64,000 bases of DNA from the NCBI RefSeq assembly GCF_964213995.1, contig NC_135809.1:32736001-32800000 (forward strand), read 5' to 3'. Positions 1-64,000 of this stretch are shown one piece after another. The stretch is from Mustelus asterias (Eukaryota). A program made the translations under genes and the position numbers. A model generated the notes under the pieces. That model did not search any database. It saw only the letters and a list, made by a program, of their open reading frames with translations, and was not told the origin of the DNA. Numbering within the stretch: position 1 is the stretch's first letter; every line of letters begins with the position of its first letter.

Positions 1-120
1 ATGCCAGGCTCTGGGACTCTTGCTCTTCCTATCCCTACACACACCAGGCTTGGATGTATGTACCAGGCTCTGGGACTCTCACTCTCCCTACCCCTACACA
101 CACACACCAGGCTTGGATGC
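1..120. repeat. Two copies of a roughly 60-bp tandem unit
   Basis: ccaggctctgggactct...ccctacacacaccaggcttggatg occurs twice; the array may continue left of the window. Confidence 0.75.
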
Positions 121-329
121 AGCTCCCCCATGTACTTCCAGCCTGTAAATCCATTCTAAGATTTGCAAGGTCAGGTTTGTGGCCAACAGTCACACAGTTT
201 GTCCGAACACATATTCCAGATGCAGCATCAAAAAGGATTGCTCACATAAAGGAGATATTTTTTAACCGTTAGCCGTTGAGGATTTCTTGCGAGTTCTGTG
301 GCAGTGGCAAAGGCAGATTGCCACTCTAG

Positions 330-1660
330 TCAAAGCAAGCCTCAAAAGATAATAAATGCAGCTTCTCGGAGGCGAATGGTGGAGGGTAGCAGTACCATGC
401 TGAAGAAAGATATTCAGGAGGGGTCAAGGACAATCTATTTGAGCTGTTAAGAAGCAATAGTACCACCTTATAGTGGGTGATAATGGGAAATTTCACTACC
501 TGCATATAGATGGGGACAGTATAAGTGTAGAGAAGAAGAGTTTTGAGGTAGACCAGTCTGTTTAGCTGCAGTAGCTGGAAAGGTTTTATAAACTAAACCA
601 GGACAAAATTAAGTCACTTGAAGGGTAAATTAATTAAGGAAATCCAGCAAAACTTTATTAAGGGCAAATCTTGTTTAACTTACAGTTGAGGTTTCTTTTA
701 AAACAAGATAACTGCAGGAATTGATATGGGTAATATAGTTAATATGGTATACATGGACTTCCAAAAAGTTTGATAAATTGCCATATAATGGGCTTCCGAG
801 CAAAGTTGAAGCTTGTGGGATGAGAGAGACAGTAGCAGCATGGATAAAAAAATTGACAGAGCAGTCTTGATTCGTTGTTTAATTGGACTGGAAGGAATTA
901 TGCAAGTGGAGTGTTATAGGGGTCAGTGCTCAGACCACTGCTCTTGATTTAATGACCTAAACTTGCATTTACAAAGCACAACTTTCAAACTTGCAGATAA
1001 CACAAAAGCTAGAAAGTACTTTGGATTCTGAGGATAGTAGTGGATTTCTGGAGGACCCAGGTTGGTGGAATGGACAGATCTGTGACGGATGAAATTTAAT
1101 GCAGAGAATTGTAAGTAATGCATTTTGGTAGGAAGGACAAGGAGGCGTATAAAACATAGGATAGCGATCTGGACATATATGTGCGCAAGTGATTGAAGGT
1201 GGCAAAAAGGCATGTGGGATCTGGACTTTTTGGAGGTGTAGAGTACAAAAGTAACAAAGTTATGATGAACCTTTATAAAACATTGGCTTGGTCTCAACTG
1301 GAATAGCATGTCCAATTTTGGGCACCACACTTTAGGATGCGATGGTTTTGGAATGGATGCATAAAAGATTCATAAAATGGTTCCAGGGATGAGGAACTTC
1401 AGTTATGCAGATAGAGGTTTGATACAAGTGCTTAAAATGAAGAAGGGTCGAGACAAATTCGACTGGGAGAAGGGTCGAGAATCGGAGGACACCGATGTAA
1501 GGTGATTACCAATAGCAAAAGCAGGATTTTCTTTCTTATACACACCACGCAGTTAAGATTTAGAAGACAGATTCAATTCTGGGCTTTATCCAAATAGAAA
1601 AAATGATGAGACTGCACACAGGGCTGAATGGGCTCTTTCTGTCCTGTAACAATTCTACAT
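330..1660 (+). mobile_element. Degenerate CR1-type LINE
   Basis: RT remnants (tacatggacttccaaaa, ggggtcagtgct, tgcagataacacaaa, tccaattttgggcaccacac) and CR1-like 3' tail gggctgaatggg...attcta; many stops. Confidence 0.85.
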
Positions 1661-1907
1661 TCTGTAACTGAATAGTGCAGAGCGAGCTATTAAAATGGTG
1701 AAACGTGTAAACAATGCCAAGGACAAATACTGCACATTGGCCTTTCCATTAAAGCTTTGGCAGAGGGTACAGACGATAAAATAAAACTCCCTTGCATGTA
1801 ATGTGAACGACTGCAGGAAGTCTTTGCTTAATGCCACAATTTGACTGTTAAAAAGAACTGACTAATGGGAAAGCATTCTTTTTAATAACCAAGTTTTAGC
1901 AACAGGA

Positions 1908-1913
1908 TTTATT
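1908..1913 (-). terminator. Candidate polyadenylation signal of DNAJB9 (3'UTR about 1.4 kb)
   Basis: AATAAA on the minus strand at the end of a repeat-free AT-rich stretch downstream of the stop, shortly before LINE debris begins. Confidence 0.45.
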
Positions 1914-3324
1914 AAACAAAATGTCTTTTGGAAAAGTGCAAGACATTTTGGACACAGATTTCACAAATTTTAATAAACTAATGGAGTCTACACAACACCT
2001 GTAATGCAGAGAGAAGTCTGTATAATAATATTGCACACTTGACAGTACGCAGATTGTCAAGACAGTGAAATGAGGTAATCAGATTTTATAAATTTTCAAA
2101 AGACAATGGGGAACACATGGCAAGAATAAAACCTGAATATAACAAAAATATCACATGGCATAAGATACAGGTTTGCCAAATATCATGAGTACAGGTTAGT
2201 GGAGAACAATCATCATTTAGAAATCATTTCATTTTGTTAGCTTTTCAATGTTGCCTTCTGAATATTACAGAAGGCTAAAAGGAACTAAGTGAGGTTTGGG
2301 GCTTTCCCTCATCCAATCACACTTTCCAAAAGTAGGTTTTTGTAATTACATAAAGCATTCTGTAAAAATGTATTATTGTTAGCACTTAATCCAAGGTGGT
2401 TTAAGGGTAGCTCAAAAATTAAACTCAAAGCACAATATTAAGAAAAAAATCAACTTTATAGCACCAAAAGGGATTATGTGGCCTGCACTTTGATGAGCTT
2501 TGAAGGAATTGAGCTTCTATAATTTTATTTTCAAACTGTATCACACTGTGTACATTGAAGCTAACAAATTTTAATTAAATGTTGTGATTTTCCACACCAA
2601 CACAAAAGTCTACAAGTTTATGATCCAGATTCAAACGTGAGGCCTATCCTTATAGTGTGTGTTGTTTCACTACATTTCTTATTAACGACCAAAGCCCAAA
2701 ATGTCAGAGCAACACAGCAAAGCCTAAGTTAGAGGCAACTATGAAGATATTTAAACAGAAACGAAAACAATAAATAAGGCATAGGCTCAGCACTGATACT
2801 ATAGAAACTGAATTGTGGATTCTAGGAAACCGCATAGATCCTGATAATAAAATGATAGATAAGCTTGTAACAAGGTTAAGCTATTCTGCCTTCATTAGCC
2901 ATTGCAAGATACAAATCTGTCCTCAAAACGAAATTAAAGCCATTCAATACATTGGGATTAAACAAATGTCTTAATGTTACAGAATAACCTGTTTCACCAT
3001 TATTTCATTTAATCCTGCTGCCTCCTGTGCTAGCTCATACATCAAATTATTCTTACTATTGCTTTTTATTTATTAAACAACATGTGCTTGGAATTACTAA
3101 GCTAGAAAATGGTTACTGCAAAGGCTAAGAACAGTTTCTAGCTGGAATTAGCCCATTGCACCCAATACATTTTTAGAAGGTTCACAAAGACTAACAGGAA
3201 AGCATTATTTTTGTGCAAGTCAGCTCAGATATTGCCTTTCTTGACACTTCCGCCTGGGAAACAGGCCATGACATAAAAGATGTCAAGTAAACCATGCTGT
3301 TACAATCGTGTATATTTAGCAAGT

Positions 3325-3764
3325 TTACGGCACTGAACAGTCTGTGTATGTGGTCACCATGTTTCCTCTGCGCTGTGTAACAGTCTTGCAGTGCTGCTTG
3401 CCGGAGTTTTGAAACTTCTCAGTTCTCACTGTGTGTTTGTGTGTGCTGCCAAAACTGCTGAACGAGAACATCTTTTCCATATCTTCAAATCCATCGTCAA
3501 ACAACCCTCCTCCAAATGGAAATTGTCCATCGCCAAAGGAAAATCTGTGTGCATTGTGCGCCTCCTGGTGTGCCCTGAAGTGGCTATCAAAGTGTTTCTT
3601 GTGATGTGTTCTGTGGCCAAAATCAAAGTCAAAATCTTTAAGGAAGTCATCAAAGTTGAAATTGAAAGAATGGGCGTGATGGCCACCACTGCCTGCATTG
3701 AAAAACTGATGTCCCATCTGATCGTATTCTTTCCTTTTCTTATCATCTGAAAGGACCTCGTATG
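3325..3764 (-). CDS. DNAJB9: DNAJB9 (ERdj4/MDG1) last coding exon: end of J-domain, G/F- and His-rich region, C-terminal CKTVTQRRGNMVTTYTDCS
   Basis: Acceptor ttgcAG at 3766-3765. The phase-1 junction G|CA gives ..IAE-A-YEVLSDDKKRKEYD. C-terminus matches the characteristic DNAJB9 tail; stop TAA ends at 3325. Confidence 0.97.
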
Positions 3765-3789
3765 CTGCAAAAGCAAAACAGTTTTTTAA

Positions 3790-4520
3790 TAAAGCAGCAA
3801 AGTTGTCTTTATATAGCTCCGACGACACAGATGAGAGAGCAATGCACCAAAGGAAATAATAGTAGGCCAAAATATTCTTTAAATGTAGGTTTTAAGTTGG
3901 GTGTTAAAAAGGAAATCCAGCAAAAAGCATTTCAAAGCACGAGATTAAACTACCAAATGCACAGTCAACAATGGCAAGGTGAAGGGACTACACAGCGGCC
4001 CAAAGAAATTGAGTTTTTTGTATGCGTTCGAAAGTGAAGGAGGTTAAAGGCAATATTGGGAAAAGGGTATGAAAAGATTCAAACTCAAAAGGGGACAATT
4101 TTAAATTGGAAGCACTGGGGGTTCAGAAGTAAATGTAAATCAGCAAAGACAGAAGTGAAAGGTAAACAGGCTCAGGTGTGGGATAGATGCAAGGAGCGAA
4201 TGGACTGTAGTTTACAAAGGGTGATGAAAAGATAAAAGAAATGGGTCAGGAGAGTATTTGAACCTGGAGATGACTATGGCCCGGAAGAAAAGATCAGCAG
4301 CAGAGAGGTGAGACAGAGTAATGCTGGGCAATATTACAGACGTGGAAGCAAGCTACTTTTCTAATGGAGTTCAGCTCAGCTCAGGATTAAATTAGATGCT
4401 GGAGTTGGGGAAAGTGTGGTGTGGTTCAAAATAGTGGCCAGAGAAGGGGATAGATTTGTTGCCAAAGGTATAGAGTTTCTGATAGGAGCTGATGGTGGTT
4501 GTGATCTTTCTAATGACTAG
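3790..4520 (-). mobile_element. Old L2-like LINE fragment in DNAJB9 intron 2
   Basis: Purine-rich plus strand resembling the L2-like element at 28.9-30.9 kb; highly decayed. Confidence 0.4.
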
Positions 4521-4604
4521 CAACTTCTAAAAGTATAGACAAACCAATGAAAAGGTAAAACTATGTTAAAAGAGCCACATAGAAGAGCTATTTAACACAC
4601 CCAC

Positions 4605-4821
4605 CTTCAGCAATTTCCCTAAACTTTGCCTCTGCATCTGGACTTTTATTTTTATCTGGATGGTATTTCATTGCGAGCTTGTGAAAAGCCTTCTTGATCT
4701 GACGGTCAGATGAATTTTTTGGCACACCCAAAACTTCATAATAATCCTTCTTCGCCAGTATAAATTCAGATATCATTAGAAAACAGACAGCAAAAGCAAA
4801 AACAGAGTGTGCTGCCGCCAT
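4605..4821 (-). CDS. DNAJB9: DNAJB9 first coding exon: hydrophobic signal sequence plus J-domain with HPD motif
   Basis: ATG at 4821, acceptor ttttctAG 12 nt upstream (exon starts 4833). Reads [33 protein letters not shown]...[21 protein letters not shown]; donor G|GTGGG at 4604. 217 nt coding; 217+440=657 nt = 218 aa plus stop. Confidence 0.97.
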
Positions 4822-5959
4822 TGTCGAGATTTCCTAGAAAAGACAAACAAGATGTATCCATGTATTTCAATATTTCAAAAACACACTTAAATACGACAGA
4901 GATCCTCTTCAGTAAGGCCTGTAATTTCTTCAATCGTATTTACATTGCCCACAGTGACATAGAAGGATTTAATGCAAGTACATGCTCAAATTTCCTGGGA
5001 AGCTCATGTAACGTAAATACCAATGCAAAACAAGGTGGAAGTGGGAGGGGAAATAGGCTACACACTGGGACCAGACTTTGGTTAAGTTTGGCGCAAGTCT
5101 CTCTGAAATATAAAAAAGGAAAATTGTCATACTCCAAAAACCTCAATGTACTTGTTATCAGATGACTTTGCACCGACATTTTTAGGTGTAAATTTATACC
5201 AGCCCGTTACCTTTGTGCATGGGAGGATTGGAGCTGTGGGTTTTGATGGAAAGCATCTTGGAAGCGCTCCAGTAATCAAGGAAATTCACACGTACCAACT
5301 TTTCAGCTTAAACCAATTATTCAGAAGTTGCCTTCCAAAAATATCACTTATACCAACAATGTTCAGGAAATTCCAGGATGATTTCTCAAAAATATGAATA
5401 CTTAATAGATATTATGCACACTTCTACATTCACGTGATAGAAAGTCTTAGCGATGCTGATATGGTCAATTGTACTGAATACTGTAACTATTTAGGAGCAA
5501 GCCATATCTCAAAAATTCAAGTTCTAAAAGCCACTACTAGCCCAAGTGGGAAAAATACCCAATAGTGCTATGTGACTTACCTGGAAAAAAAACTTTTGTG
5601 CATTATGCTTCGACTCAGATTTTTCTTTCCTATCTAGCTATTAGCATTTTTGGGACAATCGCTGATACAATGGCATTTTCAAATAGGGTTCGGATTCCCA
5701 ATTTTAAAAAAGTATAATTGAAAAAGCATTGATGGGAGAGAATGGAACTCAGTTAGTTCTATTAAATAACAATGTGGTGTCTCTACAAGAGGAAACTCTC
5801 ACCACTGACTTTCTGCTTTTCATTCATTGTAAAATTGTGGGGGATACTGACAAGGTCAAATTTATTGCCCATCCCTACATGTCCTGAGAAGGTTGTAATG
5901 TACCTGACTATGTTTCTACAGTAGTGTTCAGTAAAAGTTGTTTACAACAACATTTGTCC

Positions 5960-7625
5960 CAGATTCCTCTTCATATACTTTTTTTCAACCAAGAAAATGG
6001 GACAGCACCTATCAAGGATGTAGAAGGTAATTTATGTGATGAAGAGGATGATGTGGACAGAGTTCTTAATCAGTACATTATCTGCGCAAAAGAGAGATAT
6101 GATGCAGGCATTCTCATTAATGAGTGCAAAATATTAGATGTAAGAAGCGGAAGAGGAAGTACTGGAGGGACTGACATCTTGAAATTGGATTAATCATCAG
6201 CACCAGATGGACTGTATCCCCAGGTGGCCAGGGAGGAAATGGCAAAATGTCCTGAAGATCATTTTGCAATCCTCATGAGATACAGGCAAGGTATCAGAGG
6301 ATTGGAGGTCGGCAATATTGTTCGGCGAGGGTGGGTCAATATAGGCCAGTCAGCACGACTTTAGTCGTAGGCAAATTATTATAATCAATTCAGAGAGCCA
6401 GGATAAACTGTCACGTAGAAAGGCATGGATTAATCAGGGACAGTCAGCAGGCTTTTGGTATGGAAAGTTGTGTTTCACCAACTTAACTGAATTTGAGGAA
6501 ACAACAAGATTGATGATGGCAGTAAAGTGAATATCATCTACATGAATTTTAGTAAGGCATTTGACAAGGTCCCACGTGGCAGACTGTTTAGAAAAGTTGA
6601 AAGCCCACGGGATGCAGGGGAACGTGGCAAATTGGATCCAAAGTCAGCTCAGTGACAGGAAACAAAGGGTAATGGTTTTGTGAATGGAAACCAGTTTCCA
6701 GTGGTGTTCCACAGGGCTCAGTGTTGGGACACTTTTTTGTAGTCCTAGTGCCAGTCCATTGGTGGGTATGAGGGAAATGGGCATGTGTTTACAGGCAAAG
6801 TCATCAATAAGGAGTAGGAGACTTGGAGAGTGAGCAGCAGTGACAGTCAAGGCTGCTAGTAGGAATTCAATCCAAAGAAGTGTGCACTAATGCATTTGGG
6901 GAGGGCAAACAAAGCAAGGGAATACTCAACAAATGGGAGGATAGTGAGAGGGATAGAGGGAGTGAGCAATCTTGAAGTACATGTCCACAGGTCCCTGAAG
7001 GTGGCAGGACAGGGCAGAAAAGATGGTAAAGAAAAGTGTACAAAATGCTATCCTTTATTGGACAAGGTATATAATACAAAATCAGGGATGTAATGATGGA
7101 ACTGCAAAAATCATTGGTTAGGCCACAGCTGGAAGTTTGTGCATAGTTCCGGTTGCCACATTACAGGAAGGATATCTTTGCTCTGGAGAGATGACAGAGA
7201 TGATTTCCAAAAGTGTTACCAGAGCTTGAAAAGTGTAACTATGAGGAAGGATTGAGTAGGCTAGGATTATTTTCCTGAGAAAAGAGACTGAGGGGTAACC
7301 TAGCTGTAGTGTACAAACTGATGAACAGCCTAGACAGGAAATACTTGTTTCCCCCAGCAGAGGGATCAATTACCAGGGGCACAGGATTAAGGTGATTGAT
7401 AGAAGGATTAGAGGAGATATTAGAAAATAACTTTTAACCCAAAGGGTGGTAGGTGTACGGAAATAGTTGCCTGAAGCATCATTTGACTAATTTAACAAAG
7501 GTAGCAGGCTCTACACCTGAAGTGCTGTAACTCTCAAGGCTGGTTACTGGAAGGTGGAATTAGAAAGGACAACACTGGGCTGAATGGCCTCTTTCTATAC
7601 TGTAACTTTTCTATGGTTTCTATCA
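5960..7625 (+). mobile_element. Degenerate CR1-type LINE in DNAJB9 intron 1
   Basis: atgaattttagtaaggcatttgacaaggtccc (FSKAFDKVP), ggtgttccacagggctcagtgttggg (GVPQGSVLG), tail gggctgaatggcctc...tttctatggtttcta. Confidence 0.88.
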
Positions 7626-8357
7626 CTCCCACATCACACCACAGGAGACAGAACTCAACATACTCTCACCCAAAGCATTTTATGCACATACCAACATTTA
7701 CAGAATATAAGAGTGGTAACTGCCCCATTGTTCTGGGTCGCCAAGGGCAAATATATGGGGTTAAAAAAGTTAGGCGACCTTCCTAATCTTTTGCCGATTA
7801 TATAAGGGCACAATTTAAAATTAATACATTTTCTGCTAAGTGTTAAAATAGAGCAAGTGCTCTATTCTAGTCTAACTGTTAAGTGCAGTAAGATCCAAAC
7901 TGCTAAAACAAAAGGCAACACGACACCCCCATCAATTGCAAAAAGATCACATTTCAATCTTTGAACCAAAGGTCAGTCGGCAGCTCCACGCAATGTTCGA
8001 TAAAAGGTGGGCCCGTAATTTCGGACCAAACTCCACATCGTACCGTTGCAAAGGGAAGCCAAGGTTCCACCTTACAACCGAGACAGGAAGCGATCTTGAT
8101 CAGAGAAAGGGACAGAAAACGATCGTCAGGGCCGACGATTTTCTCCCCAATGCGTTCATGCGGCGATGGTGCGAAAAGTTCAGCAGCAGCACACAGACCT
8201 GGAAGGGTTTAGAACTCAGCTGACCGGGCAGGGCCTGCTTGGAACAACACTCTCGGCCTTTTTAACTTCACAAGGCTTAGGAGGTGGAACTGGGCGCTGT
8301 GCAAACGCCTGTTTTCTCACGGCAGTGTTACACACAGAGACGGTACAGTGAAAAAAA

Positions 8358-8424
8358 CACTTATGGCATATAGACATACACAAAGCACTTATGCCATATA
8401 GACATACACAAAGCACTTATGCCA
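8358..8424. repeat. 28-bp tandem repeat, about 2.4 copies
   Basis: cacttatg(g/c)catatagacatacacaaag repeated. Confidence 0.9.
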
Positions 8425-8592
8425 TTAATAAAAAAACATCAAAGCGCCTCAAGGCAACACACTACAGGAGTCGGATGGTGATTTCAGAACGGGAGATATA
8501 AACAAAGCGAAACCCGACACGAACAAGGAAGATATTGCTGCGGCAGGACAGAAGAAGGGTAGAGTTTGAAAGCAGCCTGGAAGGACACTCAC

Positions 8593-8670
8593 CCCTGGCC
8601 AGCGTCCCCCAGTCCGGCAGCTCCGGGAAACACCCTGAATTGTTACACCGCGTTCTAGAACCCCTTCACC
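8593..8670 (-). other. DNAJB9: DNAJB9 non-coding exon 1 (5' boundary approximate)
   Basis: Strong donor GG|GTGAGT at 8592-8587 inside the CpG island, just downstream of the CCAAT/UPRE-like promoter. DNAJB9 is known to have a non-coding first exon. Confidence 0.7.
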
Positions 8671-8814
8671 ACGAATCACTCACTCATTGGCTGCCTCCAG
8701 CTAACACGTCACGGCCCCGCTTCGACGCTCTTTGTGATTTCACTTCCGCATTCAGGGCGCCTGCGCCTCCCCCTTTGCCACTCGCTGCCCTTCTCCTTGT
8801 TATCCTCGGAGGAG
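8640..8814. promoter_or_regulatory. Bidirectional CpG-island promoter shared by DNAJB9 and THAP5
   Basis: CCAAT box (ATTGG 8686-8690), XBP1/UPRE-like TGACGTGT (minus strand, 8711-8704), ETS/GABPA-like ACTTCCG (8742-8748). CpG-rich from about 7900 to 9000. Confidence 0.8.
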
Positions 8815-8900
8815 ATGCCCAGGTACTGTGCGGCCGCAGGCTGCTCGAATCGAAGTGGCCAGTTATCGTCCGACAGTCAGAAGAGGTTGGGCTTTTACCC
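8815..8900 (+). CDS. THAP5: THAP5 exon 1 (start of THAP C2CH zinc finger)
   Basis: MPRYCAAAGCSNRSGQLSSDSQKRLGFYP; donor CC|GTAAGT at 8901. Missed by the ORF track because it is short. Confidence 0.96.
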
Positions 8901-9560
8901 GTAAGTAGAAAAGGCAAGCAGCATCGCCACCCTCTGAGTGTGCACTGACATGCTCATTACTGAGCGACCTCGGGTAAAGGGCCGGGTTACATAAATACAG
9001 GAATGACATCAGGGTTCAGAAGAGGACAGTCAGGCCGTGCCAACTTTTTTCTTAATTAAAGTTTAGACAAGGGGAGGGGGGAAGGACACCTCCAATGTAC
9101 CACCATTTTTCGAGTTGATGCAAATTTAATGCATGGCATTTGAATAGTAGAAATTGCAAGGTAAAACCAATGAATTGAGATCTGCCGCTCAAGCCAAAAT
9201 ATTACAATACACACAATCGGTAGCCTGTGGCATTGCTAACAAGTGAGTCAGCCAGTGTCTCAGGTTATGTGATGAATAATATATTAGGATTATTGACTTA
9301 ATAGTGAGTGGATGTCAATTTGTTTTTATTACAGAGTATTGGTGTGATTTAGAGCTTGAAGTTTTACATGTACATGTTTACATAGGAAGAACAGGCATTC
9401 AGGTCAAGAGCAGGAAAGCTGGTAGAGTACCCAGGTGAAGGAATAAATGTTGGAGGTCAGAACAGCAAAGGTAGTAGGAGAAGAAAGACAGGTACAAGCA
9501 CAGGGGGTTGAGGACATAATGTGAGGGCAGACATAGGGAGGAGTAGAGGACAGCAATGTC

Positions 9561-9859
9561 ATTTATTTATTAGTGTCACAAGTAGGCTTACATTAACACA
9601 GCAATGAAGTTACTGTGAAAATCCCCTAGTCGCCACACTCCACTGCCTGTTCAGGTACACTGAGGGTTGGCATGGCCAATACACCTAACCGTCATGTCTT
9701 TCAGATTGTGGGAGGAAACCAGAGCACCTGGAGGAAACCCATGCAAACACAGGGAGAACATGCAGACCCCGCACAGAGATTGACCCAAGCCAGGAATTGA
9801 ACCCCAGATCCTTGACGCTGTGAGGCAGCAGTCCTAACCACTGTGCCACCAAGCCGCCC
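9561..9859 (-). mobile_element. HE1/V-SINE-like tRNA-derived SINE (tail type B)
   Basis: tRNA head ggcacagtggttagg...ggttcaattcc, V-SINE core tgggtttcctcc..gtttcctcccaca, tail ...gtaagcctacttgtgacactaataaataaa. Confidence 0.9.
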
Positions 9860-10149
9860 TGGCTGAATAACTCAAGCTCCAAAATCCTATTAATTCTCCC
9901 ATAACAGCAGTTTGTATTTATAAAGTAAATACAATAGTAGAACATCTCGAGGTGCTTCACAGGACCATTAACAAAATTTGTGTCAAAATGAGCAGAATGT
10001 GAACCTTCTAAGACTTTCTAATAAAGACTGGCAATCATTCATGAAATCCTTCAGCTGTTAGTAGATTGAGTTCAAAGGTTTGTCAGATAGCAAAATACAA
10101 AAACATAATCATTTTAGCAGAATAAATTTTCCTCCCATGTCCAAACTCA

Positions 10150-11420
10150 CCCCCATACCACCTCTTCTTCAGGTGCCATGTTTTACAATGTTAGCAATCA
10201 TGACTCTCCAACTTTCATAGTCCTTATAGCAGCCAACATCTTGGGGTTGATCTCAAATTTTGTACCTGTTTTGCTTCAAGAGCTGTCGATGTATTTCTTC
10301 CTTTGTCTCCCTTTTGTTCCACTACCAACAATTTTTCCAGTAACTACAAGATATTTTAGTTTCTCTCTCCTAAATACATGCCCAAAGAATTGTAGTTGTC
10401 CTTTGGTGATCATTCTCGTGTGCCTGCTGTCCTCAGATTTCTTCATTAGTTGTGTATGTTGTCCAATTAATCCTCGTCAAACATTTCAGCAACCACATTT
10501 CCATTATCTTTTAACTTATCTTCCATTGTTCTGCTTATATTCCAGCTTCACATCCATCTGGTATCATTGACCAGACATAGCATTTTAGTAATATCATTCT
10601 GCTTTCCATAGAGATGGTATATCTAAAAAATCTTGACATTTTTGTGAAGGTTTGTTTTCCAAGTTTTATGCACTTCCTGATATTATGACCACTTTTCTCA
10701 TCAGATGTTATTCGGCTACACAGATAAGAAAATTATTCAACTTGTTTTGTTTCTTTTGATTTCAACATTATTTTGCATCTAGGTGTGGTCAATTTTTTCT
10801 TTCATATTATCATGCATACTGTTTACTAAGTTTCATGATAATCCATATCTGTTAGTGTTTGTTACAATTATGTCTAGAAGTGTTTGTAGATTTTTCTTTG
10901 TACCTGCCATAATTAATATGTCATCTGCATATCCGAGATTATTTGTATGCTGTTCACCCACTGAAATTCCTGGCAACTCTTGATAGATGTCACAGAATCA
11001 TAAAATTTTTACAGCGCAGGAGGCTATTCGGCCCATCGTGTCTGTACCAGTTCTCTGAATGGGCAATTTACTTTGTGCTGTTCTCCTGCCTTCTCTCCAT
11101 AACCCTGCACTTTCTTCCTTTTCAAACAACAGCCTAATTCCCTTTTCAGTGCCTTGATTGAACCTGCCTACACCATGTCTTATAATCATTTCACTGTAAA
11201 GGTTGAAAAGATGAGGAGACAGAATGCAACCTTGTTGTGCTCTTTTTAGTATAAGTTCAGAAGCCGTCTTAATTCTTTCCTTTATGTCCAAAATCTTAAA
11301 TCTACATAAAAGGAGCTTTTATTGAAGATAAATCTCATAAAGTGGGTGGGGAAAGTTGTGATGTTAACTTTATTTGCCATGATTTACTGCAATAAAAAAA
11401 ATAATTTCTTAATAAAATCT
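10150..11420 (-). mobile_element. RTE-type LINE fragment interrupted by a CR1 3' fragment (about 10990-11165)
   Basis: QGCILSPHLFNLYSEMIIR (ORF 10998-11291) and YADD (rc of gtcatctgcata at about 10920-10931). Confidence 0.8.
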
Positions 11421-11449
11421 AATGTTCCACTTATACATCACTCAGTGGC

Positions 11450-11610
11450 CATGATGTGGAGATGCTGGTGTTGGACTGGGGGGTTGGACAAGATGAGAGG
11501 TCACACAACACCAGATTTATAGTCCAACAGATTTATTTGAAATCACAAGCTTTCAGAACTCTGCTCCTTCATCAGGTGAGGTGACCTGGTGTTGTGTGAC
11601 CTCTCATCTT
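11450..11610 (-). mobile_element. Penelope-like truncated insertion with inverted segment
   Basis: Perfect 25-bp inverted repeat 11490-11514 / 11586-11610. Same family as 26744-26892. Direct repeat cttatacatca at 11430 and 11608. Confidence 0.75.
11543..11579 (-). ncRNA. Minimal type-I hammerhead ribozyme motif
   Basis: Minus strand reads UCAC-CUGAUGA-AGGAGCAGAGUUCU-GAAA-GCUU-GUGA. Stem I UCAC/GUGA, intact core boxes, stem II AGGA/UUCU (or GGAGC/GUUCU), palindromic AGCU stem III, NUH triplet CUU. Confidence 0.65.
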
Positions 11611-12592
11611 ATACATCATTCGTCATTTCTTATCCATCCCCATTTGATAGCTCAAACTGAGATAATTGTCGTTATCATTGTTAACGGTATTTGTTAACGT
11701 TGGCAACACCCTAGAATGTCACTGGCTTGTCCAAGTAATCTTACAGGGAGCCCAGAAAGAGAAACAAATGATCGCATTGTGACGAGTGGTTTTGTTGTGA
11801 CCTATCATTCACATGCACATCCATCCATAGACTATCTTAGAATTTTGAAGATTGAAACTGGACAGTAAATTGTACGGAGAACGTAAAATTAATATTAGAT
11901 TGCAACGATCAACTGGGTACATCATTAAAGTGGGACAAGCAGAGAGTGGTGTGCTCCTTAGTTCTTTCCATTATCATATTCAAGCACTGGGGCGCTCCAA
12001 AAGTCACAGTCAGAAAAGACAGGAGTGGCAGAAAGTTTGCAAGACAAGGACCACCCATTTGAAAAGTAAAAAGTACATAATTTACATGATGAACATAAAG
12101 GATCTTGTAAACAAATGTATATGATTATGATCACATTTTAAAAGGTATTTCTTTCAGTAGACTCCATTTTCATGATGTTATAATTGAATTGATTTACTAA
12201 ACACACCCAAAAGCATATTTACATTATTCACTGCCTTATATTTTGATTCATCAGCATGGGGCACAACCTGCAGCAATATTTGCAAATTTACCCAGCCTTG
12301 AATTCACATACATGAAAGTAGAATTCGTATTTCTGTGATACTGACTTAAAAATTCAATGTTTTACAAATACAAATGTGTTCATTAACTATTTACCAACCC
12401 TAATGCTGGACCATAACATGCAGAAGACACTTGAATGAACAAGTTTAGAATTATCTATTTAAACATAGTCTTAATATGAATCTATGAGACTGTTACCCAT
12501 TAACATTAGCGGCAGTTCAGGAATAAACTTCACAATACAACATACATAAACCAGTAATGTAGCAAACATATTTTATTTTCTCTTTAATAAAG

Positions 12593-12785
12593 GTTTCCAC
12601 TGCAAAACAAGGAAAGACTTCACAAATGGATCAAAAATATGAAACGGGATAACTGGTTCCCTACTAAGCATCAATGCATTTGTAGTGACCATTTTACTGC
12701 AGATTCATTTGAATGGCGCTGGGGTATCCGTTATTTGAAGCGACATGCTATACCAACCGTTTTCTCATTTCCAAATCATCAACAG
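12593..12785 (+). CDS. THAP5: THAP5 exon 2 (rest of THAP domain)
   Basis: AG at 12591-92. Reads FPLQNKERLHKWIKNMKRDNWFPTKHQCICSDHFTADSFEWRWGIRYLKRHAIPTVFSFPNHQQ (CSDHF, AVPTIF-like box); donor CAG|GTAAGA; 193 nt. Confidence 0.97.
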
Positions 12786-12874
12786 GTAAGATTAAACCTT
12801 ATTTCATAATAGGTTTGAGGACATTGTATTGAATAAATTTTAACAAATCAAAACCCCAAAACTTTATCTTTCAG

Positions 12875-13429
12875 AAGAAGAAACTGTGTTCTCGATATAT
12901 TCGTAGGAAAGATATTTTGCCTAAAGGAACATCAGAAACAAATCTGGAAATATTTGATCCTGTCGCAACAGATGAAATAACAACTAGTGAAAGATTAGAA
13001 TCATCGCTTCCTAATGCAGAGTGTGATGAGCAATCCCAAAGGAATTTAGAAGGTAACATCGCTCTATCACAGTCTGCTGGAAATCCAGAGCACGTTTTTC
13101 AAGACACATCAGCTGAGCCCTTCACAGTAATAAAAGAGCTCGAAATGAACCAATTATTGAATGATCAACAGTCCATAGTCACTGAAGTTCTGCAAGTTGA
13201 ACATTCATATTGTAGACAGGATACTGGCAAGGCCCAGCTTTGGGAAAAGATTTTCAGGTTGCAGAAGAAGATTAAAAAACTGCAGCAACAAGAACAGGGG
13301 ACTGCAGCAAAGCTAAAGAGAATGGAAAACCTGATTGAGCAGCTGAAAAAAGAGAATCTTACTTCCGAAGTGAAAACGAAGGTTATGGAAAACTGTTTCA
13401 CAGCATTCGAGTTAACTCTGTTACAATAA
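12875..13429 (+). CDS. THAP5: THAP5 exon 3 (acidic linker, HCF-1-binding motif EHSY, C-terminal coiled coil)
   Basis: Acceptor tttcAG at 12874 after an 89-nt intron; in frame with ORF 12917-13429. EHSY is followed by heptads LWEKIFRLQKKIKKLQQQE. Total CDS 834 nt = 277 aa. Confidence 0.93.
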   Translation, partial: KKKLCSRYIRRKDILPKGTSETNLEIFDPVATDEITTSERLESSLPNAECDEQSQRNLEGNIALSQSAGNPEHVFQDTSAEPFTVIKELEMNQLLNDQQSIVTEVLQVEHSYCRQDTGKAQLWEKIFRLQKKIKKLQQQEQGTAAKLKRMENLIEQLKKENLTSEVKTKVMENCFTAFELTLLQ

Positions 13430-13677
13430 ATGTAGTAATTGATTCTATTAAAGTAAAAATCTTATCACAGCAATTGCGTACTGCTGAACAGCAAAAACCT
13501 TCCTTGAAAATGTAGTACCTTTCATAGTCTTTAACATCTTCCTGAAACTTGTTATTGTTTAGATTACAGAGCATTGTTCAATAAGGAATTTGATTTGCAG
13601 AAATATTCACAGGTATTAACTAGTAACTAATACAATGCTGACAAAACTTTAATCTTCATGCAGTCCTTCTTGATTTT

Positions 13678-14400
13678 GTTATGATCCTGTTAGGGACTGT
13701 TAATGTTTAAAGACGAAATCCAAACACCCAGCAATTAACCAACAGAACTACAACACAAGGGCTCATATAGTACAAAATTTTATACATCTCTCCCTGTCCT
13801 GAGCTCCAAAGAGGAGTCATATGTACTTGAAATGTTAACTCTGTTTTTCTCTCCACAGACGCTGCCTGACCTACTGAGCTTTTCCAGTATTTTCTATTTT
13901 ACAGCACAAGATTTCATGCTTTAAACACAAAAAACTTAACTGTATATCAACAATAATTAAAGAAGGAAATCCCACTGACTTAATGCTATAGCTTATAAAG
14001 ACTTAAGCTACAAACTCAGTTCTACTTTTTTAAATTCCCCTCCCCCCCACCAATAGTTCCCATATTTCTCAAAATCTTGAAGGTTCATGCACTTTTCCTG
14101 GGACCAACCCGAAAGGTATGTCACAGCTCTCTGGAATTCACTCTGATTTCTCTTCAGTGTTCCAGCTGTTCTCCAGGGTACAAGATAGAATAAGGATCCT
14201 TACATTAGCTTATTGCCAAATTCTTGACTCTAATTTCCAGACATCAAGCACTATCCGCCCTGAACTCCTGCTCAGTGGCTTAGAACATCAGAAAACGCCC
14301 TTGGTTTCCATTGGTCCACTAGTATAGTTCCTTTATTTATTTTCTTCTCCTATTCACAGCCTATGTAGGTCTGGGAGTTAGCTATTTGTTAAAACTTTTC
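13678..14400. mobile_element. Dispersed repeat, possibly solo LTR (second copy at about 51087-51400), with a Penelope-type fragment inserted at about 13800-13900
   Basis: Shared blocks ttagggactgttaa..gaaatccaaac and aaaggtatg(t/c)cacagc..gatttctc(t/c)tcagtgtt; starts with TGT. Confidence 0.5.
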
Positions 14401-14449
14401 TTCAGCTAAGTATCAAAAAGGCCAGTGATTTTTTGGTATTGCCTGACTT

Positions 14450-14662
14450 CACTCCTCTGTCCTGGTAAATATTTAACTGTCAAGCAACTCCAGCAAAACA
14501 GACATCTGGTCACTTATCTGATTGCTCTTTGTGGGACAATTCCGCTGCTGCAGTTCATGAATTACAATGATATATATGTTTCAAAACTATTTCATCAGCT
14601 GTAAAGCGCTTTGGAAGGTCCTGAGTTTGTAAAAGGCATTGAATGAATGCAAGTCTTTCTTC
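14450..14662 (+). mobile_element. SacSINE1/DeuSINE-like 3' fragment
   Basis: tctggtcacttatctgattgctctttgtggga...tgtaaagcgctttggaaggtcctgag...aaggc...atgcaagtctttc; aligns by eye to 59918-60310. Confidence 0.7.
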
Positions 14663-14999
14663 TGTCTTGTAACTAACTCTGTTCTGTTCCCTCCATCCAT
14701 CTATCCCTTGTGCTGGTTAGGTTTCTCAGGCTGAACTAGACCATGTAAACCATAGAATCCCTACAATGCAGAAAGAGCCCATTCGTCCTGGGCATTCTTT
14801 TCAATCTAATGCTGAGCTTCAAGCCCAACCTCCTGCCTGTTTACTAAGACTTAATTTCCATCTCAAAATAATGCCTGCAGCTTCTCAGATCATCCCCATT
14901 ACTCTTGAACCCTCATCACACTTTTATCACCTCGCCCTTATGTACAATTTCTCCATCATCATCTTTATCGGCCTGTCATCCTAGTAAACTTTAAACCCT

Positions 15000-15102
15000 G
15001 CTGGTGAAAGGTCATCCACCTGAAATGTTAACTCTGTTTCTCTCTCCTTAGTTGCTGCCAGACCTGCTGCCTATTTCCAACATTTTCTGTGCTTATTTCA
15101 AA
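15000..15102 (+). mobile_element. Penelope-type fragment with decayed hammerhead
   Basis: ctggtgaaaggtcatccacctgaaatgttaactct...gctgccagacctgctg...cattttctg; same family as 38848-38990. Confidence 0.6.
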
Positions 15103-15944
15103 TCCTGCTAGTGTCACAGTGTCCGGCAGAAGTCCCATCCATCATTTGCACTTCAGATCTAGTGAATATATGGTTCTTGTCTTCAGCATTCTCCATGACT
15201 TTAGCCCAGTATATTATTTGCAACTTCCTTCAGTTTATAACTTCACCACAGCGAGTTGTCCATTCTTCCACTTGCCTATTGTTTCCTTTCCTGTAAAACA
15301 CCTTGGGATATTTGCTGTGTAAACAATCCTGTATAAATGCAGCTTATAGCTTTAATGGAGTACTTCCATTGTGTCTCCATAGGATTTTACCCTTCCTATC
15401 TTCAGCCGGACAGAGCAAGGGAAATTAAAAGAAAAATCACAGTCCAGAAAGACATAAGATCACAAAAGTGAGAGGTCAGGAGACTCTTGTCGAAAGCATA
15501 AAAGCTGTTAGGGTTGGTCACACTACAATTAATTATTGACATTAGTGTGCTGAGCGGTTATTGAGCTGCCATGCTGTAGGATGAAAACTCAACAATAAAC
15601 TGGACAAAACTTATACAATGCCTACAAAAGTAATGAATTCCCCTTCTAAGTTTGTTTTAGGAGTTACAATGCTGAATTATGAATCTAATATTGTGTGCAT
15701 CAATTACATTGTCCAAAAACTGATAAACTACCAAACTTTTAATGCTGTAAAAGATTACCTGAAAGTTCTATAAATGGTTTAGTTAGATGGTTGAAAGTGT
15801 TTTTAATAATGAACAATGATCTACTTTCTGATCCATTATTACATATGCCCTTTGTATAATGCGTGTTAGATTCTGAATTTCCTTATCATTCAGAATTGTA
15901 AATGTTAAAAAGATATTTCTTTCAATCATGTAACAATTGACTTT

Positions 15945-17375
15945 CTGGTACCACTCTTGCCTCTCAATCAGGTTGCGGGTTCAAGCCCCATTTCAGAGAC
16001 TTGAACACTTAATCTAGGCTGGCACTTCAGTGCAGTACTGATGCATTTTTTTTGGATGAAATATTAAGCCGAGATTCTGTCTACTCTCTCAGGTGGGCGT
16101 AAAAGATTTTGTGATACTGTATTAGAACCTCTCCAGTCTGGAAATCTATTGCTCTGAAACACCAGTTGCCCAGAAATGTTTTGAGCAGATCCAAGCAGCT
16201 AATGGACTCGCCACTCAACTGTTCTGACACTGCATCAAATTGAGAAGGCATACCTGATCTATGGAAGCACAGGACATTTTGAGCTGAGTAGCTTTGCGGC
16301 AGTCAACACATTCCCCCATAGCTTACCATTTTCTACTTTCAGTCCATTTGCAGCAGTGCTTTTGAGCAGACCACAGCACTCCCAGGTATAGTTTGTTTTT
16401 TAAACCTGACCAAAGCATCTAAGAAAAGTGTAGCAAAATGTAAGCATGTTACACTTACAATATTGGAAAAGGTGGAAATCATAAGGACGATAAGGAGATT
16501 ACCATGGAGGAGGCATAAATCTGGCCTCCCGCTTCATTCGCGTTTTTGAGCAACAAAGTTTGATAAGCTAGCAAGATGTAATGGATGTGCACAGGGTCCA
16601 AGAGAAATTAATAAAGGAATGACCAAAACACATGAAACAAATGCTGTTGCAGCAAATGTTTGATGAAGTTGGAAAATGCTCTGCATGCACGCCATCAGCA
16701 TCACCCAGCCCAATCCCATCAAACGCACGGGACCCAGAACTAGCTGCTCTCAATTCCAACTACTGGTGAAATAAAGCAGTGTTTGGAATGACCTGTTCCC
16801 TCGACATCATTGACATTATTTTGGTACAACACTTTTGGGAGTGGAAACATGGAATATACTATATTTGTACAAGTAAATCCATTTCTAATCACAGTTCTAT
16901 AATGTTTTATCGCTGTTTATATATGTTTCAGGTAAATATTTATATCTACGGTGTTTTCCAGTTCGCACAATTATAGTTAGGTATTCTAATGCCATTCTAT
17001 AATCCAGAAAATTCCGAAACCCAGAAGTGACTTAGTCCCAAGCATTCTGGACTGGAGAGTTTATTAGAAGTTCTCGCTGTGTTCTGGCCAACTTCTGTTT
17101 GCGATAAATCGTCAACCAACGTTATTTGGTCATTTCATAGAATCCCTACAGTGCAGAAGGAGACCATTCGGCCCGTCGAGTCTGCACTGACCACAATCCC
17201 ACCCAGACCCTATCCCCATTTAATGTCGGTGGTCAGTTGTACGACTTGCTGAACGCAGATTGGCTGCCACATTTCCATACAAGACAATGGCTACACTTCC
17301 AAAATATTTAATTGACTGTGAAACACTTTGGGATATGCCCAGATTATGGAAGTGCGATCCACATGCAAGTTTGTT
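15945..17375 (+). mobile_element. SacSINE1/DeuSINE-like SINE split by a Tigger element and an HE1 tail fragment
   Basis: Head gggttcaagcccca..agagacttgaacac..tctaggctggcacttcagtgcagtactga to 16117; resumes at about 17063 and ends ...atgcaagttt. Confidence 0.7.
16118..17062 (+). mobile_element. Internally deleted Tigger/pogo-like DNA transposon
   Basis: Imperfect TIRs aacctctccagtctggaaa / attctggactggagagttt. Transposase N-terminal HTH remnant KCKHVTLTILEKVEIIR at about 16436-16487. Confidence 0.75.
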
Positions 17376-17437
17376 ACGTCACAATAATATTAGATTTTAT
17401 TGTTCTGCAGAAACAATCTCAGCTGGACTTTTATTAA

Positions 17438-17769
17438 TCATAGAAATCATAGAAACCCTACAGTGCAGAAGGAGGCCATTCGGCCCATCGAGTCTGCACC
17501 GACCACAATCCCACCCAGGCCCTACCCCCCACATATTTACCCGCTAATCCCTCTAACCTACGCATCTCAGGGGCAATTTTAACCTGGCCAATCAACCTAA
17601 CCCGCACATCTTTGGACTGTGGGAGGAAACCAGAGCACCCGGAGGAAACCCACGCAAACACGAGGAGAATGTGCAAACTCCACACAGACAGTGACCCGAG
17701 CCGGGAATCGAACCCGGGACCCTGGAGCTGTGAAGCAGCAGTGCTAACCACTGTGCTACCGTGCCGCCC
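17438..17769 (-). mobile_element. HE1/V-SINE, full-length young copy (tail type A)
   Basis: Head gggcggcacggtagcacagtggttagc, CR1-like tail ...aatggcctccttctgcactgtagggtttctatgatttctatga. Nearly identical to 35513-35852. Confidence 0.95.
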
Positions 17770-19410
17770 AAGACCAAGGTATGTATGCAGCAATGTAAAT
17801 AAAAGGCTAATTTATGGTTAGGATGATGGAACCACAATGTTATCATATTTGATGCCATTTAAACCCCTGGTTATTGCATTATTTTACATTCAATCAGAAA
17901 ATCATTTTGTTGGTTTCATATAATAGGTTCAAAGAATATGACCGTGACGGTATGCAGTCATATTTAATGTGGAATTAGTCTATATGAGTTCCTGACCATG
18001 TGAACAACAATGATGCAACAGTAGAAATGTCTGCTTTTCTGACTTAATATCTGTAAATTCTTATAAGGAATGTAAAATGAGGTTGAGAGACACCAGGACC
18101 TTTTCAAAAATGAAAAGTACTAAGCACAGAAAAAATTTCATCTGAATATCTGAAAATGATGGACCATATTTGCCAACTAGCTATTATTAATAGAATTATG
18201 CTACAAGTAGAGGAGGGATGAATAGACTGACAAGTAAGGAGCTTGACGTGGGCAAAAGCTATCATCTATGGATTACAAGCAATGAATCTGACCATAGCAA
18301 TCAAATGATATAAATGTGTACTTATATAACCGTAATTCCTTTTATAGTTAGATATTCAATTTCTTCTAACTGCTTATGAAAACAAATTCACCTACACGAT
18401 ATTTAACATCTTCAGTGAGAATCCATTCTCTATCCTTACAATATTGCATAATAAAATGTTTTAATTTCTAGTACCTAACAAGCTGACAATTTGTTTATTT
18501 AATACACATCTTTATGCTTACGATTTTGATTCTCTATGTTCAGCTTGTCCTTAAATTGTCCCAGATCAGAGGGGAAAGAAACTGAATGAGGGAAGCAGAT
18601 TTCACAATTCTACATTTGTGCCATTCATGAGCAGCCTTTGAAAAGAATCTGTCTATCTGTATTGCCAAATATTTCAATGGATGATGAGAAATAAAATAAA
18701 AACAGCTTCTCACTTCCTTGTACTCAACTAACTCTTTGAGAATGGCTTTCTCTTTCCTCAAATCCCCAGGAGTATTTGCCATGACGCACAAAAGAAAACG
18801 CCCACCATTAAAAATGCACAGAAGCAACCCCGGATTCCTACGTAAGACTCAATATTAAAGGTTAATACTTAGTTGAGTTTCACATTGTTGAACTAAGCTT
18901 TCAATGATCAAATGTATTGACTTCCTTAGACTGCTATTATTTTGTCAAGGACTTTTTGTTTCTGAAAAAACGGGTTAAAGTTTGATCTGATAATGTGCAA
19001 GGTTAAATTCTAGAGATTTGCTTTCTTATTGGATCAAAAACCTTACAAATAAAATAACAGGAATGGGTATATTGGTGGCAGAGATCCAAAACCATAATTG
19101 GGAATGATAAGTTTAAAATGTATTTATAATTATTACAATTTGATAAAGAAATGTTTACCTTAAATATAAAATGTTTTCAAAAATTAACTTTTGTCAAAAA
19201 CATTTGGTCCAACATAGTCAATAAGTATTTCGTCGATAATGTACAAAGTGTAAATAAATGTGCAGAGAAAGTTTCAGAACTGCATCTAATTGTAATTTTT
19301 TTACTGTATTAGATGATCAACTATCTTTACTACAACAATGTTAACTTGCTTTACAAAAGGATGATTATGTTATGGCACATTACTAGATTTCCCAACCAGA
19401 GAAATAACCT

Positions 19411-19737
19411 AGAATCATAGAATCCCTACAGTGCAGAAGGACACCATTCAGCCCATCGAGTCTGCACCGACCACGATCCCACCCATGCCTTATTCCCGTA
19501 ACGCCACGTATTTACTCTGTCAATTTAGCTTGGCCAATTAAACTAACCCACAAATTTTTGGACTATGGGAGGAAGCCAGAGCATCCGGAGAAAATCTGTG
19601 CAGCCATGGGGAGAACGTTCAAACTCTACACGGGCAGTGACCCGAAACCGGAATTGAACCCGGGTCCCTGGCACTGTGAGGCATCAGTCGCTAGGCGCTG
19701 TGAGGCAGCAATGCTAACCACTGTGCCACCATGCCCC
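19411..19737 (-). mobile_element. HE1/V-SINE (tail A)
   Basis: Same head, core and tail as the 17438 copy, more diverged. Confidence 0.9.
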
Positions 19738-22219
19738 CACCTCTCACTATCTTGTCAAGCCCCTTCAGAATCTATGGACATTTCAATGAGATCAGCTCCC
19801 ATCCTAAACTCCAGAAAACATAGGCTCTATTTACTCAACCACATTCCAGAGGATCTTTTACTATGTGATTACTAATTAATGCTGCCTCATTGCACAATTC
19901 TAGATCTAAAAGTAGCTTCATCCCTAGTCGGTCCCGCAATTTATTGTTCCAGGAGACTGTCACATTCCACAAACTCATTTTCTAGACTATTTTCACCTAG
20001 TTGATTTGCCCAGTTAGATTAAGATTAAAGTCCCCACAATTATTACACTATCTTTGTTACAAGCTCCAATTATTTCTTGCTTAATTTTCTGCCCAACAGT
20101 ATAACTATTGTTACGGGGCCTTTAAACTACTCCCAGTGGCATTTTCTGACTTTTTGTTAATCCTAAATCCACCAATTCTACTTCTTGATCTTCTGAAGCA
20201 AGATCTTTCCTCATTAATCTCTTTGTCATCCTTTTCTATAAAGGCTTCTGCAGATCTCCAGATTCTTTGCCATTCTGTCTGTCTTTTCAAAATGAAGGAC
20301 TATTTATTTTAAAACATTGGTAACCTTGCAACTATGTCTCTGTAATAGCAATTGGATTAAACCACTTATCTCTATTTGATTGCAAATTCCTTGTGCATTC
20401 AGATCAAGAGCCTTTAATTTTTAAACTACTGTCCTTTGCATGAACCCTGGTGTATTATTACCATTAAACTATCTGTCCTTTACCACTCTGCTTGGCTTTA
20501 TCCAAATCACTACATTACTCTATAGCCTCGACTTTTCTATTTAGATTTCCAAATCTCTTTATCTGATCTCTCCCCTACCCTTCCCTTCCCCTCCCTCTTT
20601 TAGTTTAAAAGCTCTATCCGCAGCCCTAGTTATATGATTTACCAGAACACTTATTCCAGCTTGATTTAAGTGGAGCCCTTTCCAAGAGTTCCCTTATATC
20701 CTTACCTAAAATTTGGAGAGCTATGAATGCAGCTTGTCAGTAGAATAGAACTATGGCTAAACCTGACTTTTACGAGTTGATGAGATCTCCCAGATTCTTG
20801 CAAATACACAACTGAAATTGTGCATTTTTTTTTTAGAAATGGGCTAATTCTCTTAAAGTGCCATAATTTAATCCTGAGACACACTGCAATTGGGACAATG
20901 TTAATCTCCTATGAAAATTGTTGATTGTTGACCCCACAAAAAAAACTCCCAATCTTCAATCTACCCCTGGAACAATGGTCCACGTTGCATGATGGGTCAC
21001 ATGGCAGATCTGGTCATTTCTTACAACTCTGAAATATGCTATTTGGTTATGGACACCAATTGCCATCAATGGGCCAAATTGTAAATCAGTGTCTGCTTCA
21101 ATCGTTTGCTGCTGCCATCTCAATCTTACACCAAGGGACTTTCAAAGCTACTCATCAGTTTATGACTACATACCAAGATAATTAAAAGTTTGCCAGTCAC
21201 CTCTCATGTTTTCTCAGAACTGACATATGAGGTCATTTGCTATTCAGTTCCTCTGTATAAAACGCAACACAGAAATTTCTGAAATGTCAACAAACCTGAT
21301 TCGACCATTGACATTCAAGGAGCATATAAGCATCACGCCCTGTACTAAAATAAGATGAGATCAGATTCATACCTTTAGCTAACAAGTAACTAAATTATCC
21401 ATCATTTGTTATTAGCTGCAGATTCTTGATGAATTTTTTAATCTAAGAACCAAACTAAAGGCATCAAACATAACTTAAATACCTTGAAGCCAAAAATATG
21501 TCACAATGACTAATGATTACTCAACAGGAATGATAATATCATAAATGCTTCAATGAGTTTATAAGCGAACAACTGAATCTTACCATTTAGATTAGTAAAA
21601 AGAAAAAAGACTACAAATGATGTCAATCAAATACAAATTGGAGATGATGAAAATAGTAAACAGGTCATGTGGCTGTGAACAAAGATCACTGATTGATGAC
21701 TGGTTACCCACCCCAAATACCTCTAAACTCTTCTGTCTCTTTGGAGGTGTTGGCTGATCTAACATGTATATCCAGCATTTCTGTTTCAATCAAGGAAGGC
21801 TCCAAGTTCAATTCCTGGTTGGCGTTGAGTTAATTCATTTCCAAACTGGGTAGTGGTGGAGTCACTACTAATTGGTATCAGTGCAGCTGGTCCAGCAATG
21901 GGAATAAAATCGACCTGCTATCCAGTAAATTAGATGAAGTACTGAAGGTCACTCTTGGAAAAGTTATGAAGAATTGTGAACTTGTGAAAAGCTGAGAGCA
22001 GAGATGGAGAAAAGTTTAATGACTGTAAGAATAACCCTGGTGATATATCCCATTATGTCCAGTGAAAACAAAATACTGTCTTTAAAATGATTTTTTGAAA
22101 GAATAATCCAAAGCAACCTTCCATAGTTTTAAAGGCACATTAATAATCATGTCATATCATGTGTGCTCTGCTCAAGGGCAGTTCCTTTTCTCGTTGCTTC
22201 CTTTTCTTTTAATTTGTTA

Positions 22220-22552
22220 TGGGATGTGGGTGTTGTTGGCTGGGCCGGCATTTATTTCCCATTCCCAAGGGTATTTAAGAGTCAACCACATTGCTGTTGG
22301 TCTGGAGTCACATGTAGGTCAGACCAGGTAAGGATGGCAGATTTCCTTCCCTAAACGACATTAGTGAACTAGGTGGGTTTTTCTGACGATTGACAATGGT
22401 TTCATGGTCATCATTAAACTTTTAATTTCTGATTTGTACTGAATTCAAATTTCACCATCTGCCATGGTGGGATTTGTACCCGGGACCCAGAGCATTGCCC
22501 TGGACTCTGGATTACTAGTCTAGCGACAGTACCACGACACCACTGCCTCCCC
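22220..22552 (-). mobile_element. Second tRNA-derived SINE family
   Basis: Head ggggaggcagtggtgtcgtggta..gactagtaatccagag..caaatcccaccatggcag; 3' tail matches the LINE end at about 47320-47395. Confidence 0.8.
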
Positions 22553-23018
22553 AACCTGGAGCATTTTCATGGCCATTTTGTCAGTGGCGGTTTGCCATTG
22601 CCTTCCATTCAGGGGCAGGTTGCAAATCTACCTCAACCAGAGCGGGAATTGAACCCACTGTTATTCTGAACCACATACTAGCCATCCAAGCTAAACAGCC
22701 CCCACCATTAATGATAGACCTTAGGAAAGTATGTCTGTCTTTGGCTTGTAGTACCACATTGTAGCCACAAAAGGGCATAAAAGCAACGTTATTTGTCAGT
22801 TAAATGAAAACTTAAGTTGATGTTTATTGTCGATTTTGTATAACATATTTCTTCTTAAGCAAAGGAGCAATATCAAAAATACAACAAAATACTATAATAA
22901 CAAAAATTGTAATCTTGAAAGAATCTATGGAAAGGAGGATGCCATCAAGTGAAGTGAACATACACGCATAAAATTATACATATTACAGTGCAATCGCAAT
23001 TACAGGTCCAGTAGCTCT

Positions 23019-23329
23019 AATCATGGAATTCCTACAGCGCAGAAGGAGGCCATTCAGTCCATTAAGCCTGCACCAACCACAATCCCACCCAGGCCCTATC
23101 CTCGTAATCCCTCATATTTACTCTTATTAATCCCCCTGAGACTAAGGGGTAATTTAGTATAGCCAATCCACTTAACACACACATCTTTGGTCGGAAACCG
23201 GAGAACCCGGAGGAAATCCACGAAGATGAGGGGAGAACGTGCAAACTCCACTCAGACAGTCACCCGAGGCTCGAATTGAACCCAGGTTCCTGGCACTATG
23301 AGGCAACAGTGCTAACCACCGTGCCACCC
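23019..23329 (-). mobile_element. HE1/V-SINE (tail A)
   Basis: Same motifs as the 17438 copy. Confidence 0.9.
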
Positions 23330-24627
23330 TTCCAGCTATCCGAGAACTGACCGAAAAGCGGACCTATTTTTTAAGTGCTATGCATGAATTTTTATTATTA
23401 TTAGGTGAGCAAAATAACAGACCAGCTTGGTGGGCTAGGTGCTGAAATAGCGTGACGACTAGTTAGCTTTGTGCGCTCATCTTTTCTCGTGCTCCAAGTG
23501 ACCCTTGGACTGACCCAACCCAGCCAAACCACCCATCCTGAAAACAGGCAGGGTCCAAAATCCAGCACGGACTCAGTCCCAAGATTGCTGGTTTTGAGAT
23601 ACTGGCCAAAATCATCCATCCTTGTTCACAGCTGGGATTTTCTGGTGCTGCTGAAAGTTAATGGCGTTTTGGCTGGAACGCGATATTTTCCTTTCTCCCT
23701 TGCCACGGGTCCAGCCAAAGAGTACAGAAAAGATTTACTAGGATGCTACCAGGACTGGATGTTTTGAGTTAAAATGAGAGGCTGGATAAACTGGGACTTT
23801 TTTCCCTGGAGCATAGGGATGATCTTATAAAGCTCTATAAAATAATGAGGGGCATAGATCAGCTAGATAGTCAACATCTTTTCCCCGAGGTAGGGGAGTC
23901 TAAAACTAGAGGGCATACGTTTATGAGAATCCTGCCCACTGTACCTGTAGTGTGTAAGTAGAACAAACCATTCGAAACACATGACATGTTCACATTCGTA
24001 CGTGAATTAAAAAGAAACAAAAAACAGAAGAAATTAGAGTGAGTGATAAAAGGAAATAAATTGTCAAAAAAATTAAATGATTTAACATCAATAATTTTTC
24101 ATTTAGACAATTTTCAAAGTTATTCTTTTGGGATTTTGAAAGTTTGGATTTTTCCTGAATTAAAATGTTAATGAACAATGTGCTGCTATGAAATCTTTGT
24201 TATCCACATTTCAGTTACCTGCCTACCTGAAAAGCTGCCAATTTGTTTTGGTGACGCCATGCCTGGGAGAGCTGTTATTGTCATTGTGAATCTTCTATTA
24301 TCAATGCTTCCCTTTTGGTATTTGTGGTATACTTATCTTTGTGCTTGTACTCAGGAAGTCCTCAAAGGGAAACTTATATATTTTTATGCTGAAATCTTAA
24401 GTCCAGAAATTTTTGTTCTAATATTTGTGTCAAAACTGAACGCAGGAAATTAAGAGAATGTGTGACTTTAACATTTTTAAAATGGACACATTAAAAATAA
24501 AACAGAAAACCTAAAGTATCCTGGATTTTTCTAAAATTAATAAGTAAAGTTCAGGGGAATACCTTTATCAAAACAGCAATTTGGATGCCAGATTTTACTG
24601 TTTCTATCTCTTGCCAAGTACAATCTC

Positions 24628-24965
24628 ATAGAATAGAATTATAGAACTCTACAGTGCAGAAGGAGGCCATTCGGCCCATTGAGCCTGCACCAACAAAAAC
24701 CCCACCCAGGCCCTACTCCTGTAACCCCACACATTTACCCCACTAATCCCCCTGACACTAAGGAGCATTTAGCATGGCCAAACAACCTAATGTGCACATC
24801 TTTGGACTGTGGGAGGAAACCGGAGCACCCGGAGGAAACACACTCAGACACCGGGAGAAAGTGCAAACTCCACGCAGACAGTCACCCAAGGCCAGAATTG
24901 AACCTAGGTCCCTGGCGCTGTGAGGCAGCAGTGCTAACCGCTGTGCGGCCCACTGTGCCACCTTG
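24628..24965 (-). mobile_element. HE1/V-SINE (tail A)
   Basis: Same motifs as the 17438 copy. Confidence 0.9.
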
Positions 24966-25084
24966 TCATCCACACACTGAAATCTCTCAAATGACATGTT
25001 TTTCAAGGATATCCTATAAAAATGTTACAGCAAGCCTGTACATTTTTAATTCTGTAGCAGGTGATTTCAGGCTTTACCTTTCTA

Positions 25085-25840
25085 GTGCGTGAGGATGTTA
25101 GGAAGACAATATAACTCAAGGTAGCACGAGAATTGGTTTTGAAGCAGTGTGAATGAAGCATAACATTATCAAGAGCTACAAATATGGTAAGTGAATGGAC
25201 AAAGCCAAGGCAAATGGATTTCAATGTAGGCAAACGTGAAGTCATCCATTTTAGACCTAATAAGTTAGGACTGGGTATTTTTTAAAAGGTGAAATGCTAG
25301 AAACAGTACAAGTCCAAAGAGAGTTGGGGATTCAGGTAGATAGATCAGTAAAACGTCATGGATAAGACAGAATGGAATTCTGATCTTAATATTTAGAAGA
25401 CTAAAATACAAGGAAATAGAAGTCATACTTCAAGTTGGACCACTGCTGTAATGTTTTGAGCAGTTCTTGGCACCATGCCTTAGGAATGATATATTGACAA
25501 TAGAGGGAGTGCAGCATGAAGACACTTGGGACTCCAAAGGTTAAATTAGAGGGAGGGAGCACACAAACCTAGAGTTGTATACCCTGGAATTTAAAAGGTT
25601 AAGGGGTGATTTGATTGAATTTTACAAGATATTAAAGGGTAGATAAAAATAAACTATTTCTGCTGATTGGAAAGTCTAGAACTAGGGTCATAATCTAATA
25701 ATTAAAGCCAGACCTTTCAAGAGTGTAAAAGGAAGCACTTCTAGAATTTTAGAACTCTCTTCCTCTCTTCTATGGATTCTTTCTATGGATTCTTCCATAA
25801 ACTACAAATGACGCTAGATCATTTGCTAAAGTTAAAAGGA
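25085..25840 (+). mobile_element. Degenerate CR1 LINE 3' fragment
   Basis: ggcaaatggatttcaatgtaggcaaacgtgaagtcatccattt and aggttaaggggtgatttgattgaa (RLRGDLIE). Confidence 0.8.
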
Positions 25841-26227
25841 AATTTTTGTCGGCAAACTCAGTTAACTGGACAGCTGATTCATGATGCAAAGTGACGCCAG
25901 CAGCATGGGTTCAATTCCTATACCAGCTGAGTTTATTTACGATGGGCTGAATGGTCCAATTCTGCTCCTATGTCTTATGAAGGCCTACCTTCTCAGCCTT
26001 GTCCCTCACCTGAGATGTGATGATCCTCAGGTTAAATCATTACCAGTCAGCTCTCCCCTTTGAGGAATAGCCTGGGACTATGGTCACTTTACCTTCAGTC
26101 ATATCTCTAAATCCTATCTTCCATTACCAATCATTGCTTTGTGTGTATGATTTAAATCTTATTTATGCTTCCTGGTTTAGACTATGGAAGTCTCAGTAAG
26201 GAATTGGCTGTTACTTTCCCTGCTCAC

Positions 26228-26585
26228 ACGCATCATGCAAACCAGCCTCCCATCCATTGAATCTGTCTACACTTGCTGCTGTCTCAGAAAAGCAGCCAGT
26301 ATAATCAAGGAGCCCACGCACCCCGGAGATACTCCCTTCCACCTTCTTCCATAGGGAAAAAGATACAAAAGTCTGAAGTCATGTACCAACCGTCTCAAGA
26401 ACAGCTTCTTCCCTGCTACCATCAAACTTTTGAATGGACCTATTAATCTTTCTCTACACCCTAGCTGTGACTGTAACACAACATTCTGCACCCTCTGTTT
26501 CTCTATGTAGGGTATGCTTTGTCTGTATAGTGCACAGGAAACAATACATATACTAATACATGTGACAATAATAAATCAAATCAAG
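26228..26585 (+). mobile_element. Rex1-like LINE 3' end
   Basis: Reverse complement of 27037-27485 and 52200-52500; ends in aataaatcaaatcaa. Confidence 0.8.
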
Positions 26586-26743
26586 CATTTGGGACATCCA
26601 GTTATCATGTTTGCCATGTAAATACAAATTTTACTTCCCCCTCCCCACTTCCTTCCATACTGACCATAAAATCTGGGCCATTTATTTAAAAATTACAAAG
26701 TCAGGAGCTTGATGGCTTGATTGCCAATGGCTTGATTATCCCT

Positions 26744-26892
26744 GTAAGAGTTTTAACAACATCAGGTTAAAGTCCAACAGGTTTATTTGGTAGCAAATGG
26801 CATTTGCTACCAAATAAACCTGTTGGACTTTAACCTGGTGTTGTTAAAACTCTTACTGTGTTTACCCCAGTCCAACGCCGGCATCTCCACAT
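26744..26892 (+). mobile_element. Penelope-like mini-insertion forming a 56-bp palindrome
   Basis: Arms 26744-26799 and 26801-26856 are complementary at 55/56 positions. Flanking direct repeat cttgattat(c/a)cct at 26731 and 26893. Confidence 0.85.
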
Positions 26893-27036
26893 CTTGATTA
26901 TACCTTACAGGTTTCATGTCCCATAGCTTTTCTGTCACTAAGATCGCCTGTTCTCATGGTGTGGAGTCCAGCTCCATAATATATCACAGGTCTCTACCCA
27001 TCTGCTGCTGAAACCTACTTTCTTCCTTTTTTAATT

Positions 27037-27485
27037 TTTAATTTGATTTATTGTCACGTATAGTTTATATTGAAAAGTATTGTTTCTTGCACGTTATACA
27101 GTGAAAGCATACGATACACAGAGAGGGAAAGGAGAGGGTGCAGAATGTAGTATTACAGTCATAGCTAAAGAAACTTCAACTTAATATAGGGTAGGTCCAT
27201 TCAAAAGTCTGATGGCAGCAGGGAAGAAGCTGTTCTTGAGTCAGTTGGTACGTGACCTCAGATTTTTGTATCTTTTTCCCGGCGTAAGAAGCTGGAAAAG
27301 GGAATGTCCAGGTTGCGCGGAGTCCTTGATTATACTGGCTGCTTTTCCGAGGCAGCGAAAAATGTAGACAGAGTCAGTGGAGGGAAGGCTGGTTTGAGTG
27401 ATGGGCTGGGCTACATTCACAGCCCTTTGTAGCTTATTGCGGTTTTGGTCAGACCAATAGTCAAGCCATACCAAGCTGTGATACC
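27037..27485 (-). mobile_element. Rex1-like LINE 3' end
   Basis: LQRAVNVAQPITQTSLPS..YIFRCLGKAASIIKD (ORF 27241-27474); tttgatttattg tail. Confidence 0.82.
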
Positions 27486-27629
27486 AAGATTTTAAGAAGC
27501 TCTTTAAAAGCTACCTCTTTGACCAAAAGCAGGTCGTATCTCCCTGTTTTCTGACTGAGAGTTCAATGCGTGTCTGATGAGGGACATTCCCACTCTCTGC
27601 CTCCACCCCAGCTCTATGGAAACAGGAAT

Positions 27630-27840
27630 GCTTCAGGCCGGAAGTTGCCTTCCCGGAAGCGGGCGGGAGGTCGGAGGTGAGAGGTCAGGAGGTGACCGGG
27701 GCGCTCTGAGTTGTGTTGAGTGAGTGCCGGAGGCTGAGGAAGCGGGGATGCTGTACATGGCGCCTACTGAGCGGCTCTGTCTGTGAGTGAGTGAGTGAGG
27801 GAGAGAGAGGAGGCACGGAGCGGGCGGGACAGGTACCGGC
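27630..27840 (+). promoter_or_regulatory. ERGIC2: ERGIC2 CpG-island promoter and non-coding exon 1
   Basis: Tandem ETS/GABPA CCGGAAG sites (27638-27659), GC box GGGCGG (27661), YY1-like ACATGGCG (27755-27762). Candidate donors CT|GTGAGT (27783) or AG|GTACCG (27833). Only promoter-like island upstream of the first coding exon. Confidence 0.75.
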
Positions 27841-28919
27841 GACTGCTTTATCCTCACTTAACTGCGGGCTTTACACTGCCTCCCAGCCCCTGCTCCACTC
27901 ACACTGGCACCCACTCTGCCCAGGAGCAGACTGTCCTCAGTGAGCTCTGCTGCTGCTTCAGACAACCTAACCTAGTGTCACAGCTTCTCTCACATCTGGG
28001 GCTGGGAGGGGGACTCAAAGAGCCATTTACAGCCAACCATATGTTTAAATCACTTGCAATTGTTAATTGCATTCATATACACTTAAATCATTTTGCAGGG
28101 TTTATACATATACATTTAAATACACTTTACTAATTTTATTCGTACACTCTGATGCTATGGAGTCTTGACAGTGTTTTCATGTGGGATCTTTCTGCTCCTT
28201 CAATTTGAGTTCCCATTTCATAACGTTGACTGAAGCCAGACCACGCAGTCATTTCCCCCTAGATTTCCTTTTTATAAATGTTGTGGCTTCCTCTGGACAA
28301 AAGGAGGGGAAGGTGCTCAGGTCACGGTGTCATCAGGCTCTTTTAAAAAATTTTTGCACCATCTTAGTACACGTTGAACTGTTAAAAATAGTTCCTCAAA
28401 CTCCCTCTCCCCCACACACACACACTTGAGAGTGTCAAAATGTGAAGTTTCACTTTTCTCCCATCGTAACTCTCGCTGCTAATATTTTCCTCTTTGATAT
28501 TATCTAGGGAAATACTTGAACAATTGGGAGGAGGGATTGTCGTCTTGTCACAATCTTATTGTAGTTGGTGTTTTTGTGTGTCTAAACATGTCCTTCAATA
28601 ATTTGGTGTGTTAAAATTGCAGGCAATTTCAAGCAAAATGGGATGCTAGTCATGTATCTCAGTTCTCTATTTGAAGTTTTTTTCGCTTCTCCTTTTTCAC
28701 TAAATGTAAAGATTGGGGAGATTGTGAAGATGTGCTTTTTGCTCCCTTGACTTAATAGGCAAATGCATTTGCAGGTACAGAGTCATTCAGATCAGAGATT
28801 TCAAAGTGTAAACAATTTGGTATCAAAAAATAACATTCAAGCTCATTATTGCTTTGTGATATCATTTATGGCTATGTCAATATGCATAGAATTTATTGTA
28901 AATCTCAGTAGTTCTGTAC

Positions 28920-30860
28920 TGTATAACAATGTGTATTTATGTAGCATATTTAACATAGTACAATGCTTCAAGACATTCCACAGGAGTGTTACACAAAATT
29001 TGACAAAGAGCGACATGAGATATTAGGGCAAAAGCTTAGTCAGAGGTAGGTTTAGATGCTTGTATTAAAGGAGGGAAGCTAGGCAGCAAGTTTTAATGAG
29101 TGAATACCAGAGTTTAAGGCCTTGGCAGCTGACAATTATGGAGTGGTTAAAATCAGGGATGCTCAAGAGACTACAATTGTAGGAGGACAGATATCTGAGG
29201 GTTGGAGGTGATTGGAGATGGAGAGGAGCAAAGCCATGGAGAGATTTGAAAACAAGAATGAGAATTTTAAAATTCAGCCATTGCTTAATTGGGAACCAGG
29301 TGAAAAGCACAGAGGTGATGGGTGAACAGAACTTGATAGTTTGGTCATGGGCAGCAAAGTTTTCAGCGACCTTAAGTTCACAGAGGTTAGAATGGTGGTG
29401 GGGTGGGTGGGGCTTACCAGATGTACATTAGAATAGTCAAGTCCAGAGATGATAAAAGCAGAAGTGAGAGTTTCAATGGAAACTGAATTGAGGCAGGATG
29501 GAGTCAATGATAAGGAGATGAAAATGGAAGGGGTCATCGTGATGGTGTAGATATGTGGTTGGTAACTCATTTCGAGGTCAAAGATTGAGAGTGTCTGGTT
29601 CAGACTTAGATTGAATCCAGGGAGAGAGATGGAGTTTGGTGGTTATGGAGTGGGGTTTGTGGTGGGGACTGAAATGTGAGTATTGCCAACAATGGCTTTG
29701 CAATATTTAATTGGAGGAAATTTCTGCTCATCCGATAGCAGATGGCAATTTATAGACAGTGGAGAACTTGAGAGGAGTGATGAAGAGATAAAACTGTGTG
29801 GAATCAGTGTACATATGGAAACTGAAACTGTGCATATATTGCTTAGTGACAACATATAGATGAGGAATAGGAAGAGCCAAGTACAGATCCTTGGTGCATG
29901 CCAGAGGTAACTTATAGGAGTGGGAAGAGAAGCCTTTGCACATGCAATTAAATGAGTAGGCTGCGCATAACATAAACAGATTCAAGGGCTCAGTGGTCAT
30001 TATGCTACAGCTGGGTTTCCATCAAGGCCATGATGTTGATTCAGTAAATCACGAGGAACTCCCAGATGGAAAGGGCCTTGTTCACAAGTGAATGGACATT
30101 CTGAAAGGAGATGCAGAACGTGATGATGAGAGCTAGTATACAAGCAGACTCTGCAGAGTCAGCACTGGGGGTAGATATAAAGAATATGGGGAGGATTAGC
30201 CTCCAGCATGCACAGTGGGTGGGAAGATCAGTAAAATGGGGCAGACAGGGCAATGACATGGCCCCTTCGCAGGATGCCAAGAAAGGCATCGAGGCAATCT
30301 AGGTTTATCTAAGGGGAAACCAAACCTGGGATGGCATCAGGAGTGTAGGATGGTTAAGGAGTATTGAAAAGTTGGGGTAGGGATTTGGGAAAACAGATTA
30401 TCCGAAAGAGGAGAAATGAAAGGAGGCACCATGACAGATGAAAGGAGTCCAGGAAAGGTAAAGAAAATGAAGCAAAAAGAAATTGAAATAGAAAAGCTGG
30501 GCTCAGATCCAGAATGGCAACCAAAATGTGCACCCGATGGACAAAGGAACAACTCCAGTTACTTATTTCCTGCTTACCGATGTCGATTAGGTAGAGTCAT
30601 CATGGAGCATTTGCTAACATTTGTCCAAGTTGGGAAACAGATATGGAGGGTGAATAAAGTGCAGAAGTTGTTTGAAGGGTAGAGTATCAAATGAAGTGCT
30701 GATAGAGGCATCTCCATGTGAATGAAGATCCAAGCGGTGTGTAGACCCAGTTTCAGGGCAAGAATGCTGGACTCCAGGAGTTGATAACCAGATAATTAGC
30801 AAAGCATATCGTTAGGCAGAGGCAATGTGGTAATTTGAAAGAGAAATTGTGGTAACAAAT
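28920..30860 (-). mobile_element. Decayed L2-type LINE
   Basis: ETLTSAFIISGLDYSN and FKILILVFKSLHGFAP, typical of the L2 ORF2 C-terminal region. Confidence 0.8.
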
Positions 30861-33345
30861 CTGTTTTTTGCAAATGTAACTAGCAGAGGAATCAAGAGAT
30901 GCTCACTTAGATGTGTGAAAGGCATTCAGTAAGGTGCCACACGAAAGGTGTTACATTAAATGGGTGTAATGGGGTTGGGGGTAATATATTGACGTCAGTC
31001 GAGGATTGGTTAAATGACAGAGTTGGAATAAATAGGTCATTTTCAGGTTGGCAGGCTGTTTCTAACGGGGTGCCACAATAATCGGTACGGGAGATTCAGC
31101 TATTTGCAATCTATATTTGTGACTTAGTTGAAGAAACCGAGTGTAATGTTGTCAAGTTTGCTGAGAATACAAAACTAAGTGGGAAAGTAATCTGTGAGGA
31201 TACAAGGAGTCTGTGAAGGGATGTAGACAGATTAAGTAAGTGGACAGGAAGGCAGCAGATGTAGTATAATGTTGCACAGGGTTCAATGTTGGGACCCTTG
31301 CTGTTTGTGTTATATATTAACATGGGGGGCACGATTGGAAAACTTGCAGACAACACAAAGATTGGCCGAGCAGCGAATCGTGTAGAGGATAGCCATAATC
31401 TGCAAAACAATATTGATGGATTGGTGGAGTGGGCAGTAATGTTGCAGCTCGATTTTAACATTGATAAATGTGAGGTGGTGCATTTAGGGAGGTCAAACAG
31501 TTATAGGGAATATACTAAGAAGGGTAGATGAAGTGGGAGATCTTGGAGTACAAGTATACAAGCCCCTAAAGCTGGCAGTTCGAACAGATAAGGTTGTAAA
31601 GAAGGCCTGTGGAATGCTCTCCATTGGCAGAGCTATAGAATATAAAAGTAAGGTTATAAAGTTGGAATTGTATAAAACACTGGTGAGGCCACAACTGAAA
31701 TATTGTGTGCAGCTCTGGTCACCATCTAACAGGAAGGTTGGAATTGCTGTGGAGAGAGAGCAAAGGAGGTTTATAAGAATGTTGCCAGGACTAGAGAAGT
31801 GTAGCCATGAGGAGAGATTGGATAGTTTGGGGTTATTTTCCTTGGAACAAAGAAGGCTGAGGGTGACTTGATTGGGGAGTACAAAATTATGAGGGGAAGA
31901 GATAGAGTGGACAGGAAAAAATTGTTTCCCTTGGTGGAGAATTCTAGAACCAGGGAACACATTCAAGGTATGTGTGGAGGGGACATGAGCAACAGCTTTT
32001 TATGTGAAGGGTGGTGGGTGTCTGGAATTTGCTGCCTGAGTTGGTAGTGGAGGCAGACACCCTAAATGCTTTTAAAAAGAATCCAGATTTGCACTTTAAG
32101 TGCTGTAAGTTACAGGGCTATGGGCCGGGTGTAAGCTACAGGGCTATGGGCCGGGTACAGGAAGGTGAGATTAAAAAGGGCACCTTCTGTCCCTGGGCTG
32201 GCATGGAGAAGATGGGCCAAAATGGCCTCCTTCTGTGCTGTAATTTTTGTATGGTTCTATAATGTGAGAAAATGTGAGGTTGTTCATTTTAAGAAGAATA
32301 CACAAACCGGAACAGTTGTCAAATACAAGTGAGAACATATTAAATGTTGACATATAGAGGGATTTGGGTATCCTTTTACACAAAACACAAAGTTAATGTG
32401 TTGGCCTTACTGCAATTGTACTGGGCTTTAGTGAGCCCACACCAGGAATACTGTGCATAGTTTTGGTCTCCATATCTAATGAGGGATCTACTTGCCTTTG
32501 AGGCAATGCAATAAACGTCCATTAGTTTGATTCCTGGGTTGAGAGTGTTATCCCATGAAAAGAGATTGAGCAGAGTCAGCATGTGCTCTCTAGAGATTAG
32601 AAGAATGAGAGATGATATCTTAAAATGTATAAAACTCTAAGAAGGTCCGACAGGGTAGGTGTGGAGAGGTCGGTTCCACTGACTGGAGAGTCTAGAACCT
32701 GGGAGTCTGATAAAAGTTTGACTACATAGAGAGTTAGGTGACGTAGATTCAAGATATGTGGCAATAGATGGTAGAGGGTTTAAAGTTTGTTTATTAGTCA
32801 CAAGTAAGGCTTACATTAACACTGCAATGAAGTTACTGTGTAATTCCCCTAGTCGCTACACTCCGGCACCTATTCAGATCAATGCACCTAACCAGCACGT
32901 CTTTCAGACTGTGGGAGGAAACCGGACTACCCGGAGGAAAGCCACGCAGACAAGGGGGGAACGTGCAGACTCCGCACAGACAGTGACCCAATAGAACCTT
33001 GGTCCCTGGTGCTAGTAGGCAGCAGTGCTAACCACTGTGCCACCATGCCGGGGACATGAGGAACAACTTTTTTATGCAAAGGGTGGTGGGTGTCTGGGAT
33101 TTGCTCCCGGAGTTGGTGGTGGCGGCAGAGACCCTAAACTCTCTTAGAAAGAACCTGCATCTTCTTTTGGAAAGTTGCATTTAAAAAAACAAATTCTCTA
33201 TCTCAGAGGACTGTGGATGCTTGGTCATTGTGTATGGTCAAGGCTGAGATTGTTAGATTTTTGGACTTTTAAGTTAACCCAGGGGTACTGGAACCAGGCA
33301 GAAAGTGAAGTTTGAGGTTGTTGGATAACCGTGATCCTATTGAAT
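30860..33345 (+). mobile_element. Nested CR1 LINE fragments (a younger copy at about 31265-32260 inside an older one), plus HE1 tail-B SINE at 32778-33050 (-)
   Basis: LGPLLFVLYIN..LADNTKIG and LYKTLVRPQLKYCVQLWSP. The older copy breaks at gcagatgtagtataatgt (about 31270) and resumes at tataatgtgagaaaatgtgagg (about 32258). Confidence 0.82.
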
Positions 33346-34465
33346 TGTCGGGCCGAGAAAATCCTGCGAGCAGCTGTCGGAGAGGTAAATAATGAGCACC
33401 GTTATTTCTCCGCTGACTACCGCAAATAAATCCGGAAAATATTTACACACAATATTGGCTGAAGGTTACTTTCAAACTTCCAAACAGAAAGCAACACAAG
33501 CCGAGTTTCTTTGAATCTGAAAATTAAGTCCAGAAAGCAAGTAGATGCTGAGTTCATAATCAAAATATAGTCAAAATTAATTTTCAGCTCAATGGCAGCA
33601 TTTTATTTATCCCAAGCCAAGGATTTGAGCACGTAACCAAGTTAGAGTGTAGACCTGCTCTGATCAGGCATCTGATTCAGAATGGCACACTCTACAGGGA
33701 GTCTGTGACATCTGAGCAGGAGAAACAAAAGCTTGAGTCAATAACGAAGAACCCTCATTACATCGTGCCAAGTCTGAACCACATTTAAATCCTATACAGA
33801 AAGTGAAGTAAAGGTTGAGAAGTACAGGTGGGATGAGGAAGGAAACAAAAGAGAGATAAAAAGTAAAACAAAATATTTTTTTAAACTCCAATCCTAATTT
33901 CTAAAGGAATGAGATTCCACAATTGCGAAAAAAAATCAGACCAGAGAGGTTGTTTTGCAGTAAATGTCACTTGTTCCATCATTTTAACAATTCATTTGCA
34001 GATAAATACACCGAACCTAACTTTTTCTAGTGTCTTAAGTGAGTAACTAGTGAGCAAGTTCACACCATGACAGTAATTTCAATGCTGAGCTGTGTTGGTG
34101 AAAACTGTTACACTACTCCTCAACAGTATGTTGTATCCCTGGCAGAAACATCCAGATTGTCGTGTAAATGCAGATAGCAGAAGTTGCTGTTGGACCTTTT
34201 CCATTTACATCAGTCAATTGTCATCCTATGCAAATTTGGGTATTGTGTAATGCTGGTCCTTCTAAAACTGTACATCAGTTCAGCAGTACCACCGAAAATC
34301 TACAATTAATTATACTTTAATGTATCTCTTAAGTCATTGCCTGCACGTTAATGATGAGGTTGGACACTTCATTTATAGACATGAGTGCCAATGTTTCACT
34401 GAGAGAATAAAGTGAAGGTAGGAATGAAGGAACAAACACGTATTTGGGCTGGAGTTCAATAAAGA

Positions 34466-34762
34466 ATAGGAATCATAGAATCTCTACAGTGCAGAAGGAG
34501 TCCATTCAGCCCACCAAGCCTGCACCGACGACAATCCCACCCAGGCCCTACCCCCTTAATCCCACATATTAATCTTAATCCCTGCTAATCCCCCTGACAC
34601 AAAGAGGCAATTTAACAAGTCCAATTAGCCTTCCTGCACATCCTTGGAGTGTGGGAGGAAACCAGCACATCCAGAGGAAACCCATGCAGACACGGGGAGA
34701 ACATGCAAACTCCACACAGTCACCCAAGCTGGGGTGCTAAACACTGTGCCACCGTGCCACCC
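34466..34762 (-). mobile_element. HE1/V-SINE (tail A)
   Basis: Same motifs, with a deletion in the head. Confidence 0.88.
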
Positions 34763-35512
34763 TCAAGGAAACTTGGGGAGTGAGCTGCAGTGATAGATAG
34801 CTAGCACCCATGATGCTTGGAGCAGATTGAGCTGATTGACAGATGGAAGACCACTTTCAGCCTTGAAGCAAATTTCATTCGAGAAAGGGGATTGGGAGTG
34901 AAGCTGATGGTGGGGAATAAGGAACTGCTGTGAATGTAAAAGGCGATTTTTTTTTTTCTCTCCCTCATTCCTGAAGGATTGTTTAAGAACTTTTAATACT
35001 AGTAGAAATAGTACAACACTAAACCAACCCAAAAGCACGCTATCAATACCAATTAAACTGTCGAAACTCTGAGACAATTAGAGAAGTGATAGTGTACCTA
35101 TAGGTCCAAACTACGTAGATTTCATGTATAGTTCATATTGGTAGATTGAGCATCACTCCATTCAAAGCTATCCGACACACTCCACTGCCATTTGATGTTA
35201 GATTTATCTTTCATTTTAATCGTATAACTTAAGGAAGTATAAATTAACAAAGCTTTAAGGAATTTGAACTAATGTTTGGTGTAGGAGGGGAACTGTCTCA
35301 CTGTAGGCAGTGCTGTTCTGAAATTGGGGTAAGCCAGGATTGTGCAAAATGTGAATTCTTATCTAATCAGGAAGCCACTGTTGATTCCTTTCATCTCTCG
35401 CAGTTCAAACTTTTTGTATTGCTGTGCTCCATTTTCCGAATGGCAGTTTTTAAAAAATGAGACTCGTGTTAATTTGTTGTTCTACACATCCAATTTATTA
35501 ACTCACTGCATA

Positions 35513-35852
35513 TCATAGAATCATAGAAACCCTACAGTGCAGAAGGAGGCCATTCGGCCCATCGAGTCTGCACCGACCACAATCCCACCCAGGCCCTACC
35601 CCCACATATTTACCCGCTAATCCCTCTAACCTACACATCCCAGCACTCTAAGGGGCAATTTTTAACCTGGCCAATCAACCTAACCCGCACATCTTTGGAC
35701 TGTGGGAGGAAACCGGAGCACCCGGAGGAAACCCACGCAGACACGAGGAGAATGTGCAAACTCCACACAGACAGTGACCCGAGCCGGGAATCGAACCCGG
35801 GACCCTGGAGCTGTGAAGCAGCAGTGCTAACCACTTTGCTACTGTGCCGCCC
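35513..35852 (-). mobile_element. HE1/V-SINE, full-length young copy (tail A)
   Basis: Near-identical to 17438-17769. Confidence 0.95.
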
Positions 35853-36479
35853 TTATATCCAACCTCACTGACCACCTGCCCGCCCGCACCCGCACAGTTC
35901 AAAAGCTTCACCTAACTCTATTTGAAACTACTCCAAACTACATCATTTAACTAGTCGAATATTAAAGCAGGCTGCTTAAAGCTATTAATGGGTGGAAACA
36001 TGAAGGTAACTGGGGAGAATAATTCCCACAAATATCGCTTGTACTATTTTTTTCCAAAATGTTTGACACAGCCATTATTTATACTTTTTGGTGGTGCCGA
36101 GATTTACTTTGGTGATGTTCATGAAATTTCTCCAAGTGCGCAGCTTTCCCATCTAACTTACTGATTCTCTGCTGAGATTTACCGGAAATCCTGTTTCAAC
36201 TTTGGACCTTTGATTGAATAGGAAGATGGTGCAGGAATAAATAGCTGAAACTAACCAGAGCTAAAGAGTGAGAGTTTGAATCTGATCAAAACTATCTGCT
36301 TCTAATGTTGGTATTGGTATTTATATTTTACGCTGATTAGTTGATATTCTGTGACATTGCTCACTAAACCAAAAATAAATCTCTTTTCTCTTACTTTCCA
36401 ATATGCAGTTCTTTCTGTCTGTGTCCCTGTCATGTTTCAATCTATTTTGTTTCTGATTTTTTTTCTATATCTCTCGCCC

Positions 36480-36890
36480 TACATAGAGTCAGACAGTACC
36501 GAAGAGGCTCTTCAACCCATCCCATCTGCACCAACAAAACTACACAAAATCTACATGAATCCCACTTTTCTGCTCATCCATTACTTTTTAAAGGTTGAGG
36601 TTTCTCGCCTCTACTACCCTTCCAGACAGTGCATCCCAGACTCCCACCACCCTCTGGATGAGACACCTTTTCCTCAATTCCCCCTAGACCTCTTGCCCCT
36701 CACTTTAAAGTTATAGCCACTCGTTATTGACCGTTCAACTAAGGGGAACAGCTGCTTTCTATCCACCCTGTCCATACGCCTCATAATCTTATACACCTCA
36801 GTCAAGTTCTCCCCCAGTCTTCTCTGCTCTAAAGCAAACAAGCCAAACTTATCCAGCCTCTCTTCATAGCTCAAATGCTCCAACCCAGGC
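36480..36890 (-). mobile_element. CR1 LINE 3' fragment
   Basis: LSYEERLDKFGLFALEQRRLGENLTEVYKIMR. Confidence 0.88.
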
Positions 36891-37062
36891 GGTGATCAAT
36901 CAATTTATTTGTTATATTTGTTCAAGTGTAGGTTATGTATATTATGAGAAGCAGTATGCACTAGTCAATGTAGTAGTGAGCTACTGTTGTAGGAAGAAAG
37001 AGGAGAACATGACCACAATGGGAAGGAAAGCAATGGATAGTCATGGGGAGAACGAGAGAATA

Positions 37063-37392
37063 TGGGGTGGGACAGTGGTTAGCATTGCTGCCTCTCAGCG
37101 CCAGGGACCCGGATTCAATTCCGGCCTCTGGTCACTGTCTGTATGGTGCACATTTTCCCCGTGTCTGCATGGGTTTCCTCCGGATGCTCCGGTTTCCTCC
37201 CACAGTCCAGAGATGTGTGGGTTAGATTGATTGGCCGTGCTAAATTGCCTCTTAGTGTCAGGGGCTTAGCAGGGTAAATACGTGGGGTTGGGGAATAGGG
37301 CCTGGGTGGGATTGTGGTCGGTGCAAACTCGATGGGGCCGAATGGCCTCCTTCTGCGCTGCAATGATTCTAAGATTCTATTCTATGATTCTA
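37063..37392 (+). mobile_element. HE1/V-SINE (tail A), plus orientation
   Basis: cagtggttagcattgctgcctc...gaatggcctccttctgcgctg...attctatg. Confidence 0.92.
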
Positions 37393-37938
37393 AGATACAA
37401 TTTGGGAACCGTTGAAAAACTTGGGGCTTGATTTTCAGATGTACTCGGGAACAGAGGTGGGCTGGCATAAGAAAAAGCGATGCTTGCCTCCATTCCAGTT
37501 CCCCAGCTCCATCCTATATCCCTGGTGACTTTTCTGGGGAGGGGAGCTGCAACAGAGGGACAGTGAGATTTTCCAATTTCCAGAGGCGAGGGGGCCAGGA
37601 TAGCTGTCTGTTGGTGATATCCTAGCAACAGACAGCGCTTCAGGCAGGCTTGGAGGTTTTCCCTGCCTGCCTAGGTGAAGCAGCAGCAGTAGGTCATTCT
37701 GTAAATGGATTGTTTTATCCCCTGCCTCAGAGCAATGGCCTGGCTGAAAAGGCTGTTTTCCAAGAAATATATATTTTAAAAAAGTTGAAGCACTCTCTCC
37801 CTCACTTAACTGGCATAACAGACACCCTGCTGCTGCTTTCAAAGTGGAAGCCTCCAGAAGGATGGCAAGCTCATTCTATGGTCATTAATTTACCGTTCTG
37901 ACTGTTTTCCACGCAGTTTCTGAGCCAAGAATGGCCAC

Positions 37939-37989
37939 GGTGGCGGGGGGGGCGGGGCGGAGGGAGGGAGGGGGGGGGGGGGGGGGGGG
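37939..37989 (+). repeat. G-run / G-quadruplex-forming tract
   Basis: ggtggcggggggggcggggcggagggagggag followed by a long poly-G run. Confidence 0.8.
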
Positions 37990-38834
37990 ACAGTAACATC
38001 TGCCATCTGCAGCTTTGGGTTACCAATTGAAGTGAGAATACATACACTGAGGAGAAAATAAAGCTTGCGTATACATTTAATTAGCAAATATAGTTAGAAG
38101 AATTCCCTACTGTAACTGGTGGCTCAGATAAGGATGGTGGGATGAAGTCAGGTGACATTGAGTGAAAGATTAGGGTGGGGAAAGTTATCATATTGTGGCT
38201 CAGGATATCAAACCAAGACTAGGCCTTACATTCATGACATTTTGAAGGAATATAGAATGCAGTAGAGGGAAGTGTACATAACTGAGGATCTTATTTAGAA
38301 TCAATGGTTTAATTGTTTCTTGGCATATTGTAGAGGAATTGTGCCTATGAGATACTCTGTGTGATGTGCCAAGTAGGCATTGTGTGCAGTTCTTGTTACA
38401 TGGGTTAGTACGTTTTTTTTGTTGTTGTCACACTGGGATATGTGATTAGAATTTTTGAAGGATACACCATACACATCCAACCCTATCTTTACAAATGCTG
38501 ACTGGCTGGTTATATAATTCCAGCAATTGTTGTTTCAGATTATCAGTCTTAGTTTTTAAAAAAAGTGGATTTCTGTTTGTATTATGCAAATATTATTTGC
38601 AATCGGAGGTTAATTGTGACTTCTTGATCCAAATATCATTGTCTTTGCACGTTGTATCCTGTTCCTGGTCACAATAGGTTTTCGTTTTACTTCATTGCCT
38701 AAAATTAATGTTTTAAAGTCATACCCTGTGCCTTAGAATTTAAAATAAAGTCATTGTCACCCATTTTGAGATAGCAGGGACCTATGTCTTTTGACATTAG
38801 TGAGCAAAACAAGGAGAAATATGGTAAAAGGAAA

Positions 38835-38990
38835 AGACTGTGGATACTGAAATCTGAAACAGAAACAGAAAATGCTGGAAAATCTCAGGTCTGGCAGCAT
38901 CTGTGGAGAGAGAGAATAGAGCCAACGTTTCGAGTCAGGATGACCCTTCAAAGACCTGCTGAGATTTTCTAGCATTTTCTGTTTTTGTTT
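38835..38990. mobile_element. Penelope-type inverted mini-element
   Basis: 26-bp inverted repeat 38863-38888 / 38959-38984 (one mismatch) enclosing a partial hammerhead (minus strand gaagggtcatcctgactcGAAAcgtt). Confidence 0.7.
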
Positions 38991-39540
38991 GAAATAGATG
39001 CATGGTATTCAGTATAAAGCAATGGCCTGGGCTTTGCAGACAGTGGAGAAGCAGTGACAATCACTGCTGGCCACAAAGAAAGCTTAGCACAAAAATCTAG
39101 TGATCTCTGTGGCATGAATTTCCCCTTTCATGTTGATATTTAATTCTGGCGTCAGGTCAAGGGAATTTCCAGGCATCCGACAGCAGTGATTGTCAACAAG
39201 CGTGGTAAGCAGCCAATTGCACTGAAGTGTTTTCACAGACAGCCAATAAAATGCACTGATTATCCTTCACTTCTTATACATTTTACAGAGAGCAAAATAC
39301 CTGATTGAGGATGAAGGTAGAAGCTGAAAGATCTTAAAACTTTAAAAATAAATTATTTTTAAAATGTGTATTTTTGATCATGGGAGAAATTTGGTATTCC
39401 ACAAATTGAAAATTTGATTGTCAGGGTAGTGAGGCTATTCGATAGCAATCATGAACTTGGTATGTAATTTTAAAAAAAACCCAGTTACACCTCATTCAAC
39501 TATATGTAACTTTTTCAGGGTTTTTTAAAATGTTTTTTTT

Positions 39541-40362
39541 AAGTTTATTTGTTCTTGTCACACGTAGGCTTACATTAACACTGAAGTTAGAACATAGAAA
39601 AAATACAGCACAAACAGGCCCTTCGGCCCACAAGTTGCGCCGGTCATGTCCCTACCTACCTCGGCTTATATATAGGCTTACCTATAACCCTCAATCCTAT
39701 TAAGTCCTATGTACTCATCCAGAAGTCTCTTAAAAGACCCTATCGAGTTTGCCTCTACCACCACTGACGGCAGCCGATTCCACTCACCCACCACCCTCTG
39801 AGTGAAAAACTTACCCCTGACATCTCCTCTGTACCTACTCCCCAGCACCGTAGCAGCCATTTCAGCTCGGGGAAAAAGGCCCAGAGAATCCACCCGATCT
39901 ATACCTCTCAACATCTTGTACACCTCTATCAGGTCACCTCTCATCCTTCGTCCCTCCAAGGAGAAAAGACCGAGCTCCCTCAGCCTATCCTCATAAGGCA
40001 TGCCAACCAATCCAGGCAACATCCTTGTAAATCTTCTCTGCACCCTTTCAATCATTTCCACATCCCTCCTGTAATGAAGCGACCAGAACTGAGCACAGTA
40101 CTCCAAGTGGGGTCTGAAGTTACTGTGAAAAGCCCCTAGTCGCCACACTCAGCACCTGTTCGGGTACACTGAGGGAGAATTTAGCATGGCCAATGCACCT
40201 AACCAGCACATATTTCAGACTGTGGGAGGAAACCAGAGCACCCGGAGGAAACCCACGCAGACATGGGGAGAACATGCAGACTCCGTACAGACAGTGACCC
40301 AAGCTGGGACTTGAACCCGAGTCCCTGGCGCTGTGAGGCAGCAGTGCTAATTACTGTGCTGC
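39541..40362 (-). mobile_element. HE1 tail-B SINE interrupted by a young CR1 3' fragment (39590-40113)
   Basis: 9-bp target-site duplication ctgaagtta at 39581-39589 and 40114-40122. The CR1 ORF RPHLEYCAQFWS..RVQRRFTRMLPG is still open. Confidence 0.9.
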
Positions 40363-40804
40363 TCTGTCTAGTGTAGAAGGAAAGTTCGCATCAGTTCAGT
40401 GATTTCTACTTGATTGCAACCTGGGTGGTGCACGTTTGGGAAAGTGTAGAATCAATTGACAATAGTTTTTAGATTTCCGCATTTAACTGCGGACGTGCAG
40501 ATTCTAGATGTTGCTTTCAGTTTTAAAGAAGTATGACAGCAAAAGCTAATAGTTTCACCATCATTACTATCATAAAATCCAGGCCAGTGAATCATACACT
40601 TTATATTAATTAAAGCCACCATGCCGTGTCTTGTTTGCTGCTTTTTTTATTGAAGCAGTTTTGTATAGCTTCTTGTTATGCAGCTTTATATAACAACTTC
40701 CAACATTATTCCTTTATTTTAAACATTGCATTAATGGAATTTAACATGTTTGCAGGTTCAATTTATGAAGCTGAAAGTGAAGGCTCCTGAATGTATATTT
40801 GAAG

Positions 40805-40910
40805 ATGAGGCGATTAAATAAGAAGAAAGCATTGAGTTTAGTGAAGGAGCTTGATGCCTTCCCAAAGATTCCCGAGAGTTATATTGAAACTTCCACAAGT
40901 GGGGGAACGG
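40805..40910 (+). CDS. ERGIC2: ERGIC2 first coding exon (exon begins 40756)
   Basis: MRRLNKKKALSLVKELDAFPKIPESYIETSTSGGT; acceptor tgcAG 40755, donor G|GTAAT; 106 nt coding. Confidence 0.97.
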
Positions 40911-41002
40911 GTAATTCAAATTTTGCTTTCTAGCTATTTTACTTTAAAAAGTTGTATTTTATTTCTTAATATGTATTAACAGTGACAATTATTTCTTTAC
41001 AG

Positions 41003-41111
41003 TTTCCCTAATTGCCTTTACCACCATAGCTCTATTGTCCATTATGGAATTCTTTGTGTACTGTGACACATGGATGAAGTATGATTATGAAGTAGACAAA
41101 GATTTTGCCAG
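41003..41111 (+). CDS. ERGIC2: ERGIC2 coding exon 2 (first transmembrane helix)
   Basis: VSLIAFTTIALLSIMEFFVYCDTWMKYDYEVDKDFA; AG/GT boundaries, 109 nt, phase consistent. Confidence 0.96.
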
Positions 41112-41941
41112 GTGATTACTTGATTTGTTTATTTTTGAGCGCTTTTACATGTTCTCTTCCTACAATAACTATGAACTCAAAAGTGTTCAGTGACTCCTCT
41201 GGATACAGATCTGGAATTAGTCAGCGCTCTGTGGCGTTTCTTACAGTCCCAGTCTTGAGGAGTGTTAGTTTTAAGTGACCACACAATGGACTCGGGATGG
41301 GAATCAGGCAGCAAATCAACAGAAATTGCAAAACACTCGTATTGCTGCTTTTGGGGGGATTTTTTTAAAGTGATCAGTCTTTGGAAAGTCAGTTCCTACT
41401 AATAGTGACTATGTGATTACATTTAAAGCTTTCAATCCTGTTGTAGAGTCGCAGTAAGCTGCAATGCATGGAACATTCTGCTGCTCCTGAAATAGTGAAG
41501 CTGGGGTCGGGAGAGTTTTTGGTGGGACCCAGACTAAGCCCAAAATGAGTAGAGAAGCAGAGAAGTCTGGGACATTGGAGTTGTGTGGTTGGGATCATGG
41601 ATTCAACCTTTTTTTTGTGATAGGTTTCTGGGGCAGGTGAAGCGACTGAATGTGAAATTGATGTTCAGAATGTTGGTTCCTGTTTTGCATTTTGGGATAT
41701 GGTCTTTGCTGGCAATATGACCAATTTAATATGATGTGGTCAATCCACTTTCCTGGAAATAATTGGCAATCATACATTGTTCCACTCTTTCAAACACTTA
41801 CTTATATTTATTAGTGGATCTTCTGCGGCATTGCTCAGGTAATGGGGTTCTTTAAGAAGAAAGCTACAAAAGGGTTATTTGATTTTTGAAAATGACAATT
41901 TTATTGGAGCAATAATTATAAATGCTTCTTTTATCTTGCAG

Positions 41942-41988
41942 CAAACTGCGAATCAATTTAGATATTACAGTTTCAATGAAATGTCATT
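41942..41988 (+). CDS. ERGIC2: ERGIC2 coding exon 3
   Basis: SKLRINLDITVSMKCH; 47 nt; donor GTAAGT. Confidence 0.95.
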
Positions 41989-43149
41989 GTAAGTACTTAC
42001 CTTTGTCAATGTTTTCATGACTTGCATTCATTGGTGTAATCCTAATTAATTACTTTAAATAACTAGTGAATGCAAAATAGCTTGCATGACAACAACATTA
42101 CAGTTGTATTCAGAATTTTAACATGTCTGATATGGGAGCACTCACCAGTACAATCTGTTGGCTCTTGTGCATGGGTCTCTGGTTACTGGAGTCTGCCATT
42201 TATACAAGTAATGCTCTATGGAGTACTGGATTAAAGATAGAAAGAAAACAAAATATAGAGACATTTTAACTGCGGTAATCATCAAATTATATTGATCTGT
42301 GTCCCAGTTACCCTGCAGCAAGCAGTACAAGTTACGTTTTTAGCCGCGTTAAAGGCTGTACAGACATGCTTTCCACTCGCACTCCGTTGAATGGGAAAAT
42401 GCATAACTCAATGCAAGTCCACTGCACACGTGAAATTCTACTCCATGGTCTCATAAGCACCAATGCAACTTCAAGTAATAGGATAAAGTCTTGCTTATTG
42501 GAAACTTAAAGCGAGTACAGTGCCTTCAGTGTGGCTTGAAATTTGAAAGATAGGTGTAATTCCAATTTCAGTATGACAAGATCCAATTTGAGTGGGTTTG
42601 TTACAGATGTCTCATATTGTAACGGTTCCATATTAACCCAGAAAAAAGATATTTATGTACTGATGGTAAAAATGATATGTAGCTTGCTTTTCTAGATTGA
42701 AGGCCTAATTGTTAAACAGATTAAAGTAGTTTATATCAATTTGCCATCTGTATGTTGTAGGCATGTTTTATTTTCCTATATATGAGTGATGGTATAGCGG
42801 ATTGAAGCTTAAATTTATGCCTTGGAGTTGCAAAATACTAGAATTCTTTGCACTAGAATGTGCGAAGTGTGAGTCCTGATGCCTACAGTGCTGTAAGATA
42901 GAGTACCGGGATGCTGACCCAACAATGATGAAGGAATACAGATGTATGCCAAATGAAGTATGATTTGGGGATCGTGCTGTTCCCAGGCACCTACTGCCAT
43001 TGCTGTTCTTGGTGGTAGAGTTTGTGGGTTTGGAAGCTGCTGTTGAAGAACTTCCAATCAGTACATCTTGTAGATGGTGCACTCTGCTGTAAGGAAGAAT
43101 AAAAAGACACGTAATTTAAGAAAATTGGCAGGAATATTTGAACCACTTC

Positions 43150-46100
43150 TTCATGCATTAACTCGACCTGCTTTCCATCAAGTGGGCGAGTGCCTTAGTG
43201 GGTGATTATCTTGGAAATAATGGTGTTAGGATCATTAAATTATAACCATAGTTTATGGAGAAAAACCAGAACTGGAATTAAAAATTACTTAATTATAGGA
43301 GGTCTAATTTCAGCAACTTGACAGAGATCTGGAAAGTTGCAGTTATTGTAGAATTGTAATAGTGGTTTTTAAAGAGGAGATGGTTTGGGTACAGTCTAAA
43401 AGTAGGAAAGAAAGGGCAACAAAAGTCAGAGTACCCTGGATGATGAAGGAGTTGTCGGGAGTAGGATAAGAAAAAGGCCTCTGACAGATGTCAGATTATA
43501 CAAGTCAGAATCAGGCTGAATATTAGAATTACAAAGGAGGGGTGAAAAAGGAGATAAGAGGAGTAAAGAGACCATGTAGGAGTAGTTTGCAGGCTAACAT
43601 TAAAGGGACACCAAAGGTCTTCCAAAGGCATATTAAGAGTAAAAGGGTCGCTGGGGCAATGATGTCAGTTAGGGTCCAAAATGGAGAACTCTTGGTTCAT
43701 GGAAGACCATGAATGGAATTCTGTTCAGTGGTCTCAAGTATCTTCAAGTCAAAGATTAAAATGTTGCTTGTTGGGAATTTAAAGAGAGTACAGTGCCCTG
43801 TTTTTTTCAATGTTGTTTAATATTTGAAAGGTGAATGTGGTTGAGGTACTAAATGAGTTCTTTGTATCCGTGCTTTCTAAGAAAGAGAACTATGCCAAAC
43901 CACGGTTAATAGAAATAAAGTTAAGTACCAGAACGCTGGCAGTACATTAAAGTAAATAAGTCAGTTGGTTGAGTGGCGATGCATCCTTGATTGCTGAAGG
44001 AAGTAAAGGGTGCTGGCCACCATCTTCCAGTCCTCCTGAGATACACGGGTGATGCCTAGAGAAGGATTATAAATATTACCCCCCATTCCAAAAAGGAATG
44101 AAGGCTAAACGTGGCAATGATATGCAAATTAGTTTAACATTAGTGGTGGGAAAGCCTTTGAAACCAGAATCCAAAAGAAAACTAGCAGCCCTTTGATTAG
44201 CATTGACTAATGGTGGGGGATCTAACACAGCTTTGTCAAAAGGAAATCCTGTTTGACTAACTTGAGAGTTGTACTGAGGTAACAGAGAAGTTGGATGAGT
44301 CAGTGCAATTGGTTTTGTGTACATGGACTTCCAAAAGGCATTTGATAAAGTACCACATGTTAGGCTTGTTAGGAAAATTGAAACCCATGTCATTAAAAGG
44401 GACAGTATCAGCATGGGTGCAAAATAGGCTGCTGCTGTCCGTAGGTACGTCCAACCCATGGCTCCAGAACCTCCATGGGTAGGGCAAGGAGGAAGGTCCC
44501 AATTCCACCCCAGCCAGAACCCAGTGTTGTTCACACCGATTTGATCTACTCTAGCCATCCAACCAACTGAGCTAATTGGCCTGCCTCAAGGAGTCTGAGT
44601 TGCCGTGGAAGCATGCACCTTTATATGTATGCTGTAGTTCACAGTAATGGTAGAGGCTCCAATTGTCTTTTCATCATATGGCTGACCAAGAATCTCTCCC
44701 GCTCTCTCCACCTGCCATTGGCTTACGTTGAAGGGTTTACAAGTTGGTACTTAACCTGCTTGACCACATATATGAACTCTTTTCCCTTGGCCATCAGTCC
44801 TGGAATGGGACATGAATCTGGCGCTTCTTACTCAGAGGCAGGACTGTGCCACAAGACCGCCTCTACAACATATGTTAAAGGATAGAAAACAGTGTTGTGG
44901 GGAATGGCTCTTTATTGGACTTGATGGAGGTATACAGTGATGTTCCTCAGGATTCAGTAATAAGACTGCTGCTGTTCTTAATGTACATAACTGGTTTGCT
45001 GGCAGCAACTACTTTCTATACAGCCAATGCTAAGAGACTTAGCAGAAAACTTAAGCATGTATTAAATAGAATATACAGCACAGAAATAGGAATGCCATTG
45101 AACATGTCAGTGCTAGTTTTTATACTCCACAAGTCTCATCCCATTCCATCCACCTCACTTCAACCTTTAAACTATTTCCTTTTCCTTCATTTACTTGTCT
45201 GCTATCTCTTTGAAAGCATCTAAACTATTAGTCACAACCAGATCTGGTAATAGGAGTTTCACATTCTAATCACACTCTGATTTTTTTTTTTAAATCTCCC
45301 CAGTTCCCTATATTATTTTCTTCAAAAGAAAATCTTATTCATTCAAAGGCTGTGGCGTCTTTGACATGTCACACATTTGTTGCCATCCCTAATTGACCTT
45401 GAGAAGATGACGGTGAGCCATCTTCTTGAGCTTATACAGTCCATGTGAATGTATTCTCACATGTTAAGTAGCGAGTTCTAGGATTTTAACCTAGCAACAA
45501 TAAACAAACGGAATCAAAAGACGAATTATTATCTAAATGGAGAGAGACTGCAAGTGACTGAAGTACAGAGGGATCTAGGTGTTCTCGAGCATAAATTACA
45601 GAAAGCTTTCAGGCAGGTCTGACAAGTATTTAAGAAGGCAAACAGCATTTTGGCTTTTATTGCAAAGAGGTTGGAGTTTAAAAATAGGGAGGTTTTGTTG
45701 CAATTCCAGGTTTCACCTGAAATACTGTGTACAGTTTTGGTCCCCTACCTCAAAAAGGATATAGTAACATTCGAGGCAACCCAAAGGAGCTTCATCAGGC
45801 AAATTCCTGGGATGAGAGGTTTATCCTATTAAGAGAGACTAAATAGTCTGAATCTGTATTCCTTGGAGTTTAGAAGAGTGAGGGATGACCTTATTCAAAC
45901 ATATAAGATCCTGAGGGGGCTTGACAGGGTAGATGATGAGATGTTTTCATTAATGGGAGAGTCTCGAACGAGGGGACATAGCTAGTCATTTAAAACTGAG
46001 GTGCATAGAAATTTATACTCGTGGAGGGTGGTGAATCTCTGGAATTTTCTGCCCCAAAGGGTGATGGAGGCTGAATCATTAGAAGTATTCAAAGTGGAGG

Positions 46101-46250
46101 TGGATAAATATTTGATAGATCAAGGAATAGAGGATTATGGGGAAATGGTGCAGAAAAGGAGTTGAGACTAGTATAGATCAGCCATGATCATATTGAATGG
46201 TGGGACAGGCTTGAAGGACCTGGTAGCCCACTCCTGCTTCTATTTCTTTA
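43150..46250 (+). mobile_element. Fragmented CR1 LINE(s) with nested SINE pieces (about 44430-44870)
   Basis: tacatggacttccaaaaggcatttgataaagtacc (YMDFQKAFDKVP), gatgttcctcaggattcagt, tactgtgtacagttttggtccccctac, tail ctcctgcttctatttctt. Confidence 0.8.
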
Positions 46251-47400
46251 CAGCCTTGGTTCAAACATGGACAAAAGAGATGAGCACATTGTGAGGTGAG
46301 AGTGATTTCCCCTGACATCATGGCGTCAAGGAGCCCTAGCAAAACTGAAGGCACTGGGAATTGGTGAGGGGAAAGCCTCTAACGGTTTGAATCATACATA
46401 GCATAAAGGAAGATTGTTGTGGTTGTTGGAGATCAATTATCTCAGTCCCAAGAGTGCCTCAGGGTAGTATCCCAGACCCAACCATCTTCAGCTGCCTCAT
46501 TAATGACCTTCTCCCCATCATAAGGTCAGAAGTGGGGATATTCATTGATGATTTGTTCAACGCCATTCATGACTGCTCAGATACTGAAGCAGTCAGTTCA
46601 AATTGCAATATTTAAGCTTGGGCTGATAAGTGAGAAGTAACATTTGCATCACACAAGTGCCAGACAATGATCATCTCCAGCAGCAGAGAATCTAATTATC
46701 TCCCCTTGACATTCAATGACATTACCATCATTGAATCCCCCACTGTCAACATTCTGGAGGTTATCATTGACCAGAAAATGAACTGGACCAGCCATGTAAA
46801 CACTGTGCAAGAATAGGTTGGAGACGAGGAATACTGTGGAGAGTAACTCACTTCCTGACTCTCCAAAGCCTGTCTATTATCTACAAAGCACAAGTCAGGA
46901 GTGTGATGGAACATTCTCCAGTTGCCTGGATGAGTGAAGCTCCAATAACATTCAAAAAACCCAAGACCACCCAGGACAAAGCAAGCTGCTTGATAGGCAC
47001 CCCATCAGTCACCTTAAACATTCACTTCCCCCCACCCCCCACTCCAACATTGATGCACAGCGGCAGCAGTATGTACCATCTACAGGATACATTGCAGAAA
47101 CTTACCAAGGCTCCTTGGACAGCACCTCCCAAAGCTGTGACCTCTACCCCCAAGAAGGACAAGGCATCACCTGCAAGTTCCCATCAAGTCGCACACCATC
47201 TTGGCTTGGAACAATATCGCCGTCCCTTTACTGTCACCGGGTTGAAATCCTGGAGCTCCCTCCCTGTGGGTGTACCTACAACATGTGTACTACACTGGTT
47301 CAAGAAGGCAGCTCACCACCACCTTCTCGACAGCAATTAGGGATGGGCAATAAATACTGGCCTAACCAGAAACACCCACATCTTATGAACGAATAAATGA
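46250..47400 (+). mobile_element. CR1/L2-group LINE 3' portion, a family distinct from the neighbouring CR1
   Basis: gtgcctcagggtagtatcc..cttcagctgcctcattaatgac, YKAQVRSVMEHSPVAW, tail aaggcagctcaccaccaccttctc..gggatgggcaataaat. Confidence 0.8.
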
Positions 47401-47481
47401 AAGAAATGATAATATTTAGATCTGATTGCAACATGGGATTGTGTATGCAGTAACTGAAATTTTACTTTTGTTTTTAAACAG

Positions 47482-47552
47482 ATATTGGTGCAGATGTCCT
47501 AGACTTGGCTGAAACTATGGTAGCAGCTTCAGAAGGGTTGAAATATGAACCA
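47482..47552 (+). CDS. ERGIC2: ERGIC2 coding exon 4
   Basis: YIGADVLDLAETMVAASEGLKYEP; 71 nt; donor GTAAGT. Confidence 0.96.
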
Positions 47553-47970
47553 GTAAGTATAGTTGTTTAAAATTGTCATTGAAAATTACAGCGAAGCATT
47601 CAATTTTCAGTCCCTTTGTGTTGGAAGAGTGTCTGTCGTCTTTAAACTCCTCTATTCAGGAACACGGGCCTATTACTCCATTTTGCAGCATTTTGATATA
47701 ATGCACTGCTCAGTATTTCATTCCAATAATTGGTTGAATATTCAATTATCAGAATGATTTTGTGCAGTCTGAAAGGAGTGCCTTAGAAAAAAACTCTACT
47801 GCGAAAATTTTTGACAGAACTTGTAGAGTCTTTAAAAACGTTTTTATGACACTATTTTGTTCCTTAATAGCTTTTTTTAAATGACATAACATCAAATAAT
47901 GCAGTCTGGCTAAAGCCTGTCACCAGGTTCTACATAAATAATAGCTTTGCGTCTTTGTTTTAAAATGCAG

Positions 47971-48011
47971 ACTATTTTTGAATTATCTTCACGTCAAAGA
48001 ATGTGGCAAAG
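47971..48011 (+). CDS. ERGIC2: ERGIC2 coding exon 5
   Basis: TIFELSSRQRMWQR; 41 nt; gcAG / AG|GTAAG. Confidence 0.93.
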
Positions 48012-48959
48012 GTAAGATATACAGATATGAAAATTCTTCTATTCTGACATGTTTGTTCTTGAAAACGATATTCCTTGTAAGGGTAACATTAGTAACGTAA
48101 GATATCTGCCCACAACTAGAGCAGTTTCTTCCATAATAATTGTTATGCTAACAACTCGTTCGACTTTGTTTTCTAATCTTTTTTATGAATTTAAATGAAC
48201 CCAACTCGGTAAATAATAATGGTCAATGTTAAACAAGCCGAGGCTTTGCATTTCACATATTTTGGGATTCTCTGGAACTTTATAAATGCTAAATTTAAGC
48301 TTGAGTCGGTAAGATTTGGCAGTGAAAATCAACATGACCTTCTATTTTTTAATTCAGTCAAAATAATAGTTATTTAATCAATCAGTGACAGTGTTGTGAC
48401 CATTAAGTTTAATAATTCAGGATGTGGAAAGTAGATTCCTAAATTTGTTTGCTGCATACCTTGCCTACGGATTCCACTTGGCGCTGGTATTACTGATTGT
48501 CATAAATTTAAACCCTGGCATGGTGTCATAAACCTAAATTCCGGCACGACATTCTTTAAAAATCAAGGAAATCTTTGAACTCCTAACTGTAAATGAGCTG
48601 TAAGATCTAATGCTGTGATATTGAAAAAATGTGTGTGCGTGTGTATATATGTATCTGTTTATCATGTTCAGTTTGTGGAAAAGTAATCGTTACATAATTT
48701 ATAGTTCGCACTCTCAGTTTCCAATTCATTATTAAAGGTTGTTTCTTTTCATTTTCTTCATATCCTGTTTCTCCTATCACTGGCTCATACTTGAATATGG
48801 TTTTTCAAGTGAGAGAGCCTGGCAAATGAATGTCAGTGGACTATTCTAACCATGTTTAATCCTGTCCTCATTCGTTATCTACACATCGCATTTTCAGCAA
48901 AACTCTTTGAATAGACCTTAGGAGCAAAACATTATCGTGCTTTTTCTTTCCTTCAACTT

Positions 48960-50790
48960 CCTTTGTCAGCAAAACAGCATCAGTCTTCCAGCAGCTCGAT
49001 ATGGCCTGGGTAGCTAATATCATCAACATAGCTATAAAGCTGCCACTCTGCGTGTCCACTGCAATCTACGCCAGTGAGACATGGAAGAGAACAGCAAAGG
49101 TGTCCTGTAAGCTGGATGTCTGCCTGTGTCAGATCACATGAAGAGAGATGTATCTCCAATGAAGTACTACTACAGGGAACTGGTCAGAGGCATATGTGGT
49201 GCATTGTGACGGAGACTCAACTGAGGCAGGCAGGACAAGTATTTTGCCTCCCAGATGTACGCCCTGCCGGAGTGGCAGTAGAATGGGTACCACAAGAGTG
49301 GGAGTGGAGTTTGTATCAGATGTAGCTACCACTCTATTTAAGATTAGCTAATTCATCGCAGATCAGAAATGAAACCTGGGGCTTTTGGCTTTTATGCTTT
49401 TTATTGTGGCTGGCTGCATAGGCAAAATATCAAGATTAAATTGGTTAGTTACAAGACTCTGTTATGAGGAAAAGGTAGAAAATCTTAGATCCTTCTGTCT
49501 TCGAAGAAGAGAATAAAAGATAATTTTATTGAGTTATTAAAGGTGGAATAGGAAGGATTAAATCACGATTATAGGACAAAAGAGGTCACTTGTACTATGT
49601 GATGAGCCGGATATTAAACTTAATCCCGCTACTCCCATACTGGACAACAGGCAGCAAGAATCTACCACTGACCCTCTCCATCAATGTCTTTTTCTCCAGC
49701 CCAGGTGATGTCCTGCTTTTGAAGATCCTCCTTCAATGTGCTTCGCCAAGTCTTCTTTGGTCAGCCCCGTCTATTTCTTCCATCTAGTGGTGTCTATTCC
49801 ACCGCCACTGAGGGTGTCCGTCTTGGAGGCAAAATATGTGCCATGCCAGACTCAGTCAAGTCTCTATTAAGATGCCCCATAGGTGCTTCTGACCAGTCCT
49901 CTGTCGTACTGCAGTCTCTTCATGCGATACCTAGGATCTTGCACTTACATGACACTTTTGCTGTTCTCTTCCATATCTTGCTGATGTAGGTAGAATTTGG
50001 TAGTGGACATATAGAGTCGCAGTTTCATGATATTGACTGCCCACACCATGTTGAGCCCCTGGAAGACTGATGGTGCTTTGCCAATTCTTGTATGGACATC
50101 GATTTCCAAATCACACTCCCTAGAGATGTTGCTCCCTAGGTAGGGGCAGTGGTTAAGGTCCTCTATGTTCTGTTGCCAGATGGTGATGGGAAGCCTTGTT
50201 GCCATCCAGTCTTCTTTGTCCTCTTGCAACTGGACATGTTGACCAACCTTGGTGCCACTACTTTCAAGACTGGTGATCATGTCTTGGAGCGTGTGCGATT
50301 CTTCAGCCAGCCAGATAATGTCATCTGTTAAATCCAAGTCTGTTGAGCAGCGACATTGCTATGCACTCATCGCCTTCCTCTTGATGAAAGCAATAACCAA
50401 GAGGAAAAGGAACAGGGAGTAGTACTCATGTGATGAAGGAGTTGATGGTGCCTGAACTGGTCTTGATTGAGCAGCAGGAGTCATGTTATAAGGCTTTGAA
50501 ACTATTAATATGCTGCAGCAGAATGCCATCCATTCTTCGATGTACCAAAGTGACTGCTAATGGATGCTTTATCAAAAGTCTTTTTGAAATGATTGAAGTT
50601 GATAACAAACGGTTTCTAATATTATCGGCTCCAGTCTGTGAGGTTCTTGAACGTAAGATCTTGCAGCATGATCTGTCACCTTGGAAAACTGCCTGTTCTT
50701 CTGTTTCTGCTTCCAATCTGTTGAGGAGCACTGTGCTGAAGGCCTTGCCAGGTGCTGACAGCATGTTACGCCCCTCCACTTATTGCAGTC
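48960..50790. mobile_element. Two RTE-type LINE fragments in opposite orientation (+ about 48960-49310; - about 49630-50790)
   Basis: DIIWLAEESHTLQDM, YLGSNI, RIGKA, PGKAFSTVLLNRL. Block acatggaagagaacagcaaag at about 49079 is mirrored at about 49955. Confidence 0.75.
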
Positions 50791-51406
50791 ATTGATGTTC
50801 TCTTTCTTTGGCAGCTTGCTGATTACTTCTTTCCTTCAGTCATCCTCAGTCAGGTAATCGAGGGAAAATCTTTGAAGGCATTCAACAAGCAGTTAGATGC
50901 TGTGATTAGGGATTGTAGGTTTTTATGGAATGATGAGCTCAGTCGGCCCTCTCGGATGCACTTTTTCTTACCCTCCAATGCATAATGAAGGGTAGTTCTA
51001 AAATATCCTCCCCATGACTACTGATGATTCTGATAGAGAATTATTGAGATCTCTTGCTTCATTCCTACTGTGTAGGGAGGGTATCTATTACACTCTTATT
51101 AGGGACTGTTAAGATGAAATCCAAACTTGAGCAACATAACCACGCCACAAGATTTCACATTTTCAAAACAGGAATAAACTTCATACAAAAAGAAATTAAG
51201 CAAGTAGCACTGCTGTAACACTGTAGCTTATAAAGCTTTATGCTATAAATTTAGTTCTATTTGTTGCTTGCTCCACGAACTTCCTTATCTTATGAAATAT
51301 GGAAGATTCACTCACCTTTCTCAGGGCCAACCCAAAGGTATGCCACAGCCCTCCAAAAGTCACTTTGATTTCTCCTCAGTGTTGCAGCTCATCTCTGAGG
51401 TAAGAT

Positions 51407-54265
51407 TCTTTGATTTGATTTATTACTACCACGGGTATTGGTATACAGTGGAAAGTATTGTTTCTTACAGACAAAGCATACCGTAGATACAGAAGGAAAG
51501 AACAAAGAACGAACAAACAAAGAACAGTGCAGCACAGGAACAGGCCCTTTGGCCCTCCAAGCCCGCGCCGCTCCCTGGTCCAAACTAGACCATTCTTTTG
51601 TATCCCTCCATTCCCACTCCGTTCATGTGGCTATCTAGATAAGTCTTAAACGTTCCCAGTGTGTCCGCCTCCACCACCTTGCCCGGCAGCGCATTCCAGG
51701 CCCTCACCACCCTCGGTGTAAAATACGTCCTTCTGATATCCGTGTTAACCCCCCCCGCCCCCCTCACCTTGAACCTATGACCTCTCGTGAACGTCACCAC
51801 TGACCTGGGGAAAAGCTTCCCACCGTTCACCCTATCTATGCCTTTCATAATTTTATACACCTCTATTAGGTCACCCCTCATCCTCCGTCTTTCCAGAGAA
51901 CAACCCCAGTTTACCCAATCTCTCCTCATAACTAAGCCCTTCCATACCAGGCAACATCCTGGTAAACCTCCTCTGCACTCTCTCCAAAGCCTCCACGTCC
52001 TTCTGGTAGTGTGGCGACCAGAACTGGGCGCAGTATTCCAAATGCGACCGAACCAACGCTCTATACAACTGCAACATCAGACCCCAACTTTTATACTCTA
52101 TGCCCCGTCCTATAAAGGCAAGCATGCCATATGCCTTATTCACTACCTTCTCCACCTGTGACGTCACCTTCAAGGATCTGTGGACTTGCACACCCAGAGA
52201 GAGAGGAGAGAGTGCAGAGTAAAGTGTTACAGTCATAACTAGGGTGTAGAGAAAGATCAGCTTGGTGCGAGGTAAGTCCATTCAAAAGTCTGATGGCAGC
52301 AGGGAAGGAGCTGTTCTTGAGTCGGTTGGTACACGACCTCAGACTTTTGTATCTTTTTTCCTGACAGAAGAAGGTGGAGGAGAGTATGTCCGGTGTGCAG
52401 GGGTCATTGATTATGCTGGTTGCTTTTCCGAGACAGCGGGATGTGTAGACAGTGTCAATGGATGGGAGGCTGGTTTGTGTGATGGACTGGGCTTCATTCA
52501 CGACCCGTTTTAGTTTATGACGTTCTTGGGCAGAGCAGGAGCCATACCAAGCTGTGATACAACCAGAAAGAAAGAATGCTTTCTATGGTGCACCTGTAAA
52601 AGTTGGTGAGAGTTGTAGCGGACATGCCAAATTTCCTTAGTCTCCTGAGAATGTAGAGGTGTTGGTGGGCTTTCTTAACTATAGCATCGACATGGAAGAA
52701 CCAGGACAGGTTATTGGTGATTTGGACACCTAAAAACTTGAAGCTCTCGGCCATTTCTACTTCATCCTCATTGATGTAGATAGGGGCATGTCCTCCACTA
52801 CAGTTCCTGAAGTCGATGACTATTTCCTTCATTTAGTTGACATTCACGGAGAGATTATTGTTGCCACACCAATTCACCAAATTCCCTATCTCATTCCTGT
52901 ACTCTGCCTCATCATTGTTTGAGATCCGACCCACGATGGTGGTGTCATCAGCAAACTTGAAAATCGAGTTGGAGGGGAATTTGGCCACATAGTCAGAGGT
53001 GTATAAGTATAGTAAAAAGCTGAGGATGCAGCCTTGTGGGGCACCAGTGTTGAGGATGATCATGGAGGCGGTGTTGTTGCTTATCCTTACTGATTGTGGT
53101 CTGTGGGTTAGGAAGTTCAGGATCCAGTCACAGAGAGAGGAGCTGAATCCCAGGCCACGGAGTTTGGAGATGAGTTTTGTAGGAATAATGGTGTTGAAGG
53201 CTGAGCTGTAGTCAATAAATAGGAGTCTGACATAGGTGTCTTTGTTATCTAGGTGTTCCAGGGTTGAGTGTAGGGCCAGGGAAATGGCGTCTGCTGTGGA
53301 CCTGTTGCGGCGGTCGGCTAAATGTAGTGGATCAAGGCATCTGGGAGACCGGAATTGATTCATGCCGTGACTAACATAATGATGGATGTCAGGGCCACCG
53401 GATGATAGTCATTAAGGCACGCTGCCTGGCTTTTCTTTGGTACTGAGATAATGGTGGTCGTCTTGAAGTAGATAGGGACCTCAAATTGGTGTAAAGAGAG
53501 GTTGAAGGTATCTGTGACAGCTGGTCCGTGCAGGATTGAGTGCTCGTCCAGGTACTCCATCCGGGCCAGTCACTGTCCGTGGATTGACTTTTGAGAAGGG
53601 TGCTCTGACGTCGGCAATGGCGACCTCGGGTACAGGTTCGCCCGAGGCTTCCGGGGTGGAGGGTGTGCTCTCACTGACCTCTTGCTCAAAACGGACATTG
53701 AATGTGTTGAGCTCATCGGGGAGGGGTGCATTGGTGCCAACGATTTTTACATGCCTTCATTTTGTAGCCTGTCATATCTTGCAGACTTTGCCATAGTCTG
53801 CGAGAATCCGTGTGGCTAGCCTGAGACTCTAGCTTGGTCTGGTTCTGTCTTTTGGCATCTTTGATGGATCTCTGTAGATCATATCTCACTTTCTTGTATA
53901 GGTCAGGGTCATCTGACTTGAACGCCTCAGACCTGGACTTCAGCAAGCAGTGGATCTCCCTGTTCATTCATGATTTCTGGTTGGGAAGCACACGGATTTG
54001 CTGCTTTGGCACGCAGTCTTAATTAAGTCAGTTACTGTAGTGGCGTACTTGTTCAGGCTGGTCACAGGGTTTTTAAATACTAACCAGTCTACTGACTTTA
54101 AGCAGTCCCATAGGAGATCATCCGATTCCTCAGACCAACATTGCAAGACTTTCTTTAATGGATTCTCCAGTTTCAGTTTTTGCTTGTAAGCCGGGAGCAG
54201 GAGCTCAGCCTTGTGGTCTGATTTGCCAAAGTGTGGGTGGTCATTAGAGCGGTAGGCATGTTTAA
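51407..54265 (-). mobile_element. Rex1/Babar-type LINE, about 2 kb of ORF2, interrupted by a young CR1 fragment (about 51495-52197, -)
   Basis: [55 protein letters not shown]; frameshifted. The CR1 insert ends in an (agaacaa)n tail. Confidence 0.92.
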
Positions 54266-54790
54266 TTTTGTGTAGCAGTGGTCTAGGATGTTTGGGCCTC
54301 TGGTGGAACAGGAGATGTGTTGGTGATTCTACAGGGGCCCTTCCATTAGCTTTTTGGCTACCTGACCGTCCACCAATTCTTTACAGGCCTCACAACTGTC
54401 GCTCAGTTCCTTGTTTGGGTTGCCAGCAGATACGTAGCCGTTTTCCCACAGGTTTCCAAACTGACTGCTTTCTAGCACAAGGCTCTGAGGACTACTGTCA
54501 ATTTCTTCTACCAGCTGCAAGCAAGAGCAAATCTTCCAACTGCTTTTCCCCCAAAAGTCCAAACTGGGAGCCCCGACCCCATTCCTCGTGGTGACCAGTG
54601 AAGTTAGTATTTTCTCTGTTTGAGTCCAGGTCTAACTGACTAACATTAATTTCGATGGCTCTCTCCACTCGGGGGTTGCAGTCAACATAAGACTGAATCT
54701 GCAACTGCCTCTGTCTTGCTTCCGTTAGCAAACGTACACCGATAAATGAAACAAAAGAACTATCTAACCAAGGTCCCACCCTGAATCATT

Positions 54791-55819
54791 GGGAGTGATT
54801 CTCCCAAAAGTGCTGAATTGGTGAGAAAACTGCTCTAGATCACGAGTTGTTTTTTCAGTGCAACTTCAGACTTGAATCTCCGCACTCTGTGCACTGCAGA
54901 GGTCACAATCGTGAATCTCATTGAAAATTCACACCGGAGTCTGACAGTTCTGGAACTCTACGCATGCGCAGTGGCCCCGATCTGTCAGTCTCCCTGCTTG
55001 CTGGCCAGCCCGATCACTGGCCAGCCCGATCACTAGCCAGCCCAGGACCCCCACAGTGCTGCCTCTCCAGCCCTCCTCACCCCACGGCCCGATCGCAGTC
55101 CCTACAACAATTCCTGGGTCAGTCCCGACCCCCCAGTCTCGGAGCACTCCGATGTCCAGCCCACCCCCACCCCACCCCCCATCACAGCAGACCAACCCCT
55201 TCCCCCCCCAACGGGAGGCAGACCACCCACCCCCCAGCCCAGACCAATCCTGTCTGCAGAGTGGCAGCGGGACTCCCTCACCCCCACCAATCGCTCCCTA
55301 GACCCTGCCCACAATAGGCCCCACCCCCTTGGCCGATGTCCAATGACCAGTGCCAAGATGTCCCCTCAGCGTGGGCACTTTGCCCCTTGGGCAGTGCCAG
55401 GGGGTGCAGGCTGGCACTGCCAGGGTGCCCATGCCCAGGGGGCACCCCCCCCCCACTGTCTGACCCCCTGGCGGGCCTGATTGCACCCCCCTTCACTCCA
55501 GCGGTGTCTCCTGCTAGTTCCCCGAACGTGGGGAGCTACTGTAAACCCCGCCGGAATGAAGTACTCCTGGCAGGGCGGGAGAATGCCGGGCCCGATAATG
55601 ACATTTAAACTACATTTAAAATATATTTAAAACAGATTAAAATCACTTGCCTCTCTTCCCGCCGGTTTCCAGCGCAGTCCCGACTGCGCCTGTTCCCTGG
55701 CTCTGGGAGACGCGCATGCGTCGGGAACGCATGCGCGAATCCCGCAAAATGGCCGACACGCGTTTCTCCTGACCTGACCCGCCAGAAAATTTGCAGGTCG
55801 CGATGGGAGAATTGCCCCC
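54791..55819. mobile_element. GC-rich non-autonomous DNA transposon (PIF/Harbinger-like MITE)
   Basis: TIRs GGGAGTGATTCTCCC / rc GGGGGCAATTCTCCC (12/15), 3-bp direct repeat ATT on both flanks, no coding capacity. Confidence 0.7.
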
Positions 55820-56758
55820 ATTACCTCTGTTGCAGTGTGGCATGCTTTGGGGTGGTTCAAACAGGAATGTAAACAAATTATTTTACATACAACACAATGC
55901 TTTCATTCTGTAACCCACTGGAATAATATTTCTAATGGATATAATTGCCCTCTCCCCAGACCCCTTGGCTCCATTATAAGCTTAGTGAAGGATTATTCAT
56001 TCTTCAAGCTTTTTCACCATCAACTCTGACCTTGCAAGACAAACACAGGCTACCTTTTAACAGCAATTAACTCCAACCTTGTTTGAATTGCATTTACTTC
56101 AGGGTTGTGTATCAGTTTGTCAATATGATGTGGAGCTGCTTGTCATTAAGCTGTTCATTAAAATATAATTTGCAGCAAAGCAAGTATCAGAACATGCACT
56201 ATGATCTCTTTCATTTCTCCCTCCACTCCACAACTTTTGCCTCAAGTCTTGATGCGAATTTAGGCACAGCTGCCGGTTTTTAACCGCGTCACAATTTAAT
56301 GGAATATAATTCTCATTTAAAGCTTGCCAGTGTTTTTTGATTCCTCCTGTTGCAAGTGTACCTTTTTGAAACGTCCTGTCAATAGCTGTTTATAACTGAC
56401 TGGTTGAGAGGATGCACAAAACAATGTCCTTTGCCTTGTCATTTTCGTTTCTTCCTTCAGTGGATCACTTTCAGCACATCTTGTCGGTCAGATTGACAAT
56501 TCACCAAGTGGAAGTGTCACAATCCAAAGTAGTTGTTTACTGATGCCAGTTATGCCAGCGGACTTTATTCTGGGCCTTTCCACCCTAATTTGGTCATCAG
56601 AATCTAATGCCATTAGATTAATTACTGAACTGTGAAACTGTTGGAAGATGAGTTTGGTAGGTTCGCATTGATGTCTTGATTAAAATAATGAATGACCTGT
56701 TACCCGGGATAGGTGTGCAAATTCATTCTATTTTTTTTTCCCCTCTATGTTTCTTTAG

Positions 56759-56860
56759 AACACTTCAAAAGATTCGCAGAAAAGTGCAAGAGGAACATTC
56801 TCTTCAAGATCTTTTATTCAAAAGTGCTTTTAAAGGCTCCCCTACTGTATTGCCACCCAG
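56759..56860 (+). CDS. ERGIC2: ERGIC2 coding exon 6
   Basis: TLQKIRRKVQEEHSLQDLLFKSAFKGSPTVLPPR; 102 nt; strong polypyrimidine tract. Confidence 0.96.
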
Positions 56861-57300
56861 GTATCTAATCTGACAAAATCAGAAATACACCCTAGCGGAT
56901 CTGTCCACACTTCTATACTATACTGGTGGCTGATTTTTAGAATCAGGTGTTAATTGGATCTCAAGTCAGATGGGAAGTATGAAGCTAGTTATGAATCCTT
57001 TTTTTGATAGTTGATTTATTTATAGCGGCATTACATTTTTCTGGCCCTTACCTGCTAAGAGTGTCCTGCAACACTTTTATACTCCCAAGTAAAACAAGCC
57101 ATCAAACTGGCAACCTCTTAAAGGGGTATAAGTCTTTTATACTCATGATTAAATTAAAAGCAGCTGCACATGTCTGTTGTACTCTTTTCAGTATACCAAT
57201 AAAATAAATTAATCAACAGATTAATTAATTAACAAGCTAACAACCCCTTAAAGGGGCATATGTGCATTTTCTATCCTTTTATAAAACAAATAATAGTCCA

Positions 57301-57530
57301 AAGGTGTGCCGGGTAGGTGGATTGGTCATGCTAAATTACCCCTTAGTGTCCCAAGATGCATAGGTTAGAGGGATTAGCAAGGTAAATATGTGGGGTTACG
57401 GGGATAGAGCCTGGGTAAGAGAGTCGATAAGAAGTCTCACAACACCAGGTTAAAGTCTCCACATTAAGAGAGTCGGTACAGACTTGATGGACCAAATGAC
57501 CATCTTCTGCACTATAAGAATTCGATGATT
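57301..57530 (+). mobile_element. HE1 3' half carrying a 38-nt Penelope-like insertion (57427-57464)
   Basis: Target duplication taagagagtcg at 57416-57426 and 57465-57475. Confidence 0.8.
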
Positions 57531-57956
57531 AAATAAACAAATATAAATTATTTAACAAATTAGTAGCAAAAACAACTCTTCCAAAGGAAATTCAATAGAA
57601 ATGTAATTTGTGGAGTTGCTTATAATGTACTCCAGCCCCTGTGGTTCCCACCAGTTGCAGTAGGCCTCTAGCATAGCAGCTGACACCGCATGCTTCCTCT
57701 CCAGGGAACAAGTCTTTTCTACTCTTTAAAAAACATAATAAAATAAATAAACTGATTAATTGACATTCCCTTGAAGGGACACTGTAATAAAAAGACAAAA
57801 CTTTGAAAGAAACTTAAATTATATTAAAATGTGATTTCAGAGGCTGATGATGTTCTCTAGCCCCTGCAGTGGCTGCTGGTTGCGCACCGGCAGACACTAC
57901 ATGCTCCCTCTCCAAGGAATAAGTCTATTATACAATTTCCTTTGGAACAAACACAC

Positions 57957-58028
57957 TGGCCAGTGCAGGAAATCGATCCTGCGACCTTGGCATTATTAGC
58001 ATCCCACTCCTAACTGAGCCAAATAGCC
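57957..58028 (-). pseudogene. tRNA-Ile(AAT)-derived pseudogene or SINE head
   Basis: Minus strand GGCTATTTGGCTCAGTTAGGAGTGGGATGCTAATAATGCCAAGGTCGCAGGATCGATTTCCTGCACTGGCCA resembles vertebrate tRNA-Ile-AAT. D arm shortened, T loop mutated (GATCG for GTTCG), acceptor stem mismatched. Confidence 0.7.
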
Positions 58029-59063
58029 ACAACAAGTTCTTTATGTTCCTTTAACTAAACAATAGACCAATAAAAGAAGCAAGTAACAGGGCTGTCATCC
58101 CAGTTAACAAGTCTTTTGTATGGTGCTTACGGTATGTGATCAATATTACCTACTAAAAGTTTGGTTTATTTATTAAAGTAGGCTTACATTAACTGCAATG
58201 AAGTAACTAAGCCATCTTTGCCGTACTTAGTTCATAATGAGAAAAGATATGGGAATACTGAATGATCAGGAATGTTATGGGATCTGCAGCTACCAGAAAC
58301 CAATAGCTCAAGTATGTCTCATTGAAAACAGATTGGTCATCCTATCTCCATTGCACATGGATGGTGAAGATTAGTGGTTGTAGGGCTGTTCAGACATCCA
58401 GAGCTGATGCACAACTGATTTATGGAAGCAAGTGCTAATCTGGTTTATAGTTTGATATTTTAAGTAAATGTACGTGGCACAAGTTCTATTGTTAAAAATA
58501 AACAATTGAGTTGCTTTATGGTCCTTTAACAAATTGCTGTCCGAGATTGTGCCACTTGACCAAATATTTGTTAGCACCTCTGAATGAAACTTTATTAAAT
58601 TATTCCTGATAATAAAAAAGTGACTTGGAAAGTTTTTTTCCCCCCTAAGCTTCTAAATAAACCTCTCTCAGGTAGATTAAAAATTATGTGGGTACATCTC
58701 AAAACCACTCTGAAGCTTCTAACGTGTATTCTATTTGTAGTGGATTATGTTTGACAATTTAGCCAGCAATCTAATTGATTATTATAGCTGACTAGTAGAT
58801 CAAAATTAATCTTGGACAAAGGATCTCTAAATAGAAGAATTAATTGTAATTGAGATTTCACCATTGATTTTTAACCTGACCGCAGGTTGTCATATCCTGG
58901 CACAATATTGAAACACTTCCAGTTCCAAGAAGCAACTACTCTCTGAGATTGCTGATTAGTGTAACATCATAATTAGATTTTCTACTCTGGGTTTACACCC
59001 AACAAAGTGTGCTGTGATTGCTACATTTAGTGACCACAATGAAAATGACTTATTTTCTTTCAG

Positions 59064-59159
59064 GGAAGACAGAATATCCCATCCACATGATGCCTGCAGG
59101 ATACATGGACACTTGTATGTCAACAAAGTAGCAGGAAATTTTCACATAACTGTGGGCAA
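59064..59159 (+). CDS. ERGIC2: ERGIC2 coding exon 7
   Basis: EDRISHPHDACRIHGHLYVNKVAGNFHITVGK (conserved Erv41/Erv46 lumenal motif); 96 nt. Confidence 0.97.
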
Positions 59160-59718
59160 GTATGTGCATTTATCCTATTGTTAACATCTTTAATGAAACA
59201 AATGGTCTAGTTTTGACTGGTGTCAGCCATAGCCAGCTGTTAACACACTTGCATAAGAACATAAAGAAATAGACTATACAGCCCCTCAAATATGCTCTGC
59301 CATTCAGTACAATTGTAATCGATCTTCAGCCCCCAACTCCACTTTTACCGCCCATTCCCCATATCCTTTGATTCACTCGGAGACCAAAAATCTGTTGTAT
59401 TTCAGCCTTAAACAAACTTAAGAATAGGATTGTCCGCAGCCCTCTGGGTTGTCTCCTCGGCATCCCACGCCCCTTGCAGTCCCGTATCTTGCTTGCCCTG
59501 ACTATCTAGGTAAACTTCATAGAATGCATGAAATGAACAGAGAACCCTTTTTCAGATTGCCTTAGCTACTAGTTCTGTCAATAATTGTCATAATACTTTG
59601 GGTTTTCACATCGTACAATGGTAAAGGAACTGGATTTTGAGGAACTGTACATTATAGCTAGGTTGTGTCTCAAAAGGACTTTCATAATTTGTAATAGAAA
59701 TTTTCTCTATACTATCAG

Positions 59719-59774
59719 GGCAATTCCTCACCCTCGAGGTCACGCACATATGGCAGCTCTCATTAGTCATGATG
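59719..59774 (+). CDS. ERGIC2: ERGIC2 coding exon 8
   Basis: AIPHPRGHAHMAALISHD; 56 nt; donor G|GTAAGT. Confidence 0.96.
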
Positions 59775-59917
59775 GTAAGTGCTTACAGATTCTTATTAAT
59801 ATGTTGCAGATGGATTGATGTAGTAATTCAATGAAATTTGGCTAAATACGCAATGCTTAACGAGGACATTATACTATTAGGCTGCAAGGTAGTGGGGTTT
59901 TTGTTGCTCTTTTCAGC

Positions 59918-60310
59918 TTTCGCTCACTCCTGAGTCGGAATATTGTAGGTTCAAATACCCCTCCAGAGAGTTGAACATAAAATCTGATCTGACACTCCAG
60001 TGCAATACTGAGGGGACGCTACTCTGTTGGAACCGCTGTCACCGCTCCTCTGCCGCCTTGGATGGACATAAAAGATCCCGTGGCACTACTTGAAGAGAGC
60101 AGGAGAGGTCTGGCCAGTATTTATTGCTATACTAATATCCCTAAAAACCAATTGTCTGATCATTATCACTCTGCTGTTTGTGGGAACTATCTGTGCACAT
60201 ATTAGCTGCTGCGTTTCCCACAACAGTGTGGCTGCACGTCAGAGAGTTGTTCATTGGCTGAAAAGTGCTTTGGGGCAACATGAGATCATGAAAGGTGCAT
60301 AAACATGAGA
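59918..60310 (+). mobile_element. SacSINE1/DeuSINE-like SINE, near full length
   Basis: ctgagtcggaa..ggttcaaat..ctccagagag..tgacactccagtgcaatactgaggg..aaaagatcccgtggcactac..ctgtttgtggga..ttcattggctg..gctttggg..tgaaagg. Confidence 0.75.
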
Positions 60311-61076
60311 TCGGAAAATCGAGTCTGACTTTCCCCTCAAAGACAGAATCAATCTGGGTGCAATTGCACTGCTGGCTGTCCATCGTATCTAACGGAAGTG
60401 GTTCTTCATATATGGGGAAGCGTCATAGCTAAACCAGTGGAAATCTACACATGTACTTTCTAACAGCAGTCATTTGATCGACATCTCGTCGGGAACTTTG
60501 ACTGATTTCGCACTCCCCTTTCCCCAGGCCAAAGGCATTATGGTCAATTATCCACCCCTACCACTGAGACCAGTTAACTCAAGCCTGAGTCTTTGCTGAT
60601 CGATATAGTGATCACCATTTGTCTGCCTTTGTGGCAAACATTTGAATGAAAATAAGCGCAAGAGCTATTCATGCTATATATTGAAGGCTGCTTTTACTGT
60701 ACTGCAGTGTTATAATTTTGCCGACCCTAATTATTTAAGGGGAATTCTTTCTTTAGCTCTTCCTTCTTTTACTTTTACAAAATACGAAATCTAAAGCTAT
60801 ATGTTCTGTAGGATGTAATTGCAGGTTAAAGAAAATAGGGAAACTTCAACTGTAGTAATGCTTTTAACCACATGGAGGTACTCTTTAGCTTAAATACTGC
60901 TTGTACTTTATGAATGTTCTGCTACTTTAGGGTTTAAAATTGCAATTCAACTTGCTACATGTCAAAATTAACCTTTCACATGTCCAATTTTGGCCAGCTT
61001 AAAAAAAAAAGCGTTTGTGCACTGATATATTGGGGAAAGGTAGCAGTGAGAAAAATATATCAAATGCTCTATTTCG

Positions 61077-61387
61077 TAGAATCCCTACAGTGCAGAAAGA
61101 GGCCATTCAGCCCATCGAGCCTGCACCAGTAACAATCCCAACCAGATCCTATCCACATCGCCCCATGTATTTACCCTGCTAGTCCATCTGACACTAAGGC
61201 CATGCTTAATTGTCGCTATCAACCTAACCTGCACATCTTTGGACCGTGGGAGGAAACCGGAGCATCCGGAGGAAACCCACACAGACACGGAGAACGTGCA
61301 AGCTCCACATAGACAGTCACCCAAGGCCAGAATTGAACCTGGGTCCCTGGCACTGAGAGGCAGCAGTGCTAACCACTGTGCTGCCCC
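61077..61387 (-). mobile_element. HE1/V-SINE (tail A)
   Basis: Same motifs as the 17438 copy. Confidence 0.9.
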
Positions 61388-61588
61388 TTATTTTGAAGCA
61401 CTCTAAATATTTGCTTTCTCCTAGTTCTGTTTTGTTTCTACCAGAGTAGATTTTGTTTTGAAGAACAACCTGTATGTGGAAAGCAAGAGCATTAGATTTT
61501 TGAAAATGTGTTTGTTTATAGAATCCATAGCTTAGTTGTTGTAAAGGGCAGACTGATAGTGTAACAAGTTTCCTGTGTTTGTCTTTAG

Positions 61589-61687
61589 TATACAACTTTT
61601 CACACCGAATAGATCATTACTCATTTGGAGAACCAATTCCGGGACTTATCAATCCACTGGATGGAACAGAAAAAATTGCCATAGATC
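61589..61687 (+). CDS. ERGIC2: ERGIC2 coding exon 9 (gene continues beyond window)
   Basis: VYNFSHRIDHYSFGEPIPGLINPLDGTEKIAID; 99 nt; donor C|GTGAGT. Cumulative CDS 727 nt with no stop. Confidence 0.96.
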
Positions 61688-63049
61688 GTGAGTTTCTTTA
61701 ATTCTTGTTTAAAACTAACATATTATTTATACGTTGTGTGTAAGAAGCAAGTGGAGGAAGTCTTCCATCCATTTTATTAGTTTGTGTGCTCCCCACTACC
61801 CTGTCTCTTTCTCAGCTGCTTGTGGTTTCACCGCTCACTTACTTCGCCATGATTCCAACTGAGAAATTCAAGTCAATGGTTTAATTGAGAACTCGCAGTT
61901 CGAATGTACATCTTGCCTTTCTGTGTGACATGTTCTTGCACTGATTTGATGAGAACGTTGTACTTTTATGAAGTTGGGAAGCTGAAAGTAGAAACTACTC
62001 CTTAAATGTGGTACCAGGGAAGATGGTAACAGCCCATTGACCTTGAATAAAGAGGAACAGGATGTTACAAGATGGCCGAGAAATATTCAGTTACTTGTGA
62101 TATTTTAGTATCTCCATTTGGTGCATGTGCACAGAGTAATCTGCATTTATAAAAAAAATATTATTTTGGAAAGAAAGACTAAAATATTACTTGAATCTTT
62201 TAATTGCACTTTTGTGTCATGGTGGTGGAAGATTTTTCAAACAAATACGTTTGAAATGTGTTACGCGAAAGGACTCTTACTATAAGTGGAAGCTACGAAA
62301 AGTTCACTTCCATGCAAGGAAAAGGCTATTTTACATTCCGATCTTACATATTATCTTAGTTTCCTGAATTTCTTCTCCTTTTATCCTTCTTCCTGCCAAC
62401 TGTTTTTTATTACATGTGCCCAAATAAGACATTCAAAACTGATCATCGCGTTGTCTGTGGAATAAATTATCAGAACTATTATGAGAACATCAATTAAAGT
62501 GCAAGAAATTGAACCTTGCAACACTGATGTTTTCATTGACATGCAGATCATATGGATTCAAAATCTGATCATGTACAAAATACCTCACTTTTCTCCATTT
62601 ACACATTTTAGAACATTTAATGCAAATTCATGTATACAAATCCACTTAAATAGTAGAGAAAAATGTCAATGACAAATGTTCCACATCATATGAATTCCTG
62701 CATTTACAGGGAATGAGACTTACAGATATAGGAAGAAGGTACAGTGCGTCCTCATTTAATGTTGTGGTCACATTCCTGAAAATAACGTTAAGTGAATGAT
62801 GGGTTCCCACAGGAATCAGTTAGGTTCATTTGGGAATTTTGTGCTGGGAAAAACCAGTGTTCGGGTACTGTACCGTATATGTGCAGCACTGCACATTCCT
62901 GGCTGGAATATATTGCAGAATAAGATAAATCACAATACAACAAAAATACTCTATACATTGAAATTAGGTAACACTAAATCACCTATCAAGCCCCAAGGAG
63001 TACAGCTTCTGTCTCACAACACTCGTAAAATGTGTTCCCTGCTTTCCTT

Positions 63050-64000
63050 CCCCACTCTGTCTCCCTCTTCCTCTCTCTCTCCATACCTTCTTATTCCCTC
63101 TCGATCTCTTATCCCATTTGTGCTCCCCGATCTGTCTCTCTCTCTCTCTCTCTCTCGTCTTCCCCCCCCCTCGCCTTTCCCCCTCCCTCTCTTGCCTTTC
63201 CCCCTCTCTTGCCTTTTCCACTCTCTCTCTCGCCTTTTCCACTCACTCTCTCTCTCTCGTCTTTTCCTATCACTCTCTCTCTTTTGTCTTTTCCACTCTC
63301 GTCTTTTCCACTCTCTCTCGCCTTTTCCACTCTCTCTCTCTCGCCTTTTCCACTCTCTGTCTCTCGTCTTTTCCAATCACTCTCTCTCTTTTGCCTTTTC
63401 CACTCTCTCTCTCTCTCCCTCGCCTTTTCCACTCTCTCGTCTTTTCCACTCTCTCTCTCTCGCGTTTTCCACTCTCTCTCTCGTCTTTTCCAATCACTCT
63501 CTCTCTTTTGCCTTTTCCACTCTCTCTCTCTCTCTCTCTCTCCCTTTTCCACTCACTCTCTCTCTCTCTCCCTCGCCTTTTCCACTCTCTCGTCTTTTCC
63601 ACTCTCTCTCTCTCTCTCTCTCGCCTTTTCCACTCTCTCTCTCGCTCGTCTTTTCCAATCACTCTCTCTCTTTTGCCTTTTCCACTCTCTCTCTCTCTCT
63701 CTCGCCTTTTCCACTCTCTCTCTCTCTCGCCTTTTCCACTCTCTCTCTCTCTCTCTCGCCTTTTCCACTCTCTCTCTCTCGCCTTTTCCACTCATTCTCT
63801 CTCTCTCTCCTTCTCGCCTTTTCCACTCACTCTCTCTCGCCTTTTCCATTCACTTTCTCTCTCTCTCTCGCCTTTTCCACTCTCTCTCTCTCGCCTGTTC
63901 CAATCTCTCTCTCTCTCTCGCCTTTTCCACTCTCTCTCGCCTTTCCCACTCACTCTCCCTCTCGCCTTTCCCATTACCTTCCACACTCCCCCCTCGCCCT
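63050..64000. repeat. Pyrimidine-rich compound microsatellite (CT)n-CGCCTTTTCCA
   Basis: Dozens of variable-length units; explains the R/E/K/W low-complexity minus-strand ORFs; runs off the window end. Confidence 0.95.

What the first reader, a model, noticed from the sequence alone, without database searches (positions are those of the whole stretch)
11543..11579. Intact minimal hammerhead ribozyme core in THAP5 intron 1
Seen: the minus strand spells UCAC-CUGAUGA-[stem II]-GAAA-GCUU-GUGA with all core nucleotides, a closing stem I and a palindromic AGCU in place of stem III. It sits between the arms of a perfect 25-bp inverted repeat. Known: minimal type-I hammerheads with a palindromic stem III are characteristic of Penelope-like retroelements and cleave efficiently only as dimers. 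Inference: this is the best-preserved ribozyme relic in the window. It is antisense to THAP5 pre-mRNA, so it could act only on antisense or upstream DNAJB9-strand transcripts.
Basis: partly seen in the sequence, partly recalled or inferred. Interest (0 to 1): 0.7.

Follow-up and report, generated by a model that had tools for sequence, protein, structure and literature searches.

The report
Decayed Penelope hammerhead in THAP intron
This is a real but ordinary, slightly decayed copy of a known tiny ribozyme motif, carried into an intron by a 165-base scrap of a very abundant Penelope-like jumping gene; it faces away from the host gene and is predicted not to cut, although the ends of its sister copies suggest that the element likely copies capped, uncut RNA from both broken DNA strands.

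Summary
The motif is present as described: window 11543-11579, minus strand, in intron 1 of a plus-strand THAP-domain gene. It is the minimal type I hammerhead from the pseudo-LTR of a Neptune/Nematis-type Penelope-like element. It lies in a ~165-bp stub with a short inverted 5' arm, a one-sided tail and a 14-bp target duplication.

It is not special. 1,964 places in the genome match an all-Watson-Crick version exactly. This copy has median divergence, two G-C to G-U changes in stem II (including G10.1-C11.1) and no partner for the required dimer, and it is predicted to misfold in context. Rfam gave no hit.

Sister copies are more informative. In 87 mapped copies, ends cluster at two priming sites, one per arm, and at a +1 site 30 nt after a TATA box with an extra G. 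80 of 87 run through the cut site. This favours priming from both strands on capped, uncut RNA. The scan has noted this reading before on other DNA. Low interest.

The parts
11543..11579 (-). Minimal type I hammerhead motif: stem I 11579-11576 / 11546-11543; CUGAUGA 11575-11569; extra A 11568; stem II hairpin 11567-11555; GAAA 11554-11551; AGCU palindrome 11551-11548; U17 at 11547 (predicted cut 3' of it)
11445..11583 (-). Sense arm of the Penelope-like pLTR stub, element positions -1 to +134, about 91% identical to the family majority
11582..11582 (-). Element +1: inferred transcription start, 30 nt after a TATA box that is present only in longer copies and absent from this stub
   Evidence: inference
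11584..11610 (+). Inverted 5' arm, a copy of element +66 to +92 starting at the upstream priming site; its last 3 nt (11608-11610) are shared with the target duplication
11445..11489 (-). One-sided 'tail' between the two priming sites, ending just past the ORF start codon (ATG at 11452-11450)
11430..11443 (.). Target-site duplication, left copy (14 bp, 1 mismatch to the right copy)
11608..11621 (.). Target-site duplication, right copy
8901..12592 (+). Intron 1 of the THAP-domain host gene; the insert is antisense to it

Best explanation
The motif is the minimal hammerhead of a Penelope-like retroelement's pseudo-LTR, left in this intron as part of a 165-bp fold-back insertion, and it is likely an inert, neutrally decaying passenger. 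Shown: the family identity, the stub's anatomy, its average divergence and its weakened stem II. Inferred origin: the element's GIY-YIG endonuclease cut both target strands about 14 nt apart. One 3' end primed reverse transcription at the downstream start site (about +134) and ran through the uncut hammerhead to the RNA's 5' end near +1. The other primed about 40 nt upstream (+92), giving the inverted arm, and the two cDNA ends were joined. Inferred present state: no cleavage. The ribozyme needs a second copy, it is absent from the host pre-mRNA, and in an antisense read-through RNA it is predicted to be folded shut inside the long hairpin.
For: Family: 4189 first-look candidates, best scored copies 83-91% identical; 1,964 exact matches to an all-Watson-Crick 35-mer (sister subtypes included). 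Element: sister copies are pLTR-ORF-pLTR units of 3.0 kb with RVT_1 and GIY-YIG; this subtype's pLTR follows a 66%-identical endonuclease remnant in L107. Decay: 6 mismatches in 73 nt, equal to the median of 36 copies. Stem II is -1.7 vs -5.8 kcal/mol and the active dimer -9.1 vs -19.1 for the family majority; pairing probability of stems I and II in a 300-nt context is 0.00. Age: contigs of three other organisms carry a junction of the same insert; in one, up to 4 differences fall in the 51 nt holding the motif against 11 in 150 nt of flank (by subtraction). Mechanism, 87 copies: 84 end at +123..+143; 61 have an adjacent inverted arm, 51 of them starting at +85..+99 and 1 at the tail site; 80 cross the cut site; 48 stop within -5..+5 and 2 within +34..+40; in 29 of 61 fold-backs each arm holds at least 10 nt that the other lacks. 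G precedes +1 in 56 of 86 non-templated cases (29% expected) against 3 of 22 at other break points. In vitro, a lizard Penelope protein cuts and extends both strands, starts at two sites flanking the tail and uses mainly uncut RNA (PMC11167929).
Against: This copy keeps the core, the 4-bp stem I and the palindrome, which only a minority of sister arms do (25 of 65 keep the core; 2 of 65 are better), although it was picked for being intact. It has persisted across several species. Folding energies ignore tertiary contacts and protein help, and the lizard ribozyme is protein-assisted. The +1 site and the cap were not observed in RNA; the extra G could come from terminal-transferase activity, and 2 of 22 inspected G cases fall inside the target duplication. 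Later deletions at palindrome centres could also make the arms asymmetric. At this locus the base before +1 is the templated C, so it shows no cap signature itself. In a sister branch, ends at the cut site may be in excess (135 vs 52 and 10 raw counts), but the counts are confounded.
Confidence: 0.85

Rival explanations
1. The copy is a co-opted working ribozyme that cuts antisense or upstream DnaJ-strand transcripts and so tunes the THAP/DnaJ bidirectional locus.
For: Core, stem I and palindrome are intact; the insert is shared with other organisms; it lies about 2.7 kb from the THAP start codon on the DnaJ strand.
Against: No second copy nearby on the same strand; stem II is weakened and the motif is predicted to misfold in context; divergence is at the median; no sign of slower change in one orthologue; single minimal hammerheads showed no cleavage in vitro (PMC4209133); U17 is the weakest NUH triplet (recalled).
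Confidence: 0.04
2. Same relic, but the inverted arm arose by self-priming (fold-back) on a single template, as proposed for rotifer Penelopes, with later central deletion.
For: The model is published for head-to-head inverted pLTRs (PMC3846280, passages). At this locus the inverted arm (+66..+92) lies wholly within the sense arm, so it could be a copy of it.
Against: In 29 of 61 fold-backs neither arm can be a copy of the other. Simple, non-inverted inserts also end at the upstream site with a target duplication (L168, L178, L182), so it is a primary priming site. Both arms stop at the same sense-strand +1.
Confidence: 0.2
3. The motif is a chance match, or a unit of a tandem retrozyme.
For: The loose core pattern is at chance level in the window; Rfam gave no hit.
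Against: It is the family majority sequence of a high-copy element; the strict scan is above chance; the insert is a solo stub with a target duplication, not a tandem array.
Confidence: 0.01

Closest known systems
[quoted passage not shown]
   Same: CUGANGA/GAAA core, extra nucleotide between 9 and 10.1, 4-bp helix I, palindromic 15.2-16.2 without a loop, location in the pLTR, thousands of single dispersed copies.
   Different: Helix II is 5 bp (7-8 bp in schistosome motifs). This copy has G-U instead of the conserved G10.1-C11.1; the family majority keeps it.
Neptune/Nematis-type C-terminal EN+ Penelope-like elements (features as in Craig et al. 2021, PMC8557442; passages read)
   Same: RT plus C-terminal GIY-YIG, CX4CxxC linker motif, adjacent inverted 5'-truncated pLTR, 30-40 bp tail at one end only.
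   Different: This locus holds only 165 bp of pLTR and 8 nt of ORF. The clade was not tested by phylogeny.
Poseidon element of the green anole, PAc (Frangieh et al. 2024, PMC11167929; parts 1-2 of 4 read)
   Same: Two internal priming sites flanking the tail, both strands cut and extended, uncut RNA as the main template.
   Different: Different clade. Here the start codon lies at the downstream priming site, about 90 nt after the cut site, whereas in PAc the ORF starts inside the ribozyme. The parts read do not link the two sites to the inverted repeats and report no site difference between strands in bulk, whereas here each insertion uses one site per arm.
Non-LTR retrozymes (bioRxiv 10.64898/2026.07.22.740005; parts 1-2 of 5 read)
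   Same: Short, non-coding, type I hammerhead, derived from a pLTR.
   Different: Retrozymes are tandem arrays; this is a solo fold-back stub.

Membership tests
min-HHR of metazoan PLEs | CUGANGA and GAAA-NN-UH core | tested here: met
min-HHR of metazoan PLEs | [quoted passage not shown] | tested here: met
   A at 11568
min-HHR of metazoan PLEs | G10.1-C11.1 base pair | tested here: not met
   G-U in this copy, G-C in the family majority; hence filed as a decayed copy of a family member, not as an intact member
min-HHR of metazoan PLEs | Palindromic 15.2-16.2, no helix III loop; short helix I | tested here: met
   AGCU and a 4-bp stem I
min-HHR of metazoan PLEs | Located in the pLTR of an RT/GIY-YIG element | tested here: met
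min-HHR of metazoan PLEs | Self-cleavage as a dimer | not testable with these tools
   needs an in vitro assay; energies only
Rfam hammerhead families | Covariance-model score at or above the gathering threshold | tested here: not met
   0 hits in the window; no hammerhead among 11 matches at E up to 10
EN+ Penelope-like element | Single ORF with RT and C-terminal GIY-YIG between pLTRs | tested here: met
   sister copies L091, L093, L095; for this subtype only the endonuclease remnant upstream of the pLTR was linked
EN+ Penelope-like element | Inverted 5' pLTR copy, one-sided tail, target duplication | tested here: met
Neptune/Nematis clade | CX2-5CxxC motif upstream of GIY-YIG | tested here: met
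   CX4CxxC in L091 and L107; definition
Neptune/Nematis clade | Placement in the RT phylogeny | not tested
Non-LTR retrozyme | Tandem units each with a hammerhead | tested here: not met
   single copy with a target duplication

The most novel reading that the evidence does not exclude
The fold-back stubs record how Penelope inverted repeats are made: a dimeric enzyme primes both cut target strands on capped, uncut, sense RNA from the pLTR's TATA promoter, assigns one of the two internal start sites to each strand, copies to the cap, and the two cDNA ends are joined. This replaces the antisense self-priming model and makes the hammerhead dispensable for these insertions.
Probability: 0.55. Interest if true: 0.5.

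Novelty: new member of a known kind. Interest (0 to 1): 0.2.

Why it matters
The motif itself matters little. Minimal hammerheads in Penelope pLTRs were described in 2014 as occurring by the thousand, and this is a decayed one on the wrong strand to touch its host gene.

The family statistics bear on an open point. The origin of Penelope's inverted repeats and one-sided tail is called undefined in PMC8557442. The pattern here is one start site per arm, both arms stopping at a promoter-proximal +1 with an extra G, and templates mostly uncut. It gives direct predictions for the existing in vitro system.

I did not find this link in four library searches. Subscription papers and supplements were not seen, and earlier agents of this scan have already proposed it.

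Tried and rejected
- Rfam at both thresholds: no hammerhead hit.
- Isolated 37-mer folding z-score 0.21, uninformative.
- Sequencing runs: no RNA holder listed. Only contigs were laid, so expression and strand are untested.
- No empty (pre-insertion) site among the joints shown (36 more joints were not shown).
- Ends at the cut site in this subfamily: raw counts 12 (+37), 7 (+39), 3 (+35). Of the 12, 4-5 are GTG overlaps with an arm that had run to +1 and 2-3 are not truncations, so no excess is supported.
- The same test in a sister branch gave 135, 52 and 10. Of 30 loci viewed, 19 were a sequence variant, 1 was mutated and 10 looked like true ends. The control loci were not viewed. Inconclusive, possibly a real excess.
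- Symmetric target TG-N16/17-CA from earlier scan notes: 2 of 34 sites against 19 of 204 controls, and absent at this locus. The best of 240 other symmetric motifs (CT-N13/14-AG, 8 of 34 vs 7 of 204) does not survive correction.
- No solved structure matched the RT.
- The bacterial promoter scan was irrelevant and empty.
- My first label 'Poseidon' was dropped because of the CX4CxxC motif.
- A 3' splice site at +1 was rejected because no AG precedes it.
- Look-up of earlier findings by sequence found nothing.

Full report
Observation. The minus strand at 11579-11543 carries the hammerhead core with a 4-bp stem I, an extra A after A9, a 5-bp stem II, a palindromic AGCU and U17 at 11547. It lies between the arms of a perfect 25-bp inverted repeat, 11490-11514 and 11586-11610. 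The loose core pattern is at chance level (7 vs 5.3). A strict descriptor finds only this site, and 3 of 100 simulated windows gave any hit. Rfam reports no hammerhead; the paper that defined these motifs needed its own descriptor (PMC4209133). The host is a plus-strand THAP-domain gene with intron 1 at 8901-12592, head to head with a DnaJ gene. The gene names and the likely shark origin are recalled or come from earlier scan notes, not from my calls.

What it is. The motif belongs to an insert of about 165 bp flanked by a 14-bp duplication with one mismatch (11430-11443, 11608-11621). The insert is a high-copy repeat: 4189 candidates, 40 scored, best copies 83-91% identical. One copy runs on into an ORF start. 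Sister copies are 3.0-kb pLTR-ORF-pLTR units with RVT_1 and GIY-YIG domains. This subtype's pLTR follows an endonuclease remnant 66% identical to the sister's. The CX4CxxC motif before GIY-YIG points to the Neptune/Nematis type; no tree was built. An inverted 5' copy and a tail at one end only are the described Penelope insertion pattern.

Is this copy special? No. An all-Watson-Crick 35-mer of the motif occurs 1,964 times exactly, sister subtypes included. The window copy has 6 mismatches in 73 nt, the median of 36 copies. Two C-to-U changes turn stem II pairs, including G10.1-C11.1, into G-U. Stem II drops from -5.8 to -1.7 kcal/mol and the active dimer from -19.1 to -9.1, and in a 300-nt context neither stem is predicted to form. 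In its favour, only 25 of 65 sister arms that cover the motif keep the core and only 2 of 65 have stronger stems, so it is among the better-kept copies; it was, however, chosen for that. Contigs from three other organisms carry a junction of the same insert. In one, up to 4 differences fall in the 51 nt holding the motif against 11 in 150 nt of flank (by subtraction, partial tables). Published single minimal hammerheads did not cleave and dimers cleaved weakly. There is no partner copy here.

How such stubs form. A 29-mer downstream of the ribozyme has 143 exact hits. I mapped 90 of them: of the 100 listed, 4 already held and the last 6 were left out, and 3 segmental duplicates were dropped, leaving 87. 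Position +1 is an A 30 nt after a TATA box in longer copies; U17 is +36 and the ATG is +127. 84 of 87 copies end at +123..+143. 61 have an adjacent inverted arm; 51 of these start at +85..+99, 9 further upstream and 1 at the tail site. The anchor forces the sense arm to carry the tail. In a second set anchored at +1 (30 of 88 hits viewed), all 10 fold-backs with a tail-less sense arm had a tailed inverted arm (3 are mirror views of copies already counted), and simple inserts ended at either site. So each fold-back uses one site per arm. In 29 of 61 each arm holds at least 10 nt that the other lacks, which a simple fold-back copy cannot give without later deletion.

The template. The most upstream point reached lies within -5..+5 in 48 of 87 copies, at +6..+15 in 18, further upstream in 12 and at +34..+40 in 2. 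80 of 87 copies have an arm crossing the cut site. Where the base before +1 is not the templated C, it is G in 58 of 88 genome-wide hits (my count), or 56 of 86 after dropping a triplicate, against 29% expected and 3 of 22 at other break points (the allowed letters differ between patterns). None of the 22 G cases viewed had templated upstream sequence; 2 fell inside the target duplication and 4 belonged to a sister subtype. I read this as reverse transcription to the 5' end of a capped, uncut promoter transcript; terminal-transferase activity would fit too. It agrees with the lizard in vitro work: both strands extended, two start sites flanking the tail, uncut RNA dominant. It disagrees with antisense self-priming. 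Direct counts gave no excess of ends at the cut site in this subfamily. In a sister branch the raw counts were 135, 52 and 10 but confounded by variants, so cleavage in vivo elsewhere in the family stays open.

Literature seen. PMC4209133 and PMC11167929: parts 1-2 of 4. bioRxiv 10.64898/2026.07.22.740005: parts 1-2 of 5. PMC8557442 and PMC3846280: passages; listing only, so the weakness of U17 is recalled. No supplements were read; those of PMC11167929 (genomic ends) may bear on the novel case. Searches for the twin-priming link.

Earlier scan notes already propose twin priming, ends at the promoter, cut-site footprints and symmetric targets on other DNA. I had reached the first two before reading them. 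The cut-site footprint was not seen in this subfamily, and the TG/CA target was not seen in 34 sites.

Verdict. This is an ordinary, decayed member of a known kind. Interest 0.2; novel case probability 0.55, interest 0.5.

Noticed in passing
window 26744-26896: A second fold-back stub of a sister subtype, with the tail on one arm and an apparent target duplication. Its two arms meet in a near-palindrome just after where that subtype's hammerhead would cut, so the core is missing. It could reflect cut templates or palindrome annealing.
   Followed up: partly
window 57426-57457: A 32-bp fragment of a sister pLTR.
   Followed up: no
window 38864-38983, 13825-13898, 15022-15088: Fragments of a second repeat family that carries a different hammerhead-like core in L138; the first has an inverted piece.
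   Followed up: no
L093 676 and 3687; L095 3480; L065 and L107 upstream of the pLTR: Sister subtypes differ in sequence between the TATA-like box and +1 but keep about 30 nt spacing, and they vary at N17 (A or U) and in stem I.
   Followed up: partly
L022 near 1480-1510; L148 upstream of the anchor: Junctions where both arms reach +1 read GAA-GTC-TTC or GAA-GAC-TTC, as expected if two cDNA ends each carrying an added C annealed over 3 nt with a central mismatch.
   Followed up: partly
L034 around 1170-1760: Tandem array of a unit of about 135 bp made of the tail region plus the first codons of the ORF, without the hammerhead.
   Followed up: no
window 10980-11175: A different repeat upstream in the same intron; contigs of two runs skip 194 bases there, possibly a paralogous empty form.
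   Followed up: no
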